From Myxococcales bacterium (GTDB lineage Bacteria > Myxococcota_A > Polyangia > Polyangiales > DASUME01), in contig JASGJH010000001.1 in the NCBI GenBank assembly GCA_047601445.1, forward strand, positions 7,264,001 through 7,328,000: DNA of 64,000 bases, written 5' to 3'. The notes under the pieces are model-generated. The model ran no database searches. It worked only from the letters and a program-made list of their open reading frames with translations, and was not told the DNA's origin. Positions 1 through 64,000 of this stretch are shown here, piece by piece. The position numbers and the translations under genes are program-made. Position 1 is the first letter of the stretch, and each line of letters opens with the position of its first letter.

Positions 1-1
1 C

Positions 2-541
2 GCGCTGATGGGGGCCCAGAAGGCCAACGACGACGCCAAGGCAGCGGTGGACGCCAGCGCCAAGTCGCACGAGCCCGCCGTGAAGGCGTTGGCCCTGGCG
101 GAGCCGGCGGCCAAGGACGCCAAGACCGCGGCCAAGGACGCGAAGAAGGAAGGTGCCAAGGCCAAGTCGGTGGCTGGCGCCGTGCTGGCGGGCTTCGAGG
201 CGTACAAGGCCAAGGCCGAGCAGGAGCTCGCCAAGCTGCGACTCGAGACCGGCGACGTGGGCAAGGAGCTCGAGCATGTGCGCACGCGCATGGCGGACGC
301 CAAGGCTCGCTTGGCGCGCGCGCAGGAGGGCAAGACGGCCGCAGCTGCGCCAGCGCCTGCACCGTCAGCCGCGCCGGCCGGTGCCGCAACGGCGGCCCAT
401 CCCGCGCATCCCGCGCATCCTGCTGCGGCAGAGAAGCCGAAGACGGCTGCTGCCCCGGCCGCCGCGCCCGCCCAGCCTGCGAAGTCGGCCGCGCCGGCCG
501 GCGCAACGGCGACCGGAGCGGTACCGGCAGCCAAGCCCTGA
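2..541 (+). CDS. Ala/Lys/Pro-rich coiled-coil protein, 5'-truncated by window edge
   Basis: Frame open from window start; strong GC3 codon bias; stop at 539-541. Confidence 0.7.
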   Translation, partial: ALMGAQKANDDAKAAVDASAKSHEPAVKALALAEPAAKDAKTAAKDAKKEGAKAKSVAGAVLAGFEAYKAKAEQELAKLRLETGDVGKELEHVRTRMADAKARLARAQEGKTAAAAPAPAPSAAPAGAATAAHPAHPAHPAAAEKPKTAAAPAAAPAQPAKSAAPAGATATGAVPAAKP

Positions 542-621
542 GAGGGGGCTAGAGGGGCGGGGTCAGGGCCGGGCACGAACACGTGAAAGTGAACGGGGCG
601 GGCCCTGCGGGGAAACGACTG

Positions 622-672
622 GGACGAGGACGGGACCGGAGCGCAAAGCTCGCTGGGCTCGTCCTCGCGTCC
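622..672. terminator. Hairpin between convergent genes
   Basis: cgaggacg...cgtcctcg 8-bp stem enclosing gagc-gcaaa-gctc, between two convergent stops. Confidence 0.35.
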
Positions 673-675
673 GTT

Positions 676-1050
676 TCAGCCGCCCCCTTTGACGATCCTC
701 AGGTTGGGGCCGCTGGGCGCGGGGGGCTTGGGTTTCTCCACCGCCGCTGGCCACACCACGATGGGCCCCGCGTAGGGCTCTCCGATCCACATGCGCGCGC
801 AGGCTTCCCAGGGGATCGTCACGAAGTGCCGCACGCCCTGAACCGAGATCGTCGCGCTCCAGCCTTTTTCGTCGAGCACCAGATCCGGCATGCCCATCAC
901 GCGCGGATCGCGGCCCACGCGCAGCACCAGATCTGCGCGACGAAATGGCTCGGGGACCGTGACATTGGGCGCCGTCGCATCCACCGCCACGAAAGGGCAC
1001 AGCGGGAGCAACGCGTCCATCAAGAGACGTTTTTGCTCGTTGAAGTCCAT
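676..1050 (-). CDS. SspB-like (ClpXP adaptor / stringent starvation protein B family) protein
   Basis: MDFNEQK start; VxVP...LVLxVG...DLxLD...ATIS...FVTIPWEA pattern; C-terminal PNLRIVK resembles the SspB ClpX-binding tail. Confidence 0.7.
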   Translation of the reverse strand: MDFNEQKRLLMDALLPLCPFVAVDATAPNVTVPEPFRRADLVLRVGRDPRVMGMPDLVLDEKGWSATISVQGVRHFVTIPWEACARMWIGEPYAGPIVVWPAAVEKPKPPAPSGPNLRIVKGGG

Positions 1051-1171
1051 CGTTCTCGCCTCAGCTAACACGGCGACCAGCGAGGAACCAGTGTCCACTT
1101 CGACGTATTCGAAGGCACGGGGGCCTTTGGCGCGCCCGCGGATTCGTGACAGCGTGTCCGGAGGTCCCTCG

Positions 1172-2599
1172 ATGACCGCGCCCATGTCCGAACATGACCG
1201 CGAATCGCCGCTTGGCTCAGCGGGTTCTCCGCCCGAGGCCTGGCAGCGTGCCCATCGTCTGGTGCGGCGCGCGCGCGAACCCATCGAGCGCTTCTTGGCC
1301 ATCGAAGCCGCGAGCGGTCTGCTGCTGCTGGCCACGGCCGGTCTGGCCCTCGTGCTCGCCAATGGCCCATGGCGCCACGCCTACGAGGCGCTCTGGCACA
1401 CGCCCCTCGGATTTCGCCTCGGAACCCTGCATTTCGAGCAGGATCTGCACTTCTGGATCAACGACGGGCTGATGACGATCTTCTTCTTCGTGGTGGGTCT
1501 CGAGATACGCCGCGAGATCCATCGCGGCGAGCTCAGCGGGCTGCGTCGGGCAGCCCTGCCGGTGGCGGCCGCGCTGGGAGGCATGCTGTTTCCGGCCGTG
1601 CTCTATGCCCTGTTCAACCGGGGCCGCCCCTCGCTTGCGGGCTGGGGCATCCCAATGGCCACCGACATCGCCTTTGCCGTGGGAACGCTCGCCCTGCTCG
1701 GCAAACGCGTGCCGCCTGCGCTGCGGGTGCTGCTCCTGGCCCTGGCTGTGATCGACGACGTGGGCGCCATCCTGGTGATCGCGGTCTTCTATTCGACGGG
1801 CTTGTCGTGGCTCGGCTTCTTGGCCATGGGCCTGGGCACGCTGGCCATCTACGGCCTGCAAAAGCTCGGTGTCCGCCCCGCGCTCGCGTATTTGCTGCCG
1901 GGCCTCGTGATCTGGGCCGGGGCCTATGAGGCGGGTGTGCATCCAACCTTGGCGGGCGTGATCGTCGGCTTGATGACCCCGGTGCGGGCCTGGTTTGGTC
2001 CCCAGCGCTTCGCGCAGCACGCCCAACAGGGAGCAGCCCGCCTGGGATCCCTCGACGCAGCCGAGGAGCGCGCGGCGCTCGGGATTCTAGACGAGCTCGC
2101 CCAGGCGCGGCGCGAAGCGGTTTCTCCGGTGGAGCGCCTCGAGCATGCCCTCCACGGTTACGTGGCGTTCGGCATCATGCCCCTGTTCGCCTTCGCCAAC
2201 GCCGGGGTGCCCCTGGGGGAGGCCAGTTTCACGGGCGATCACCGCGCCGTGTTTCTCGGCATCGTGGTCGGCCTCTCGCTCGGCAAACCGCTCGGCATCG
2301 TGGCCTTCTCGTGGTTGCTCGTGAAGCTCGGGTTGGGTGCGCTGCCGATGGGTTTGAGCTTGCGGCACGTCGTGTTGGTCGGGCTGGTCGGTGGCATCGG
2401 CTTCACCATGGCCCTGTTTATCGCTCAGCTCGCCTTGCCCCCTGGCGCTTTGTTGGAGACGGCCAAGCTCGCGATCCTGGTCGCATCGGGTTTGGCAGCC
2501 CTGCTCTCTTCGCTGCTCGGTCTCTGGCTGCTGCCGCGGCGGGCGGGGAGGTCGCGTGACCTCCCCGTGAAGACGCGCCCCGAAGCAAGCACTTCGTGA
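1172..2599 (+). CDS. nhaA: Na+/H+ antiporter NhaA
   Basis: WINDGLMTIFFFVVGLEIRRE, GWGIPMATDIAF, AVIDD, GIGFTMALFI motifs; GGAGG RBS before ATG 1172. Confidence 0.95.
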   Translation: MTAPMSEHDRESPLGSAGSPPEAWQRAHRLVRRAREPIERFLAIEAASGLLLLATAGLALVLANGPWRHAYEALWHTPLGFRLGTLHFEQDLHFWINDGLMTIFFFVVGLEIRREIHRGELSGLRRAALPVAAALGGMLFPAVLYALFNRGRPSLAGWGIPMATDIAFAVGTLALLGKRVPPALRVLLLALAVIDDVGAILVIAVFYSTGLSWLGFLAMGLGTLAIYGLQKLGVRPALAYLLPGLVIWAGAYEAGVHPTLAGVIVGLMTPVRAWFGPQRFAQHAQQGAARLGSLDAAEERAALGILDELAQARREAVSPVERLEHALHGYVAFGIMPLFAFANAGVPLGEASFTGDHRAVFLGIVVGLSLGKPLGIVAFSWLLVKLGLGALPMGLSLRHVVLVGLVGGIGFTMALFIAQLALPPGALLETAKLAILVASGLAALLSSLLGLWLLPRRAGRSRDLPVKTRPEASTS

Positions 2600-2674
2600 G
2601 CGAAGCGAACGTCGCGGAGGGGTGGGGCCTGGCGCGGCTTTGCCGCGGCGGGCGGGGAGGTCGCGTGACCTCCC
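2532..2674 (+). repeat. Dispersed ~80-bp REP-like element, copy A (2596-2674), preceded by an exact 34-bp duplicate of its 3' part (2532-2565)
   Basis: gtgagcgaagcgaac...gcggctttgccgc...ggggaggtcgcgtgacctccc; matches copies at 11578, 13372, 18168(-) and 42217. Confidence 0.9.
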
Positions 2675-2719
2675 GTAGCTCGCGCGCTCTCCGTGTCTAC
2701 GTGAGGAGCCGGAGGAGGC

Positions 2720-3106
2720 GTGGGCGTGCCCATACAGGAAGAACAACGGCTCCTGAAGGAGCTGCTCACGCAGGTCCCTGCACACCTGCCGGCGCTCGAC
2801 CACGTGCGGGGATCGCTGCAGGTCGACGTCGGCAGCGACTGCCTCGGCGTGATCAGGGTCGAAGATGGCCAGGTCACGCTGTTGCCTGGGCCGGGCAAGG
2901 CCGAAGCAGTAGTCACCACCGCCGAAGGCGGCGGCTTGATGCGGCTCTTGCAAGGGGAGATGAACGCCATCGTGGCTACCATCCAGGGCAACATCGACCT
3001 CGAGGGCGATCTCGCGCTGGCGTCCAAGATCCTGCGCGCTTTGCAGGCCGACGTCAGCATGCGCAAGCGCCGCGAAGCGGCCAAGCAGCGAGGAGCCGCC
3101 ACATGA
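2720..3106 (+). CDS. SCP2 sterol/lipid-binding domain protein
   Basis: LLQGEMNAIVATIQGNIDLEGDLALA is a typical SCP2 C-terminal motif; GGAGG RBS; ATGA overlap with next gene. Confidence 0.8.
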   Translation: MGVPIQEEQRLLKELLTQVPAHLPALDHVRGSLQVDVGSDCLGVIRVEDGQVTLLPGPGKAEAVVTTAEGGGLMRLLQGEMNAIVATIQGNIDLEGDLALASKILRALQADVSMRKRREAAKQRGAAT

Positions 3107-5133
3107 CCCTCAACACCGTCAACGTGCTGGACGGCAACCTCTTCGTGATCAGCGACAACTTGGGGGACTTGGACGCCACGCCCACGGAGAACCACGGACT
3201 GTTCCTGGACGACACCCGCTATCTATCCCGCTTCGTGCTCACCATCGATGGGCAGAAACCCAAGCTCCTCTCGGTCGATGACTCGGCGTACTTCAAGGTG
3301 CAGTTCTTCGGCGCGCTCGCCACGGGCACGGTCTACGTGGACTCGCACCTATCCGTGGTGAGAAGGCGCGTGGTGAGTCGCGGCTTCCGGGAGGAGATCA
3401 GGCTCGCCAACCACGACAGCAAGCCGGTGAAGTTGCGCGTGCGCGTGGAGGTCGGGGCCGATTTTGCCGACTTGTTCGAGGTCAAAGACAAGCTCGAGAA
3501 GAAGGGCGAGTGCTATCGGCGGCTCGGCAACGGCGGGCTCGTCCTCGGCTACCGCCGCGCGACCTTCCAGCGCGAGACTCACTTGAGCTCCACGGAGCCG
3601 GCCGAGATCGACGAGGGCGGCTTCACGTTCGACCTGGAGCTGCAGCCCAAGACCCTGTGGTCCACGGAGATCGAGGTGCGCGCGGTGCGCAAGACGGCGC
3701 GCGGTCTCTTCGCGCCCTCGAGCACGACTCCGGAGCGTCAGGACCTGGAGGTCGATCTGGAGGCCTGGCTCAAGGGCGCACCGCGCCTCTACTGCTCCCA
3801 CGAGTCCTTGCACGGAACCTATCGTCGTAGCTTGGTGGACCTGGCGGCCCTGCGCTTCTCGACGCCGGTGACCAAGGAGCCGATGCCGGCTGCTGGCTTG
3901 CCGTGGTTCATGACCATCTTCGGACGCGACAGCCTGCTCACGAGCTTCCAGGCGTTGCCTTTCTTTCCGGTGCTGGCCCAGGCCACGCTCACCACGCTGG
4001 CGCTGTTTCAGGGCCAGGTGAGCGATGCCTTCCGCGACGAAGAGCCAGGCAAGATTTTGCACGAGATCCGGCTCGGCGAGATGACCGGCTTCAAGGAGCG
4101 CCCGCACTCGCCCTACTTCGGCAGCTCCGACTCCACGCCCTTGTTCTTGATCCTGCTCGAGGAGTACACGCGCTGGACCGGCGACCACAAGCTCGCGCTC
4201 TCGCTCAAGGACAACGTGCGCGCCGCGCTGCGCTGGATCGACGAATTCGGAGACCGCGACCAGGACGGCCTCGTCGAGTACCAGCGGCGCAACACCGAGA
4301 CGGGCCTGGAGAACCAGTGCTGGAAGGACTCCTACGACTCGATCGCCTTTCACGACGGCACGCTGGCGACCACGCCGATCGCGACCTGTGAGATCCAGGG
4401 CTACGTCTACGACGCGAAGTGCCGCAGCGCGCGTCTCGCTCGCGATGTGTACCAAGACGAAGCATGGGCGCAGCGCCTCGAGCGTGAGGCCCAGCAACTC
4501 AAGGAGCGCTTCAACGAGGCCTACTGGATCAAGGAGCGGGGCTTCTTCGCGCTGGCGCTCGACGGTCAAAAGCGCAAGGTGGACTCACTGACCTCCAACA
4601 TCGGGCATCTGCTGTGGTCGGGCATCGCGGACACCAACAAGGCCGCCCTGTGCGTGCAGCACCTGATGGGCAAGGATCTCTTTACCGGCTGGGGCATCCG
4701 GACCATGGGCAAGTCCGAGGCCGCCTATAACCCCATCGGCTATCATGTGGGAACCGTGTGGCCCCACGACACCTCCTTCATCGCCTGGGGGCTGCGCCGC
4801 TACGGCTATCGCCACGAGGCCGCGCGTCTCGCGCGCGCCATGCTGGAGGCCGCCGAGTGCTTCCATCATCGCCTGCCCGAGGCCTTCGCGGGCTACGAGC
4901 GCACGATGACGCATTTCCCGGTGGAGTACCCCACCGCGTGCTCGCCCCAGGCCTGGGCTTCGGGAGCGCCGCTGCTCTTGCTGCGCGCGCTGCTCGGCCT
5001 GGAGTCCGACGGTCGCCATATGATCGTAGATCCGGCGCTGCCCGAGCCCTACTTCCGCCTCGAGCTGCTCGATATCCCGGGAGCCTGGGGTCATATGGAC
5101 GCCTTCGGCCGCGCGCGCAGGCCCCCGGACTAG
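3103..5133 (+). CDS. Amylo-alpha-1,6-glucosidase / glycogen debranching enzyme family protein
   Basis: DTRYLS, DFADLFEVK, AAGLPWFMTIFGRDS, EEPGKILHE, NQCWKDS, YHVGTVWPHD, YPTACSPQAW motifs. Confidence 0.9.
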   Translation: MTLNTVNVLDGNLFVISDNLGDLDATPTENHGLFLDDTRYLSRFVLTIDGQKPKLLSVDDSAYFKVQFFGALATGTVYVDSHLSVVRRRVVSRGFREEIRLANHDSKPVKLRVRVEVGADFADLFEVKDKLEKKGECYRRLGNGGLVLGYRRATFQRETHLSSTEPAEIDEGGFTFDLELQPKTLWSTEIEVRAVRKTARGLFAPSSTTPERQDLEVDLEAWLKGAPRLYCSHESLHGTYRRSLVDLAALRFSTPVTKEPMPAAGLPWFMTIFGRDSLLTSFQALPFFPVLAQATLTTLALFQGQVSDAFRDEEPGKILHEIRLGEMTGFKERPHSPYFGSSDSTPLFLILLEEYTRWTGDHKLALSLKDNVRAALRWIDEFGDRDQDGLVEYQRRNTETGLENQCWKDSYDSIAFHDGTLATTPIATCEIQGYVYDAKCRSARLARDVYQDEAWAQRLEREAQQLKERFNEAYWIKERGFFALALDGQKRKVDSLTSNIGHLLWSGIADTNKAALCVQHLMGKDLFTGWGIRTMGKSEAAYNPIGYHVGTVWPHDTSFIAWGLRRYGYRHEAARLARAMLEAAECFHHRLPEAFAGYERTMTHFPVEYPTACSPQAWASGAPLLLLRALLGLESDGRHMIVDPALPEPYFRLELLDIPGAWGHMDAFGRARRPPD

Positions 5134-6680
5134 GGTCTGTACAGCGTGCGAGCGGGCTCCGGCGTGAGCAGACGCTGCGCCAAGTTCACGAACTCGCACA
5201 ACAGCGGGCGCGTCTCGCGTGGATCGATGATCTCCTCGACCCAAAAGGCCTCCGCGCTGCGCAACGGCGAGCGCACGGCGTTGAGTCGATCGCGGATCTC
5301 GGCGAGCTTGGCCTTGGGATCCTCTGCGGCCGCGAGCTCACTCTTGTAGGCCGCCTCGAGCCCGCCTTCGATGGGGAGCGATCCCCAGTCGCCCGAGGGC
5401 CACGCGTAGCGAAAACGCAGCCGGCTCTGATTCATGTGTCCGGCACCTGCGAGGCCATAGCAGCGTCGCATGATCACGGCACAGATCGGCACAGTGGACT
5501 GATACACAGCAGACAGCGCACGCGCTCCGTGGCGCAAAGTGGCCGCGCGCTCGGCCTTCTCGCCCACGGCGAAGCCCGGGTTGTCCACGAAGTGCACGAT
5601 GGGCAGGTGGAAGGTCTCGGCCAGGTCGATCAAGCGCGTGAGCTTGAGGCACGCGTCGGCCGTCCAACCTCCGCCGTGGTGCATGGGATCGTTGGCGAGC
5701 ACGGCTACCGTGGCTCCGTCGAGTCGCGCCAAGCCCGTGACCACCGAGCGTCCCCACAGGGCACCCATCTCGAAGAAGGAATCGCGGTCGAGCACGCTCT
5801 CGAGGATGGGGCGCACGCGGTAGGTGCGGCGCGGGTCGCGGGGGATGGCCTCGATGAGAGCTTCCTCGGTGCGTTGTGCGTCGTCGCTGGGAGCGATCCG
5901 AGGCGTCAGTTCATACACGGAGTTCGGCAGATAGGAGAGGAAGCGTCGCGCCCGTGCAAAGGCCTCTTCTTCGCTCGCGACCTCGTCGTCCACGACACCA
6001 TTGCGCGCCTGAATCTGGCTCCCGCCCAGGCCTTCCTTGTCGATCTTCTCGCCCAGCGCTGCCACCACCGGCGGGCCCGCCACGAACATCTGCGACATGC
6101 CCTTCACCATCACGGAGTAGTGGCTCATCACCACCCGCGCGGCGCCGAGCCCTGCTACGGGGCCCAGGGCCAATCCGATCACGGGCACGTGGCTGAGGTT
6201 GGCCACGGCGAATTGGAACCCAGGGACATGTGGGATGTATGTGCGCGCGTCCGGATGATCGAGCTGCTTCACCGAGCCGCCGCCGCCCGTGCCGTCCACC
6301 AGGCGCACCAGGGGCAGTCGCAGTTCATGTGCCATTTGCTCGGCGAACGCGAGCTTGTCCCAGATGGCGCCGTCGGCCGCGCCGCCGCGCACGGTGAAGT
6401 CATCGGCCGAGAGCGCGATGGCACGTCCGCCGAGGCGTGCACGACCCACTAGCAGATTGGAGGGCGAGAAGCTCTGCAGCTCGCGACGCTCGTCGTAGAC
6501 CGCCTTGCCGGCCAGGCTACCGAGTTCGCGGAACGAGCCCCCGTCGCACAGACACAGGATGCGCTCGCGCACCGTGAGCTTGCCCTGGGCTCTCTGGCGG
6601 GCGACCTTCTCGGGGCCGCCCATCTCGCGCGCGATGGCCTGCCGGCGCCGCAGCTCGTCTACTTCCTTTTGCCAACTCAC
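5130..6680 (-). CDS. Acyl-CoA carboxylase carboxyltransferase (beta) subunit
   Basis: GKLTVRERI, DDFTVRGG, GPP, FVDNPGF, IIDPRETR motifs; GTG start inferred. Confidence 0.9.
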   Translation of the reverse strand: MSWQKEVDELRRRQAIAREMGGPEKVARQRAQGKLTVRERILCLCDGGSFRELGSLAGKAVYDERRELQSFSPSNLLVGRARLGGRAIALSADDFTVRGGAADGAIWDKLAFAEQMAHELRLPLVRLVDGTGGGGSVKQLDHPDARTYIPHVPGFQFAVANLSHVPVIGLALGPVAGLGAARVVMSHYSVMVKGMSQMFVAGPPVVAALGEKIDKEGLGGSQIQARNGVVDDEVASEEEAFARARRFLSYLPNSVYELTPRIAPSDDAQRTEEALIEAIPRDPRRTYRVRPILESVLDRDSFFEMGALWGRSVVTGLARLDGATVAVLANDPMHHGGGWTADACLKLTRLIDLAETFHLPIVHFVDNPGFAVGEKAERAATLRHGARALSAVYQSTVPICAVIMRRCYGLAGAGHMNQSRLRFRYAWPSGDWGSLPIEGGLEAAYKSELAAAEDPKAKLAEIRDRLNAVRSPLRSAEAFWVEEIIDPRETRPLLCEFVNLAQRLLTPEPARTLYRP

Positions 6681-6742
6681 GACCTGACCGCCTTGTTCTG
6701 GACGGCGTGAGCCTAGCGCAGGCGGCGAAAGGCGCTGGGAGC

Positions 6743-7237
6743 TCAGTCCGCGCCGAGTGCGCGCTCGATGGCTTCGGCGATGTCGGCGTCGTCCGGCGCG
6801 ACCTTGGGGCTGAAGCGCGCCACCACCTGGCCGTCCTTGCCGATCACGAACTTGGCGAAGTTCCAGGAGATGTCTCCGGGGCCGTCGGGCTGGGTGGCTT
6901 GCTTGGTGAGGTAGTCGTAGAGCGGGTCCTTCTGATCGCCGAGCACTTTGACCTTGCCGAACAGCGGGAAGGTCACGTCGTAGTTCGTGCTGCAGAAGGT
7001 CTTGATCTCGGCCTCGGCGGCGGGCTCCTGACCGGCGAAGTCGTTGCAGGGGAAGCCGAGCACTTCGAAGCCGTCTTCCTGGTACTCGCGGTACACCTCT
7101 TCGAGCGCCTTGTATTGCGGGGTGAGCCCGCAGCGCGAGGCCACGTTCACCACGAGCAGGACTTTGCCGCGGTAGTCGGCCAGGGACTTCATCTGGCCAT
7201 CGATGGTCTTGAGCTTGAAGTCGTGGATGGTGGTCAT
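6743..7237 (-). CDS. Glutathione peroxidase (Cys type)
   Basis: VNVASRCGLT, LGFPCN, GQEP, WNFAKF motifs; alternative start at 7249. Confidence 0.95.
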   Translation of the reverse strand: MTTIHDFKLKTIDGQMKSLADYRGKVLLVVNVASRCGLTPQYKALEEVYREYQEDGFEVLGFPCNDFAGQEPAAEAEIKTFCSTNYDVTFPLFGKVKVLGDQKDPLYDYLTKQATQPDGPGDISWNFAKFVIGKDGQVVARFSPKVAPDDADIAEAIERALGAD

Positions 7238-7352
7238 GCTGCTCACCATGCCATGGGGCCCTCAGGGTTGGCCAATGCCCCCAATTTGGCGCTAAGACGC
7301 CACCTTGCGGACATGGGCGGGCGCCCTGGGACGCGAGGAGTCGGGCGGCAGC

Positions 7353-8183
7353 ATGCGTGAATTGAGCGATCGCGTGGCGGTGGTGACCGGGGCGGCCCGG
7401 GGGATTGGTCGTGCCCTCGCGCTCGAGCTGGCCCGGGAGGGCATGCACCTGATGCTGGCGGACGTGGACCCAGCAGCGCTGGGCAGCGTGGCGCGCGAGG
7501 TGGAGGCCTTGGGGCGCCGTGCATGCGTGTCGCGCGTGGACGTGCGCGAGCTCTCCGGCCTGGAAGGGCTGTTGCGGGACACCCTGAGGGAGCTCGGGCG
7601 CTGCGACCTGGTGTGCAACAACGCGGGCGTGTTCCACGGTGCGGCGCTGCTCGACACGCCGAGCGACCAATGGGAGCGCGTGCTCGAGACGAACGTTTGG
7701 GGCGTGATCCACGGCTGCCGCGTATTCGGTGCGCATTTCGTGCAGCAGGGACACGGCCACATCGTGAACACGGCGTCCGCGGCGGGCTTGTTTCCGGTGC
7801 CGGGCATGAGTGCCTACAGCACCAGCAAGTACGCCGTGGTGGGCCTGAGCATGCAGCTGCGCTGGGAGCTCGCGAGCGCCGGCGTGGGCGTGACCTTGTT
7901 GTGCCCGGGCGTGGTCAGGACAGGCATCGCCTACGCCGAAGGCGTCGGGCTCTCGCATCTCGATCGCGAGCTCGAGAAGGCACTCGCGCGCTCGCCTGGG
8001 CCGGAAGGGTTGGCCAAGAAGGCGGTGCGAGCGATCCGTAAGGACCGTCCGCTGGTGCGCTATGGCGCCGACTCCTACGTGTTCAGCCTGTTGCGCGTGT
8101 TGCCGCTGTGGCTGGTGGACCCGTTCGGGCGCTATCTGGGCTGGAAGGCGCTGCGCATCGTGCGCGGGGAAGAGAAGCCGTAA
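7353..8183 (+). CDS. SDR family NAD(P)-dependent oxidoreductase
   Basis: TGAARGIG, NNAG and YSTSK motifs; GAGGAG RBS. Confidence 0.92.
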   Translation: MRELSDRVAVVTGAARGIGRALALELAREGMHLMLADVDPAALGSVAREVEALGRRACVSRVDVRELSGLEGLLRDTLRELGRCDLVCNNAGVFHGAALLDTPSDQWERVLETNVWGVIHGCRVFGAHFVQQGHGHIVNTASAAGLFPVPGMSAYSTSKYAVVGLSMQLRWELASAGVGVTLLCPGVVRTGIAYAEGVGLSHLDRELEKALARSPGPEGLAKKAVRAIRKDRPLVRYGADSYVFSLLRVLPLWLVDPFGRYLGWKALRIVRGEEKP

Positions 8184-8195
8184 GGGGACCCCGAC

Positions 8196-8234
8196 AACGA
8201 CGAAAGGGCGACCTCGCGGCCGCCCCTCGTCGTT
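8196..8234. terminator. Probable bidirectional terminator hairpin
   Basis: aacgacga..gggcg / cgccc.tcgtcgtt stem between convergent genes. Confidence 0.6.
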
Positions 8235-8275
8235 AGCTCAGTGCGCCGGCGTGGCCGGCGATCACCGCGCTGGGA

Positions 8276-9364
8276 TCACATCTTGGTGGGCATCTTGCAG
8301 ACGGCCCTGGAGGGATCCTGCGGATCCTGGTTCTGCAGGTGGAGGTACGGACGGCACTCCTCGTCGGTCTCGCAGCCGACGAACTTGCACTGGCCGTTCG
8401 AGCAGACATTGAAGTTGTTGCCGAAGTTGCCGGCGCACTCGACGTCCGTCTGGCAGGGGGTGACGCACTCCTTGTTCACGCACTTGGAGTTCGGCACGCC
8501 CGTCGCGAAGGCGCACTGGCGATCCGAGGTGCAGCCCACGTCGACGCAGTCGCCGTTCATGCAGGCCTCGAGGTAACCGCATTCTTCGTTGTGCTTGCAG
8601 CCCTCGACGCAGAGGCCGCTGACGCACTGGGTGTCGGGGTACGCCGCGCAATCCACCGTGGTCTTGCACTGGACGCACTGCTGGTCCTGGCAGAAGGGGC
8701 GACTGGGGCTCAGGCAGTTGGCGTTGGTGGTGCAGTTGGCAGCCACGCAGAGCTCGTTGCGGCAGGTCTGCGGACAGACGCAGTAGTTCTGGTAGGTCGT
8801 GCAAGATCCGCTAGCGGGGCTTGCATCGCAGGTGGTCTTGAAGCCGGCGCATTCCTCGACGGTGTAGAGGTAGGGCTCCCAGTCGACGCAACAGTCGGCG
8901 GCCGTCGCGCAGTCCACCTGGAAGCACTGCTTCACCTGGGGGGTCAGGTCCAGCTTCTCCTGGCGACAGATCTGGTTCACGCAGGCAAGCCCGGGGACGC
9001 AGTCGTTGGCGGCGCGGCAGCTTTCACCCTTGACGGAGCGGGTGTCCAGGGCGCCTGCGTCCGTAAGCATTTTGTCCTCGGTACAGACCTGCCCGAAGCA
9101 GCCGAGGCCGGGCTGACAGTCGGCGCGGCGGGTGCAGCTTTCGCCGAGCTTGCCGCCGGAGGTCGTCTTCTCGGCGCCAGCATCTCCGCTCGAGGAACCC
9201 TCGGTAACACAACGATTGTCGAGGCAAGCGAGGCCGCCTCCGCAGTCGTCGCGACGCTGGCAGGACTCGCCTACCGCGCCCTTCTGGGCCTCGTCTCCCT
9301 TGTCACAACCAAACAACAAGAACGTCAGGGTGAAGGCAATGGTTTGAATACGCAGGCTCGTCAT
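8276..9364 (-). CDS. Cys-rich repeat lipoprotein
   Basis: Lipobox LLFGC; three GESCxxxxDCxxGLxCxxxxC repeats, then CxxxxxC...CxxGxC repeats. Confidence 0.85.
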   Translation of the reverse strand: MTSLRIQTIAFTLTFLLFGCDKGDEAQKGAVGESCQRRDDCGGGLACLDNRCVTEGSSSGDAGAEKTTSGGKLGESCTRRADCQPGLGCFGQVCTEDKMLTDAGALDTRSVKGESCRAANDCVPGLACVNQICRQEKLDLTPQVKQCFQVDCATAADCCVDWEPYLYTVEECAGFKTTCDASPASGSCTTYQNYCVCPQTCRNELCVAANCTTNANCLSPSRPFCQDQQCVQCKTTVDCAAYPDTQCVSGLCVEGCKHNEECGYLEACMNGDCVDVGCTSDRQCAFATGVPNSKCVNKECVTPCQTDVECAGNFGNNFNVCSNGQCKFVGCETDEECRPYLHLQNQDPQDPSRAVCKMPTKM

Positions 9365-9530
9365 ACTGTTCTCCGGTGTAAGCGTCGGTCTTTCCGCAGG
9401 CACCCCTAGGTGCTCGTGGACTGCCGCACGCCGAAGCGAACTGATGAATGGGTCGCCCCGCTGGGCGACCCGACTGCTGTATAACGCTTTTCAGTGCGCT
9501 TCCACTTTCCGCTCTGTGAGGGGATCAACC

Positions 9531-10937
9531 ATGGGCGCCGATTTTTTGCTTCGCTTTCGACTTCTTTCACCCCTACTTGCGGTGATGACCGTGCTTGGGC
9601 TGAGTGCCTGCAAGAAGACGGACTCCGCTCCCTGCATGGACGGCTTCAGTCAGGCTTGCGACTGCCCCGACGGAACCCAGGGCTATCAGCCCTGCCATGA
9701 CGGTGTCTTGGAGCCCGTCTGCCATTGTGGAAATAAGCACAGCGATGGGGGTGGCGACGGCGACGGCGATGGTGACGGGGATGGCGACGGCGACGGGGAT
9801 GGCGACAAGCCGCCGAAGGACGCCGGTACCCTTGGGGACGGTGACGACGACGATGCCTCCTGCGGCATGCAGACCAGCGAAGCCAAGCTCCGGGAGCGGC
9901 GGCCTGTCGATGTGATCTTCGTGATCGACAACTCGGGCAGCATGTCCGAGGAGATCAAGGGCGTGGAGGCGAACATCAATCAGAACTTCGCGACCATCCT
10001 CGATCAGGAGGGCACCGACTACCGTGTGATCATGGTGTCGGACTTTGGCGACAGCGACATCGAGGAGATCTGCATCGGCGCGCCCTTGAGCCAGACCGAT
10101 TGCCTCAACATCCCCCCAGTTCCGGTCAACGGTACGCGCTTCTTCCACTACGACATCAATGTGCAGAGCACGGACTCCTGGTGTCGCCTGCTAGACTCCT
10201 ACACCACGCCGGATCAACACGCGCTCGCACCCAAGGGTTGGTCGCAGTGGTTGCGCGCCGAGGCCCTCAAGGTGTTCGTGGTGGTCACCGATGATGGCAT
10301 CGGCTGCGCCTGGCAGGGCGGCAGCTTTTTCTCAGGGCAAACCGAGAATCCGACGCAGGACGCGATCACACTCGCGCGCTCCTTCCACATGACCCTGGCG
10401 GGCCTCGATCCGGGGCAATTCGGCTCCTTCGCCGCGCCCAACTTCGTGTGGCACAGCGTGATCGGCGTCGCTCCGAACACGATCCCCACCGCCCCGTACT
10501 TCTCGACCGATCCCGTGGTCGACAGTACCTGCTCCACCGCGGTCGAGACGGGCAACGGCTATCAGATCCTGAGCATGGCCACCAAGGGGCTGCGCTTTCC
10601 GGTCTGCGGTGGACTCAGTTTCAACGAGCTCTTCAAGGCCATCGCCGAGCAAGTGGTGCAGGGCTCGGGGGTTGCCTGCAGCTTCAGCCTGCCGCCCCCT
10701 CCCGAGGGCAAGAAGCTCGACCCGAAGTCAGCAGCCATCACCTATCAGCCCGGCGTGGGCAAGGCAGAGAAGCTGACCATCGCCACCGCTACGACCTGCA
10801 CGGACAAGGGCTTCCTGGTCTCGGGCACGGACGTGGTGTTGTGCGACGCGGCATGTACACGAGTGCGCGCGGACGAGAAGGCCAAGCTCAGCCTGAACTA
10901 TTCGTGCAGCTCCGACGGCATCGTGATCCTGCAGTAA
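9531..10937 (+). CDS. vWA-domain lipoprotein with Gly-Asp linker
   Basis: Lipobox LSAC; GDGDG run; PVDVIFVIDNSGSM (MIDAS DxSxS); VVVTDD. Confidence 0.85.
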   Translation: MGADFLLRFRLLSPLLAVMTVLGLSACKKTDSAPCMDGFSQACDCPDGTQGYQPCHDGVLEPVCHCGNKHSDGGGDGDGDGDGDGDGDGDGDKPPKDAGTLGDGDDDDASCGMQTSEAKLRERRPVDVIFVIDNSGSMSEEIKGVEANINQNFATILDQEGTDYRVIMVSDFGDSDIEEICIGAPLSQTDCLNIPPVPVNGTRFFHYDINVQSTDSWCRLLDSYTTPDQHALAPKGWSQWLRAEALKVFVVVTDDGIGCAWQGGSFFSGQTENPTQDAITLARSFHMTLAGLDPGQFGSFAAPNFVWHSVIGVAPNTIPTAPYFSTDPVVDSTCSTAVETGNGYQILSMATKGLRFPVCGGLSFNELFKAIAEQVVQGSGVACSFSLPPPPEGKKLDPKSAAITYQPGVGKAEKLTIATATTCTDKGFLVSGTDVVLCDAACTRVRADEKAKLSLNYSCSSDGIVILQ

Positions 10938-10961
10938 GACGTCCGGGACGTCGGGCTCTAC

Positions 10962-11510
10962 CTAATCGCCCACCAACGAGAGCTGCTGCAGCGAGCCTTC
11001 GAGGGTCTCCCCGTCCGTGGTCACGTAGAGCTGGCCTCCGCTGCGCGTGAGCTCCCACTGCATGTTGCGTGAGACCTTGGCGGATAGGGCCGTGATCAGC
11101 GCCGGCTCCGGGTGCAACAGCACGATGGACTCGGCACGGTGGATGGCCACGCGGCGCGCTTCGCGCAGCACGAGCTCGGGATCGTGGTGGCAGTAGATCA
11201 CGACCTGCGGACACGCCTTGCTCGCCTTGTGGAGGCGCTCGCCGGAGGGGGCGCCCACCTCGATCCACGCCGTGGTTCGACCATCGGGGGTCTTGATGTA
11301 GATGGCGGGCTCGTCGGTCTGGGAGAGTCCGCCCTTGCAGAACTCGATGCCCTCCTCGAACGACAGGCAATAGGCGAGCGCGCGTGTCACCAGATACTGA
11401 GGGGTCTCGGAGGGGTGCTGCGCGAGCCGCAAATCGAGGGCTTCGTAGATGCCGCGGTCACTGTCTGCGAGCTGCACCTTGAGTCGCAGTACGGTCGCCG
11501 TGAGAGCCAT
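10962..11510 (-). CDS. yaeQ: YaeQ family protein
   Basis: MALTAT, AQHPSET, GLSxxDEP and WIEVGAP motifs. Confidence 0.9.
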   Translation of the reverse strand: MALTATVLRLKVQLADSDRGIYEALDLRLAQHPSETPQYLVTRALAYCLSFEEGIEFCKGGLSQTDEPAIYIKTPDGRTTAWIEVGAPSGERLHKASKACPQVVIYCHHDPELVLREARRVAIHRAESIVLLHPEPALITALSAKVSRNMQWELTRSGGQLYVTTDGETLEGSLQQLSLVGD

Positions 11511-11577
11511 GCGCGCGAGCCTACGCGCTCCGAGTGAATCTGGCTACGCTTGGGGGGTGACCTTCACTGCGGACACC

Positions 11578-11657
11578 GTGAGCGCAGAGAACCTCGCGGC
11601 GGGGTGGGCCCTGGCGCGGCTTTGCCGCGACGGGCGGGGAGGGCGCGTGCCCTCCCC
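11578..11657 (+). repeat. Dispersed ~80-bp REP-like element, copy B
   Basis: gtgagcgcagagaacctcgcgg...gcggctttgccgc...ggggagggcgcgtgccctcccc. Confidence 0.9.
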
Positions 11658-11666
11658 GAAAACAAG

Positions 11667-12023
11667 ATGACGGAGGTGGGCTGGGTAATCGGGGCGCTCT
11701 CGATCCTGGGGGGCCTGGCTTGGCTGGTCGCCGCGCTGCCCCCGCTTCAGCTGCTCTACATCTCGCTGGCGGTGGTGGGCCTTGGTGTGTTGCTCGGCAT
11801 TCCCTTTGGCTTGCTCTATCACCTGCGTCTGCGGACCGAGCTCTTGCGGCTCGGGGAGTTACCGCGCCGGTGGTACCTCGAGCCGACCAAGCTGCACGCT
11901 CGCCTCGGCGACGCAGCGCTGGCGCGGGTTTACCCGGCGTTCATGCTCGGCGCGCTCGGGTTCGGGCTCATCATGCTGGGCTGCACGCTGGCCACGCTGA
12001 CGCTGTTCACTCACTTCGCGTGA
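11667..12023 (+). CDS. Small membrane protein (about 3 TM helices)
   Basis: Hydrophobic segments; YHxxL...LPRRWY..P motif; coding-like codon usage. Confidence 0.7.
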   Translation: MTEVGWVIGALSILGGLAWLVAALPPLQLLYISLAVVGLGVLLGIPFGLLYHLRLRTELLRLGELPRRWYLEPTKLHARLGDAALARVYPAFMLGALGFGLIMLGCTLATLTLFTHFA

Positions 12024-13179
12024 AATCACGCTTGATCCGCTTGGCGATCGACCAGCGGTGGACCTCGGAGGGGCCATCGTAGATACGGAAGGCGCGGATT
12101 TCGCGGAAGATCTGCTCCACCGGCGTGTCCCGCGTGACGCCCGTGCCGCCCATGATTTGCACGCAGCGGTCGGCCACGCGGTAGAGTGCCTCGGAGCAGG
12201 TCACCTTGGCCACCGATGACTCGTGGGTGCCCCGCTCGCCCTGGTCGAGCACCCAAGCGGTGTAGTCGATCATCAGACGGGACTGCTCGAGGTCCATCAA
12301 GTTGTCGGCGAGCATGAAGCCCACGCCCTCGTGATCGATCAGTGTCTTGCCGAACGCCTGGCGCTTGCAGGCGTAGGCGGCGGCGAGGTCGTGGGCGCGC
12401 TGCGCCGCTCCCCACCAGCGCATGCAGTGCGTGAGGCGCGCGGGCGCGAGACGAACCTGGGCGTACTTGAAGCCCTGATCGACTTCGCCGAGCACCTGAT
12501 CGTCGGGCACCCGTACGTCATCGAGCTGCACCACCGAGTGACCGCCGGGCGTGGCGCTGTCGATGGTGTCGAGCACGCGCTCGATGCGGATGCCCGGGGC
12601 CGCGAGATCGGTGAGGAACATGGTGGAGTGCTCGCCGGTGCGCGCCATCACGATGCCGAAGCTGGCGCCGCGCGCGCCCGTGATGAGCCACTTGCGACCG
12701 CTCAGGATCCACTCTTTGCCGCGCAGCTCCGCTCTGGTCTTGAGCATCGACGGGTCGGCGCCCGCGCCACCGTCCGGCTCCGTCATCAAGAATGCCGAGC
12801 GGATGCTACCGCTGGCGAGCGGCCGCAGGAAGCGTTCACGCTGGGCAGGGCTCGCGATCTTCTCGAGCATGTGGATGTTGCCCTCGTCGGGAGCCATGCA
12901 GTTCATGGCGATGGGCCCGAGCAGCGAGTAGCCGGCAGCGCGTAGCACCGTGGCGGTCTCACGGTGATTGAGGCCCTGGCCGCCCATGTCCACGCTCGCC
13001 TGAGGGGCGAGCAGCCCGCGCTCGCGGGCCTTGCCGCGCAGCTCCTGCACCAGCTCGTCGCTGGGACCATGGGCCGAGAGACGCGGATCGCGCTCGTAGG
13101 GGATCACCACCTCGCGGATGAAGGCCTGGGTCTCCCGCTCCAATGTGAGTTCGCGCGCGCTCTTCTGAAAGTCGATCAT
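12007..13179 (-). CDS. Acyl-CoA dehydrogenase
   Basis: APDEGN, MTEP, GRKWLITG, RQAFG and RIYDGPSEVH motifs. Confidence 0.95.
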   Translation of the reverse strand: MIDFQKSARELTLERETQAFIREVVIPYERDPRLSAHGPSDELVQELRGKARERGLLAPQASVDMGGQGLNHRETATVLRAAGYSLLGPIAMNCMAPDEGNIHMLEKIASPAQRERFLRPLASGSIRSAFLMTEPDGGAGADPSMLKTRAELRGKEWILSGRKWLITGARGASFGIVMARTGEHSTMFLTDLAAPGIRIERVLDTIDSATPGGHSVVQLDDVRVPDDQVLGEVDQGFKYAQVRLAPARLTHCMRWWGAAQRAHDLAAAYACKRQAFGKTLIDHEGVGFMLADNLMDLEQSRLMIDYTAWVLDQGERGTHESSVAKVTCSEALYRVADRCVQIMGGTGVTRDTPVEQIFREIRAFRIYDGPSEVHRWSIAKRIKRDFTRSE

Positions 13180-13371
13180 GTCCGCTCCCGTCGCCCCGGA
13201 GAGTGACCCATGGTGGCGAGAAATCGAGCGGAACCCCGATCTGGGGAGGGCGGGCCTCCGCGGCGCCAGCGCCATCCCCGAGCGCCGGTGCGCTTGCCGG
13301 CCGCGCCCCATTTTTTTCAAGGTGACAGGCCGCTTTCGGAGTCCGCACAGTGGTTCCGTCGAGCCCATCTC

Positions 13372-13452
13372 GTGAGCGAAGCGAACCTCGCGGCGCGGGT
13401 GGGTCCCAGTGCGGCTTTGCCGCGCTGGGCGGGGAGGGCACGTGCCCTCCCC
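13372..13452 (+). repeat. Dispersed ~80-bp REP-like element, copy C
   Basis: gtgagcgaagcgaacctcgcgg...gcggctttgccgc...ggggagggcacgtgccctcccc. Confidence 0.9.
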
Positions 13453-13477
13453 GTGCAGCAAGAACATCAGAGCCCCC

Positions 13478-14158
13478 ATGAGCGCACGGACGACTCGAAA
13501 GCCGTCACGCGATGCCGCGTCCAAGCCCAGCGCCACCTGGCGCGTGTGGCTCGTGGTCGCCGTCGCTGGTGCGTGCCTGAGCTGTGCTGCCTTCACGCTT
13601 TGGCGGGAGGACCTGCGCTATTCGTTGCCTACCCCACGCCCGCCGGATCTCAAGCTCATGCCCCTCGGTGCGATCGTGCCGCTCGCCGACTGGCTCGGGT
13701 CCTCGGCCGTGGTGTCTGGAGAGCGCCCGCGGTTGCTCCATTTCTTCAACCCGGCCTGCTCCTGCTCTCGCTTCAACCTGACCCACCTGCGTGAGTTACG
13801 TGATCACTTTCGGGGAAAGGTGGACTTCCTGGCAGTCGTGCAAAGTGTCGACTCGAACCAGGAGCTCGCAGCACGCCTCGCAAGCCTCGACCTCGAGATG
13901 CCCCATGTGGTCGACCGAGACGGGCGCATCGCGCGCGAAGCTGGCATCTACTCCACGCCCCAGGCTCTCTTGCTGGATAGGCACGCGCGCATTCTCTATC
14001 GGGGAAACTACAACCTGTCGCGCTACTGCACCGACCCGCGCACCGAGTTCGTGCGCATCGCCATCGAGCGCGAGCTCTCGGCCCAGCCCATCTCGTTGCC
14101 CCAGACGCTTGCTTACGGCTGTGAACTTCCCGGTGCGGCCTCTCGAAGGCAGCCCTAG
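13478..14158 (+). CDS. Membrane-anchored thioredoxin-fold/redoxin protein (DUF6436-like)
   Basis: N-terminal TM; HFFNPACSCSRFN, STP (cis-Pro position), YRGNYN..RYC, AYGC. Confidence 0.75.
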   Translation: MSARTTRKPSRDAASKPSATWRVWLVVAVAGACLSCAAFTLWREDLRYSLPTPRPPDLKLMPLGAIVPLADWLGSSAVVSGERPRLLHFFNPACSCSRFNLTHLRELRDHFRGKVDFLAVVQSVDSNQELAARLASLDLEMPHVVDRDGRIAREAGIYSTPQALLLDRHARILYRGNYNLSRYCTDPRTEFVRIAIERELSAQPISLPQTLAYGCELPGAASRRQP

Positions 14159-14194
14159 AAGCGCTTCCCACCCCACGCCCGCAGGGTTTCGCCC

Positions 14195-16945
14195 ATGTCA
14201 GAGCTCGCTGCGATGTTCCAGAACGTCACGCCCCCCCCATCCAGCTTCGAGTCCTTCTGTCGCGATCAAGAGCGCGTCGACGGAGTGATGCACGAGGTGT
14301 ACGACCGCGGAGACCGGCTGATGTGCGGTCTGGTCTGTCTGCACATGCTGATCAGCCTGGTATTCGCGGCCTTTTACGACACCTGGCTGGCGTCGGGGGC
14401 CATCGCCGGCGCAGCGGGTACCATGTTCTTCCTGTCGGTCGTACTCTTGCCGCGACAGCGCGTGACGCGGGTCATCGCCGGCATTTCGCTGCAGACCTTC
14501 GTGGCGCTTCACATCTGGCAGCTGCACGGGCTGGCGGAGATGCATTTCTTCTTCTTCACGGCCTTCACGGCGATGGTGGCCTACCAAGATGGCTTGTCGA
14601 TGTGGCCAGGCACGGTGCTGATCATCTTGCAGCACATCCTGTTCGCGGTGCTGCACAACTCGGGAGTCAATCTCTACTTCTACGAGACCTCCTACATCAG
14701 CATCATGCGGCTCGCGTTCCATTTCGGGATCGCCATCTTGCAAGTGGTGCTGTGCGGGATGTGGGCGCACTCCTTGCGACGCAAGGCCCTGCTCGAGGCC
14801 TATCAGCAGGAGTGCCTGCGTGCGTCGCAACGACAGCTCGAGCACGACATGGCAGCGCGTTTGGTGGCCGACCGCGCGCTGGCGGCCAGCGAAGCAGAGG
14901 CCCGTGCTAGCAAGGCTGCCGAGGCCGAGCTCCAGAAGGCGCGTGCGCGTGCCGAGGACGCTGCGCGAGCCAAGGGCGATTTCCTCGCCACCATGAGCCA
15001 CGAGATGCGCACCCCACTCAATGGCATCCTGGGCATGAGCGACATGCTGGCGCGCACCCGGCTCGACAGCCGACAGGGAGAACAGCTCGAGACCCTGCGC
15101 ACCTGCGCGGACAACCTACTCGCGTTGGTGAACGACGTGCTCGACCTCTCGAAGGTAGAGGCAGGTAGCCTGCAACTCGAGGAAACCCCATTCGAGCCGC
15201 GCCTGGTGGTAGACGATGTGTTGGCGATGAACGCCGTGCGCGCCCAGGCCAAGGGCGTGGACCTCCTGGCCGTGGTGGACCGGGCGGTGCCGGAGTCGTT
15301 GGTGGGCGACATGACCCGCACCCGGCAGACCCTGACGAATCTGGTGGCCAACGCGGTGAAGTTCACCGATCGCGGAGAGGTCCGGGTCGAGGTCTCCGTG
15401 GCGCTAGCGCCCAACAAACCACCCAGCCTCCTGTTCTCGGTGCACGACACCGGCATCGGCATCGACGCGACCACGCGGGCCCGTCTGTTCGCGCCTTTCA
15501 CGCAGGCTGACGGCTCCATCTCGCGGCGCTTCGGTGGTTCAGGGTTGGGGCTCGCCATCTCGCGGCGCTTGGTCGAGGCGATGGGGGGCCAGATCGACTT
15601 CGAGAGCGAGCTCGGTAAGGGCAGTTGCTTCTTCTTCAGCTTGCCGTGTCGCGGGGCGACTCCGGTCCCTCGCTCGCCCGCGTTGGGTGGGCGGATGGTG
15701 CACCTGGTGACGCCGCACGAGGGAACGCGGCGCGCCTTGACCGAGCTGCTCGCGGCCAAGGGCATGCGCGTCGCCGCCTGCGGGCTCTCCGAAGCGAGCG
15801 AAGGCGAGTTCGATCTGGTCGTACTCGACAGCGCGCTGCCGAAGGGCGCGCTCGAGGCCTTCTCCAAGTTGGTGGAAACCTCGCGCGTGGTGGTGCTCGC
15901 GCGGCCCGAGCGAGAGCCGCCGCCCTGGGCCAAGTTCATGGTGAGCTGGCCGCTGCGTCACGCGCTCCTGGACGCGGTGGTGACGCGTGTGCTCGCGCCC
16001 GAGCAGGCTACCGCGGGTAGGGGCGAGCGCGGCTTGGCCTGGCGCTGCGCACCGGGCACTCGCGCGCTGGTCGTGGAGGACAACCCGGTGAACCAGGTGG
16101 TGGCTCAGTCCATGCTCGAGGACCTCGGGTTCACGGTGACCATCGCGGACCACGGGGAAAAGGCTCTAACCATACTCGCGCGCGAGCCCTTCGACGTGGT
16201 GTTGATGGACTGTCAGATGCCCGTGATGGATGGCTTCGAGGCCACGCGTCGCTTTCGCGCGGTCGAGCAACCGGGGCGGCGCACGCCGATCGTCGCTCTC
16301 ACGGCGCAGGCGCTGGTGGGGGACGAGGACACCTGTCGCAAGGCCGGCATGGACGACTATTTGCCCAAGCCCATCGAGCGTCGCCTCCTGGTCGGCAAGC
16401 TCGAGCGTCTACTCGAGCGCGTGGCGCCCATCACCAGGCGGCTCAGGCCCGCACCTGCCTCCGCGGCGCCTCAAGCCGACGCGCCGAGTCCGCTCGCTCA
16501 GCCTCGCGTCTCGAACGACAATGAACTCGCGCGCAGCAGCGGCGTGGTGAACCCCGACCTCGAACAGATGTTGGACTTTCTCGAGACGTTCCGCTCCGAG
16601 GTCGGTCCCGGCCCGATGAAGCGTGTCATCTCGGCTTTCCTGGAGAATGCACCCAAGCAAGCCAACGTGCTCTGTGGGGCCGCGGGACTGGTCATCGTGG
16701 GCGGACCAGACAAGACGACCGCGAGCAACTCCGACCGCGTGGGCTTTGCGCGCGCGGCGCATTCTCTGCGCGGTGCCTGCCGCAGCGTGGGGCTGGCGCG
16801 CTTGGCGGATCTCCTGGAGTACCTTGAGGGCAGCAGCGAGGACCGGCCCGAGGCGTTGACCGAGGGCGCGCTGGAGGTGCAGCGGCGTCTGCGCGTGGTC
16901 TGTGAGTGCGTTGCCCTGAGCGTGGATCGCGAGGCCGTGGGCTGA
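14195..16945 (+). CDS. Hybrid sensor histidine kinase (multi-TM sensor, HisKA, HATPase, degenerate REC, REC, Hpt)
   Basis: MSHEMRTPLNG, NAVKFT, DTGIG, GGSGLGLAI, VEDN/MDCQMP/KP, AHSLRG. Confidence 0.95.
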   Translation: MSELAAMFQNVTPPPSSFESFCRDQERVDGVMHEVYDRGDRLMCGLVCLHMLISLVFAAFYDTWLASGAIAGAAGTMFFLSVVLLPRQRVTRVIAGISLQTFVALHIWQLHGLAEMHFFFFTAFTAMVAYQDGLSMWPGTVLIILQHILFAVLHNSGVNLYFYETSYISIMRLAFHFGIAILQVVLCGMWAHSLRRKALLEAYQQECLRASQRQLEHDMAARLVADRALAASEAEARASKAAEAELQKARARAEDAARAKGDFLATMSHEMRTPLNGILGMSDMLARTRLDSRQGEQLETLRTCADNLLALVNDVLDLSKVEAGSLQLEETPFEPRLVVDDVLAMNAVRAQAKGVDLLAVVDRAVPESLVGDMTRTRQTLTNLVANAVKFTDRGEVRVEVSVALAPNKPPSLLFSVHDTGIGIDATTRARLFAPFTQADGSISRRFGGSGLGLAISRRLVEAMGGQIDFESELGKGSCFFFSLPCRGATPVPRSPALGGRMVHLVTPHEGTRRALTELLAAKGMRVAACGLSEASEGEFDLVVLDSALPKGALEAFSKLVETSRVVVLARPEREPPPWAKFMVSWPLRHALLDAVVTRVLAPEQATAGRGERGLAWRCAPGTRALVVEDNPVNQVVAQSMLEDLGFTVTIADHGEKALTILAREPFDVVLMDCQMPVMDGFEATRRFRAVEQPGRRTPIVALTAQALVGDEDTCRKAGMDDYLPKPIERRLLVGKLERLLERVAPITRRLRPAPASAAPQADAPSPLAQPRVSNDNELARSSGVVNPDLEQMLDFLETFRSEVGPGPMKRVISAFLENAPKQANVLCGAAGLVIVGGPDKTTASNSDRVGFARAAHSLRGACRSVGLARLADLLEYLEGSSEDRPEALTEGALEVQRRLRVVCECVALSVDREAVG

Positions 16946-16961
16946 TCCATCCGAGGTGCGC

Positions 16962-17981
16962 TCAGGCGCTGGCCTTCTCCACACCCTGGCCGCGCGTGCG
17001 ACGGGGGCCGCGCTTGCCCCGGTACTGGTTGGGAGTCTTGCCCGTCCAACGCTTGAACGCCCGGTGGAAGGAGCTGCGCTTGGAGAACCCGAGCTTCTCG
17101 GCGATCTCGTCGATGCGGATGTTCTCCTGCAGGTCGATCAAGGCGCGCTGACAGCGGGCCTCGTCGAGTAGATCCCCACACGAACGACCCTCGAGCGCGA
17201 GGCGCTTGCACAGCACCCGCTTCGTGGTCCCAAGTCGGCGCGCCAGGCGCTCGAAGTCCACCTCGGTGAGGTCGGCCTCCTCGCGCAGCGCATGCCGCAA
17301 GCCCTGCAGCAGCGCATCGCCATCGAGCAGCGTATTGCGCTGCTTGCGCGCCATCGCACGCAGCACCGCCTCGAGCGACGCGTCCGCGTGGGGCTGCAAA
17401 AAGGCTAGACACTCCGAGGGTAACGCGAAGCCGTAGCGGGGTTGATCGAAGCGCACGGGGCAGCCGAACATGCGGGTGTACTCGTCGCTGTACTCGGGCT
17501 GCGGGTGGGCGAGCCACAGCTCACGCACCCCGCTGCGAGCCGGGCCCATGTAGAGCCGAGTCACGCGCAAGGTGAAAGCCAGCATGAAGTCCGACCAGAA
17601 GCGCGCCGTGGCCTCGGTGGCGCTCGGCGGAGCAAACCCAAACCAGCTCGTGTCCTCGGCCTGCTCCAGCTGGAAGTCGAAGCCGCCGAGCAACAGCTGC
17701 GCGTACTCGGGCAACACCGAGAGCGCGTCGCCCAGCGTGCGGCACGTGACCATCAGGTGCGAAACCACGTGCAGCATGGACATCGATCCGTGCTCGCCGA
17801 GCGCGAGACCGAGTGCGGGGTTCGCGCTGCCGTCCAGCATGCGCGTGACCAACTCGTCGACCTCGCGTCCGTGGAGTCCGGGACCGAAGCTGGCCTGGGA
17901 GTGGCGCAGCCACACTTGATCCGAGAGCGGATGGAGACTCTCGGCCGAAAACGATCGCACGAGGAGATTCGAGACGAACAT
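16962..17981 (-). CDS. AraC family regulator (OruR/VqsM-type N-terminal domain)
   Basis: C-terminal IAEKLGFSKRSSFHRAFKRWTGKTP; FGCPVRF motif. Confidence 0.92.
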   Translation of the reverse strand: MFVSNLLVRSFSAESLHPLSDQVWLRHSQASFGPGLHGREVDELVTRMLDGSANPALGLALGEHGSMSMLHVVSHLMVTCRTLGDALSVLPEYAQLLLGGFDFQLEQAEDTSWFGFAPPSATEATARFWSDFMLAFTLRVTRLYMGPARSGVRELWLAHPQPEYSDEYTRMFGCPVRFDQPRYGFALPSECLAFLQPHADASLEAVLRAMARKQRNTLLDGDALLQGLRHALREEADLTEVDFERLARRLGTTKRVLCKRLALEGRSCGDLLDEARCQRALIDLQENIRIDEIAEKLGFSKRSSFHRAFKRWTGKTPNQYRGKRGPRRTRGQGVEKASA

Positions 17982-18111
17982 GACGATTTCTCTCTGGGCT
18001 CGACTCCGAATTTTCTACGGACAAGTAAGGTCGAACGCACTGACGACATCGGTTCTGTGAAGTGACCGCTCGTGGCGATTGACCGACAGATCCCGCTTGT
18101 CCAACCAGTGT

Positions 18112-18168
18112 GCCGTTGCGGTAAATCCGCGTTGGGGCCCACCCCACCGCGAGGTTCGCTTCGCTCAC
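18112..18168 (-). repeat. Dispersed REP-like element, copy D (3'-truncated, inverted)
   Basis: Reverse strand reads gtgagcgaagcgaacctcgcggtggggtgggcc...gcggatttaccgc; lacks the last hairpin. Confidence 0.85.
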
Positions 18169-18493
18169 GGTGCATGCGCTTTTCGAGCTGCTTTCAGGGC
18201 AGGTCCGCGTTGCCCCGAAGCCTGGCTTCGCGATGTCTGCGGGCCTGGCTGCGCCATGCCCCATCATTGACAGATCGTGACCACTCGGAGTGACTCGCGT
18301 GATCGCGGCCAGTGCGGCGAGGCGCGCTTGGGCATCGAAAGTCATGGTGTTGGACCATCCCGGTAACTGCGTCGATGTAGGGAATGCCGTAGGGTCCAGG
18401 TCGATAGTTCCCTGATTCGAGACGCAGGCGCGGCAGCGCTTTTGTTCGACGCTCCCGCCTGCAATCCAAGCTGGTCTCCTTTGGAGGTCGCCG

Positions 18494-21400
18494 ATGGCGA
18501 GCCCTGTTTTGCTTAAGCGCAGTATCATCGCATTCCTTGGACTCACGGCCGTGGCCTGCGCCAAGGATCCCTGGGCCTATCCCGGTCGCCCGACAAAGTC
18601 GGTCGGCAGCGAGGTCTTCCGCGTGTTTTGTAAGCGCGCGGTGAGGGCATCGACCCCTCACGACCTGGAGGGAACCTCCTTTGACGCTGCCTGTCTCGGC
18701 GAAGGCGATTTGCCAGAGCCGGACGCCAAGGTGAAGGCGGACAAGAACCTGGAGGAGGAGCGTGCCCGACTGGAGGCGCTCCTGAAGCGCCGCGAGGACA
18801 TCGTGGGGGTGATCGACCGCATCCTCGGCGACGACACCGTGACCCAGAAGAAGCTGGTCACGATCCTGGAGCCCGACGAGTTGCGCACCTTCCTGCGTGA
18901 GCTGGTCCCGCTCTATGACAAGCCGCAGGAGGAGCTGCCGGGCACCACACGCACACTAGCGTCGGTGCTCTACCGCCTGGTCGATGACAAGGACAAGACC
19001 GGCAACGACATCCTCAAGGCGCTGTCGCAGGTGAACGGCCGCCAGGGCTACCGCAAGCTGGACCTGGCCCTGGGGCTGCTGCGCCCCCTGCTCGAGTACC
19101 CCGATCTCGATGCGTTCGCGGAGAACGGCCTCAAGGCCATTGCGCACGGCGGTGTGGCCGAAAAGTCGCTCGATGAGATGTCGCTCGGCCTGGCTCTCGA
19201 GATGGCCAACTACGATCCGACCCCGCCAGAGCCCGATTCCACGTTGATCATTGCGCGCGACCTGCTGCTGTCGCCGATCGACCAGCTCGATCAACCCGAG
19301 CGTGAGGCCGTCTACGTCACCAAGCGCGACAAGCGCGGTGTGGCGATTCCCTTTGGCGCCACGGACAAGAGCCTGCCTGCACCCTTCATCGACGACGACG
19401 CTGACGGCCTGGCCGACGTAGACGCGCATGGCCGCTTCCTGTCGGACGGTGAGCTAGTCACCTTGCCCGGACCCTATCGCGTGGCAGGTGAGTCCAAGGA
19501 TACCGCACGCGACGACGTCGGCCGCGCGCTGAACTCGTGGGACGGCAACAAGCAGCTGTACGCTGACTTCGATGCACAGCCCACGCTGGCCGCGGCCATG
19601 CTGCGCGAGACCAAGCGTATGGCCACGCCTGCCAAGGCGGGCGATCGCACCTCGCTGGAGAAGATCGGCCGCGGAATGTCGACGCTGTTCGGCCTGAGCA
19701 GCAAACGCTCCCTGACGTATGGCAAGGCCAAGGTCGAGTACACCGGGCCCGACCCCAAGCTCGGCGCAGCCTACGATCTGGTGCACGCCGTGGCTGCCGC
19801 GGTACGCACCAACCCGGACGTGATGCGGCGCACGGTCGAGCTGCTCAAGCAGGGCATGATCCAGCACGAGCCCGAGATGGCGCAGTTCGTGGAGACGCTG
19901 GTGAACATCAGCGAGCGCGGCGACGAGCATCCGGAAGCCGTGGCCGTGGGCGAGATGGGGCCAGGCACGCCTCACCGCTTCTGGGACGACCTGATCAAGA
20001 TCGGCGTTCGGATGACGGACCGCCCGGGCATGGTGGAGGCACTGATCCGCTGGATCACCACGCCCGAGGCTCAGGCCGCCACCGAGATCTTCGCCGATTG
20101 GATGCAGTACCAGGACGTCACCAAGTACAAGAACGCCGACTTCAAGCCCGGCGACATGCGCGGCGTGTTCACCCCTGCCCAGTGGAAGGACCTCAACGCG
20201 CCCGCTACGACCACGTACCAGACCGAGGTCGATCGCACTCAGCCGAGCGTGGGCCCAAACCGCAGCGTTTGGCAGCAGACCATGTCGATGGTTCACAACT
20301 TGAACCAGGGCATCTGCAACAAGGATCACGCCGTCCTGCACTTGATCGTGTCTTGTGACCCGTCGCTTCAGCCGGCGAGCCCCGCGCTGCCTTCGCAGCC
20401 CATCGCTTGCGCCGTGGGCAGCATCCAGGACTACCCCTGGACCGGCATGGGATACAACAAGTGCGACCTGTTCGAGGTCCCGCACATGATTCGCATCTGG
20501 GTGCAGTCGATCCTCGGCGAGGGCGTGATCGAGCTCAAGCCGGCCGACTTCAACACCGGCGTCTACCAGATCTTCGGCGTGCAGGTGGACGTGGTCCAGG
20601 AGCTCGAGACGCAGGTCTTGGGCTTCAACAAGAGCCCGACGCCCACCTCGTTCGCGCGCTTCCTGTACGGACCACCCAACCAGTTCACGCAAAAGATGAA
20701 GCCCGACGTGCTCCGCGACGGCGCCAAGATCGAGGAAATCGATCCCTACGCGCTGTTCGCGATGGAAGTGAAGCACAAGAGCGCGGGCGACATGAGCTTC
20801 CTCGAGGCGGGCAAGGGCCTGGTGGAGATCTTCGAGAGGCACGAGCTCACCAAGCCCGGCAAGCACCCGGTGACGGGCGCCGACGTTCCTGGTGCGCTGC
20901 TCAAGGAGGGTTACCTCTTCGCCGATATGCTGGACGTGTTCCACATGCACTGGGGTTCACGCACGGACGAGCCCTGCACGGGTGTGCCAGCGTGCACCCA
21001 GCACGCGGACCCCAAGGCTCCGTTCTTCTCGTACCAGACGGACCTGCGCAGCTACGAGCCCCTGCTCATGGAGGTGTTCCGTGACGACAAGCTCGTGAAG
21101 ACGCTCGCCGACGCCACCAAGGCTCTGGACAGCATCCAGATCGACGGCAAGAGCGGCATCGTGATCTTGAGCGAGTTCGCCGAGCTCATGCTCAAGCCGC
21201 AGAAGGACCTCACCTATCGTGACGGCACCCCCAGCGCCAAGAACAACGTGGGCGATGACCTGGGCTACGTGTCGCCGCTGTACCTCTTCCTCGATGGCCT
21301 CAAGCGCATCGACCAGAACTTCGCCGCCGACGAGAACAAGGGCCGCCAGGATGTTTGGAAGGAGGCCCGCAGCGAAGTCGTGGACCTGTTCCTCACGGTG

Positions 21401-22171
21401 GAGGAAGCCGACGGGAAGAAGCGACTTCAGGATCGGATTGGTCGCTCCATCTTCGTGCGTGTGCTCGACTTCCTGACCACCCGCATCGATGCTCACCAGG
21501 ACGCCAAGGACATCGAGGACTGGACCAACAACCTGGCGCCCCGCGCGGTCACCTTCTTCGACACGCCGCTGGTCGCCGGGCTCCTGCACCTGTTCGACCA
21601 GTCCTGGGACGAACCGGCGGCGGGCCGCGAGCTGATGAAGTTCATCGCCTACCTGGTCGATGAGGACAAGAACCCAGTGGGCTTCGAGACCACGCTGGTC
21701 GCCGTAGCCGACCTCCTGCAGCTACTGGAGAACTCGCAGCAGATCGCGCCCATCTTGGATCTGGCCTCCGAAGCGGCCACGCCCGGGGTGCAGACCGCCG
21801 TCGACGAAAAGGGCGGCTCTGACTTCGACCCCAACAAGGGCCTGCTGCGGCGCCTGGTGGAGCTGCAGAACCACCTGCTCCAGTTGCACAAGCGCCGTCC
21901 GAGCACGCTTTCACGCGTCGCCGGCAACCTGGTGAGGACCGCAGGCAACGAAGATCAGACGCCGCTCGAGGCCCTGATCGACGTTATCACCGAGGTCGAG
22001 CGAAAGGACGCGAGCCTGCCCGTCACGGCGCTTCTCGAGGCCGAGGACTTCCGGCTCATCGCCACGAGCGTGCACGAGTTCATCTCCGACGACGGCCACG
22101 GAGTCGAGCGCCTCTACGCAGTGATTCAGAACCGCACCATCTCCCCCCCGAAAGCCCAGGACCAGCAGTGA
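18494..22171 (+). CDS. Large (1225 aa) lipoprotein of unknown function
   Basis: GGAGG RBS; lipobox AVAC; strong codon bias; FIDDDADGLAD Ca-binding-like motif. Confidence 0.85.
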   Translation: MASPVLLKRSIIAFLGLTAVACAKDPWAYPGRPTKSVGSEVFRVFCKRAVRASTPHDLEGTSFDAACLGEGDLPEPDAKVKADKNLEEERARLEALLKRREDIVGVIDRILGDDTVTQKKLVTILEPDELRTFLRELVPLYDKPQEELPGTTRTLASVLYRLVDDKDKTGNDILKALSQVNGRQGYRKLDLALGLLRPLLEYPDLDAFAENGLKAIAHGGVAEKSLDEMSLGLALEMANYDPTPPEPDSTLIIARDLLLSPIDQLDQPEREAVYVTKRDKRGVAIPFGATDKSLPAPFIDDDADGLADVDAHGRFLSDGELVTLPGPYRVAGESKDTARDDVGRALNSWDGNKQLYADFDAQPTLAAAMLRETKRMATPAKAGDRTSLEKIGRGMSTLFGLSSKRSLTYGKAKVEYTGPDPKLGAAYDLVHAVAAAVRTNPDVMRRTVELLKQGMIQHEPEMAQFVETLVNISERGDEHPEAVAVGEMGPGTPHRFWDDLIKIGVRMTDRPGMVEALIRWITTPEAQAATEIFADWMQYQDVTKYKNADFKPGDMRGVFTPAQWKDLNAPATTTYQTEVDRTQPSVGPNRSVWQQTMSMVHNLNQGICNKDHAVLHLIVSCDPSLQPASPALPSQPIACAVGSIQDYPWTGMGYNKCDLFEVPHMIRIWVQSILGEGVIELKPADFNTGVYQIFGVQVDVVQELETQVLGFNKSPTPTSFARFLYGPPNQFTQKMKPDVLRDGAKIEEIDPYALFAMEVKHKSAGDMSFLEAGKGLVEIFERHELTKPGKHPVTGADVPGALLKEGYLFADMLDVFHMHWGSRTDEPCTGVPACTQHADPKAPFFSYQTDLRSYEPLLMEVFRDDKLVKTLADATKALDSIQIDGKSGIVILSEFAELMLKPQKDLTYRDGTPSAKNNVGDDLGYVSPLYLFLDGLKRIDQNFAADENKGRQDVWKEARSEVVDLFLTVEEADGKKRLQDRIGRSIFVRVLDFLTTRIDAHQDAKDIEDWTNNLAPRAVTFFDTPLVAGLLHLFDQSWDEPAAGRELMKFIAYLVDEDKNPVGFETTLVAVADLLQLLENSQQIAPILDLASEAATPGVQTAVDEKGGSDFDPNKGLLRRLVELQNHLLQLHKRRPSTLSRVAGNLVRTAGNEDQTPLEALIDVITEVERKDASLPVTALLEAEDFRLIATSVHEFISDDGHGVERLYAVIQNRTISPPKAQDQQ

Positions 22172-23553
22172 TGCGTAATAACTTCTTCCTTGTTCTTGCG
22201 CTCGCGCTGAGCGCGGCGATCGGACTTGCGCCTCAGCGTGCCAGCGCTAGCGGCTGGTACCTCACCGAGCGCGGTGTGCGCTCGCTCGGACGCGGCGGTG
22301 CTTTCGTGGCCGGTGCCAAGGGCGCGGAGTCGCTCTGGATCAATCCGGCTGGCCTGAAGGGGGCTGGCAACAGCTTCACCATGGAGGGCAACCTCAACTT
22401 CCTGCGCGGCTCGTTCCAGCGCCTCGACGACGGCGGCAACCTGCGCGCCAAGGAAGAGCTCGACATCGCCTACTTGCCCATCCCGATGTTCGCGATCACC
22501 AAGGATTTCGGGCTCGAGGACTTCACGTTCGGCTTCGGCGTGTACCTGCCTCAGTTCGCCGTGACGACCTGGCCCAGCCAGGTGAATGGCGGACCGGCCC
22601 CCAACCGCTACTCGCTCTACTCCATCAAGGGCAGCATCTTCGGCAACTTCACGGCAGGCCTCGCCTACCACGGTATCGAGGGGCTCTCGCTCGGCCTCAC
22701 GGCGGCGCTCATCACCGGTCGCTTCAAGGCTTCCACCGCGCTCAGCGCCTGCGATGGCTTCCTGTGTCAGCAGCCCGAGGACCCGTCCTTCGACGTGACC
22801 TCCACCATCGTGCTGCGTCGCTTCGCCAGCGTGATGATCGGCGCCGGTCTCACCTACGAGATCGGTCCGATCACCATCGGCGGCTCGCTGCAGACGCCGT
22901 GGAACATGAAGGGCAAAGCCGACCTCGACGTGACGCTGCCGTCCGATCCCGCCTTCTCGCACGCCAAGGTCACGGGCGCGGAGGGTAAGGTCAACGTGCC
23001 GTTCCCGTGGATCGGTCGCGTGGGTATCGAAGTCAAGCCCACCGAGACCTTCCGCTTCGAGCTCGCGGCGGTGTACGAAGGCTGGTCGCGCCAGGACAAT
23101 ATCAACGTCCAGGCCAACAACATGTGGATCCGCGACGTGGTCGGCATCGGTGACTATCAGGTGGGATCGATCAAGATCCAGCGCTTGATGAGCAACGCCT
23201 ACAGCTTCCGCGGCGGCTTCGAGTTCACCACGGAGGACCAGGGCATGACCTTCCGCATGGGCGCCTCGTACGACACCACGGCCATCAAGGACCGCGCGAT
23301 GTCGCCGATGACGATCGATGCCAACAAGGTCGTCGCCGGCATCGGCCTCACGCTGCACGCGGGCTCGGTGATGGATTTCGACATCGTCTATGGCCACGTG
23401 TTCATGCCCGACCGTCAGGTCCGCAACAGCGTGATCACGCAGCCGACGGCGATTCGACCCCCGCAATCCACGGCGGACCAGTCGCACATCGGCAACGGCA
23501 ACTACACGATGGAATCCGACTTCGCAGGCATCGGGTCGACGTTCAAGTTCTGA
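22171..23553 (+). CDS. FadL/OmpP1/TodX family outer-membrane transporter
   Basis: Signal peptide; LGRGGAFVA...WINPAGL N-terminal motif; terminal Phe; TGATG overlap with upstream gene. Confidence 0.85.
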   Translation: MRNNFFLVLALALSAAIGLAPQRASASGWYLTERGVRSLGRGGAFVAGAKGAESLWINPAGLKGAGNSFTMEGNLNFLRGSFQRLDDGGNLRAKEELDIAYLPIPMFAITKDFGLEDFTFGFGVYLPQFAVTTWPSQVNGGPAPNRYSLYSIKGSIFGNFTAGLAYHGIEGLSLGLTAALITGRFKASTALSACDGFLCQQPEDPSFDVTSTIVLRRFASVMIGAGLTYEIGPITIGGSLQTPWNMKGKADLDVTLPSDPAFSHAKVTGAEGKVNVPFPWIGRVGIEVKPTETFRFELAAVYEGWSRQDNINVQANNMWIRDVVGIGDYQVGSIKIQRLMSNAYSFRGGFEFTTEDQGMTFRMGASYDTTAIKDRAMSPMTIDANKVVAGIGLTLHAGSVMDFDIVYGHVFMPDRQVRNSVITQPTAIRPPQSTADQSHIGNGNYTMESDFAGIGSTFKF

Positions 23554-23615
23554 ACCGGAGCCCGACACCGCCACGGCCTCTGCCACCGCCACTGTCCGTT
23601 CTCGTTCCCGTGCTC

Positions 23616-24176
23616 TCAGGCCCGAACGCGCAGCTCAGGCGGTAGCAGTGCCTCGAACTTGGTGAGGAACTCTCGCAGATCCCCCTTGGGTATGGCTCCG
23701 CGTGCGGAGGTCTCGCGCGCCATCCGTTCGAGTTCGGAGCGCGGGCGTGATGAGTGGAAGATCACGCACAGGGGGTGCTTGCGTCGCGCCAGCAGCGCGG
23801 AGATGGCGTCTCCCGACAGACCGGGCATTTCCACGTCCATCACCACGATGTCCGGGTTCTCGCGGCTAATCGCCACCATCGTGCCCAGGGCTTCCGCGCG
23901 CGCCACCACCTCGTAGCCGGCGGCCTCGAGGAACGCGGCGACGCCATTGAGCACCGTGGGATCGTCGTCCACCACCATCACCTTGCGCCGGCGGAGTTTG
24001 CGCTGGGCGCCGCTGGGCCGCGCGTCCTGGGCGATCGGCTCGGGTGGCGAGGTCACGGCCGGGAAGCCGCCGGTGATGCGGGGCGGGGGCGCGGCGTCCG
24101 CCGACGTGATGGCCGCGAAGCTGCCGGTGGTGCGGGGCGTACCCGGCACGCCGACTTTGAAATCCTCACGACTCAC
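23616..24176 (-). CDS. Response regulator (REC only, with N-terminal low-complexity extension)
   Basis: VVDDD, MDVEMP, HSS and PK motifs; GGAGG RBS before GTG 24176. Confidence 0.85.
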   Translation of the reverse strand: MSREDFKVGVPGTPRTTGSFAAITSADAAPPPRITGGFPAVTSPPEPIAQDARPSGAQRKLRRRKVMVVDDDPTVLNGVAAFLEAAGYEVVARAEALGTMVAISRENPDIVVMDVEMPGLSGDAISALLARRKHPLCVIFHSSRPRSELERMARETSARGAIPKGDLREFLTKFEALLPPELRVRA

Positions 24177-24306
24177 GCATTCGCCTCCGGGAAGCCAGCT
24201 CTGACGGGCGCTCGCGGGAGAATTCTGCCTGCCTCGCCATCGGAGTGTCACTTCGAAAAATCCTAGGCACTTCGGGCAATTAGGGTGGCACTCAGGGCTG
24301 GGACGG

Positions 24307-24768
24307 TTGACCTCCGAAACGAGTTCAGCCAACCTGGAAGCAGTGTTTCAAGCGCCCTCCGCCGCCCGCTCTGCTGCGCCCCTCGTTGGGGTCGTCGGCT
24401 CGTCGAGGGCGCGGCTTTCGCTGTGGGTGGTGCTGCTGCGGGTCTTCGCGCTGTTCGTGACAGCGGAAGTGTCCGGACTGGCGCACCTGGGCACGGACTT
24501 GGTGGAGGCCATGGCTGGGGCTGACCACGTCCATGAACACGAGCACGAGGACTGCGAGGACGAGGAGTCCGGCCACGAGTGCCCGCCGGGTTGCCCTAAC
24601 TGTCACCACGCGCATTCGGCGGTGGTGTTGGGCGTGCTCGCACCCGAGACCCACCTCGAGCCGCTGCTCGGGCCCGAGCGCCCCACCGGCTTCGTGCCCT
24701 ACTCCGAGATGGTTCGTGCGGGGGCGGACCCCGCCTCCCTCTATCGCCCGCCTCGCCTGCCCGCCTGA
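24307..24768 (+). CDS. His/Cys/Glu-rich small protein preceding the metal RND operon
   Basis: HVHEHEHEDC...ECPPGCPNCHHAH and C-terminal LYRPPR; start uncertain. Confidence 0.65.
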   Translation: MTSETSSANLEAVFQAPSAARSAAPLVGVVGSSRARLSLWVVLLRVFALFVTAEVSGLAHLGTDLVEAMAGADHVHEHEHEDCEDEESGHECPPGCPNCHHAHSAVVLGVLAPETHLEPLLGPERPTGFVPYSEMVRAGADPASLYRPPRLPA

Positions 24769-24954
24769 CCTGGGATCGGGAACTGGCAGACGGAGGGCTC
24801 CGTCCGCGCCAAGGACTCGCGTCATGAAATGGGCGCGAGCGGGCGCAGGCGGACGCGACCGACGAGCGCGCGCGGCGTGAACGCGTGCCCGCCGTCTGCG
24901 CTCCGGCCGCTCCGTATGAAGGAGCGCGTCGGGTTGGCGGAAGGACGAAGAGAC

Positions 24955-26172
24955 GTGTCGAAAGATCGAGGCGCACCGCGGCGTGCGCGTGTCTGGGTTT
25001 CGTGCAGCCTCATGGGCCTGCTGGTGCTGGGGTGCGGCCGCGGGGGGACCAAGGAGCCCGAATCCAGCTCGGAACCCGAGGGGACAGCGGCTCACCACAA
25101 GGACGAGCCGGCGCACGAGCCTTTACCAACCCTGATCAAGCTGGCACCGGAGGTGGTGGAAGCCGCCAAGATTCGCACGGCCAAGGTTGCCCGCGAGGCG
25201 CTCGTGGCGACGCTCTCGCTGCCCGGAGAAACCGTGGCGGACCCTGACCGCACCGCGCGTGTCGCGTCGCCGGTCGCGGGTCGACTGGAGCAGGTGCTGT
25301 TCAAGGAAGGCAGCTCGGTCAAGAAGGGCGATGTGCTGGCGGTGATCCGCGTACCGGATCTCGGCAAGCTGCGATCCCTGGCGGCCGCCACGGAGGCCAA
25401 GGCGAGGGCAGCGCGGGCCAACGCCACGCGCCTGCAGGGATTGGCCGAGAAGCGACTTGCTTCGGAGCAGATGTACCTCGATGCGGTGGCGGCGTCCGAG
25501 GCGCTCGATGTCGAGGCCCTGGCCGCGCGCCAGCAGCTCGACGCGCTGGGCCTGGCGGCGGCTCAGTCGGGGGCGCCCTCGCAGCTCACGCTGCGCGCGC
25601 CGCTGTCGGGGACCGTGGTCAGTCGCAACGCCGTGGTGGGCCAACCGATCACGGCAGAGGAGGTGTTGGCGGACATCGTCGACCTGAGCGAGGTCTGGTT
25701 CCTCGGGCGCGTGTTCGAGAAAGACCTGGGCAGGCTTCAACTCGACGCCGCCGCCGAGGTCCAGCTCAACGCCTATCCCGGCGAGCACTTCACTGGCAAA
25801 GTCGAGTACATCGGTCGTCAGGTCGATCCCGTGGCCCGCACGGTGACGGCCCGCATCCGCCTGGTCAATCGCGCCGATCTGCTGCGCGTGGGGCTGTTTG
25901 GGACGGCGCACGTGGCCCTGGGGCACGCCGAAGAGCTGGAGCGCACGCTGGTGGTGCCACGCTCGGCGCTCACGGAGGTGGCAGGGAAGCAAGTGGTCTT
26001 CGTGCGTCACGCGGACCAGGACTTCGAGCTGCACGAGCTCTCGCTGGGGCAGGACGCGGCGGGCAAGGTGCAGGTGCTGGCGGGGCTACGCGACGGCGAG
26101 GAGGTCGTCGTGGAGGGGGTGTTCTCGCTCAAGAGCGCCGTACTAAAGCACACCTTCGCCGAGGAGGAGTAG
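24955..26172 (+). CDS. czcB: Heavy-metal RND membrane fusion protein (CzcB/CusB family)
   Basis: Lipobox LVLGC; ASPVAG, LRAPLSG and VDPVART motifs; start may be 24916. Confidence 0.9.
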   Translation: MSKDRGAPRRARVWVSCSLMGLLVLGCGRGGTKEPESSSEPEGTAAHHKDEPAHEPLPTLIKLAPEVVEAAKIRTAKVAREALVATLSLPGETVADPDRTARVASPVAGRLEQVLFKEGSSVKKGDVLAVIRVPDLGKLRSLAAATEAKARAARANATRLQGLAEKRLASEQMYLDAVAASEALDVEALAARQQLDALGLAAAQSGAPSQLTLRAPLSGTVVSRNAVVGQPITAEEVLADIVDLSEVWFLGRVFEKDLGRLQLDAAAEVQLNAYPGEHFTGKVEYIGRQVDPVARTVTARIRLVNRADLLRVGLFGTAHVALGHAEELERTLVVPRSALTEVAGKQVVFVRHADQDFELHELSLGQDAAGKVQVLAGLRDGEEVVVEGVFSLKSAVLKHTFAEEE

Positions 26173-26173
26173 G

Positions 26174-29100
26174 GTGGCACTCTTCTCTGCGATCCTCGGC
26201 TGGTCGCTGCGCCACCGCGCCGTCGTGCTGGTGCTGACCGCACTGTTCGCGTTGGTGGGAGTGAACTCCGCGCTGCAGCTGCCGGTCGACGCCGTGCCCG
26301 ACGTCACCAACGTCCAGGTTCAGGTGATCACCTCGGCCCCGGCGCTCTCGCCCGTGGAGATCGAGAAGTACGTCACGGTACCGGTCGAGCGCGCCATGGC
26401 GGGCATCCCGAAGACCACGCAAATCCGCTCCATCTCGAAGTACGGCATCTCGGTGGTCACGGTGGTGTTCCACGACGGCACCGACATTTTCTTCGCGCGG
26501 CAGCAGGTCAACGAACGCATGCGCGAAGTGAACGAAACCGTCGCGGGCCGTCACGGGCAGCCTGAGCTCGGTCCCATCAGCACGGGGCTCGGTGAGATTT
26601 TCCAGTTCACCGTGAGCAACGACCGCCTCAGCCTGATGCAGCTCGAGGAGGTGCTCAATTGGCAGATCCGGCCGCAGCTGCGGACCGTGCCGGGGGTGGT
26701 GGAGGTTAACGGCTTCGGCGGGGAGAATCGTCAGTACCAGGTCGTGCTGGATCCGAAGCGGCTGCAAGCCGCGGGCGGCTCGGTGGCCCAGGTGATCGCA
26801 GCGCTCGAGAAGTCGAACGGCAACGCTGGCGGTGGCTACATCGAGCACAACCGCGAGCACTTCGTGATCGGCACCGATGGCTTGGTGAAGAACCTCGACG
26901 ATCTCAAGCGCGTGGTGATCGGCGCCACGCCGCAGGGCATTCCCATCACGATCGCCACCGTGGGCGACGTGCGCTTCGCTCCGCGCCTCCGCAAGGGAGC
27001 GGCGTCGAAGGACGCGCATGGCGAGGTCGTGGTCGGGGTGGCGTTGATGCTGACGGGGGAGAACGCCCGCACGGTCACGGCGGCGCTCAAGGAGCGCCTG
27101 CGGGCCATTCAGCCCTCGTTGCCGGCGGGCACCACGATCGAGCCATTCTACGATCGCTCGGAGCTCGTGGAGCGCACCATCTCCACCGTGGCCAAGAACC
27201 TGGCCGAGGGCGCGCTCCTGGTAGTGCTGGTCTTGTTCGTGCTGCTGGGGGACCTGCGCGCCGGCTTCGTGGTGGCCACGACCATCCCGCTGTCTCTGTT
27301 GTTCGCGGTGATGCTCCTGAACACCTTCGAGATCTCCGGCAACCTGATGAGCCTCGGGGCCATCGACTTCGGTCTGTTGGTGGACGGAGCCGTGATCATC
27401 GTGGAGAACAGCGTGCGCAGGCTCACCGACCGACGCGCTGCGCTGGGGCGGGAGCTCACCACGGAGGAGCGGCTCTCCACGGTGGAGCACGCGAGCTTCG
27501 AGGTGCGTTCGGCGAGCGTGTTCGGCGAGGCGATCATCGCCATCGTTTACCTGCCGGTGCTCACCCTGAGCGGCGTGGAGGGCAAGCTGTTTCGGCCCAT
27601 GGCGATCAGCGTGTTGTTCGCGTTGTTGGGGGCGTTCATCTTCTCGCTGACGCTGGTACCCGTGCTCACGAGCTACTTCGTGCGCGCGGAGGAGCGAGCG
27701 CACGACACCTGGCTCGTGCGCCAGGCTCATCGCCTGTACTTGCCGGCCTTGCGCGCGGCCATGAACAAGCGTGGCATGACCATCAGTGCCAGCCTGTGCG
27801 TGCTGGCGGGAGCGGTCGCGTTGTTCACCACCATCGGGGCGGAGTTCGTGCCCGAGCTCGACGAGGGCGACGTGCTGGTGGAGGCGCGTCGCTTGCCCGG
27901 CGTGGCGCTCTCGGAGTCGGTGGCCGAAGACAAGCGGCTGCAGCAGGCCATCTTGAGCATTCCGGAGGTGGCCGGCGTGGTGAACAAGACCGGCGCCCCC
28001 GAGCTCGCCACCGACCCGATGGGACTCGAGCAGACCGACGTGTTCATCCAGCTCAAGCCCCAGGAACAGTGGCGGGATGGTCTCACCAAGGCGGAGCTCT
28101 CGGAGCAGATCGCAGACGCCGTGGCCGAGCGCGTCCCCGAGGTGGCGGGGGCCATGTCGCAGCCGATTCAAATGCGCACCAATGAGCTCGTCGCCGGTGT
28201 CCGCTCGGACGTGGCCGTACTGTTCTACGGCCCTGAGCTCGAGCAGCTCGTCAGCCTCGGTGATCAAGCCGCCGCGGCCTTGCGCGGCATCGACGGCGTG
28301 CAGGACCTGCGCGTCGAGCAGGTAGCCGGCCTGCGCTACCTGCGTGTGATCCCCGACCGTGCGCGCCTCGCACGCTACGGCTTGACCATCGAAGACATCA
28401 ACCAGCTCACCGAGACGCTGGCGGTGGGCCACATGGCCGGGCAGGTGCTGGAGGGCGAGCGGCGCTTCGGCATCGCGGTGCTCATCGATCACGGCTTCAA
28501 GGGCGATCTCGCGCCCCTGTTGGCTCTGCCGCTGCGCTCGGTGAGCGGCCAGATCGTGCCGCTGGGCGATGTGGCCGAGCTCCAGTTCGTGACCGGCCCT
28601 GCGCAGGTGAGCCGAGAGGATCAATCCCGCCGCATCACCGTCGAGTTCAACGTACGCGGACGCGATCTGCTCTCGGTGGTGCACGACGCCCAGGCCGCCA
28701 TCGAGCGGGCCATCAAGCTCCCGGTGGGCTACCGCGCGCAGTGGGGTGGCCAGTTCGAGCACTATGAAGAGGCCAAGCAGCGCCTGCTCTTCGTGGTGCC
28801 GATGTCGCTCGCGCTGATCTTGTTCTTGCTGTGGGTGGCGTTGGGCTCGGTGCCGCCGGCGCTCCTGATCTTTCTCAACGTGCCCTTCGCCTTCATCGGC
28901 GGTGTGGTCGCTCTGTGGTTGCGCGACATCCCGTTCTCCATCTCGGCGGGGGTTGGATTCGTGGCCCTGTTCGGCGTGGCCGTGCTGAATGGCCTGGTGC
29001 TGGTCTCGTTTGCCCAGCACTTGGAGAAGGAAGGCGCGCCGCACTCCGAGGCCATCCAGCACGCGGCCGAGCTGCGTCTGCGCCCGGTCCTGATGACTGC

Positions 29101-29287
29101 CCTGGTGGCATCGCTCGGCTTCGTCCCGATGGCGCTATCCCACGCGCCCGGGAGTGAAGTGCAACGGCCCCTGGCCACGGTGGTGATCGGCGGGCTGATC
29201 ACGGCCACCCTGCTCACCATGCTGGTGCTGCCGGTGGTGTACGCTGGGCGCCGCAAAGGGGTGGCTGCATCGGGAAATCCCGTCTGA
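26174..29287 (+). CDS. czcA: CusA/CzcA family heavy-metal efflux RND transporter
   Basis: DAVPDVTNVQVQ, NLMSLGAIDFG..VD...IVEN, RLRPVLMTA, GSEVQRPLATVVIGG. Confidence 0.95.
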   Translation: MALFSAILGWSLRHRAVVLVLTALFALVGVNSALQLPVDAVPDVTNVQVQVITSAPALSPVEIEKYVTVPVERAMAGIPKTTQIRSISKYGISVVTVVFHDGTDIFFARQQVNERMREVNETVAGRHGQPELGPISTGLGEIFQFTVSNDRLSLMQLEEVLNWQIRPQLRTVPGVVEVNGFGGENRQYQVVLDPKRLQAAGGSVAQVIAALEKSNGNAGGGYIEHNREHFVIGTDGLVKNLDDLKRVVIGATPQGIPITIATVGDVRFAPRLRKGAASKDAHGEVVVGVALMLTGENARTVTAALKERLRAIQPSLPAGTTIEPFYDRSELVERTISTVAKNLAEGALLVVLVLFVLLGDLRAGFVVATTIPLSLLFAVMLLNTFEISGNLMSLGAIDFGLLVDGAVIIVENSVRRLTDRRAALGRELTTEERLSTVEHASFEVRSASVFGEAIIAIVYLPVLTLSGVEGKLFRPMAISVLFALLGAFIFSLTLVPVLTSYFVRAEERAHDTWLVRQAHRLYLPALRAAMNKRGMTISASLCVLAGAVALFTTIGAEFVPELDEGDVLVEARRLPGVALSESVAEDKRLQQAILSIPEVAGVVNKTGAPELATDPMGLEQTDVFIQLKPQEQWRDGLTKAELSEQIADAVAERVPEVAGAMSQPIQMRTNELVAGVRSDVAVLFYGPELEQLVSLGDQAAAALRGIDGVQDLRVEQVAGLRYLRVIPDRARLARYGLTIEDINQLTETLAVGHMAGQVLEGERRFGIAVLIDHGFKGDLAPLLALPLRSVSGQIVPLGDVAELQFVTGPAQVSREDQSRRITVEFNVRGRDLLSVVHDAQAAIERAIKLPVGYRAQWGGQFEHYEEAKQRLLFVVPMSLALILFLLWVALGSVPPALLIFLNVPFAFIGGVVALWLRDIPFSISAGVGFVALFGVAVLNGLVLVSFAQHLEKEGAPHSEAIQHAAELRLRPVLMTALVASLGFVPMALSHAPGSEVQRPLATVVIGGLITATLLTMLVLPVVYAGRRKGVAASGNPV

Positions 29288-29317
29288 TCGCGCGCCGAGA
29301 CTGCTAGGATGCGCGCC

Positions 29318-29887
29318 ATGGGCGAAGGCCTTACCCGCTTTGGACTGGCGATCGAACCCGAGCTGCTCGAGCAGCTCGATGCGCTGGCCGAGGCGCGCGG
29401 CTGCACGCGCTCGGAGCTGCTGCGCGATCTCGCCCGCGCCGAGGTGGCCCGCGCCAGCTCCCAGAAGCGCGTGCCCGCCGTGGCCGCGGTGACCCTGGTC
29501 TACAACCACCACGTACGGGAGCTCTCCGAACGCCTGACGTCCATTCAGCACGACCTGGGCGACAAGGTGCGGTCGGCCATGCACGTGCACCTCGATCATG
29601 ACAACTGCATGGAGGTCATCGTGCTACGCGGGCCCTCGGACGAGCTGAAGCACGCCGCTGACCGCATGCTTGGCACCCGTGGCGTGACCCACGGTGGCAT
29701 CGAGATGGTCGACGAGTCGGCGCTAGCCTCCTCACGCAGCCATCGCCACGCCCATGGCGAGCACGCACACGCGCACACTCACGGGCACGCCCACGCGGCA
29801 AGCCCGCGCAGGGGCCAGGCACACGCAGCCACGCCCAAGGGCCGCGCGACCGGGTCCAAGAAACGTTCGCCCAAGCGGCGCGCTTGA
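29318..29887 (+). CDS. nikR: Nickel-responsive regulator NikR with His-rich C-terminal tail
   Basis: RHH N-terminus RFGLAI...RSELLRDL; YNHH, QH and HVHLDHDNCMEV nickel-site motif. Confidence 0.93.
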   Translation: MGEGLTRFGLAIEPELLEQLDALAEARGCTRSELLRDLARAEVARASSQKRVPAVAAVTLVYNHHVRELSERLTSIQHDLGDKVRSAMHVHLDHDNCMEVIVLRGPSDELKHAADRMLGTRGVTHGGIEMVDESALASSRSHRHAHGEHAHAHTHGHAHAASPRRGQAHAATPKGRATGSKKRSPKRRA

Positions 29888-29910
29888 GCTCCTCGTGGCG
29901 CAGCCCGAAC

Positions 29911-30798
29911 CTACGGTGCGATCCGTGACACGGTGCACTCGCCTTCACCCTTGAAATGCCCGATGGTGCGCGCGAGCGAGCCCATGAAAGCACCGAGCGA
30001 CGGCGCATCGAGGCCAGAGGGATCGTAGAGGCGCACGTCGATGGGCGCCGCTTCGAGCTCCGCCAGCGTGATCTCTCCGTCGCCATCCGTGTCCGCTGCG
30101 GCCTTTTCCTCGAAGCGCAACGAGGTCTTGATGGCGGGGTTCGCCGAGGCCATCAGACGGTCGTAGAACAGATGGTCGCCGTGGGTGGTGAGCTCGGCGG
30201 TGTCTTCGCCTCCATTGGTGATCACGATGCCTTCGATGGGCTGTCCGCTCTCGGCCGCCTGCTGACATCCCGAGTACTGCGTGGCTGTCTTGAAGCCCCA
30301 GTGAAAGGTCTTGGTCATCGGCGCCCCGTCCGCACCGAGCTTGGTCGCCGAGCCCTCTACGTACACGGAGTAGCCGTTCTGCACCATCATGTCGCGGTCG
30401 GCCGCATTGCCCGCGACCACCTGCGAGTCCGGCGTGGCCGGCTTGATTTGATAGCTTACGCGATCCCAGTGCTTGGCCTCCACGTAGGCGAAGCTCACCA
30501 GGCCCTTGCGCCCGGGCACCACGTTGTCCACCAGCTTGGAGCCCGCGAAGTGCTCGGCCACTTCTCCACTCGCGTCCGCGATCTCGATCTCGTGAAACAC
30601 CACCAGGAACTTGTCGTAGTGCAGGCTCCAACCGTCGACGAAGCCGCTCTGGCCCGCTGGATCGGCGGGGATGCCATGCTCGATGTAGTCCTCGCCCCAG
30701 GTGGTGAAGCTCGCACGACCCTTGCCCGGATCGTTCCCGCACGCACTCGCTGCGAGAACCGACGCGAGCGCTACCATGTAGCTTCGAACGAACATCAT
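29911..30798 (-). CDS. Lipoprotein, third gene of the TonB-receptor operon
   Basis: Lipobox ASAC; WGEDYIE, THGDHLFYD, DTDGDGEIT and GHFKGEGEC motifs. Confidence 0.85.
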   Translation of the reverse strand: MMFVRSYMVALASVLAASACGNDPGKGRASFTTWGEDYIEHGIPADPAGQSGFVDGWSLHYDKFLVVFHEIEIADASGEVAEHFAGSKLVDNVVPGRKGLVSFAYVEAKHWDRVSYQIKPATPDSQVVAGNAADRDMMVQNGYSVYVEGSATKLGADGAPMTKTFHWGFKTATQYSGCQQAAESGQPIEGIVITNGGEDTAELTTHGDHLFYDRLMASANPAIKTSLRFEEKAAADTDGDGEITLAELEAAPIDVRLYDPSGLDAPSLGAFMGSLARTIGHFKGEGECTVSRIAP

Positions 30799-30812
30799 GC
30801 TTCTCCTGCAAC

Positions 30813-31619
30813 TCAAGGCTGAGCCTGGAAGGTGAACCGATATGCACTCAGTTGCACGAGCCCGAGCGTGAACGCGATGTGGGCAGTCTCGTCGCCCGTA
30901 ATCTGCGTGGGGGCTTCCGGGCTGCCCGGAGCGACGTCGCCGAAGTCTACCAGGTTGAACCACACGTGCGGCTCGATGGTGACGCCTACAGTGCCATCTC
31001 CTTCGACCTGGGCTTCCGCGAAGTCGCAGCCCTCCACCTGGCCCTGCGTGGCTCGTTGTTCGATCTCCGCCAAGTCGACGGCTAGCGCGAAATGTACGGT
31101 CTGCTCGCCTTTGCTGGCCACGCCCTCGGCGACGGCCGCGTGTCCTTGCAACATCGTCAGCGCTGGACCGGCGCTGGGCGCGCCGAACACGAAGCGCGCC
31201 GAGCGATACAGGCCTGTGATGCCCGTTCCGTTGGGGAGCTCCGTGGTGCCTGCGAGCAAGTCTGCCGACCACGCCTCCAGCACTTGACCGAGCGCCGTGC
31301 CTGACGCGTAGTGACCCGGGTGGGCATGCGCCACGGGCAGCACGAACCAGCCTGCGATCTCATCGAGCCAGCTGCGCTCCAGTCCGTGCAGCACGAACGC
31401 CGGCTCGCCTTCGAAGTAGTAGAGCGCCCTCACGCTCACGGCGGCCTTGCTCAGCTTGACTGTCCAACCCGTCTCGATGACGAAGGCTTGCGTGATCTCC
31501 GGCGCGGCCGCGAGCTCGGTGTGCAGCGCGACGGGACGCCCGGTGGTCGATCCATCGAGGCATCCGAGCGCCCCCAGCAGCGGCGTGGCAATGAGCCAGG
31601 TCAGGGGTCGATTCTTCAT
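30813..31619 (-). CDS. Lipoprotein, second gene of the TonB-receptor operon
   Basis: Lipobox ALGC; AHAHPGHY motif; ATGA overlap with receptor stop. Confidence 0.85.
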   Translation of the reverse strand: MKNRPLTWLIATPLLGALGCLDGSTTGRPVALHTELAAAPEITQAFVIETGWTVKLSKAAVSVRALYYFEGEPAFVLHGLERSWLDEIAGWFVLPVAHAHPGHYASGTALGQVLEAWSADLLAGTTELPNGTGITGLYRSARFVFGAPSAGPALTMLQGHAAVAEGVASKGEQTVHFALAVDLAEIEQRATQGQVEGCDFAEAQVEGDGTVGVTIEPHVWFNLVDFGDVAPGSPEAPTQITGDETAHIAFTLGLVQLSAYRFTFQAQP

Positions 31620-33886
31620 AGATACAGCTCCAATGAGACGAACAGCGTGCGCGGCGCGCCCACCGTGACTTGGCGGGTATTCGGGACCATCGGCGCCGCT
31701 TGGCCAGGATCCCAGTTCGAGGCGAACAAGTACTCTCCGTCGTACCAATGCGCGTCGAACAGATTGAAGGCACGAAACAGCACGGCGCCCTCGCCCCAGC
31801 GCAGCCCGGCCTGGGCGTCCACCAGGAAGATGTGGTGCCCGAATTGTCCGTACGGTAGCGGCCGACGCGTCATGTAGGAGCTACCCAGGCCGAACTGGCC
31901 CGTGAGCTTGCGCCGGCGCCACTCGCCGAACACCGGTGTGAGCCCGAGATCCCCGCGCGTTACCAGCTGCGGCGTGTAAGGCACGAGATCTCCAGCCCGG
32001 TGTTCGAGGCTGGTGTTCGGGAAGGAGGCCTTGGTGAAGGTGCCGTTGAGGTTGAGGTGGACCCACGGCAGCGGCGAAAGGCTCGCATCCGCGGTAGCGC
32101 CCACCCGCAGCGTGGCTGGCACGCGCTCGTTGCGCACAGTGGTTTGATCGAACACCAGGTCGTCGCTCAGCGCGGTGCGAAAGCCCGCCATGGACGCCTG
32201 CAGGTATGGATTTGCATAGCGTAGTCCGGCCTCGAAGGAGACCACGCGTGTGAATGGAGTGGCCTCGGACTCGGCCAAGCTGCGCACCTGGGGCGAGCGA
32301 AAGCCCTCGCCGTAGCTGGCCAGCGCCGCGAGCCCGCGGAACAGGCGGACCTCCAGACTGGCCTTCTTCCCGAAGTGGGTGCCCATGGACGAGCGCGCTG
32401 CGCCCGCCGCCTTGTCGGCAAGATCCTCGGCGCCGTAGAAGAGGCCGTCGAAGCGCACGCCACCGTGCAAGGTAACGCGCGAGAACGGATGCAGCGCGGC
32501 ATCGAAGTAGCCCGCCACGTCGCTGGCGCGCACGCGGGCATGAACGAGCTCGGCGGTGACCGATTGGTCGGCCGTGGCGAGCCGCCTCTGGGACTGCTCG
32601 ATCCAGTCGCTACGCATGGAGACGCCGACCTCGAGCGTGTCGCGCTCCGAGAAGATGCGCTGTCGCAGGCGATAGAAGGCGGTGCCACCCAGCACCATGT
32701 CGTCGTTGAGCTGTTGCTGCGAGTCGCCGCTCGGGTCCTCGAGATAGCCCGTGAAGTTCTGACGCAGACGCAGCGTGCGCAGCACGAAGTAAGGCGCCAC
32801 CGAGAACTCGGAGTCGTGCCCCTCGCGCTTGACCTCCGCCACGATCTGGGAGCGCGTCGAGGCGCCGCCCTGGTTCGGGTCGTAGGTCGCGAAGCGCGAG
32901 CGCGCTCCCGATTGAATGTCTTCGAGGCGCAGCACCCCCGCCGAGTCGAAGTGCCCAGCGTAGGTGGTCAGCAGGACACGCGCTTCGATGTCGTGGTCGA
33001 GCCGCATGCTGCCCTGCGCGATGGCCGAGGCGCGCTGCGCCGCGCGCGAAGGGCCAAAGCCATCCGTGGTGTACACCTCGCCCGCGGCGAACGTCTTCTC
33101 GTTGCTGCCCTTGGGCCGATAGCCGAGGAAATAGCGCTGGGTGCCGAAGGAGCCGTAGCCGGCCTTGGCGCTGATGCCCTCCTCCTCGTAGCCGAGGTCG
33201 AGGCGCACCGTGCCCGCCACGGCGAAGTCGCCCTGGCGCGGGTCGTAGGTGCCCGGCGTGGCTCGCAAGGTCTGCACCACCTCGGGCATCACGAAGTTCA
33301 GATCGGCGTAGCCCTGGCCGTGCACGTTCGACACGTCGTTCACGGGCGCTCCGCCCACCCAGAGCTCGAGATCCTGCCCATGCACGGCGTCGAAGCCGCG
33401 ATAGAAGATCTGGTAAGCCTTGCCTTCGCCGCTGTGCTGCGTGAGGAACAGGCCAGGCACCGTGACCAACATGTCCGCTGCCGTGCGATGGGGCGCGGCG
33501 AGCAAGGTCTCGCGCTTGCGCGTGACGTCGGAGGCCGCGTGGACCTCCGGGCGAGTGGGCAGCGACCTGACGGTGACCTCGAGGGGGGCGATGGGTCGAG
33601 CAGACTCGAGTGAGCCTTCGAGCGTGGGGTTGCTGGTGACGTCCGCGCCAGCGGCTCGGATCTGGCTTGGGGCGCCTGCGTCGTGCTCGGCGGCGAACGG
33701 CGCTGGTGCATCGAGCTGCTCGCCGAGGGCCGGTGCGAACCCAGCGTCTTGGCGTGATTCCTCGAGGCTCGGCGGTGATTCTTCCACCGCAGCGTCCGCG
33801 AGCTCCTGGGCGTGCACACGCTCCCGGGGCGACAGCAGCAGCAACGTGCACCCCAAGCTCGCGCAAACCAAGGTCAGGCCATTCAC
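31616..33886 (-). CDS. TonB-dependent receptor (probable Ni/Co/metal uptake)
   Basis: Plug motifs QHSGEGKA.QIFYRGFDAVHG and HGQGYADLNF; C-terminal NLFD...GAPRT; GGAGA RBS before GTG 33886. Confidence 0.92.
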   Translation of the reverse strand: MNGLTLVCASLGCTLLLLSPRERVHAQELADAAVEESPPSLEESRQDAGFAPALGEQLDAPAPFAAEHDAGAPSQIRAAGADVTSNPTLEGSLESARPIAPLEVTVRSLPTRPEVHAASDVTRKRETLLAAPHRTAADMLVTVPGLFLTQHSGEGKAYQIFYRGFDAVHGQDLELWVGGAPVNDVSNVHGQGYADLNFVMPEVVQTLRATPGTYDPRQGDFAVAGTVRLDLGYEEEGISAKAGYGSFGTQRYFLGYRPKGSNEKTFAAGEVYTTDGFGPSRAAQRASAIAQGSMRLDHDIEARVLLTTYAGHFDSAGVLRLEDIQSGARSRFATYDPNQGGASTRSQIVAEVKREGHDSEFSVAPYFVLRTLRLRQNFTGYLEDPSGDSQQQLNDDMVLGGTAFYRLRQRIFSERDTLEVGVSMRSDWIEQSQRRLATADQSVTAELVHARVRASDVAGYFDAALHPFSRVTLHGGVRFDGLFYGAEDLADKAAGAARSSMGTHFGKKASLEVRLFRGLAALASYGEGFRSPQVRSLAESEATPFTRVVSFEAGLRYANPYLQASMAGFRTALSDDLVFDQTTVRNERVPATLRVGATADASLSPLPWVHLNLNGTFTKASFPNTSLEHRAGDLVPYTPQLVTRGDLGLTPVFGEWRRRKLTGQFGLGSSYMTRRPLPYGQFGHHIFLVDAQAGLRWGEGAVLFRAFNLFDAHWYDGEYLFASNWDPGQAAPMVPNTRQVTVGAPRTLFVSLELYL

Positions 33887-33950
33887 GGTGTCTCCGTGCG
33901 ACTCACGAGCGGTCACGAGCGGACCGCGCCGCGGCATTTCGGCGGATGCA

Positions 33951-33978
33951 GTAGCACGATCCTGGAGATTGGTGCTAC
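33951..33978. promoter_or_regulatory. Putative NikR operator GTAGCAC-N14-GTGCTAC
   Basis: Perfect inverted repeat with 6-16-6 geometry like the E. coli NikR site GTATGA-N16-TCATAC; 65 bp upstream of the receptor start; nikR adjacent. Confidence 0.75.
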
Positions 33979-34397
33979 GCGAGCAAGTGACAGCAGGGTG
34001 CCAATCTAGCGCTTCACGCGGCATCGGAGCGACGAATGAGTCGGCGCGAATCCAAGCCGCCCAAGAGGTGCAGCGCTCGAGAAATCGGCTGGACGCACGA
34101 CCTCGATCGCGGTGGGCGTCGACGCGTTGTTCGGTATCGAGTGCACCCTCGTCATCGAACGCGCGGAGCAGGCACAGGTGGGCCCGGGCCTCATGGCGCA
34201 TCGCGCGTGCCGGCCTTCGGCACCATCGCGAGCGAAAATGTCGCATGCGGTCCTACACAGCGGGTCGCGTTCTGGCCCGCGTGCGGGATGCGGTCTGAGC
34301 GCGGGCTAACAACCCGCGCCGTTGTTCCCCCGGTGCTGCAAGTCGAATTGCGTATGATGGACTGGCCGTTCCGAGCCAGGAGCTAGCCTCTCCCTTC

Positions 34398-37300
34398 ATG
34401 CACACGTCCGAGCCGCCGTCCCTGGGGAGCGTTCCCCCGCCAGCCATGAGGCCGGTGCCGCTCGTTCCTTCCCAGGTCATCGCCGATCGCTACGAGGTGC
34501 GCGGCGAGCTGGCGCGCGGCGGGATGGGCATCGTGTATCGCGTCGAGGACCGGCTCACCGGCGAGCAACGAGCGCTCAAGCGCGTGAAGTCGGGTGGCGA
34601 GCGGGACGCGTTTCTGATGGAGGCCCTCGAGCGCGAGTACCAGGTGTTGGCAGGGCTCGCGCACCCGAGGATCATTCGTGTGTTCGACTTCGGACGGGTG
34701 GAGGCGAGCGGGGCGCCTCGAGAGCACGCCCAGGAGGTCGGGCCCTACTACGTGATGGAGCTTCTCGAAGGCGAGGATCTGCGCTCGGCTGCGCCGCTTC
34801 CTTATCGCGAGGCCTGTCTCTATCTGCGTGACGTCGCCACGTCCCTGTCCCTGCTGCACGCCCGTCGCTTGCTGCATCGCGATCTGAGCCCCAACAACGT
34901 GCGAAAGACGCCCGACGGCCACTGCAAGCTGTTCGACTTCGGCGCCCTGCACGCGTTTGGTCACGCCGCGGTGACCGTGGGGACACCCCCTGCCATTCCC
35001 CCCGAGGCCCTGCGCGGAGCGGCGCTCGACCAGCGCGCCGACCTCTATGCGCTCGGCGCGCTCGCCTACTGGATGCTCACCGGGGAGCACGCCTATCCGG
35101 CCGAGCGACTCGATGATCTGCCCAGCGAGTGGGAGCGCACCATCGCGCCGCCGTCCTCAAAAGCGGACGACGTGCCCAGGGAGCTGGACGCTCTCGTGTT
35201 GGCCCTACTGAGCCACGACGCCCTGGCCCGTCCCGCGAGCGCAGGCGAGGTCATTGCGCGGCTCAATCGCATCGCAGAGCTCCCGTCGGTCGAAGCCGAG
35301 GAGGCAGAGAGTCTCGCCCAGAGCTTTCTCCGCAATCCGCCCTTCGTGGGGCGCGAAGAGGAACTCGAGAGCATCGCGCGCGCCGTGCAGGGCGCGCTCG
35401 CCGGCCACGGGCAAGCGCTGCGCATCGAGGCCCCCTCGGGGGCCGGCCGTACTCGTCTGCTCGAGGAAGCGGGGATGCGCGCGCGACTCGCCGGTATCAA
35501 CGTGCTTCGCGTCGACGCGAGCACGGCGCCCGAGCCCTACGGCGTCGTGCGGGCGGTGCTGCTGCGCTCGTTCGAGGCGCGCCCGGCGGCGATGAGTCAG
35601 CTGAGTGAGCAGCATCGTCGTGCGCTGAGCGTCCTCGGATCGGAACTCCAGGTGCGCCTGCCGCCGGGTGCGCGGCTGGGCAAGTCGGAGCGGGCGCCCG
35701 CCGCCGAGGAGCCGAGAAGCTCCAACCCGACGCACTCGCTCGAGAGCATGTTGGTCGAGCTGAGTCGCGAGTGGCCCTTCCTGTTGGCGATCGACAACGT
35801 GGAGGACGCGGACGGCGCGAGCCTCGCCGTGTTGACCGCCCTGGCCAAGCGAGCGAGTCAGTCCTCCCTCTGTTTGATCACCTGCGAAGGCATGCGTCGG
35901 CGCGCCCAGCACACCGTGGGCCTGGCCGCGCTGCAAGCTCAATCCGTGAATTTGCGTCTGAGTGGCTTGACCACGCTGGAGACGCTCGCTCTCGCGCGTT
36001 CCTTGTTCGGGGACGCGGCCAACGTGGAGCGTTTCGCCGAATGGCTGCACGACAGCACCGCCGGCAGCCCCTTGCATTGCCTCGAGACCACACGCCAGCT
36101 CCTGATGCGGGGAGTCGTGCGTCACTTGGACGGCCTCTGGGTCCTCCCGGTGGATCGCCCCAATGCCGAGCTCTCGGCCGACCTCGAAGAGGCTCTGTCG
36201 GTTCGACTCGCGGGCCTGAGTCAGGAAGCGCGTAGCTTGGCCGAGTGTCTCGCGCTGCAGCGGCAGGCGCCCTCGTTCGGTCTGTGCATGCTGCTCTGTG
36301 CGCCCGCCTCCGATGCGCAGGTGCGCGATTTTTTGCAGGAGCTCGCGCGGCTCGACGTGCTGCACGCCGACTACGGTAGCTATCGCTTCAGCAGCCTGGC
36401 GATTCGCGAAGCGCTGCTGGCGCACATCGAACAGGAACGCTTGGCACAGCATCATCGCAAGCTCGGCGAAGCCTTCCTCCAACTCGCGCCCGGTAAAGGC
36501 ACCGCAGCCGAGGGGTCCGCGCGCGAGCAGTACGACGAGGGAATCGTGCGCATGGAGGCTGGCCTTCACCTGATCGAGGGCGGTGATGACCTGCGTGGCG
36601 CGGACCTGATCGCGGACGTGATCTCCGATAGCTTCAACGTGCGCACCCTGTTCGCCAACCTGTATCGCGCGGGGCGCCCCTCCGAGGCCGCTTTGCGGGT
36701 CTACAAGTACCACCGACGCTCGCCCTACGAGCGCATGCCGCTGCTCGCCTCGCTTTGCCATGCCAGCTACTACGAAGATCGTCGTTGGGGCGAACGCTAC
36801 GGCGACGAGGCCCTGGACGTATTGGAGGGCGTCTCGGGTTTGCAGACTGCGCGTCGCTTGCAGCCTGTGTTCGGCAAGCACTTGGGGTTGGTGCTAGCCC
36901 TGGCCATCGCCTGGTTGCGCTTCTTGCTCACGCCCAAGAGCGAGCTTCGCTATGGCTTTCGCGAGGTCATGGTGCAGCTCTCGTCCAGTGTGACCTCCCT
37001 CGCCGGCACCGCGGCCATCTCTCTGGACGCTGCACGCGCGGAGCGCATCGCCAATGTGCTCGAGCCGTTCTCCGCGCTCCCAGCGCGAGCGGCACCGCGC
37101 GGCATCTACGAGTTCTGCCAGGGCCTCGCGCTGATCGGGCGCGAGCACCCAGGCGCCGCGGTGGCCAAGTTGGAGCAAAGCTTGGCGCGCTTTCAAACCT
37201 CCAGCTACTACCGCTCGCTACCCGTCGACGGACGTCTCTTGATGACCGCAGCCGTTCACTTCGCCAGTGGAAGCCTGTCGACCTTTCGGGCCGACAGCAG

Positions 37301-38222
37301 AGGGGTGCTCGAGAGCGCTCGCGCGCTGGAGGCTTCGGGGTACAAGTTGTACGCCCTGGTGGCGAGCCAGCTTCGCTTCCTCTATCACATGAATCGTGGC
37401 GAGTTCACGGACGCAGCCATCCACAGCGAGCAGGTGGAGTTGCACGCGGCTTTGGTCGGGAGTGCCTGGCAGGTGGAGGTTTGGGAGTCCGCTGCGCTGG
37501 CGATGTTGTTCTCGCAGGTGGGCGACGTGATCGGGCTGACGAGAGTGCAGCAGCGCCTGGCCGTCGCGTGTCAGACCGTGCCCTCGTTGCGACCGTACCT
37601 GCGACTGACCAGCGATACACTGGAAGCGCTGCAGAGCCAGAGGTTCGATGATGATCCACAGTCGAGCAGCTCGCGCGCCAGGCAAGTGCTGCATACCTCG
37701 ATCGCCTGGTCCGCCTACCCGAGTTCGATCGCTCGCGTGCTGAACCACGCGGGGCGCCACCTGGACGCCAAGCTGGCTTGTGAGCAGGTAATGGCGCAAC
37801 TGGGAGCGCAGGACGCCGACTACGTGAGCCTCTTTCTACCGATCTGGATCGAGCACGCTCTCGCACGAGCTGGACTCGGCGAGACGCAGGCTGCGCGAGA
37901 AGAGCTCGAGGCCCTGATCGCGCGCTTCTCGCCCAGCGGGCACCCACTGGCACTGGGCCTCGTACACGAAGCGCTCGCGCGCGTCGCGTTGGCAGTCGGT
38001 GACCGGGAGCTCTTCGAACGTAACCTGCTGACCATGGAACAGGTCTTCCGCCCGACCCAGAATCCAGCGCTGATCGCCCGATGTGAACGCCTTGCCGCCT
38101 CCGCTAGTGCATTCGGTGAGGGCCTCCTGCTGCCTCGACCTGGCGCGCGCATCGACAGCGACACCAGCGGCAAGCGAGGGAGTGACGCGAAGACGGTGCG
38201 CGCACAACGCACCCGCAACTAG
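34398..38222 (+). CDS. Ser/Thr protein kinase fused to AAA-type ATPase and helical/TPR-like domains
   Basis: ARGGMG, ALK, HRDLSPNN, DFG, ADLYALG; FVGREEE, APSGAGRT, LAIDN, TAGSPL. Confidence 0.92.
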   Translation: MHTSEPPSLGSVPPPAMRPVPLVPSQVIADRYEVRGELARGGMGIVYRVEDRLTGEQRALKRVKSGGERDAFLMEALEREYQVLAGLAHPRIIRVFDFGRVEASGAPREHAQEVGPYYVMELLEGEDLRSAAPLPYREACLYLRDVATSLSLLHARRLLHRDLSPNNVRKTPDGHCKLFDFGALHAFGHAAVTVGTPPAIPPEALRGAALDQRADLYALGALAYWMLTGEHAYPAERLDDLPSEWERTIAPPSSKADDVPRELDALVLALLSHDALARPASAGEVIARLNRIAELPSVEAEEAESLAQSFLRNPPFVGREEELESIARAVQGALAGHGQALRIEAPSGAGRTRLLEEAGMRARLAGINVLRVDASTAPEPYGVVRAVLLRSFEARPAAMSQLSEQHRRALSVLGSELQVRLPPGARLGKSERAPAAEEPRSSNPTHSLESMLVELSREWPFLLAIDNVEDADGASLAVLTALAKRASQSSLCLITCEGMRRRAQHTVGLAALQAQSVNLRLSGLTTLETLALARSLFGDAANVERFAEWLHDSTAGSPLHCLETTRQLLMRGVVRHLDGLWVLPVDRPNAELSADLEEALSVRLAGLSQEARSLAECLALQRQAPSFGLCMLLCAPASDAQVRDFLQELARLDVLHADYGSYRFSSLAIREALLAHIEQERLAQHHRKLGEAFLQLAPGKGTAAEGSAREQYDEGIVRMEAGLHLIEGGDDLRGADLIADVISDSFNVRTLFANLYRAGRPSEAALRVYKYHRRSPYERMPLLASLCHASYYEDRRWGERYGDEALDVLEGVSGLQTARRLQPVFGKHLGLVLALAIAWLRFLLTPKSELRYGFREVMVQLSSSVTSLAGTAAISLDAARAERIANVLEPFSALPARAAPRGIYEFCQGLALIGREHPGAAVAKLEQSLARFQTSSYYRSLPVDGRLLMTAAVHFASGSLSTFRADSRGVLESARALEASGYKLYALVASQLRFLYHMNRGEFTDAAIHSEQVELHAALVGSAWQVEVWESAALAMLFSQVGDVIGLTRVQQRLAVACQTVPSLRPYLRLTSDTLEALQSQRFDDDPQSSSSRARQVLHTSIAWSAYPSSIARVLNHAGRHLDAKLACEQVMAQLGAQDADYVSLFLPIWIEHALARAGLGETQAAREELEALIARFSPSGHPLALGLVHEALARVALAVGDRELFERNLLTMEQVFRPTQNPALIARCERLAASASAFGEGLLLPRPGARIDSDTSGKRGSDAKTVRAQRTRN

Positions 38223-38277
38223 TGATCCTGATGTAGCGGCGCCACCTCTCGTGAAGGTGTTCGACACCGCCCGAGGC

Positions 38278-38385
38278 TCACGGATCGATGAGTTTCGTGA
38301 GCATGACGACGATTCGTCCGAGCAAGTCGACGCCGCGCTCGCACAACTCGCTCTCGACCAGCTCGTCGACCTCCATCACGTCGAG
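38278..38385 (-). pseudogene. C-terminal remnant of a four-helix-bundle (IVP-like) protein gene
   Basis: LDVMEVDELVESELCERGVDLLGRIVVMLTKLIDP* resembles the family C-terminus; N-terminal part absent. Confidence 0.6.
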
Positions 38386-38585
38386 GTATCGGTCGCCACC
38401 CTCGCAGGTTGCCTGCTCGTTTACGGGCGTGGATCACGGCCATGGCATCGTTCCCGCTCACGAGCGCGGCCACGGCCCCGGGCGCGATCCGGTCGACGCC
38501 TACGGCCACGGCAATCGTCGAGGCGTATCGCATCACAGGTTTCGAGCGCCCGTTCTTGAGTAGCAGGCGGATAACACTGGCTCGG

Positions 38586-39623
<1,038 letters not shown>

Positions 39624-40022
39624 GCCGGAGCGCCGAGCATATCAACTTCTGTCACGAATCGAGCTGTTTTTGCCGGCTCGCTATGACACCGTGTTGCACG
39701 CGCGCGTCCCGAATTGCCGTCTTGGAACGGTGCGGCGCGCACACGGCGAGCGCCAAATCTAGGTAGTTGCTCGCGTGTGCAGCACCGGGCCGCGCTCGCG
39801 TCGTGGCTGGAAATGCGCGCGGTCGCGATCGCGCAAAGCGGGTAGAGCCGCGTCAAAGTGACACGTTTCGAGGTTCGAGGGCCCTCGAGTGGGGATTGAG
39901 TACGCGTAAACGCGGGCTCTTGCTCCTGCAAGCACCGTCACAAGGACACTTCGCGTCCTCACTGCGCACGACGCGCGATCGCGACTCGAGCGTTTGAAGG
40001 CGAATCGTCGCGATGCACGGGC

Positions 40023-40039
40023 TTGGCCCTCTGCTTGCA
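40023..40039 (+). promoter_or_regulatory. Sigma54 -24/-12 promoter for the roadblock-like gene
   Basis: TTGGCCCTCTGCTTGCA = TGGC-N7-TTGCA (GG-N10-GC), 80 bp before the start. Confidence 0.75.
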
Positions 40040-40118
40040 CATGGAGAGCTCGAGGACCACCCAGCGCGTATCGAGGGAGGTCATGGCTCGACAACGGTTG
40101 AACACGGAGGGATACAGC

Positions 40119-40484
40119 GTGGCAAACATCAAGGAATCGCTCGTTCGAATGATGCAGTTGGATGGTGCTGTCGGCTGCTGCATCGTGGACAGCAACAGCG
40201 GCATGATGCTCGGCTCCCACGGCGGCGCCGGTTCCATCAACCTGGAGGTTGCCGCCGCCGGAAACACCGAAGTGGTGCGCGCCAAGCGCAAGACGATGAA
40301 GTCCCTGGGCATCAAGGACCAAATCGAGGACATCCTCATCACGCTTCAACAGCAGTACCACCTGATTCGCCCGCTCACGAGCAACGACGCACTCTTCATC
40401 TACCTGGTGCTGGACAAGTCCAAGGGCAACCTGGCCATGGCGCGTCACCAGCTCACGGGGATCGAGCGCGACCTTACTGTGTGA
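40119..40484 (+). CDS. Roadblock/LC7-like protein
   Basis: LEVAAAGNTEVVRAK, IEDILITL..QYHLIR and NLAMAR motifs; GGAGG RBS. Confidence 0.85.
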   Translation: MANIKESLVRMMQLDGAVGCCIVDSNSGMMLGSHGGAGSINLEVAAAGNTEVVRAKRKTMKSLGIKDQIEDILITLQQQYHLIRPLTSNDALFIYLVLDKSKGNLAMARHQLTGIERDLTV

Positions 40485-41397
40485 CGCTGGCGCGTAGCTG
40501 ATAGCGATCGATGGCTTTGCCGCCCACTCCGTCCGCATCGAAGTCGAGGGTGCGTACGGGGAAGGGCAGGCGGAAGCCCTCGCGGTCGTACGCCTTCTTG
40601 ATCGCGATCATCGCCTCGGAGCGTGCTCGCAGGTACGAGACCTGCGATGCATCGAGGAGCCAGATGCGCACCTCGTAGTCGATCCAGCTGTCGGCGAAGG
40701 AGCTAAAGAAGAGCTCGACTTCCTTGGATGGATCGCGCCCCGGGCAATCGGCGACCGCAGCGAGCACGGCCTTGCGCACCTTCTCCATGTCGTCGCTGTA
40801 GGTCATGCAGACCGTGAGATCCATGCGACGCCGGTTGGTGTGCGTGTAGCTGATGATGGGATTCTGCAGGACATCCTTGTTCGGAATGATGATGGTCAAG
40901 CCGTCGAGGGTCTCGACCTCCGTGCAGCGCAGCAAGATCCTCCCGACTTTGCACTGACGACCCGCGATCTCGACGAGGTCGCCCGCGTCGAAGGGGCGAT
41001 ACAGGGCCATGATGACGCCGCAGGTGAAGTTCGCGACGATGTCCTGGAAAGCAAAGCCGAGGGCCAAGCCCACCACGCCCACGCCGGCCAAGACCGAGGT
41101 GACCGTCTTGTCCAGGTGCAAGAGAGCTAGCGCCCACAGACCCGACAGCGTGATGGTCGCCAAGCGCGCCACCGAGCCGCTCAGTCGGCTCAACGCGTCG
41201 TTCCCCGTGATGCGACGCAAGAGCTTCTGCAGGCCGCGCTCGACCCAGCGTCCGAGCAGCGCGCCGAGCGTGAGCACCAGCGCCGCGAGCAGCAGGTTCG
41301 GTAGCATGACCACGAAGTCCTCGAGCCAACCCTGCAGTTTGGCGAAGAGTTTCTCGGGCAAGCTGAGCGTGTTGGCGGCGGTCCAGTCTTCGGGCAC
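40474..41397 (-). CDS. mscS: MscS family mechanosensitive channel
   Basis: GVVGLALGFAFQD, RPFxxGD, IIPN and PFP motifs. Confidence 0.92.
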   Translation of the reverse strand: MPEDWTAANTLSLPEKLFAKLQGWLEDFVVMLPNLLLAALVLTLGALLGRWVERGLQKLLRRITGNDALSRLSGSVARLATITLSGLWALALLHLDKTVTSVLAGVGVVGLALGFAFQDIVANFTCGVIMALYRPFDAGDLVEIAGRQCKVGRILLRCTEVETLDGLTIIIPNKDVLQNPIISYTHTNRRRMDLTVCMTYSDDMEKVRKAVLAAVADCPGRDPSKEVELFFSSFADSWIDYEVRIWLLDASQVSYLRARSEAMIAIKKAYDREGFRLPFPVRTLDFDADGVGGKAIDRYQLRASVTQ

Positions 41398-41536
41398 GTC
41401 CAGCGAATATCAACAACCGGCCCCCGTTGTCGAAGAACCGACGTCCCCGGGCCCGTACACGTGCCCGCGCCCGTGCCCGCCTCTCCCAGCCAAAGATCGT
41501 GCAGCAGCGCGGGCACGCGTGCGACACAGAGGGCTT

Positions 41537-42023
41537 TCAACGCCCCCTGTAGGCCTTCTCGAGCTGCGCGACGTCGAGCTTCGTCATCGTCATCATGGCC
41601 TGGAAGACACGCGGGGTACGCTCGGGATCGCCCTCGCGCATGATCTCCCCGAAGCGGGCAGGGATGATCTGCCAGGACAGGCCGTAGGGATCCTTGAGCC
41701 AGCCGCACCGGCTCTCCTGGCCGCCGTTGGCGGTCAGCTTGTTCCACAGCATGTCTACCTCGTCCTGATTCTCGGCGCTGACCATCAAGGAGATGGCTTC
41801 CGTGAAGGGCCGGCCGGGCCCCCCGTTGAGCGCCATGAAATGCTGTCCAGCGAGCAGGAAGTCCACGGTCATCACCGAGCCCTTGGGGCCTGGGCCCGCC
41901 TCGCCGTAGCGCGCGGAGGTGAGGATTCTTGGAGCCCTTGAACAGGGAGACGTAGAGGTTGACGGCCTCCTCGGCCTGGTGGTCGTACCAAAGAAACGGA
42001 GTGATCTTCTGGATGGTGGCCAT
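41537..42023 (-). pseudogene. VOC/PhnB-family (3-demethylubiquinone-9 3-MT-like) gene with +1 frameshift
   Basis: QKITPFLWYD..AEEA in one frame; GSVMTV/ALNGG/CGWLKD.YG.SWQI in another; one extra A at about 41926. Confidence 0.85.
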
Positions 42024-42120
42024 GGTGTCCTCATTCGTGGGGCAGCTTCTCGCTGCGTTCACGGAGACATCGGAGCCGAAGACGCCCGCTCGACATGGGA
42101 CCCGAAAAAAAATCATGTTC

Positions 42121-42156
<36 letters not shown>

Positions 42157-42168
42157 CGACAGAAAACC

Positions 42169-42296
42169 GAGGTCGCATGGCTTCCCCGTCAGCAAACCGA
42201 TGGGTCCCGGCGCGCCGTGAGCGCAGCGAACCTCGCGGTGGGGTGGGTCTCGGCGCGGCTTTGCCGCGACGGGCGGGGAGGTCGCGTGACCTCCCC
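42169..42296 (+). repeat. Dispersed ~80-bp REP-like element, copy E (42217-42296), with a decayed 3'-part copy at 42169-42194
   Basis: gaggtcgcatggcttccccgtcagca versus gaggtcgcgtgacctccccgtcagca, 109 bp apart. Confidence 0.88.
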
Positions 42297-42297
42297 G

Positions 42298-43395
42298 TCA
42301 GCAGAGACTGTCCATGATGTCCACCAATTCACGGTGGTTTTCTCGCTCGCGCATGCTGTGCCCGGCCGCTGTCAGGCGGTAGTCCGGGGGGCGAACTCCG
42401 GCTCGCCCGAGCGCCCGTACCAGCTCCTCGGCCTGGAACATGGGACACACGAGGTCGTAGCGGCCATGAACGATGTGAATGGCGATGTCTTTGAGCCTGG
42501 CCACGTTGCCGAGGAGATAGTCCTGGTCGCGGTTCGCCTCCCCGCTGCCGCCCAGGAACGCCCCGTTCATAAAGTAGTGGTTCTCGATGCGGGCGAAGGT
42601 TTTGGCGAACTCAGGCTCCGCGAAGCGCCCGACGTCCGAGAGGTCCTGGGCCAGGTAGCTGGTGCTGCCTTCCCACACCGACCAGGCGATGGCGGCCCGC
42701 GTCTGCAGCTCGCGCTCGGCAGGTGAGCTCGGGGTCATGGCGAAGATCTTGGCGTAGGCCTTCACCATGTCGTGGCGCTCATCCGGCGCGATGACCTCGA
42801 CGAACGGGCGCCAGGCTTCCGGGTAGCACTGGTAGGTTCCGGGCAGCTCGGTGTCGTAGGGATCGTCGGCGAAGCGCGCGGCGTTGCCCTGATAGAAGTA
42901 GTCGAGGTCCTTGCGCCGGCACAGGAAGATGCCGCGCAAGATCAGGGTCTGTACGGTCTCCGGGTGGGCGATGGCGAAGGCCAGCGAGAGCGTGCTGCCC
43001 CAGCTGCCGCCGAACACGTGCATCTTGCCGGTGATGCCGAGCTTCTCGCGCAGGGCGAGCATGTCCGCGATCAGATGGTCGGTGGTGTTGTCCTGCAACG
43101 CGAGCTCGGGGTGGGCCGCGGCGCTGGGACGGCTGCGGCCGCAGCCGCGCTGGTCGAACAGCACCACCCGATAGCGCCGGGCGTCGAAGAAGCGCGCCAA
43201 GGAGGGCTCGGTGCCACCCCCCGGGCCGCCGTGCACCAGCATCACGGGCTCGCCATCCGGGCGGCCGTACTCCTCCCAGTAGATCTCGTGCCTGACCGGT
43301 GCGCCGGGCGACACATCGAGGTGGCCCGAGCGGAGGAGGGGGGGCATCGGATGACGCCATTCGTCGGCGTTCAGCTTGCTTCGATAACTCGTCAT
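42298..43395 (-). CDS. pip: Proline iminopeptidase
   Basis: HGGPGGG, FDQRGCGRS, FGGSWGSTL, LRGIFL, GRYD and AGHS motifs. Confidence 0.93.
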   Translation of the reverse strand: MTSYRSKLNADEWRHPMPPLLRSGHLDVSPGAPVRHEIYWEEYGRPDGEPVMLVHGGPGGGTEPSLARFFDARRYRVVLFDQRGCGRSRPSAAAHPELALQDNTTDHLIADMLALREKLGITGKMHVFGGSWGSTLSLAFAIAHPETVQTLILRGIFLCRRKDLDYFYQGNAARFADDPYDTELPGTYQCYPEAWRPFVEVIAPDERHDMVKAYAKIFAMTPSSPAERELQTRAAIAWSVWEGSTSYLAQDLSDVGRFAEPEFAKTFARIENHYFMNGAFLGGSGEANRDQDYLLGNVARLKDIAIHIVHGRYDLVCPMFQAEELVRALGRAGVRPPDYRLTAAGHSMRERENHRELVDIMDSLC

Positions 43396-43601
43396 GCGTC
43401 CCACCAAGCTACAGATCTTCGCCCGGGGAGTCACACGACCTCCACACCCGGCGGAAACTTCCAGCACCCGCTGCAACTGGAGTCGGTGAGGTCAATTTCA
43501 GGTTCGCTGGTCGCGAAAGCACATTCGGAGTTGTGTTCGGTCAAACCGGATGTTCACAACCCTCTTACATCCTGACCACGTATGGGCCTAGGGTGCGCGA
43601 C

Positions 43602-44720
43602 ATGGCGAAGCGGCTTGCATTGGGTCTGATTGTGGGTGCGTTGGCGTTGGTGGGTTGCGGGGAGCCTCTGCCCCCGACCACCGGCTACGGGTCGAGCGGA
43701 GAGCCGGCCACCGGGGACGGGGACGGGGACGGCGACGGGGACGGCGATGGGGATGGTGACGAGGGCGACGGCGACACCGGCGGCGACGGTGACGTCGCGG
43801 GCGACGGCGACACCGGCGGCGACGGTGACGTCGCGGGAGACTGTGGCTCCATCGAGAAGGAGGCCGTCGTCCCGCGCGGTCCAGTGGACGTCGTCATCGC
43901 GCTCGACTCGTCGGGCAGCATGAGCGACGAAATCTGCAACGTCTCCAAGAACCTCACGACCCTGATCGACGGCCTCGGCAAGGAAGCCCGCATCACCACG
44001 GTCTATCAGATCGGCATCGACCTGTTCTTCCAGATGGCAGCCCTGTGCGGCGTGTCCGACCCGCTCGCCAACCTGGCCGTGGCCAAGGACGCGGCGCGCT
44101 ACAAGCACATCGACGCCCGCGTCGACAGCAACAACGCGCTCACCGTGCTGATCAACCAGTACGACAACTACAAGGGCTTCCTGCGCGAGGGCTCGCCTAC
44201 CCACTTCATCGTGGTGTCCGACGACGAGTCGAAACCGATGAGCGGGACCGACTTCAAGACGCAAATGGAGGGCAAGCTCGGGCACAAGTTCTACTTCCAC
44301 TCCATCGTGGCCGAGGGCGGCAGCTGCAAGGGGTCCGCGACGGGCACCCAGTACCTGAACCTCTCCGATGCCACCGGTGGCCAGAAGCTCTCCATCTGCT
44401 CCAACGACTGGAGCGCGTTGTTCAAGCAACTCGAGTCCGCCGTGGCGGCCACCGCGCCCCTCGCCTGCAACTTCGACGTGCCCACGCCGCCCGAGGGCGA
44501 GACCCTCGACACCAACGCGGTGCAGGTGCTGTTCACGCCGGTGGACAAGAGCAAGCAGGAGTTCCCGCGCGCCTCGGATTCCGGCAAATGCGGCGACAAG
44601 GTCGGCTGGTTCCTCAACGCCAACAACCAGATCGAGTTCTGTCCTGCGGGCTGCACCCTCGTAAAGGGCGGTGGCAAGCTCTCCATCGGCTTTGGCTGCG
44701 CCGCAGCGCCCCTGCTCTGA
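43602..44720 (+). CDS. vWA-domain lipoprotein with Gly-Asp linker (paralog of 9531-10937)
   Basis: Lipobox LVGC; PVDVVIALDSSGSM, IVVSDD, FHS and ACNFDVPTPPEG. Confidence 0.85.
   Translation: MAKRLALGLIVGALALVGCGEPLPPTTGYGSSGEPATGDGDGDGDGDGDGDGDEGDGDTGGDGDVAGDGDTGGDGDVAGDCGSIEKEAVVPRGPVDVVIALDSSGSMSDEICNVSKNLTTLIDGLGKEARITTVYQIGIDLFFQMAALCGVSDPLANLAVAKDAARYKHIDARVDSNNALTVLINQYDNYKGFLREGSPTHFIVVSDDESKPMSGTDFKTQMEGKLGHKFYFHSIVAEGGSCKGSATGTQYLNLSDATGGQKLSICSNDWSALFKQLESAVAATAPLACNFDVPTPPEGETLDTNAVQVLFTPVDKSKQEFPRASDSGKCGDKVGWFLNANNQIEFCPAGCTLVKGGGKLSIGFGCAAAPLL
43763..43834 (+). repeat. Exact 36-bp tandem duplication in coding linker
   Basis: gggcgacggcgacaccggcggcgacggtgacgtcgc twice (GDGDTGGDGDVA x2). 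Confidence 0.9.
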
Positions 44721-44864
44721 CCCGCATTTCGCCGCAAGTCTGACGTGAACGCGTCAGCGGCGAAGGCGCGGATTTCTAGGCGGTAACGCGCTCGTAAAAC
44801 CTTCTGCCGGTGCCGTGCGCGCCGCTGACACGGTTGGAAGAGCGCGTATGCTCCATGCGTATTG

Positions 44865-45815
44865 ATGGAGCAACGAAACCCAGACGAGCAGGCCGCGCCG
44901 ATTGCGGCCAGTGAGCTCAAGCAGCTGCAGCAGCGCTCCGACCTGCGCGGCTTGCTGCGTCTCGCGGGGCATCTCGCGTGGATGGGCTCCGCGTGTGCAC
45001 TCTACGCCGTGGCGATCGCGAAGAGTTGGCACCCGGCTTGGATCCTGCTCGCCGGGACGGCCCTCGGCTTCACCATGGTCACCATGTTCGCGTGTATGCA
45101 CGAGTGCGTGCACCGGACGGCGTTTCGCAGCGCGTGGTTGAACGAAGGGGTGGGCTGGTTCGCGGGCCTGCTGTCCTTCTACAACAGCACGTTCTATCGG
45201 CACTACCACACCTGGCACCACCGCTTCACGCAGATCCCCGGCAAGGATCCCGAGCTCGAAGACACGCGCCCGACGAGCCTCGGCGTGTACGCCGTGGAGA
45301 TGAGCGGCGTCACCTGGTGGATCGGCAAGTTCAAGACTCACTTCACGCTGGCAGCTGGTCGTACCGGGGGCTTCCCGTTCCTGAACGAGAACACGGCGCC
45401 CGGTGCAGTGCGCTCGGTGCGCGTGCAGTTGGCGACCTACGCGGCGTTCGCCGTGGCTTCGCTGGTTCTCGGCGGCCCCTATCTCTTGGTCTATTGGGTC
45501 GTGCCCGTGGCGCTCGGGCAGCCGCTGCTGCGGCTGATTCTGTTGGCCGAGCACACCGGCTGCACCGAAGACGACAACATGCTGACCAATACCCGCACCA
45601 CGCACACCATCTGGCCGGTGCGCTTCTTGATGTGGGAGATGCCTTATCACGCGGAGCATCATCGCTATCCAGCGTTGCCCTTCTTCGCGCTCCGGGCGGC
45701 CCATGAGCGCATGGGCCAGCGGCTCAGTCACGTGGCGCGGCGCGGCTACACGGGCTTCCACGTCGAGGTGCTGCGCGGATTGTGGCGGCGCCCGTCGGCC
45801 AGGTCGGCCGCGTGA
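44865..45815 (+). CDS. Fatty acid desaturase-family membrane di-iron enzyme
   Basis: His boxes HECVH, HTWHH and HAEHH. Confidence 0.9.
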   Translation: MEQRNPDEQAAPIAASELKQLQQRSDLRGLLRLAGHLAWMGSACALYAVAIAKSWHPAWILLAGTALGFTMVTMFACMHECVHRTAFRSAWLNEGVGWFAGLLSFYNSTFYRHYHTWHHRFTQIPGKDPELEDTRPTSLGVYAVEMSGVTWWIGKFKTHFTLAAGRTGGFPFLNENTAPGAVRSVRVQLATYAAFAVASLVLGGPYLLVYWVVPVALGQPLLRLILLAEHTGCTEDDNMLTNTRTTHTIWPVRFLMWEMPYHAEHHRYPALPFFALRAAHERMGQRLSHVARRGYTGFHVEVLRGLWRRPSARSAA

Positions 45816-46804
45816 GCGACGGCGAGCGGTTCGAGCTGGGGACCTTCGCGCTGCACAGCGGAGAGGTCCTGCCTGCCGCCCACGTCGTCTACAAAACCTA
45901 CGGAGAACTCGCTCCAGATCGCAGCAACGTCGTGCTGTATCCCACCTCCTACGGGGCTCAGCACAGCGACATCGAGTGGTTGATCCGGGAGCGCGGCATC
46001 CTCGATCCCACGCGTTGGTTCGTGGTGGTGGTCAATCAGTTCGGCAACGGCCTCTCGAGCTCGCCGAGTCAGCTCGGGCGCTTCGTCGCGTTCAGCCACT
46101 GGGACAACGTGCACGCCCAGGAGCGCCTCTTGCGCGAACGTTTCGGGGTCGAGCGGCTGGCCCTGGTGTACGGCTGGTCGATGGGCGCGCAGCAGGCCTA
46201 CCACTGGGCCGTGCGCTATCCAGAGCGGGTGGAGCGCGTGGCTGCGCTATGTGGCACTGCCCGCACCAGCCCTCACAACCAACTGTTCCTCAAGAGTCTG
46301 GAAGCTGCGCTGCTGGCCGATCCATGCTGGGACGGCGCCTGGTTCACCGGCACGCCGGAGCGCGGGCTCCGGGTCTTCGCGCGCATCTACGCGAGCTGGG
46401 CCGCCTCGCAGGCGTTCTATCGGGAAGGCTTGTACAAGCAGTTTGGCTTTAGCGACCTCGAAGACTACCTCGCGCGCGCCTGGGAGCCGAGCTATCGGCG
46501 CAGACACGCGTCCGACCTCGTGTCCATGCTGCGCACCTGGATGGCCAGCGACGTGTCATCGGCGGAGCACGCGAGCGATCTGCCGCGGGCACTCGGGGCG
46601 ATCCGCGCGCGCTCGCTGGTGATGCCGAGCGCCACGGACCTCTACTTCACCGAGGCGGATTGTGCGGCGGACGCGGCCGCCATCCCCAACGCGCGCTTCC
46701 TGACCATCCCTTCCATCTGGGGCCATCGCGCCGGCAACCCGGCGCAGAACCCCGAGGACGCAGAGTTCATTCGCAAAGCGGTTCTGGAGCTGCTCTCGAG
46801 CTGA
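45812..46804 (+). CDS. Alpha/beta hydrolase (homoserine O-acetyltransferase-like)
   Basis: GNGLSSSPS, GWSMG nucleophile elbow, TDLYF, WGH; GTGA overlap. Confidence 0.88.
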   Translation: MSDGERFELGTFALHSGEVLPAAHVVYKTYGELAPDRSNVVLYPTSYGAQHSDIEWLIRERGILDPTRWFVVVVNQFGNGLSSSPSQLGRFVAFSHWDNVHAQERLLRERFGVERLALVYGWSMGAQQAYHWAVRYPERVERVAALCGTARTSPHNQLFLKSLEAALLADPCWDGAWFTGTPERGLRVFARIYASWAASQAFYREGLYKQFGFSDLEDYLARAWEPSYRRRHASDLVSMLRTWMASDVSSAEHASDLPRALGAIRARSLVMPSATDLYFTEADCAADAAAIPNARFLTIPSIWGHRAGNPAQNPEDAEFIRKAVLELLSS

Positions 46805-46821
46805 GAGCGGAGGAGAGTCAC

Positions 46822-48126
46822 GTGAGTAGTCTGTCTGCGATCGCTGCCGAAAAGGGCATCCGCTACTTCATGGTCTCCTTCACCGACCTGCGCGGAGTGC
46901 AGCGGGCCAAGCTGGTACCTGCGGCCGCCATCGATCGCATCGCCGCCGAGGGCGCGGGCTTCGCGGGCTTTGCGACCTGGCTCGACATGACGCCGGCCGA
47001 CGCGGACATGTTGGCGATGGCGGACCCACGCAGCCTGATTCAGCTGCCGTGGAAGCCCGAGGTGGCATGGGTGGCGGGCGACCTGGTGATGAACGGGCGG
47101 CCCGTGGAGCAGGCGCCGCGGCGCGTGCTCGCGCGCCAGATCACGCGAGCCAGGGAGCTCGGCTACGTGGTGCAGACGGGCGTGGAGTGCGAGTTCTTCG
47201 TGTTGACTCCCGACGGGGCCAGCATCGGCGACGGCAAGGATCTGCAGGGCAAGCCTTGCTACGACCAGCACGCGCTGATGCGCCGCTACGACCTCATCAC
47301 GCAGATCTGCGACGCCATGCTCGCGCTCGGCTGGGGGCCCTATCAAAACGATCACGAGGACGCCAACGGACAGTTCGAGATGAACTGGACCTACAGCGAT
47401 GCCCTCGTTACCGCCGATCGCCACGCTTTCTTCAAGTACATGGTGAAGACCCTTGCCGAGTCCCACGGCTTGCGCGCCACCTTCATGCCCAAGCCCTTCG
47501 CTCACCAGACCGGCAACGGCTGTCACGTGCACGTGTCGATGTGGGACGCGGAGACGCGCAAGAACGTGTTTCACGATGCTCAGGGCGAGCTCGGGCTCTC
47601 CAAGCTGGCCTACGAGTTCATGGGCGGCGTGCTCGAGCACGCGCAGGCGCTGTGCGCTCTCACCAACCCCACCGTGAACTCGTTCAAGCGCATCAATGCC
47701 GCGCCTACCCACTCGGGCGCGACCTGGTCCCCCAACACCGTGAGCTACACGGGGAACAACCGCACGCACATGATCCGCATCCCAGATCAGGATCGCTTCG
47801 AGGTGCGCCTGGCCGATGGTGCCGCCAATCCCTATCTGCTGCAGGCAGGGCTCATCGCGAGTGGACTCGACGGCCTGGCGCAGCATCGCGACCCCGGACC
47901 GCGGCGCGACAACAACATGTACACCCAGCCGCTGCCTGCGGGGGAGGTGAAGCAGTTGCCGTCTCACTTGATGGACGCCTTGCGCGCGCTGCGCGCAGAT
48001 GGCGCCCTGGTGGACGCGCTAGGCGCTGAATTCGTGGGCGCCTACTCGAAGCTCAAGGAGCACGAGTGGCACGAGCACCACGCGCATATCTCGGATTGGG
48101 AGCGCGCGGTCACTCTGGACTGCTGA
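46822..48126 (+). CDS. glnT: Type III glutamate-ammonia ligase / gamma-glutamylmethylamide synthetase-like
   Basis: RAKLVPA, GAGFAGFA, CYDQ, DHEDANGQFEMN, TFMPKP, NRTHMIR and DGAANPY; GGAGGAG RBS. Confidence 0.9.
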   Translation: MSSLSAIAAEKGIRYFMVSFTDLRGVQRAKLVPAAAIDRIAAEGAGFAGFATWLDMTPADADMLAMADPRSLIQLPWKPEVAWVAGDLVMNGRPVEQAPRRVLARQITRARELGYVVQTGVECEFFVLTPDGASIGDGKDLQGKPCYDQHALMRRYDLITQICDAMLALGWGPYQNDHEDANGQFEMNWTYSDALVTADRHAFFKYMVKTLAESHGLRATFMPKPFAHQTGNGCHVHVSMWDAETRKNVFHDAQGELGLSKLAYEFMGGVLEHAQALCALTNPTVNSFKRINAAPTHSGATWSPNTVSYTGNNRTHMIRIPDQDRFEVRLADGAANPYLLQAGLIASGLDGLAQHRDPGPRRDNNMYTQPLPAGEVKQLPSHLMDALRALRADGALVDALGAEFVGAYSKLKEHEWHEHHAHISDWERAVTLDC

Positions 48127-48229
48127 GCGATCGGACGCTGGCGCGCAGCTAGAGCCGCCGTCCCGGACGCGCGGTATGGACACGCTGGCCGATCCAAAGC
48201 CATCGCCGAATCGTCAGGCGCCGCGAGTC

Positions 48230-49348
48230 CTAGAGCTCGTCGGCGGCCTGCTCGATGATTCCGATGCACCCGGGACGGTTCAAACACGTCGCGAGGTACT
48301 CGGTGAGTGGCGGCGGATGCGACAAGCCCTCGGCGAGAATGCGCGCATTGTCGAAGGTGATGTCGAGCTCGCAGAAGTGCAGATAGAGAGAGAGCACGAG
48401 CTCCATGCGTCTGCCGTCCATCTTTCCGAAGGCGTCGACGAGACGTGCGCGCTGCTGGCGAACCTCCGAGCTGCGGATTCGCACGAAGCGCTCCGGTCGA
48501 TGTACCCTCTCCTGCGCCGTAGAGAAAGCGTGGGTGAGCTGGGCCAGGTTCGTGCGCGAGCGCACGCCTGCAGAAAGGTGGTAAATCCGATGCGCAAGCT
48601 TGGGAGCCCACAGGAGGCGCTCGAGCCCCTCTGCAACCCAGTCGACGGGCACTACGTCGATACCCGTGGTCGTGGGATCCACCGACACCAGCCCGACCTC
48701 ATCGAGCGCACGAAACACCCAGAAGATGCTACCCGACGGTCCGCTGCCGAGTCGGGTATGGCCAACCACGATGGAGGGCCGCGCGACCACCAACGGTAGG
48801 GAGCCGAACTCATGGAGCAGTGCGTGCTCCGCCGAGGCCTTGGAAGCCGTGTATTCCACGAGGTGCTTCACGTGAGCGGCTGGAAACTCGTCCTCGCGTA
48901 CCATGTTTGCCCGGGAGTCGCCGCAGATCATGGCGGTTCCCACGTAGAGGAATCGCTCCATCTGCTTGGCGCGCAAGAGCCGGCGAGCTAGCGCCAAGGT
49001 GCCGTGATAGTTGGTCTCCCATACGCCCTGGGCTGCAATGAACGAAGTGTTCGCCCCGAGGTGGACCACATGCGTGATCTCATCGAAGATCGACTGTTCG
49101 AGCGTCTCGGGCTTCTGTAGGTCGGCGCAGACGACTTGGCAGGTGTCGAGCAGCCGTTGCGCCACTTCGGGCGGACGAAATCGTGAAAGGCGCGCGAGGA
49201 TACGAGTTCTCGCAGCGTTTTGATCGAGCCCACGCGCCAAAAGCACGTAGCGCGGGCTGCTCTCGGTTGCCTCTGTCAGGACGCGATCGAGAAAGGCGCC
49301 ACCCAAAAAGCCCGTAGCGCCGGTCACCAGTACAGCTTTCCGATTCAT
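48230..49348 (-). CDS. Extended SDR / thioester reductase (male-sterility, fatty acyl reductase-like)
   Basis: TGATGFLG, YTASK, RPSIVVG and DVVPVD motifs. Confidence 0.88.
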   Translation of the reverse strand: MNRKAVLVTGATGFLGGAFLDRVLTEATESSPRYVLLARGLDQNAARTRILARLSRFRPPEVAQRLLDTCQVVCADLQKPETLEQSIFDEITHVVHLGANTSFIAAQGVWETNYHGTLALARRLLRAKQMERFLYVGTAMICGDSRANMVREDEFPAAHVKHLVEYTASKASAEHALLHEFGSLPLVVARPSIVVGHTRLGSGPSGSIFWVFRALDEVGLVSVDPTTTGIDVVPVDWVAEGLERLLWAPKLAHRIYHLSAGVRSRTNLAQLTHAFSTAQERVHRPERFVRIRSSEVRQQRARLVDAFGKMDGRRMELVLSLYLHFCELDITFDNARILAEGLSHPPPLTEYLATCLNRPGCIGIIEQAADEL

Positions 49349-49379
49349 ACGACCATCCACCTTCAGCTCGAGGAGCCCG

Positions 49380-49625
49380 TCAGGAAGCCTGCACCCTCGC
49401 ATGCAAGTAATCGAAGACGTCGCCTACCGTCTTCAGCTGGATGAGGTCCCGTTCGTTGACCTCGATCTCGAAGCGCTCTTCTACTTGAAGGGCCAGGTTG
49501 ACGAGGTCCAGTGAGTCCGCGCCCAGGTCCTCGACCAGCAAGCTCTTCAACGTCAGCGTCTCTGGTCGGACGTCGAGCTCCTCGCACAAGACAGCTTTCA
49601 TGCGTTCGAATAATTCGCGTTCCAT
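49380..49625 (-). CDS. Acyl carrier protein
   Basis: DLGADSLD phosphopantetheine motif; 81 aa, acidic. Confidence 0.93.
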   Translation of the reverse strand: MERELFERMKAVLCEELDVRPETLTLKSLLVEDLGADSLDLVNLALQVEERFEIEVNERDLIQLKTVGDVFDYLHARVQAS

Positions 49626-49659
49626 GTGAGCTCCTCGATTCAGCAGGTAAAACTCCGCG

Positions 49660-50904
49660 TCACACCGCTCGAAACACGAGGCTTACGTTGTGGCCGCCAA
49701 ATGCGAAGCTGTTCGACATCGCGATGCCGAGCCTGCGCGGTCGCGCTTCGAAGGGGACGAGGTCGAAGCCGACCGATGGGTCGGGACGTTCCAGGTTGAT
49801 GGTTGGCGGCACCACGCCGCGTCGCAAGGCCAGCAACGAAACCACGGCCTCGAACGCACCTGCGGCTCCAAGCATGTGACCAGACATGCTCTTGGTGGCA
49901 CTTACCCAGAGTCCGTCGGCGGCTCCGAACACCGAGCGAATCGCAAGCGACTCCATCGTGTCGTTGGCGGACGTCCCCGTGCCGTGGGCATTCAGGTAGT
50001 CGACGCTTTCAGGCGAGACCTCGGCTTCCCGCAGGGCTGCACGCATGGCACGTTGCGCTCCGACACCGTCCTCGCGTGGACGCGCGACATGATATGCGTC
50101 GCAGCTGGATCCGTAGCCGGCGAGTTCACCCAGGACCGGCGCGCCACGTGCCTGTGCCGTTGTGAAGCGCTCGAGCACGAGAGCCGCTGCCCCTTCGGCC
50201 ATCACGAAGCCGTCGCGCGCAGCATCGAATGGACGGCTGGCCTCGCGAGGCGATTCGTTGCGGCGCGAAAGCGCCTGCATTCTCGTGAAGGCCGAGATCG
50301 CGGAGGGCACCAGCACGGCCTCGGTGCCGCCCACGATCATGGCATCGGCGCGACCGAGCCGGAGCACGCCGGCCCCTTCGCCGACCGCATGCGCGCCACT
50401 GGCACAAGCCGTCGCGATGCAGTGATTGGGCCCCATCGCTCCGAACATCTCAGCGATCGTGGCGGAAGGGATGTTCGGGATCGCCGCTGGCAGTCCAAAC
50501 GGCGAGACTTTCGATGGACCACGCGTGCGAACGGTATCGACCACCTCGGCGATGGCCTCGAGACCTCCCATGCCCGTGCCGAACAGGACTCCAATTCGCT
50601 CTGGCTCGTAGCCGGCATCGCCAAGACCTGCCGAACGCACCGCTTCTTGCGCGGCGGCCAGGGCAAAGTGCGTGCAACGCGCATGTCGTTTCGAGTACCT
50701 CTTTCCAAGTACGCTCAGCGAGTCGAAATGTCGTACCTGGCCGCCGATGCGAACATCGTACTCGCTGCCTAGCGCCGGCTCCAAAGCGGCGATGCCACTC
50801 TCGGCGCGCAGCAACGCATCGAAGGAGGTTGGTGCCGACAACCCCATCGGTGAAATCACTCCGACGCCAGTGACGACGATGCGTTCTTGTCGCGAGCGTT
50901 CCAT
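49660..50904 (-). CDS. fabF: Beta-ketoacyl-ACP synthase II
   Basis: TACASG, SRPFD..RDGFV, NAHGTGT, KSMSGHMLGAAG and NSFAFGGHN. Confidence 0.93.
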   Translation of the reverse strand: MERSRQERIVVTGVGVISPMGLSAPTSFDALLRAESGIAALEPALGSEYDVRIGGQVRHFDSLSVLGKRYSKRHARCTHFALAAAQEAVRSAGLGDAGYEPERIGVLFGTGMGGLEAIAEVVDTVRTRGPSKVSPFGLPAAIPNIPSATIAEMFGAMGPNHCIATACASGAHAVGEGAGVLRLGRADAMIVGGTEAVLVPSAISAFTRMQALSRRNESPREASRPFDAARDGFVMAEGAAALVLERFTTAQARGAPVLGELAGYGSSCDAYHVARPREDGVGAQRAMRAALREAEVSPESVDYLNAHGTGTSANDTMESLAIRSVFGAADGLWVSATKSMSGHMLGAAGAFEAVVSLLALRRGVVPPTINLERPDPSVGFDLVPFEARPRRLGIAMSNSFAFGGHNVSLVFRAV

Positions 50905-51011
50905 GGATGTCACGGCTTGCCCGATGCCGTCACAATCCTTCAATGTTTTTTTCGAGCGACACGCGTAAAGCAAATAGGACGGCATTCGATTCCATGACGC
51001 AGGGCGACCCC

Positions 51012-51347
51012 TTACTCCGGAGTCTGCAACTGGAGGAGCACGACTCCGACGGCGATAGCAAAGAGCCCCAATGCCTTGCTCCAACTCATGCTCTCCCCAA
51101 ATGCGATGACGCCCAGAGCCGATGCCAGCGCGATCCCGATGCCGCTCCACAGCGCGTAGACGACGCCCACATCGAGTTGCTGGATCACCTTCTCGAGCAG
51201 CCACAGCGCTGCGCCGTAGCCTCCGATGACGCCCAGCCATGCCCATGGCCGGGACGACCCGCTCGCTAGTTTCAGGAAGGTGGTCCCGAGCAGTTCTCCG
51301 ACGATTGCTGCAGCGAGCGTGAGCCAGGCCTGAAGGTTGTTCGGCAT
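51012..51347 (-). CDS. SMR family efflux transporter (QacE/EmrE-like)
   Basis: 4 TM helices; AIVGELLGT (conserved Glu), YALWSGIG, FGE. Confidence 0.9.
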   Translation of the reverse strand: MPNNLQAWLTLAAAIVGELLGTTFLKLASGSSRPWAWLGVIGGYGAALWLLEKVIQQLDVGVVYALWSGIGIALASALGVIAFGESMSWSKALGLFAIAVGVVLLQLQTPE

Positions 51348-51596
51348 CGTGAATCGTTGCGGTCTCCTGAGCTATCCATTTCCAGGACACGAGCGAAACC
51401 TTCAAACAATCGTAGGCACGGCACGGAATTCACGATAACCGCCCATCTCTGGCAGGGCACGGCCGGGTGAGGTTCGATATTGTGCAAGCGCCTCCCAAGG
51501 ATGGCGCCACGCGGAGCCATCGCATCAGGCGTCGTGCCGGCTTAAGCTGACAGGTGCACGCCTCGCAAGGCTGCGATGCACCTAGGGAGATGCTGC

Positions 51597-53084
51597 ATGT
51601 CCATTCGCTCGCCCTTCGGACGTCGCGATTTTCTTGCAGTGACGTCCGCGGTGCTAGGCACGACCATGATCGCCGGCTGCGCAGGGGGCGTTCCACCCAC
51701 GGTCGGAGCACTCAATGGCACCCTGTCGTTGAGCGGTCATCTGGGGGAGATCCCCCCTCCTGCGCGTGGTGACCCGAACCGCGTGCTCGTCGTAGGCGCT
51801 GGGATCGCTGGACTGGCGGCAGCCAACGCCTTGCATACGGCCGGCGTCGACGTCTTGGTTCTCGAGGGACGCGAGCGGGTGGGCGGTCGCTTGCACACCG
51901 TGACCGTGGGCGGCGTCCGTGTGGACGCTGGCGGTTCATGGATCCATCACGCGAAGAACAATTGCCTTACTCAGGTCGCAGATTCGGCGGGCGTCCCACG
52001 TCGCGATCACAGCATCGATCGACTGATGCGACACGGGGCGCTTTGCGGCCCGCGCGGCGAATGGCTGCACAAGCTCGAGACGCTGCTTCTACTCGCCAAG
52101 ACCGTCGGGTTCGACGTTGCTGCAGCTCGAGCGGCCCACGACGTGGAACTCGGGAAATCCGTCTCCGACGTCGTGACCCAGTATGTAGACTCGGCCGTCA
52201 GCGACCTCAACTACCGCCGGGATTTGACCTTCTTGCTTACTCGTGTGGCCGAGACGGTCAACGCGGCGTCGACGTCCAGTCTCGGCACGGGAAACTACGA
52301 ACCGACCTACGCAGAAGTGGGTGGAGACGACGTCCCGGTCGGTGGCTACAGCGCGATTACCCGCCGCCTTGCAGGCTGGCTTCCGGTGCGTCTCGGAGCC
52401 AAGGTGCAGGCAATCTGCTGCGACGAACGCGGCGCGTCGGTGCTGCTCTCGAACGGTCGCGTCGAGCGTGGTTCCCATGTCATCGTGACCGTCCCGGTCG
52501 GCGTGCTGCAGGCGGGCACGATCGCTTTCCATTCGCCCTGGCCCGAGGCGAAGCGGGCCGCCCTGCGTGCGTTCAATCCGGGACGATTCGAGAAGGTCAT
52601 CCTGCGCTACGACCAACGTTGGTGGAGGGAGCGCGGCACCGGCTTCTTGTTGGAGAGCGCCCGGAGCACGGGACTCGATACATGGCTCGACTTCAGCGAG
52701 CCCGCTGGCGCACCGACGCTGGTCGCACTGTGCGGTGGCTCGGCCGCGGATGCGCTGCTCGAATTGGGCTCTTTCGAACGAGTCGTCGGTGCTGCCGCAG
52801 ATGTCCTTGGGAGTAAGGTCCACCCGCGGCTGAGTACGCCCAGTGCCTGGCATGTCACGAACTGGCGCAACGACCCGTGGGTCAGGGGAGCGTACGCATC
52901 GCTTCGACCGGGTGCATCGTTCGCAGTTGCCGACCAGCTCGCGGAGCCACTTTGGGGGCGCATTCTCTTTGCCGGCGAGGCGACCTCAAGCACATTGCTC
53001 GGCTATGCGGACGGAGCGCTGCTTTCGGGGCTACGCGAAGCACAGCGTCTCCTCCAGCAGAAATACGTCGAACTACTCATCTAG
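51597..53084 (+). CDS. Flavin monoamine/polyamine oxidase family, Tat-exported lipoprotein
   Basis: GRRDFL twin-Arg plus IAGC lipobox; VGAGIAGL, RVGGR, GGSWIH, RGAY, FAGEAT, GALLSG.REA. Confidence 0.9.
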   Translation: MSIRSPFGRRDFLAVTSAVLGTTMIAGCAGGVPPTVGALNGTLSLSGHLGEIPPPARGDPNRVLVVGAGIAGLAAANALHTAGVDVLVLEGRERVGGRLHTVTVGGVRVDAGGSWIHHAKNNCLTQVADSAGVPRRDHSIDRLMRHGALCGPRGEWLHKLETLLLLAKTVGFDVAAARAAHDVELGKSVSDVVTQYVDSAVSDLNYRRDLTFLLTRVAETVNAASTSSLGTGNYEPTYAEVGGDDVPVGGYSAITRRLAGWLPVRLGAKVQAICCDERGASVLLSNGRVERGSHVIVTVPVGVLQAGTIAFHSPWPEAKRAALRAFNPGRFEKVILRYDQRWWRERGTGFLLESARSTGLDTWLDFSEPAGAPTLVALCGGSAADALLELGSFERVVGAAADVLGSKVHPRLSTPSAWHVTNWRNDPWVRGAYASLRPGASFAVADQLAEPLWGRILFAGEATSSTLLGYADGALLSGLREAQRLLQQKYVELLI

Positions 53085-53138
53085 CCGTAGGGCCACGTAT
53101 CGCGGAGGATCGGTCCTGCGTGCACGCTCGGAAGTGTC

Positions 53139-53930
53139 TCAGAACGTAAGACGAGCCGTCACTCGATCGATGCCTACTCGCAGCGACAGGCGTCGCTGGG
53201 CCGAGGCCACTGACGGTGGGGCGAACGAGCCCGGACCGTTCGTAGGCTGCATGGCCCACGGGCGTTCGCGGTAGTTATCTACCGACTGCGTGGGCTGCGT
53301 CCAGATCGCGATCTCCGTGACGGCCAGGTTCCACACCACCTCGAGGCTCGCCTGCAGCCAAACCTGGCGATTGTGGTGCGTGCCGCCCTCTCCAAAGTCG
53401 TAGTTTCGTAGGAATATGTAGATGCCCGTGGACAGTGCCCACGCGCCATCGAGAAGGTGCTCGACCACACTCCGCCCCTCCTCCTCGTCTTCCGCCGCCC
53501 GCTTGAGCAGGTGTTCTGCCTTGGCGAGTGCCCTGGCTCGCTCCTCGGGGGTGCGACGAGGCATGCGCGAAATCCGTCGCGAAGCAAAAGCTGGAACCAT
53601 GGGAAAAATGGACAGCTGGCCGATCCAGAGAACTCCTCCGATCCAGGAAGTGAGCCACACGTCTCGCTCGAGTCGGGTGTTCGCGCGCGCGTAGTAGACA
53701 GCACTGACGGTCGTATCCACGGCTGCCGCCGCGAACCAGCCGTACCACCAGATCTGAGCGTGCAGCCGCTCGCGGGCAAACGCCCCTTCGATCCAGAGCA
53801 GACGCGCGCGCACTTGCGCGTCGTCCAGCGCGGGAGCCTGCGCGGTCTCCGCAGCCGCACTGCTCACGACGAGCTGCACCATCAAGACCAGGCTAGACAG
53901 CCTTAGAGACCGCCATCCCTGCGAACGCAT
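53139..53930 (-). CDS. Hypothetical exported/membrane protein
   Basis: Signal peptide; WWYGW and IWTQPT motifs; several hydrophobic segments. Confidence 0.7.
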   Translation of the reverse strand: MRSQGWRSLRLSSLVLMVQLVVSSAAAETAQAPALDDAQVRARLLWIEGAFARERLHAQIWWYGWFAAAAVDTTVSAVYYARANTRLERDVWLTSWIGGVLWIGQLSIFPMVPAFASRRISRMPRRTPEERARALAKAEHLLKRAAEDEEEGRSVVEHLLDGAWALSTGIYIFLRNYDFGEGGTHHNRQVWLQASLEVVWNLAVTEIAIWTQPTQSVDNYRERPWAMQPTNGPGSFAPPSVASAQRRLSLRVGIDRVTARLTF

Positions 53931-54168
53931 GCTCTTCGAATTCTCTCCCGGCGGCCGAATCACGGCGATTCCAGCCCAAGATTTCCCGCGGCGATGCAAA
54001 GCCTTCATGGAAAGTGAGAGCGCGCCGATTCCGAGGAGTCTTCGGTTCTACGTCATGGCCGAGGTACCCAGCCTTGGAGCGTGCACAGGATTTCTCAAGA
54101 GAGCCGCATTTGCTTTGAAGCGACAGGGCTCCACGAGGAGAGAAGGGAGCAAGGAGCGTGTCGCTCGC

Positions 54169-54474
54169 ATGAGCTTTCGTGCGCTTTGGTTGTCATCAAC
54201 GGTGCTGATCTTGCTCTGGCAAGCACAGCTGGTCGGAGACTGGCGAGTCGACGACGCCTACATCACGTTCGCGTACTCCAAGAATCTCGCGCTTGGCCAG
54301 GGGCCTGTCTTCGGCCATGACCTGCGCGTCGAGGGCTACACCAACTTCCTTTGGATGATCCTTCAGGCGGTGCTGAACCGCGCACACGACCGGGCGCTGT
54401 TCTTTTTGGAGAAGCGTAGAAGTGGCGTCTCGCTGACGAAGCGCACGAGCCGCCGGGGCTTCAGCGTGGACTAG
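54169..54474 (+). pseudogene. N-terminal fragment of a GT-C-type membrane glycosyltransferase
   Basis: DDAYITFAYSKNLALGQGPVF...RVEGYTNFLW is an N-terminal motif of much longer proteins; ends at 101 aa with no continuation seen. Confidence 0.7.
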
Positions 54475-54769
54475 CCGTTTGAAGCGGACCCGACTGCTAC
54501 CGGGCCAAGCATCCATTGAGGATCGTCGAGCCCAGTCGGAGATCGGCTTGCCGAAACGGCCACCGTTCGAGGCCTCACCCACAGAACCGCCCTGCTGCAC
54601 ATTTTCACTCGGAACGCCTGGGCTCCTGCGGCATTCGAAGCGTCAGAGCGATCCCTGAACTGAAGAAAGCTCGTTTTCGCACGCCAACGATCACGGAATC
54701 CTGCTCGTGCTGCCATGTGTCAGTGAGCGTTCGATTGGACGCTCAGCTTCCACGCGACGGAGCGGAATC

Positions 54770-55373
54770 ATGCACGGTTGGCAGAACAAGAATGTACTGG
54801 GTCTGGGGATGGGGCTCCTGTTGGGAAGCCTTGGCGCGTGCGGTGACACGCCTCGCACTGGAGCTGGGCTGGGCGGCTACGGGGACCTCGATGGATCGTT
54901 CGATCCGGGGGACAACGGGGACGGTGATGGCGACGGAGATGGCGACGGGAACGGAGATGGAGATGGTGACGGCGACGCAGTCACGGGCTCCCATGCTCGC
55001 GACGGCGGCACGGCCAGTTGCGACGATCCGAACGGCACCGAATCTCGAGGGTTGCACCTGCAGCACCAAGGGGAAGACACGCGCCTGCTACACCGGACCC
55101 GCAGACACCCGCAACGTGGGGGCCTGCAAGGACGGCGTTCAGACGTGCACAGCCGACGGAAACGGCGAGTTCGTGTCCTTGGTCTACTCCGCCTGCAGTG
55201 GAGAAACGTTGCCGAGCGGAGATAGCTGCTCGGTGAAGCAGCCCGAGAATCCATGTCAGCAAGTGCAGGGCCAGAACGGCAACACGACTGTCAACGGAGT
55301 CATGTACTGTGAAGGCGACACGGTGAATCTGTTTGGCGACGGCGGCATTTTTGGCGGAATCTTCGGTCCTTGA
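54770..55373 (+). CDS. Cys/Asp-rich lipoprotein with +1 frameshift at about 55039
   Basis: Lipobox LGAC, GD run and CDDPNGT in one frame; NLEGCTC..CYTGP..VGACKDGVQTC in the next; 604 nt = 3n+1. Confidence 0.75.
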
Positions 55374-55771
55374 ACGACGCTTCTACCAAGCTCGTGCTGA
55401 CGTTTCTCCTCCTGCAGCTGGCGTTGCCGGCGATCGTGCTAAGCAGGAACGGTGTGACGGGGCACGATTTCTCCTGGGACATGTTCAGTCATCACCTCAG
55501 CTGTGCTCAGGTCGAGGCATACGGCAGCATGCCGTCTGGGGCTCGCTTCGAGGTAACACTCGGCAACGATTTTCCCAACTGGGCGCAGCTGAGCCGCGTT
55601 TTGACCCCCGAGCGCTTCGCGCAGTACGCGACGACCTGGCTATGTCCACGACTTCGCGAGCGCCACGGCAGTCCGGTCGCCTTGCACGTGGCGACGCGCT
55701 GCCGTGAACAGCGGAAAGGCCCCTGGTTCGCGCTGCTGGACGAGCGGCGCGACTTCTGCGGCGCGCAGTGA
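55370..55771 (+). CDS. Stand-alone second half of a vitamin-K-dependent carboxylase-like enzyme
   Basis: FLLLQLALP, FSWDMFSH and QYATTWL resemble GGCX YLLEQLFLP, YSWDMMVH and QYATCL (from memory); TTGA overlap with upstream stop. Confidence 0.7.
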   Translation: MNDASTKLVLTFLLLQLALPAIVLSRNGVTGHDFSWDMFSHHLSCAQVEAYGSMPSGARFEVTLGNDFPNWAQLSRVLTPERFAQYATTWLCPRLRERHGSPVALHVATRCREQRKGPWFALLDERRDFCGAQ

Positions 55772-56709
55772 CGCCAGCTTGCGGGGCGTCGTGGCTGGCT
55801 AGGCTACGGGTTCGCGGCCCGCTGTGGCCCCTGGCGCTTTTTCGCATAGGGTTCGGACTGGCACTCCTCGTGCAGACGCTCGTCGAAGCCGGACGTCACG
55901 CTGCCTACGCGCCCGAGCGCTTCCACTTGCCCTTGGTCCCGTTGCTTGCGGCGCCAAGCGCGCCGGTGTTCGCCATGCTGATCCGCCTGGCATTGCTCTC
56001 TGCGATCGCCACCATCCTGGGCGCGGGCAGTCGCATCGCGGTGGTGGTGTTGACCCTGGTGCATGGATATTTGTTTGCGGTGGACAGCCTGCTGTTCCGC
56101 AATCACGTGTACGCCGCGCTGCTGTTGGGAGGACTGCTGGCGCTGTCCCCGTGTGGTCAGGTGCTGTCTTTCGATGCTCTGATGCGCCGAATGCGCCGGC
56201 GGCCACCTCGACCGCGCGAAGGCAGCCTCGTCGTCGCCCAGCTGATCAAGGGACAGGTGTGGATCATCTACCTGTGGTCAGCCCTCAACAAACTGCGTCC
56301 TTCGTTCCTGGACGGCTGGGTCTTCCAACAAGAACTGCCGGCCTTGCTTCGCGAAGGGCTGCTCGCGCGTTGGCTGAACGATCGAGGAACCTCGGCCATG
56401 TGGGTCATCCTCGACGACGACGCACGAACAGCGGCGCTCGCGTGGAGCGTTCTCCTCGTCGAGCTGTTTATCGCGGTAGGGATCATGCATCGACGCCTGC
56501 GGCCGTGGGCTTGTGCCTGTGGCCTGACGCTTCACGTGGGAATTTTTCTGTCCATGAACGTGTTCACGTTCGGGTGTCTCCTCGTCGCAAGTTACCCGCT
56601 GTTTCTGGCATCGCCGCGCAGCCCGCCGCTCACGGCGTGCACAGCGAAGGCACGAGCAGACAGCACCAGGGCTCCAGTCCCTGCTCTTCCCACGGTTCCG
56701 CGTCCGTAG
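55768..56709 (+). CDS. HTTM-domain (vitamin-K-dependent gamma-carboxylase N-terminal-like) membrane protein
   Basis: LALFRIGFG, RNHVY, LSFD, GQVWIIYLWSALNKL and LH...F motifs; GTGA overlap. Confidence 0.88.
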   Translation: MTPACGASWLARLRVRGPLWPLALFRIGFGLALLVQTLVEAGRHAAYAPERFHLPLVPLLAAPSAPVFAMLIRLALLSAIATILGAGSRIAVVVLTLVHGYLFAVDSLLFRNHVYAALLLGGLLALSPCGQVLSFDALMRRMRRRPPRPREGSLVVAQLIKGQVWIIYLWSALNKLRPSFLDGWVFQQELPALLREGLLARWLNDRGTSAMWVILDDDARTAALAWSVLLVELFIAVGIMHRRLRPWACACGLTLHVGIFLSMNVFTFGCLLVASYPLFLASPRSPPLTACTAKARADSTRAPVPALPTVPRP

Positions 56710-57004
56710 CACCGAGACCCGCGTCGCGTGTGCATTCCTCGAGCAGCTCTCCGAGGGCAGCATCGGGCATTCCGGGAATCTCCGCGTCCGCCAGGGGGCC
56801 GGCATCAGGGGTCGTAGCCACGTGCCCTCGTGCAGCGTCGCGTGGGTCGACGGCGCCATCGTCGGCCATGTCAGCGTCGTAGTCTCCGGCATCAAGCGAG
56901 AGGGCCTCGCCGGAGTCCGGCCGAAGGTCACTCCCGAGCTTGCCTTCTCGCGTGCTTGCACACCCCACCACGAGCAGAAGACAGGCTCCAAGCGCTCGCT
57001 TCAT
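56630..57004 (-). CDS. Small acidic lipoprotein
   Basis: MKR plus hydrophobic stretch and VVGC lipobox; ATGA overlap with upstream anti-sigma gene; 3' end overlaps the HTTM gene by 80 nt. Confidence 0.65.
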   Translation of the reverse strand: MKRALGACLLLVVGCASTREGKLGSDLRPDSGEALSLDAGDYDADMADDGAVDPRDAARGHVATTPDAGPLADAEIPGMPDAALGELLEECTRDAGLGATDAEPWEEQGLEPWCCLLVPSLCTP

Positions 57005-57723
57005 CGCGTCTCACCGAGCGAGCAGGCTTGACGAATTCGAGGCCCGAACAAGTTTTGGGGAAAGCGGCTCAGAAACGCAGCGGCTTCCGGGTGCGCGCGT
57101 GACGGGGCTTCGGTGCACCGCAGCAGGAGCGCAAGGCCTTGCTGTTCGGGGCCTAGGCCACCGCGCGGGAAGCGGGCACGACACTCGGCAAGCAAACGAT
57201 GCGCGCGCTCTAGATCATGCTGAGCGATGGCGATCGAAGCGTCCTGTAGCAGACGGACCTCCGCCCGTGAGTCAGACGGGTGCGCGGCTGCGCGCTGGGC
57301 TGGTCGCACCGCGACCCGGTCGTCGTGTGGAGGCTGAGTCACGGGGACGGCGGAGACCACAGGCGTGCCGGCTCTCGGCGAGAGTCCCGGGGTCACCACA
57401 GGCGCGCTCGAGACGACGGGAGGCTCGAGAGTCGGCGAGGAAACCAGGGGCGGGCCGCCGGGAAGTGCGACGTAGACTCCCGCGGCGACCAAATTCGCGA
57501 GGACCATGGCTGACAGCCACTTTAGCGCAGCGCTGGCGAACCATGGAGCGCTCGAAGCGATCGGGCCGGGCTCCGACGCCAATCCCGGCGGGGGTGCTTC
57601 GAGCGTCGCGGCTGCGGTGAGTACGGCGAGCCGAACGCGCTCCCTCACGTCAGGACCAGGCAGATCGTGCGCTTTTTTGGCCAGTTCGAGGAAGGCCCGG
57701 TGGCGGGTGGGAAGCTCATTCAT
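57001..57723 (-). CDS. Putative anti-sigma factor (TM, Pro-rich linker, TPR-like C-terminus)
   Basis: AEVRLL..A, RFPRGGL.PE and FL.RFP motifs; coupled to the ECF sigma gene. Confidence 0.75.
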   Translation of the reverse strand: MNELPTRHRAFLELAKKAHDLPGPDVRERVRLAVLTAAATLEAPPPGLASEPGPIASSAPWFASAALKWLSAMVLANLVAAGVYVALPGGPPLVSSPTLEPPVVSSAPVVTPGLSPRAGTPVVSAVPVTQPPHDDRVAVRPAQRAAAHPSDSRAEVRLLQDASIAIAQHDLERAHRLLAECRARFPRGGLGPEQQGLALLLRCTEAPSRAHPEAAAFLSRFPQNLFGPRIRQACSLGETR

Positions 57724-58270
57724 GCGACCATCCCCTGCTACGCATAAACTCCTCGAATCGGCTGCGCGCCGCGCGAATGCGGGCATAGACGGTGTTCACA
57801 TTGGTGGAGATCAGCACGCCAATTTCGGGAGCGCTCAGCCCTTCGAGGTCCGCCAGCACGAAGGCGACCCGCTTGTCCTCGTCCAGCTCGTCGAGAAAAG
57901 TCTCGAGCATCGCCGCTGCCTGGGCCTCCGCCGTGCGCTGACAGGCGTCGGGCGCGTCGGACACCGCGTGTTCAGTGTCGAGCTCCCCGGCAGATCGGTG
58001 CGCCTTACGTCGGTAGTCTTTGGCCACCCGCAGTGCGATCGCAAACAGAAAGCCCTTGGCCGATGCCTCCGGCCTGAGCTCGGCCCACTTTCTATGCAGG
58101 ATGACGAAGCTATCTTGCGCCGCGTCCTCGGCCACGCTCGCAGCGACTCCAAAGCGACGCAGGGTGCGCCAGACGAAGTCGAAATGCTCGCGGTAGAGCT
58201 CGTCGAACGTGAGGGGCGCGTGCAGCACGTCCTCGTTCCGGGCCTCGAGCCTTTGGTGGACCGAGATCAT
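57716..58270 (-). CDS. ECF RNA polymerase sigma factor
   Basis: LYREHFDFVWRTLRRFG, EDAAQD and FVLADLEGLSAPEI...NTVYARI. Confidence 0.93.
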   Translation of the reverse strand: MISVHQRLEARNEDVLHAPLTFDELYREHFDFVWRTLRRFGVAASVAEDAAQDSFVILHRKWAELRPEASAKGFLFAIALRVAKDYRRKAHRSAGELDTEHAVSDAPDACQRTAEAQAAAMLETFLDELDEDKRVAFVLADLEGLSAPEIGVLISTNVNTVYARIRAARSRFEEFMRSRGWSHE

Positions 58271-58306
58271 TCCCTGCTACATGGCAGCAGCCGGCCGAAT
58301 CCGTGA

Positions 58307-59440
58307 TCACCAACGGCCTCCGAGACGCAAATCGAGGTGGAGCGTCACCCAGTCGGCGACCGCCACATCCCCCGCGCCCGCGACGGTGAAGCGGGGACGG
58401 CTCGTGAGCGGGAGTCCCATTCCAAAAACGCTGGTGATCTCGAGGTGCTCGGCAATCCCGTAGCCGATCAACAGAGAGGGACCAGCCAGGAGCCACGGAA
58501 CGTTCGCGTGGCCCGCTTCCACGGTATCGCGGGTGTCGCCGTGGGTCCGCAGGGCCGAGAGCTCGACGCACGGACCGACACGCAGATCCCGGCCAAACTG
58601 GCCGCAGCTCGCCAACGTGACCAGGCTCGTCCGCAGCTGGACGAGACCTCCGGCCGCCACGACATCCGAGCGGGGAAGGGTCATGGCGCCGCGAACCTCG
58701 AGATAGAGCGCACCCCAGCCAAGGCCCCCCGCCAGGGCGAAGCTGAGCTGGGGTTTGGGTAAGCTCGACGACCAGACGCCGAGGCCGACCGCGACGCGTC
58801 CCCAGCGCTCGCGTGACCTTCGCGATCGCGCTGCGCGCACTCTACGCTCTTCCCTGTCCGGCTCTTGTTGTGTCGCGCGCTCGAGAGCGGGTTGCGCGGG
58901 CGGGCGACGGGCGAGGGATTCGGTGGCCGCTCGAGGCGGGACTGCCCTCTCCGCGACCGTCCCATGCGCGGGCACGTCCGGCGCCGTTGCCTGGGTCTCC
59001 GCCCAACCCACGGTGGACTGCGATACCGGGGGCCGGCGTGCGCTCTCTTCGCCCGCGTCCGCGTCTTCCGCATCGCTCGGCTGCTGCGTCTCAGGGGGCA
59101 GCGCAGCGGCCATGGCGACGAGCGAAGCGGCCAGGTCTGCCAGGTGCAGACAGCTTGGGTCCCGCAGCGTGCGCGCTGTCCGCACCCTGCCTTGGACGAT
59201 CGAGAGTTCAAGCAGATAGCTTGTGCCATTGCGGCCGACCCGAGCCACCGCCTGGAGGTCGACGTCGGAGGCACCGTGGCGAGTAAGCAACGTTCGGAGC
59301 TTCCGGTGAACCTGCTCTGAACTCGGGCAACCGGGCGGCGCTGTCCAAGTGAGCTCCGCACCAGCTGCTCGAGCCGGGCTCGCACCCAGAAGGCTTCCCC
59401 CCCACCAACAAACGATGACGACGAGCCTGAGAAGCACCAC
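58307..59440 (-). CDS. Exported protein upstream of the ECF sigma (possible C-terminal beta-barrel)
   Basis: Signal peptide; WTAPPGCP; alternating beta-strand pattern; terminal Trp. Confidence 0.7.
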   Translation of the reverse strand: MVLLRLVVIVCWWGGSLLGASPARAAGAELTWTAPPGCPSSEQVHRKLRTLLTRHGASDVDLQAVARVGRNGTSYLLELSIVQGRVRTARTLRDPSCLHLADLAASLVAMAAALPPETQQPSDAEDADAGEESARRPPVSQSTVGWAETQATAPDVPAHGTVAERAVPPRAATESLARRPPAQPALERATQQEPDREERRVRAARSRRSRERWGRVAVGLGVWSSSLPKPQLSFALAGGLGWGALYLEVRGAMTLPRSDVVAAGGLVQLRTSLVTLASCGQFGRDLRVGPCVELSALRTHGDTRDTVEAGHANVPWLLAGPSLLIGYGIAEHLEITSVFGMGLPLTSRPRFTVAGAGDVAVADWVTLHLDLRLGGRW

Positions 59441-59555
59441 GCGTGGCGCGACGTTAGCCTTTTTCTGGGCCGCCTGCTCGAGTTCGCAGCGTGCGCTCTC
59501 ACCCGGCCACAGGAAACGCGCCGTACCTCGACGTCATGGGTGCGAGGATGGCCGG

Positions 59556-60695
59556 CTACGGTGCGGGCATCGGTGCACTTGGGCTCAGGGCGTCGATCCA
59601 GTCGGCGATCTTCTGGGTCCCGACGTCGTCGATCTTGTGGGTGACGAGCGGCGGCATCTGGTAGTTGCCACGCCGGTGGGTCAGCTGCCAAAGGAGGCTC
59701 TGCTCATGAGAGCCTGGGGAGATGCGCAGAGCGCCGGGGAAGGCTTGCGCCACCGATGCGGTGGTGGGGGCTTGGTTCACGGTGGCGCGATAGGCGTCCG
59801 TGGACTCGGCGGCGACCGGCGCGGTGCCGGCGTCGCTGGGCCAGAACTCGTCCGCGCGCAGACGCAGCACCAGCTGGGTTTCGTCGCCGAGACCACGAGC
59901 GGAATGGCAGGGCATGCCGCAGTTGGCGTGCAGGTAGCCGAGCGCCGCGCCGGCCTTGCCGGTCGCATCTTCGGGGAGCGTCACGCTGGCGGTCGCAGGC
60001 GGCGCCGACAGGGAGTGGGCTGCCGAGAGCCCCGCCAGGGTCACGCCCTGGGCCGAGGGCAGCGCGAGCGCAACGGCCTCGACCCCGAGGAGCTGATCGG
60101 AGCCGCCATGGTGGCATTTGCCGCAGTCGCGCGCGGTTGGGATCTCGTAACCGCTCGGCAAGATCACGGGCTTGCGGTCTTCGTTCAAGGTCGCACTCGT
60201 GTTGGCAGCATCCCAAATGTACGTGCCCGACTCCCAGTGCGTGTCGCTGGTCTTCCAGAAGATGCGGGTCTCCACGAGCTTGCCGTCGAAACGGAACTCC
60301 TTCCATGCCTTGGTACCGACCGGAAATTTCCAGGCGTCCATCTGGGATGTATCGATCTGCGCGCCGGGAGGGAGCTGCAAGTAGCGCTGCTTCTCGGCGC
60401 CATCACTCCACAAGGTCACTCCAGGAGTGTAGGGCTGCACCGACTCCGGGTGCCGTGTTGGGTCGCGGTCCTTGTAGAGGCCGGTGCAGAACACGTCTTT
60501 AGGCAGCGTAGTGCTGGACGGGTCGCAACCGAGGGCAGGACCGCTGTCGTCTGCAGCGTCGGGCGCTGCTGCATCCGCGACGCGCGCATCGGGCATCGGA
60601 GATGCGTCCTGCGTCGGCCCGTGATCGGAAGCCGGCGAGCAACTTGCGAGCACCAGCAGCGCGGGCAGCGCAAGACGAGGATGCTTGCTCGACAT
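59556..60695 (-). CDS. Cytochrome c lipoprotein (SO2930-like)
   Basis: Lipobox LASC; LWSDGAEKQR, FPVGT..WKEF, VETR; CGKCH, atypical CGMPCH; QMPPL. Confidence 0.8.
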   Translation of the reverse strand: MSSKHPRLALPALLVLASCSPASDHGPTQDASPMPDARVADAAAPDAADDSGPALGCDPSSTTLPKDVFCTGLYKDRDPTRHPESVQPYTPGVTLWSDGAEKQRYLQLPPGAQIDTSQMDAWKFPVGTKAWKEFRFDGKLVETRIFWKTSDTHWESGTYIWDAANTSATLNEDRKPVILPSGYEIPTARDCGKCHHGGSDQLLGVEAVALALPSAQGVTLAGLSAAHSLSAPPATASVTLPEDATGKAGAALGYLHANCGMPCHSARGLGDETQLVLRLRADEFWPSDAGTAPVAAESTDAYRATVNQAPTTASVAQAFPGALRISPGSHEQSLLWQLTHRRGNYQMPPLVTHKIDDVGTQKIADWIDALSPSAPMPAP

Positions 60696-60720
60696 GCTGC
60701 GACTCCTTTCTCTCGGCCCG

Positions 60721-61170
60721 CTAGTCATCCGCAGCGCCGCCCTCGATCCAGCTCCGGATCATCGCAAGTTGGTTGTCGCTGAGGTGTTTTCCCCCGATCG
60801 GCATGCGACTGCCGCAGGGGGGAGGATCGGAGGACAGCTTGAGATAGAACAGGCTCTGCTCAGGGTGATGGGGGACCACCAGCGACATCCCGTTGCAGTG
60901 ACTGCTGCTAGATGTCGTGCCGACCAGGGCTGCGAAGGCGCTGTCGCGATCGGATCCTACGCCGAGCTTACCGTTGCTCGTGTCCCGGGCCGGCATCGAG
61001 TGGCAGAAGTTGCAGCGTGCGTTGGTGGTGGCGGGGAAGATCTCTGCGTAGATCGCCGTGAATGTGGCAGGGGTTCCTTGCATCGTCGCCGCTGGCGAAT
61101 CTCCGCCGCAGCCGACGGTGAACAGTGTCATGCCGAGCGCGAATCGACGGATGGGGCTCAAGGCAAACAT
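60721..61170 (-). CDS. Monoheme cytochrome c lipoprotein
   Basis: Lipobox TVGC; CNFCH; VVP..PEQS, RMP and WIEGGA. Confidence 0.85.
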   Translation of the reverse strand: MFALSPIRRFALGMTLFTVGCGGDSPAATMQGTPATFTAIYAEIFPATTNARCNFCHSMPARDTSNGKLGVGSDRDSAFAALVGTTSSSSHCNGMSLVVPHHPEQSLFYLKLSSDPPPCGSRMPIGGKHLSDNQLAMIRSWIEGGAADD

Positions 61171-62168
61171 TGAAATGGTCCGTTCGCGATCGGAGGCAGC
61201 GTGTGTAGGTAGGTCGCGATGTCGCGCGCGTCGCCATCCGACATCTTGCCCAGACGATCGGGACCGCCGGGGTGCGTGTTGCAGAACTCGCGCCCGGTGT
61301 CTTTCTCCTTGTTCGTCTTGATGGCGGCGACGATGTCGTCGATGCTCCAGGTCGCGAGGCCGGTGGCATCGGGGGTGAGATTGAGCGAGGTGTGCTCCGG
61401 CGCGCCACGAATGAACGTGTACTTCTTGCCGCCGGCGAAGGCCTTGGTGAGGTCGGGGACCCCGTAGGTGATCTCTTCGGTATGGCAGTTCATGCACGCC
61501 GTCTTGGCGAGGTAGCGCCCACGCTCGGCCGCTTCGTAGCCGTCCTGGCCCGGCGTCAGAGTCGTGTGTGGGATTTTGGCGTCGTCCACTGGCGGCGCGG
61601 GCGGGTTCTGATCGAAGTACGGGTAGTCCGCGGCGACCACGTTGTCGTTCGGTGGTACGCTGCGCAGGTACATGACGATCGAGTCCACGTCCTCCTGCGT
61701 TAGCAGCGAGTACTCGGGGTAGGGCATGATCGGGTACATCGCGATCATCTCGTCATCGATGCCCCGGGTGAGCGCGCGCCGGATCTGATCGTTGCTCCAC
61801 GCGTGCAGACCTTCGGGATCGTGTGACGTGAGGTTCTCGGCATTGACGGTGATGATGGTGCCGTCGATATCTTTGAAGTCGTAGGAGCGGCTGCCCGCGA
61901 GGTACTTCGTAGGATCGGGATCGCCGTTGGGCAGCGACGGCGTGTGGCAGACTCCGCACATCAAGACGTGATCGACCAGGTACTCGCCGCGCTCGACCGT
62001 GCCTGTGAGAGGCGCCGACGCGTCGCCGACATGAGCGTCGGGGAGTGTGCTCGCGTCGCGGTCCCCAGCGGCCGCATCGAGCTCTCCGCCTGCGTGCCCG
62101 TTGGAAGTGCACCCGGTAGCCCAAAGCATGGCGATGCCCCAAGCTCCGCATCGAAGCTGAACCTTCAT
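61158..62168 (-). CDS. Diheme cytochrome c lipoprotein
   Basis: Lipobox ATGC; ERGEYL..CGVCH and ERGRYL..CMNCH; two NLT motifs. Confidence 0.9.
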   Translation of the reverse strand: MKVQLRCGAWGIAMLWATGCTSNGHAGGELDAAAGDRDASTLPDAHVGDASAPLTGTVERGEYLVDHVLMCGVCHTPSLPNGDPDPTKYLAGSRSYDFKDIDGTIITVNAENLTSHDPEGLHAWSNDQIRRALTRGIDDEMIAMYPIMPYPEYSLLTQEDVDSIVMYLRSVPPNDNVVAADYPYFDQNPPAPPVDDAKIPHTTLTPGQDGYEAAERGRYLAKTACMNCHTEEITYGVPDLTKAFAGGKKYTFIRGAPEHTSLNLTPDATGLATWSIDDIVAAIKTNKEKDTGREFCNTHPGGPDRLGKMSDGDARDIATYLHTLPPIANGPFQCLP

Positions 62169-62203
62169 GAAATCCCTCTTCTGTAGTTGAGTCGCGAGCT
62201 TTT

Positions 62204-62785
62204 TCAGTAATCCTGGCCGCCGCTGCAGAACTCGGCGCGGAATACGCCCTCCACGTGGCCGCCGTTCCCGTAGGTCGCGGACACCGTCCCGGCGACAGGG
62301 CCGTCCTTTTGGCCTTCCGTGAAGACCAGGTGGGTGGTCTTGGCCCCGACTTCGTAGGCGGAGGACTTGCCACCGGACGCGTAGTTGACCTCCGCATCGT
62401 CGTAGGCCTGTCCGACCTGAGGCGCACCGGAGATCACGATCTCCACGACTTGCGCCCCTTTGTCGAACGTACCCAGCCAGCGCGAGACCATCAGCTGATC
62501 GCACGTGAGCGCTGCGGATGTCAGGTAGACGAGGGTCTCTCCGCTGTTGGAGATCACCTTCGAAGAAACCGTGTCCACCACGGTGCCTAGCTGGCCCAGG
62601 CTGCCGGTCAGCTTCGTCGTGACGATTCCACCGTCTGGTACCTCTACTGCGTCACCGTCTCCCGCCGAGTCGCCGTCTCCCGCCGAATCGCCGTCTCCCG
62701 AACCTGCCTGATTTCCACCATCAGAGCCACAACCAACCAGCAGCGTGAGCGCAGCAGCTAAGCCACACAGAAAAGCATTCCTCAT
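62204..62785 (-). CDS. Lipoprotein of unknown function (first gene of the cytochrome operon)
   Basis: Lipobox LVGC; GDGDSA repeats; C-terminal F.AEFC; alternative GTG start at 62791. Confidence 0.8.
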   Translation of the reverse strand: MRNAFLCGLAAALTLLVGCGSDGGNQAGSGDGDSAGDGDSAGDGDAVEVPDGGIVTTKLTGSLGQLGTVVDTVSSKVISNSGETLVYLTSAALTCDQLMVSRWLGTFDKGAQVVEIVISGAPQVGQAYDDAEVNYASGGKSSAYEVGAKTTHLVFTEGQKDGPVAGTVSATYGNGGHVEGVFRAEFCSGGQDY

Positions 62786-62841
62786 GTTCACCCGGCACCC
62801 TTCCCAGTCTCAGGGTGCATTTCCCGGCCGGCCTCCCAGCC

Positions 62842-62858
62842 TTCAAAGAAATGGCCAG
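62842..62858 (-). promoter_or_regulatory. Possible sigma54-type promoter
   Basis: CTGGCCATTTCTTTGAA on the minus strand (GG-N10-GA variant), about 50 bp upstream of the operon. Confidence 0.35.
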
Positions 62859-62940
62859 TCGGCTTGCTAAAATTTCGGAGCCGTTCTCGAAACTCGGAGC
62901 GCCACGAGGTGGGCCAGGCACGTCCGTCGACGAAGCAGAC

Positions 62941-63999
62941 TCAGGGGGCGAGCACGCGCTCCACATCGCGCGCGCGAAACCCCTTCGGGAAGCGCGCCAG
63001 GTATGCGTGGGCAGCGGCGCGCGCGTCGCTCGGACGCTCGAGTCGCAACAGGGCGATCACGCGCAAGTACGCCGCGTCCTCCGCATGAGGGTCGCGCGGA
63101 AAGCGCTCGAGAAACTGCTCCAGCAGCACAGCGCCGCGCCCGGCGTCTCCACCTTCGAGGCTACCTGCTGCCAGCGCAAAGGCCTCCGCCGCGCTGGGCA
63201 ACGCCTCCGCGGGTCCGGCGACGGATGCGGCCGGTGCTGCACGGGACGAGCGTGGGCGCGGCAACACGGGTGCGGGTTGCGGCAGGGTGTCATGCGGCTC
63301 GGCCAGCATGCTCCGCGGCTCCTCTGCGCTGAGCAGGACTGGCGCGGACTCGGTTCCCGGGCCGCCTGGTGCGTCTTGGCGCGCGCCCAGGTTCTCTGGC
63401 GAAGAGTCCCCTTGGTAAGGACGATAGGTCTGCATCGCGCGGACCTCCTGCGGCGGGCGGCCGTTGAGTCGGACGACGACGCGTCCCTCGAACACCTCGA
63501 CTGAGCGCGTCTGACCGCCTTCGACGTGGACCGCGAACGCGGTTCCGATGTCTTCAATTTCGCCGTCGGGTGTTTGCAAGACCAGCGCAAGGTCCCCGGG
63601 GCGGCGGCGGACGCGCAACGAGATCCGCCCTTGCCGGACCGTGATGACCTCGCGGGTTGCCTCGACCCGCCGCTCGTAGTGCACGCCTTGATCGGGGGTC
63701 AGCACGACGACGGCGCGCTCGGACGGTTTGGACACCACGTCGCCGCGTTGTGCCGCGGGCTCCGGCACGGGGCGAAGCCACCATAGGAGGACAGCGGCGG
63801 CGAGCGCGACAGGTAGCGGCCAGATCGCGCGAACCGGGCGAACCTGGGCAGGTTGCTCGGCGGCGACGTGTTCGGCGTGCGCGCGCGCCAACAGCTCCTG
63901 GCGGCGGCGGCGCAGACCGAGCTCGTCGGGTTCAGCGATGGGGAGGTCCCGCAAGCTCTGGCCAAGAGCTTTGAGCGCTTGACGTTCTGCGATGCAGTC
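62941..63999 (-). CDS. FecR-domain anti-sigma-like protein with TPR-like C-terminus, 5'-truncated by window edge
   Basis: TPDGEIEDIGTAF.V...V.V.EG.V FecR motif; frame stays open to the window end. Confidence 0.85.
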   Translation of the reverse strand, partial: DCIAERQALKALGQSLRDLPIAEPDELGLRRRRQELLARAHAEHVAAEQPAQVRPVRAIWPLPVALAAAVLLWWLRPVPEPAAQRGDVVSKPSERAVVVLTPDQGVHYERRVEATREVITVRQGRISLRVRRRPGDLALVLQTPDGEIEDIGTAFAVHVEGGQTRSVEVFEGRVVVRLNGRPPQEVRAMQTYRPYQGDSSPENLGARQDAPGGPGTESAPVLLSAEEPRSMLAEPHDTLPQPAPVLPRPRSSRAAPAASVAGPAEALPSAAEAFALAAGSLEGGDAGRGAVLLEQFLERFPRDPHAEDAAYLRVIALLRLERPSDARAAAHAYLARFPKGFRARDVERVLAP

Positions 64000-64000
64000 C

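What the first reader, a model, noticed from the sequence alone, without database searches (positions are those of the whole stretch)
54770..56709. Split, order-reversed vitamin-K-dependent gamma-carboxylase-like system coupled to a lipoprotein
Seen: three genes with overlapping stop/start codons (TTGA at 55370, GTGA at 55768). Gene 3 has LALFRIGFG, RNHVY, LSFD and KGQVWIIYLWSALNKL. Gene 2 has FLLLQLALP, GHDFSWDMFSH and QYATTWL. Knowledge (recalled, not aligned): human GGCX has LAVFRFLFG, NNHSY (H160), RGQIFIVYFIAGVKKL (catalytic K218), and later YLLEQLFLP, GYSWDMMVH (Glu-substrate region) and KQYATCL. The two halves of one carboxylase-like enzyme therefore appear as separate genes, with the later half first and the His and Lys kept. 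The layout resembles SdpA/SdpB and DUF5819/HTTM pairs, but the motifs look closer to GGCX. Inference: a heterodimeric, possibly menaquinone-dependent enzyme that modifies or processes the co-transcribed lipoprotein.
Basis: partly seen in the sequence, partly recalled or inferred. Interest (0 to 1): 0.85.

Follow-up and report, generated by a model that had tools for sequence, protein, structure and literature searches.

The report
Split vitamin-K-carboxylase-like membrane enzyme pair
Two overlapping genes of a myxobacterium encode the two halves of a relative of the human vitamin-K-dependent carboxylase as separate proteins that are predicted to bind each other; this two-gene layout is common in the phylum, and the proposed link to the upstream lipoprotein gene, which is frameshifted here, remains only a possibility.

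Summary
The motifs and both 4-nt overlaps (TTGA 55370, GTGA 55768) are real. Gene 3 (55768-56709) is an HTTM protein (Pfam E 1e-25). It keeps the counterparts of human GGCX N159, H160, K218, R276, H287 and F299; D263 is Glu and W223 is Phe. Gene 2 (55370-55771) is a stand-alone homologue of the GGCX lumenal domain: a family profile hits only GGCX in the PDB (E 0.007, residues 360-488), hhalign against fused bacterial lumenal domains gives 98.1% (E 1e-13), and the top 15 Foldseek hits are GGCX. Predicted complex: ipSAE 0.90 against 0.01 for the best control.

The layout is not unusual. In Myxococcota, 27 of 30 sampled loci have small gene then HTTM, usually with a 4-nt overlap. This genome has at least two further split pairs and three fused copies. 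A 2026 preprint already describes DUF5819+HTTM as a split bacterial GGCX-like complex.

Gene 1 is not one ORF. A frameshift near 55040 separates the lipoprotein signal from the Cys-rich domain. The gene recurs in only one other DNA locus, where it is also broken, and as a trace in one protein record. GGCX Tyr395, which binds Glu, is not conserved. Chemistry and substrate are untested.

Verdict: a new member of a known kind.

The parts
54770..55039 (+). Gene 1, first part (frame of the ATG at 54770): predicted lipoprotein signal MHGWQNKNVLGLGMGLLLGSLGAC, then a Gly/Asp-rich linker (GDGDGD...) up to ...SCDDPNGT. Read on in this frame it stops at 55225.
   Evidence: Same architecture as the L039 orthologue (signal ...LAAGC, G/A/S-rich linker, then C..P..N.EGC). 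The lipobox fit is judged by eye against the recalled PROSITE-type pattern; no predictor was run.
55037..55041 (+). Frameshift site in gene 1: one base too many relative to the reading frame kept in the orthologue (PNGT | NLEGC against PTSNNMEGC in L039). It could be a real mutation or an assembly error; this could not be decided.
   Evidence: GC3 supports the second frame downstream (0.75 at 55041-55370). No sequencing run was listed to check the base.
55041..55373 (+). Gene 1, second part (+1 frame): Cys-rich module NLEGCTCSTKGKTRACYTGP...VMYCEGD and a Gly-rich hydrophobic tail LFGDGGIFGGIFGP. Its stop TGA at 55371-55373 overlaps the TTG start of gene 2.
   Evidence: 38% identical over residues 1-93 to the L039 upstream gene (E 5e-20). 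Similar modules occur in large 'MopE-related' PF11617 proteins of myxobacteria. No Pfam family of its own.
55370..55771 (+). Gene 2, 133 aa: short N-terminus, one predicted TM helix (res 3-25) with the LQLxLP motif, the loop DFSWDMFSH (res 33-41) and an alpha/beta domain with conserved Cys45, Cys92 and Cys130. It is a stand-alone homologue of GGCX residues about 360-488 (last TM helix plus the first lumenal domain).
   Evidence: PF22777 E 0.015, 15.6 bits, below the 27.7 cutoff. 19 homologues, all 95-194 aa. Profile against PDB: only GGCX, E 0.007. 13 of 20 family members hit PF22777, best 2.1e-8. hhalign 98.1%, E 1.1e-13, with 11 of 11 controls below 0.6%. AF2 pLDDT 89.4. Foldseek top 15 are all GGCX.
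55768..56709 (+). Gene 3, 313 aa: multi-pass HTTM membrane protein, the counterpart of the GGCX catalytic (epoxidase) core, with N112, H113, K175, F180, E232, R245, H256 and F268. Its GTG start overlaps the gene 2 stop (GTGA).
   Evidence: PF05090 E 1.1e-25, 91.2 bits. phmmer against human GGCX E 1.1e-5. Profile A1 5e-10. Residues mapped through alignment A3 and its profile hit to 13ib_A.

Best explanation
Genes 2 and 3 encode the two halves of a vitamin-K-dependent-carboxylase-like enzyme as separate proteins, which are predicted to assemble in the inner membrane into a GGCX-like complex that would use reduced menaquinone and O2 to make a strong base acting on a still unknown periplasmic substrate.

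Shown: gene 3 is an HTTM protein that keeps the counterparts of the GGCX residues for quinol deprotonation and CO2/Glu handling (K218->K175, H160->H113, N159->N112, F299->F268, D263->E232). Gene 2 is homologous to the last TM helix plus first lumenal domain of GGCX and keeps the SWDM core (W399->W36, D400->D37, M401->M38).

Predicted: the TM helix and the DFSWDMFSH loop of gene 2 pack on the K175 helix and the N112/H113 loop of gene 3, rebuilding the GGCX active-site cap.

Inferred: the chemistry is quinol oxygenation that generates a base, followed by proton abstraction from a substrate and possibly carboxylation. It is probably not classical Glu gamma-carboxylation. The GGCX propeptide-binding C-terminal region (after about residue 488) is absent, and the Glu-binding Tyr395 has no conserved counterpart.

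The pair belongs to an old, widespread Myxococcota family of coupled 'small subunit then HTTM' genes. The upstream Cys-rich lipoprotein is the only candidate substrate in cis, but it is broken here and the link is weak.
For: Gene 3:
- PF05090 E 1.1e-25; human GGCX chains E 1.1e-5 and 5e-10 with profile A1.
- Catalytic residues were mapped through A3 and its profile alignment to 13ib_A (E 8e-75).
- Roles of N159, H160, W223, F299, Y395, K218 and D263 come from passages of PMC12647623 and of preprint 10.64898/2026.03.26.714578 (D263E keeps 25% activity).

Gene 2:
- All 8 of 8 PDB hits of profile A2 are GGCX, E 0.007-0.008, profile 4-130 against residues 360-488.
- 13 of 20 members hit PF22777 at E<=1, best 2.1e-8.
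- hhalign against 21 fused bacterial lumenal domains gives 98.1%, E 1.1e-13, 128 columns. Ten shuffled and one reversed control all stay <=0.59%.
- The A2 profile finds the lumenal domain of this genome's own fused paralogue at E 7e-6.
- AF2 model pLDDT 89.4. Foldseek ranks 1-15 and 17 are GGCX (E 0.015-1.0, prob 0.85-1.00, TM by query 0.45-0.58). The best non-GGCX row has prob 0.09.
- ESM Atlas structure search: the top row is a fused HTTM+PF22777 cluster, TM 0.59.

Complex: ipSAE 0.90, 0.83, 0.90 in three runs against a best control of 0.01. The mark was reached by 116 of 157 solved complexes and 2 of 215 mismatched pairs. Runs agree in >=95% of contacts and partner pLDDT is >=87. Gene 2 residues 1-24 and 32-42 touch gene 3 residues 107-115 and 155-189.

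Conservation of the pair:
- 4-nt overlap and order are kept in L039 (gene 2 44% identical, E 3e-28) and L043.
- 27 of 30 phylum loci are split in the same order.
- 20 of 32 pairs have an exact 4-nt stop/start overlap.

Cofactor supply: 2 MqnA/D-type genes and 1 VKOR homologue in the genome.
Against: - Gene 2 alone is below the Pfam cutoff (15.6 against 27.7 bits), does not find GGCX by phmmer, and matches the fused paralogue only at E 0.68 in pairwise BLASTP.
- No Foldseek E-value reaches 0.001.
- The complex pass may come from the model's memory of the solved single-chain GGCX. It shows likeness, not binding.
- GGCX Tyr395 falls in a 4-residue stretch missing from the gene 2 family, and the neighbouring position is variable.
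- The H404 counterpart is His in only 8 of 20 members. N290 is Ile.
- There is no expression or biochemical evidence.
- Close orthologues are rare: 2 of 401 genomes of the order, and 0 of 9 other genomes of the genus.
- A broken first gene in the operon could mean that the locus is decaying.
Confidence: 0.62

Rival explanations
1. A cis-encoded protein maturation system like SdpABC or the linaridin clusters. The split HTTM pair would modify or process the product of gene 1, a secreted Cys-rich lipoprotein with a Gly-rich hydrophobic C-terminal tail, for example by carboxylation of Asp/Glu or by maturation of the tail.
For: - Gene 1 ends in a TTGA overlap with gene 2.
- The same three-gene order, with a homologous Cys-rich gene, occurs in L039. 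The N-terminal extension of P0011 carries the same ...NG...C(E) motif just before the gene 2 homologue.
- In B. subtilis, SdpA/SdpB-type pairs are encoded with a signal-bearing precursor that has a hydrophobic C-terminal domain (PMC6818787, passages).
- HTTM proteins are standard parts of linaridin clusters (PMC9927463, passage).
- One distant split locus (L067) has an open frame with 72 Cys directly upstream, and several small subunits carry Cys-rich inserts.
Against: - Gene 1 is frameshifted here. In L039 it has a TAG right after the lipobox Cys and a second frameshift in a C5 run.
- No gene 1 homologue was found in the other 26 split loci from the phylum search, and upstream genes there vary.
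- In sdpABC the precursor lies downstream, not upstream.
- The linker rich in Asp here is Ala/Gly/Ser-rich in L039, so it is not a conserved acceptor.
- Gene 1's module is a common myxobacterial Cys-rich module.
- No binding test of gene 1 with the enzyme was run.
Confidence: 0.2
2. A quinol epoxidase or oxidase without carboxylation. The pair only oxygenates menaquinol, or uses the base on a lipid or small molecule, and has no protein substrate.
For: - The quinol-side residues are conserved (K175, E232) while the Glu-side Tyr395 is not.
- The GGCX propeptide-binding region is absent: gene 2 ends at the counterpart of about residue 488.
- Truncated viral homologues are proposed to act as epoxidases coupled to lipid desaturases (preprint 10.64898/2026.03.26.714578, passages).
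- From recall, not from any call: the Leptospira orthologue was reported to have epoxidase but no carboxylase activity.
Against: - The CO2-pocket and Glu-side residues H113, N112 and F268 are invariant or kept.
- The lumenal-type cap with the SWDM loop is retained and strongly conserved (W36 in 19 of 20, M38 in 20 of 20). That would be unnecessary for a bare epoxidase; the viral enzymes lack this region.
Confidence: 0.13
3. A decaying, non-functional locus. The operon is a remnant in which gene 1 is already a pseudogene and genes 2 and 3 are no longer used.
For: - Gene 1 is frameshifted here and doubly disrupted in L039.
- This exact subfamily is absent from the other 9 genomes of the genus searched.
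- No RNA evidence is available.
Against: - Genes 2 and 3 are intact, keep the coupled 4-nt overlap, and keep every family-invariant residue.
- The same two genes are intact, as far as the contigs reach, in L039 and L043 at 43-44% identity.
- The frameshift may be an assembly error; this could not be checked.
Confidence: 0.05

Closest known systems
[quoted passage not shown]
   Same: HTTM core with N159, H160, K218, R276, H287 and F299 kept and D263 as Glu. The last TM helix (LEQLFLP against LQLALP), the YSWDMMVH loop (DFSWDMFSH here) and the first lumenal alpha/beta domain are all present in gene 2.
   Different: Two polypeptides instead of one, with the gene for the later part first. There is nothing beyond the counterpart of residue about 488, so the propeptide-binding/clamp part is missing. 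Tyr395 is not conserved, N290 is Ile and W223 is Phe. The stand-alone domain has conserved Cys residues that the fused bacterial forms lack.
Fused bacterial HTTM + VKGC_lumenal_dom proteins (three paralogues in this genome; MloH of malonomycin biosynthesis is the characterised example, cited in PMC12647623 and in preprint 10.64898/2026.08.19.745780)
   Same: The same two domains. hhalign of the gene 2 family against their lumenal domains gives 98.1%. HTTM invariants are shared.
   Different: Those proteins are one chain, HTTM first. In a quick tree, 22 fused and 28 split HTTM domains fall on opposite sides of one branch (SH-aLRT 99). The split here is therefore not a recent fission of a fused paralogue (midpoint root only, careful search unfinished, rows chosen by my own searches).
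DUF5819 + HTTM gene pairs (AlphaFold 3 prediction of a split bacterial GGCX-like complex; bioRxiv 10.64898/2026.08.19.745780, passages read)
   Same: Adjacent genes. The small protein has an N-terminal TM helix and an extracytoplasmic domain, predicted to take the place of one GGCX TM helix and the lumenal cap. A conserved Lys lies near the predicted menaquinol site.
   Different: Gene 2 gives no DUF5819 hit in the Pfam scan at E<=1 and instead matches PF22777. The HTTM partner here has no DCC1-like C-terminal domain.
SdpA/SdpB (and YitP/YitO) of Bacillus subtilis toxin-maturation operons
   Same: Order small protein then HTTM protein, co-transcribed with a signal-bearing protein (PMC6818787, passages).
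   Different: No SdpA-family hit for gene 2 in the Pfam scan. The candidate substrate gene is upstream, not downstream, is a Cys-rich lipoprotein rather than an SdpC-like precursor, and is broken. No immunity or regulator genes were seen beside it. SdpA itself was not compared directly.

Membership tests
HTTM domain (Pfam PF05090), gene 3 | Match to the family model above its curated cutoff | tested here: met
   E 1.1e-25, 91.2 bits against a cutoff of 27.7; residues 22-281 on model 9-256/259.
GGCX-like catalytic core, gene 3 | Catalytic Lys218 and His160/Asn159, Asp263, Phe299 | tested here: met
   K175, H113, N112 and F268 are kept and D263 is replaced by E232. W223 is F180 and N290 is I259. 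Residue roles come from PMC12647623 and preprint 10.64898/2026.03.26.714578.
VKGC_lumenal_dom (Pfam PF22777), gene 2 | Match to the family model above its curated cutoff | tested here: not met
   15.6 bits, E 0.015, cutoff 27.7; in the genome search 14.7 bits. Gene 2 is therefore not a Pfam member by the curated rule.
VKGC lumenal domain, homology in the wider sense, gene 2 | Profile and fold similarity over the whole domain, with controls | tested here: met
   Profile A2 against PDB: 8 of 8 hits are GGCX, E 0.007. 13 of 20 members hit PF22777, best 2.1e-8. hhalign 98.1%, E 1.1e-13, with 11 of 11 controls <=0.59%. Foldseek top 15 are GGCX.
Glu gamma-carboxylase (GGCX function) | Glu-binding Tyr395 and the 393-404 segment | tested here: not met
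   W399, D400 and M401 are kept (W36 in 19/20, D37 in 15/20, M38 in 20/20). G393-G396, including Y395, aligns to a gap in the family profile, and the adjacent residue 32 is variable. The H404 counterpart is His in 8 of 20.
Glu gamma-carboxylase (GGCX function) | Propeptide-binding / clamp region C-terminal of the first lumenal domain | tested here: not met
   Gene 2 (133 aa) aligns to GGCX 360-488 only and then ends. Gene 3 ends after the HTTM core.
Glu gamma-carboxylase (GGCX function) | Quinol epoxidation and substrate carboxylation activity | not testable with these tools
   No biochemical data. Only the cofactor supply was checked: 2 MqnA/D-type genes and 1 VKOR homologue in the genome.
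Two-subunit (split) HTTM enzymes: SdpA/SdpB, DUF5819/HTTM | Small single-TM protein gene directly upstream of, and coupled to, the HTTM gene | tested here: met
   GTGA overlap at 55768. The same holds in L039 and L043. 27 of 30 phylum loci are split in this order. 20 of 32 pairs overlap by exactly 4 nt.
Two-subunit (split) HTTM enzymes: SdpA/SdpB, DUF5819/HTTM | Small subunit belongs to the SdpA or DUF5819 sequence family | tested here: not met
   The Pfam scan of gene 2 at E<=1 returns only PF22777. Eleven other myxobacterial small subunits return only sub-threshold PF22777 or nothing relevant at E<=0.1. That Pfam holds SdpA and DUF5819 models is recalled, not shown by a call.
Two-subunit (split) HTTM enzymes | The two proteins form a complex | tested here: inconclusive
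   Prediction only: ipSAE 0.90 against 0.01 for the best control. The mark was reached by 116 of 157 solved and 2 of 215 mismatched pairs. The pass may reflect the solved single-chain GGCX.
Linaridin-type RiPP cluster | Short precursor peptide plus alpha/beta-hydrolase (LinE-type) and other tailoring genes beside the HTTM gene | tested here: not met
   The neighbours scanned are an amine oxidase, a ketosynthase, an NAD-binding reductase, an ECF sigma factor and proteins without a family. No hydrolase or short precursor was seen.

The most novel reading that the evidence does not exclude
The split enzyme is a menaquinone-dependent protein-modifying carboxylase whose natural substrate is the co-transcribed Cys-rich lipoprotein. 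That would make this lipoprotein a defined bacterial protein substrate of a GGCX-type enzyme, with the stand-alone lumenal subunit acting as the substrate-selecting cap.
Probability: 0.1. Interest if true: 0.8.

Novelty: new member of a known kind. Interest (0 to 1): 0.4.

Why it matters
What bacterial relatives of the vitamin-K-dependent carboxylase do, and on which substrates, is largely open. In the papers read here only MloH is described as characterised, and the mechanisms of the Sdp and linaridin systems are described as unclear.

This locus shows at sequence, profile and fold level that the small partner of one bacterial HTTM protein is the detached lumenal domain of the carboxylase. 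It also shows that Myxococcota hold a large, unannotated family of such coupled pairs: 83 of 401 genomes match the small-subunit profile, fused forms included. This gives a compact two-protein system for testing how the cap and the quinol-activating core cooperate. The conserved W36/M38 loop and K175 are obvious probes.

The locus itself is not exceptional, and its proposed lipoprotein substrate is poorly supported.

Tried and rejected
- Word-indexed protein search with gene 2 found only the protein itself (1 of 18 candidates). The exhaustive HMMER search was needed.
- phmmer of gene 2 alone against the PDB gave three chance hits and no GGCX.
- BLASTP of gene 2 against a fused paralogue gave E 0.68, and against the L014 small protein E 0.16.
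- Close orthologues in relatives: gene 3's best non-self hit in 40 relatives was 34% identical. Gene 2 was convincing in only 1 further genome of 400 in the order.
- Genome contigs and metagenome-contig scans gave 18 and 5 loci. Only L039 and L043 belong to the same subfamily.
- Sequencing runs: none was listed for window 54600-56800, and no RNA holder was listed. The frameshift could not be checked against reads and expression is unknown.
- The promoter/terminator scan of 54000-57200 found 0 promoter-like sites and 3 terminator-like sites, against 3.0 expected by chance. It was uninformative.
- GC3 could not decide the frame in 54770-55040, where the GD repeat sits.
- Pfam gave nothing for gene 1 in either frame or for the flanking ORFs 53139-54008, 53929-54474 and 56630-57004.
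- Earlier scan notes by place and by sequence returned nothing.
- A programmed frameshift in gene 1 was considered and dropped. The breaks in the window and in L039 lie at different places and no slippery motif was recognised by eye.
- A recent fission of one of the genome's fused paralogues was considered and rejected by the tree.
Full report
WHAT IS THERE

The window is G000:C1:7264001-7328000 of a 9.5-Mb single-contig genome. Its nearest relatives in public collections are Polyangiales/Sandaracinaceae MAGs.

On the + strand, ORFs 55370-55771 (133 aa, TTG start) and 55768-56709 (313 aa, GTG start) overlap by 4 nt (GTGA). The TTG of the first overlaps a TGA stop (TTGA at 55370-55373).

The ATG at 54770 opens a frame that encodes a lipoprotein-type signal (MHGWQNKNVLGLGMGLLLGSLGAC) and a Gly/Asp-rich linker, and stops at 55225. 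The Cys-rich sequence that ends at the TTGA overlap lies in the +1 frame. In the orthologous locus L039 the signal, linker and Cys-rich part lie in a single reading frame, though that frame is itself interrupted there (see the lipoprotein section). Aligning the two (…CDDPNGT | NLEGCTCS against …CGPTSNNMEGCSCS) places one extra base near 55037-55041. GC3 (0.75) confirms the second frame downstream of the break and is uninformative upstream. No sequencing run was listed, so mutation and assembly error cannot be told apart.

GENE 3

- It matches Pfam HTTM at E 1.1e-25. It matches human GGCX chains at E 1.1e-5 alone and at 5e-10 as a 4-sequence profile.
- I aligned it with 5 split and 10 fused bacterial homologues (A3). 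That profile aligns to full-length human GGCX (13ib_A) at E 8e-75, which allows residue mapping: N159->N112, H160->H113, K218->K175, W223->F180, D263->E232, R276->R245, H287->H256, N290->I259, F299->F268.
- According to passages of PMC12647623, K218 deprotonates the hydroquinone. N159, H160 and Y395 hold the substrate Glu carboxylate. H160 and F299 form the CO2 pocket.
- A preprint (10.64898/2026.03.26.714578) cites D263E as retaining 25% activity.
- The quinol-activating and CO2-side residues of the core are therefore kept.

GENE 2

Evidence from the protein alone is weak:
- PF22777 (VKGC lumenal domain) E 0.015, 15.6 bits, below the 27.7 cutoff.
- No GGCX hit by phmmer.
- E 0.68 against a fused paralogue by BLASTP.

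Family-level evidence is strong:
- An exhaustive HMMER search found 19 homologues (12 at E<=1e-10). All are 95-194 aa, so all are stand-alone.
- Their profile (A2) hits only GGCX in the PDB (8 of 8 hits, E 0.007-0.008), aligning profile positions 4-130 with GGCX residues 360-488.
- 13 of the 20 aligned members hit PF22777, best E 2.1e-8.
- hhalign of A2 against 21 lumenal domains cut from fused bacterial proteins gives 98.1% probability, E 1.1e-13, over 128 columns. Ten column-shuffled controls and one reversed control give at most 0.59%.
- The A2 profile also finds the lumenal domain of this genome's own fused paralogue at E 7e-6.
- The AF2 model has pLDDT 89.4: one long helix (3-25), then an alpha/beta domain. 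In Foldseek against the PDB, ranks 1-15 and 17 are GGCX (E 0.015-1.0, prob 0.85-1.00, TM by query 0.45-0.58). The best non-GGCX row has prob 0.09, but no E-value reaches 0.001.
- The ESM Atlas structure search ranks a fused HTTM+PF22777 cluster first (TM 0.59) and a stand-alone PF22777 cluster second.

Residue mapping:
- W399->W36 (19 of 20 members), D400->D37 (15 of 20), M401->M38 (20 of 20), H404->H41 (8 of 20).
- GGCX G393-G396, including the Glu-binding Y395, aligns to a gap in the family, and the neighbouring position is variable.
- Cys45 (19/20), Cys92 (20/20) and Cys130 (17/20) are conserved. The fused lumenal domains have 0-2 Cys. This fits a separately folded periplasmic domain with disulfides, which is an inference.

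DO THE TWO PROTEINS FIT TOGETHER?

The complex prediction scored ipSAE 0.90, 0.83 and 0.90 in three runs, against 0.01 for the best of three controls. The mark was reached by 116 of 157 solved complexes and 2 of 215 mismatched pairs. The runs agree in at least 95% of contacts, and the partner's pLDDT is at least 87.

The TM helix of gene 2 (residues 1-24) and its 32-42 loop touch gene 3 residues 107-115 (the N112/H113 loop) and 155-189 (the K175 helix). W36 contacts residues 112, 166, 167, 170, 171 and 174. This is what a detached GGCX lumenal part should do. However, GGCX is solved as one chain, so the pass may be memory of that fold. It shows likeness, not binding.

HOW COMMON IS THE LAYOUT?

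- This genome has 8 HTTM matches (7 above cutoff). Three are fused HTTM+lumenal proteins of 461-479 aa. There are at least two further split pairs: L007 with a 4-nt overlap, and L008, whose small ORF matches A2 at E 1e-9.
- With the A2 profile, 83 of 401 sampled genomes of the phylum have a match at E<=1e-4, fused forms included.
- Of the 30 loci returned, 27 have the small gene directly upstream of an HTTM gene on the same strand, 1 is fused, and in 2 no HTTM was detected.
- Of 32 pairs examined, 20 have an exact 4-nt stop/start overlap. Three more (L007, L073, L089) show ATGA or GTGA at the junction but were missed by my coordinate handling.
- Most distant members carry DERFAWRMFS instead of DFSWDMFS.
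- None of 11 small subunits scanned reaches any Pfam cutoff, so the family is effectively unannotated.
- In a quick ML tree of 50 HTTM domains, the 22 fused and 28 split forms separate on one branch (SH-aLRT 99). The window's protein groups with L043, L082, L065, L007 and L014. Caveats: the careful search was unfinished, the root is midpoint only, and the rows were chosen by my searches. The split state is therefore old, not a recent fission.
- The exact subfamily is rare: 2 of 401 genomes of the order and none of the other 9 genomes of the genus, plus L043 and two ENA proteins at 51% identity.

THE LIPOPROTEIN

- L039 (a Sandaracinaceae MAG contig) has the same trio. Its upstream gene has a lipobox (…LAAGC), a G/A/S-rich linker, and a Cys-rich part 38% identical to the window's (E 5e-20).
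- That copy is also disrupted. It has an in-frame TAG directly after the lipobox Cys and a frameshift in a run of five C near the 3' end.
- Protein P0011 carries, as an N-terminal extension, the end of such a module (…QNGWGFNPDGTMWCEE).
- No homologue was found in the other 26 split loci from the phylum search. Upstream genes there differ: regulators, ferredoxin-like domains, other secreted proteins, and in L067 an open frame with 72 Cys.
- Related Cys-rich modules occur in large 'MopE-related' PF11617 proteins.
- The link is therefore conserved only within the narrow subfamily, and every DNA copy seen is broken.

MECHANISM

I commit to the following reading. Genes 2 and 3 form a two-subunit GGCX-like enzyme. 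K175 would deprotonate menaquinol, oxygenation would generate a strong base, and a proton would be taken from a substrate held under the cap formed by gene 2. CO2 addition is possible because the H113/F268 pocket is kept.

- Shown: homology and residue conservation.
- Predicted: assembly of the two proteins.
- Inferred: cofactor, chemistry and substrate. The genome has MqnA/D-type genes and a VKOR homologue.

Classical Glu carboxylation with propeptide recognition is unlikely, because the clamp region is absent and Y395 is not conserved.

COMPARISON WITH WHAT IS KNOWN

- The idea of a split bacterial GGCX is already in print for DUF5819+HTTM, as an AlphaFold 3 prediction. The same text names MloH as the fused, characterised bacterial carboxylase (bioRxiv 10.64898/2026.08.19.745780, passages read; MloH is also in PMC12647623).
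- SdpA/SdpB-type pairs (PMC6818787) and linaridin HTTM proteins (PMC9927463) are the known functional contexts.
- Stand-alone PF22777 clusters exist in the ESM Atlas.
- Searches for HTTM with SdpA/SdpB, with gamma-carboxylase and bacteria, and with MloH returned no paper on this myxobacterial family. That covers only the library searched.
- Supplements of the bioRxiv preprint could not be read and may list related pairs.
- Earlier notes of this scan (AI notes, unchecked) report similar split HTTM operons and Cys-rich lipoproteins beside VKGC-like enzymes in other genomes. They are leads, not support.

VERDICT

The core observation is real. The split-enzyme reading is well supported by homology and by prediction. 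It is, however, a new member of a known and widespread kind. The lipoprotein coupling, which drove the high first-stage score, is weak, and the gene is frameshifted.

Noticed in passing
L039:2830-3480 (orthologous locus, Sandaracinaceae MAG contig): The gene 1 orthologue has an in-frame TAG immediately after the lipobox Cys and needs a +1 shift in a run of five C to reach its Gly-rich C-terminus. Both DNA copies of this lipoprotein gene seen here are therefore disrupted, at different places.
   Followed up: partly
G000:C1:8757757-8758350 (L007) and G000:C1:3237166-3238406 (L008): These are two further split small-gene/HTTM pairs in the same genome, beside three fused HTTM+lumenal paralogues (L009-L011) and two more HTTM loci (L005, L006) whose partners were not examined.
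   Followed up: partly
L064, L067, L068, L070, L071 (small subunits of distant split pairs): Their lumenal-like subunits carry a roughly 60-residue C-terminal insertion with about 8 Cys and a D-x-D-x-D-G-x-P-D motif (for example DADADGVPD). In L067 an open frame with 72 Cys lies directly upstream. Cys-rich modules recur around this enzyme family in different arrangements.
   Followed up: no
L063 and L066: The small-subunit reading frame runs on upstream, without a stop, into a ferredoxin/NuoG-like Cys-cluster region (…CHVPGL…CRMC…C…CVHCDRCIRAC…). Whether this is a true fusion or just an open high-GC frame was not resolved.
   Followed up: no
window 56630-58270, minus strand: A convergent operon holds an ECF sigma factor (57716-58270, Sigma70_r2/r4), an overlapping 261-aa protein without a family (57001-57786) and a small predicted lipoprotein (56630-57004, MKRALGACLLLVVGC…). 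The 3' end of the lipoprotein gene overlaps the 3' end of gene 3 by 80 bases.
   Followed up: no
window 53929-54474, plus strand: This 181-aa ORF just upstream of gene 1 has no Pfam match. Its hydrophobic N-terminal part (…[35 protein letters not shown]…) breaks off early. It may be a gene fragment, which would fit local decay or rearrangement.
   Followed up: no
P0011 (homologue of gene 2 from the representative library): The called protein begins inside a gene-1-like Cys-rich module and runs without a stop into the gene 2 homologue. This is either a mis-called start over overlapping genes or a read-through form. A periplasmic Cys-rich domain before the TM helix would give the wrong topology.
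   Followed up: no
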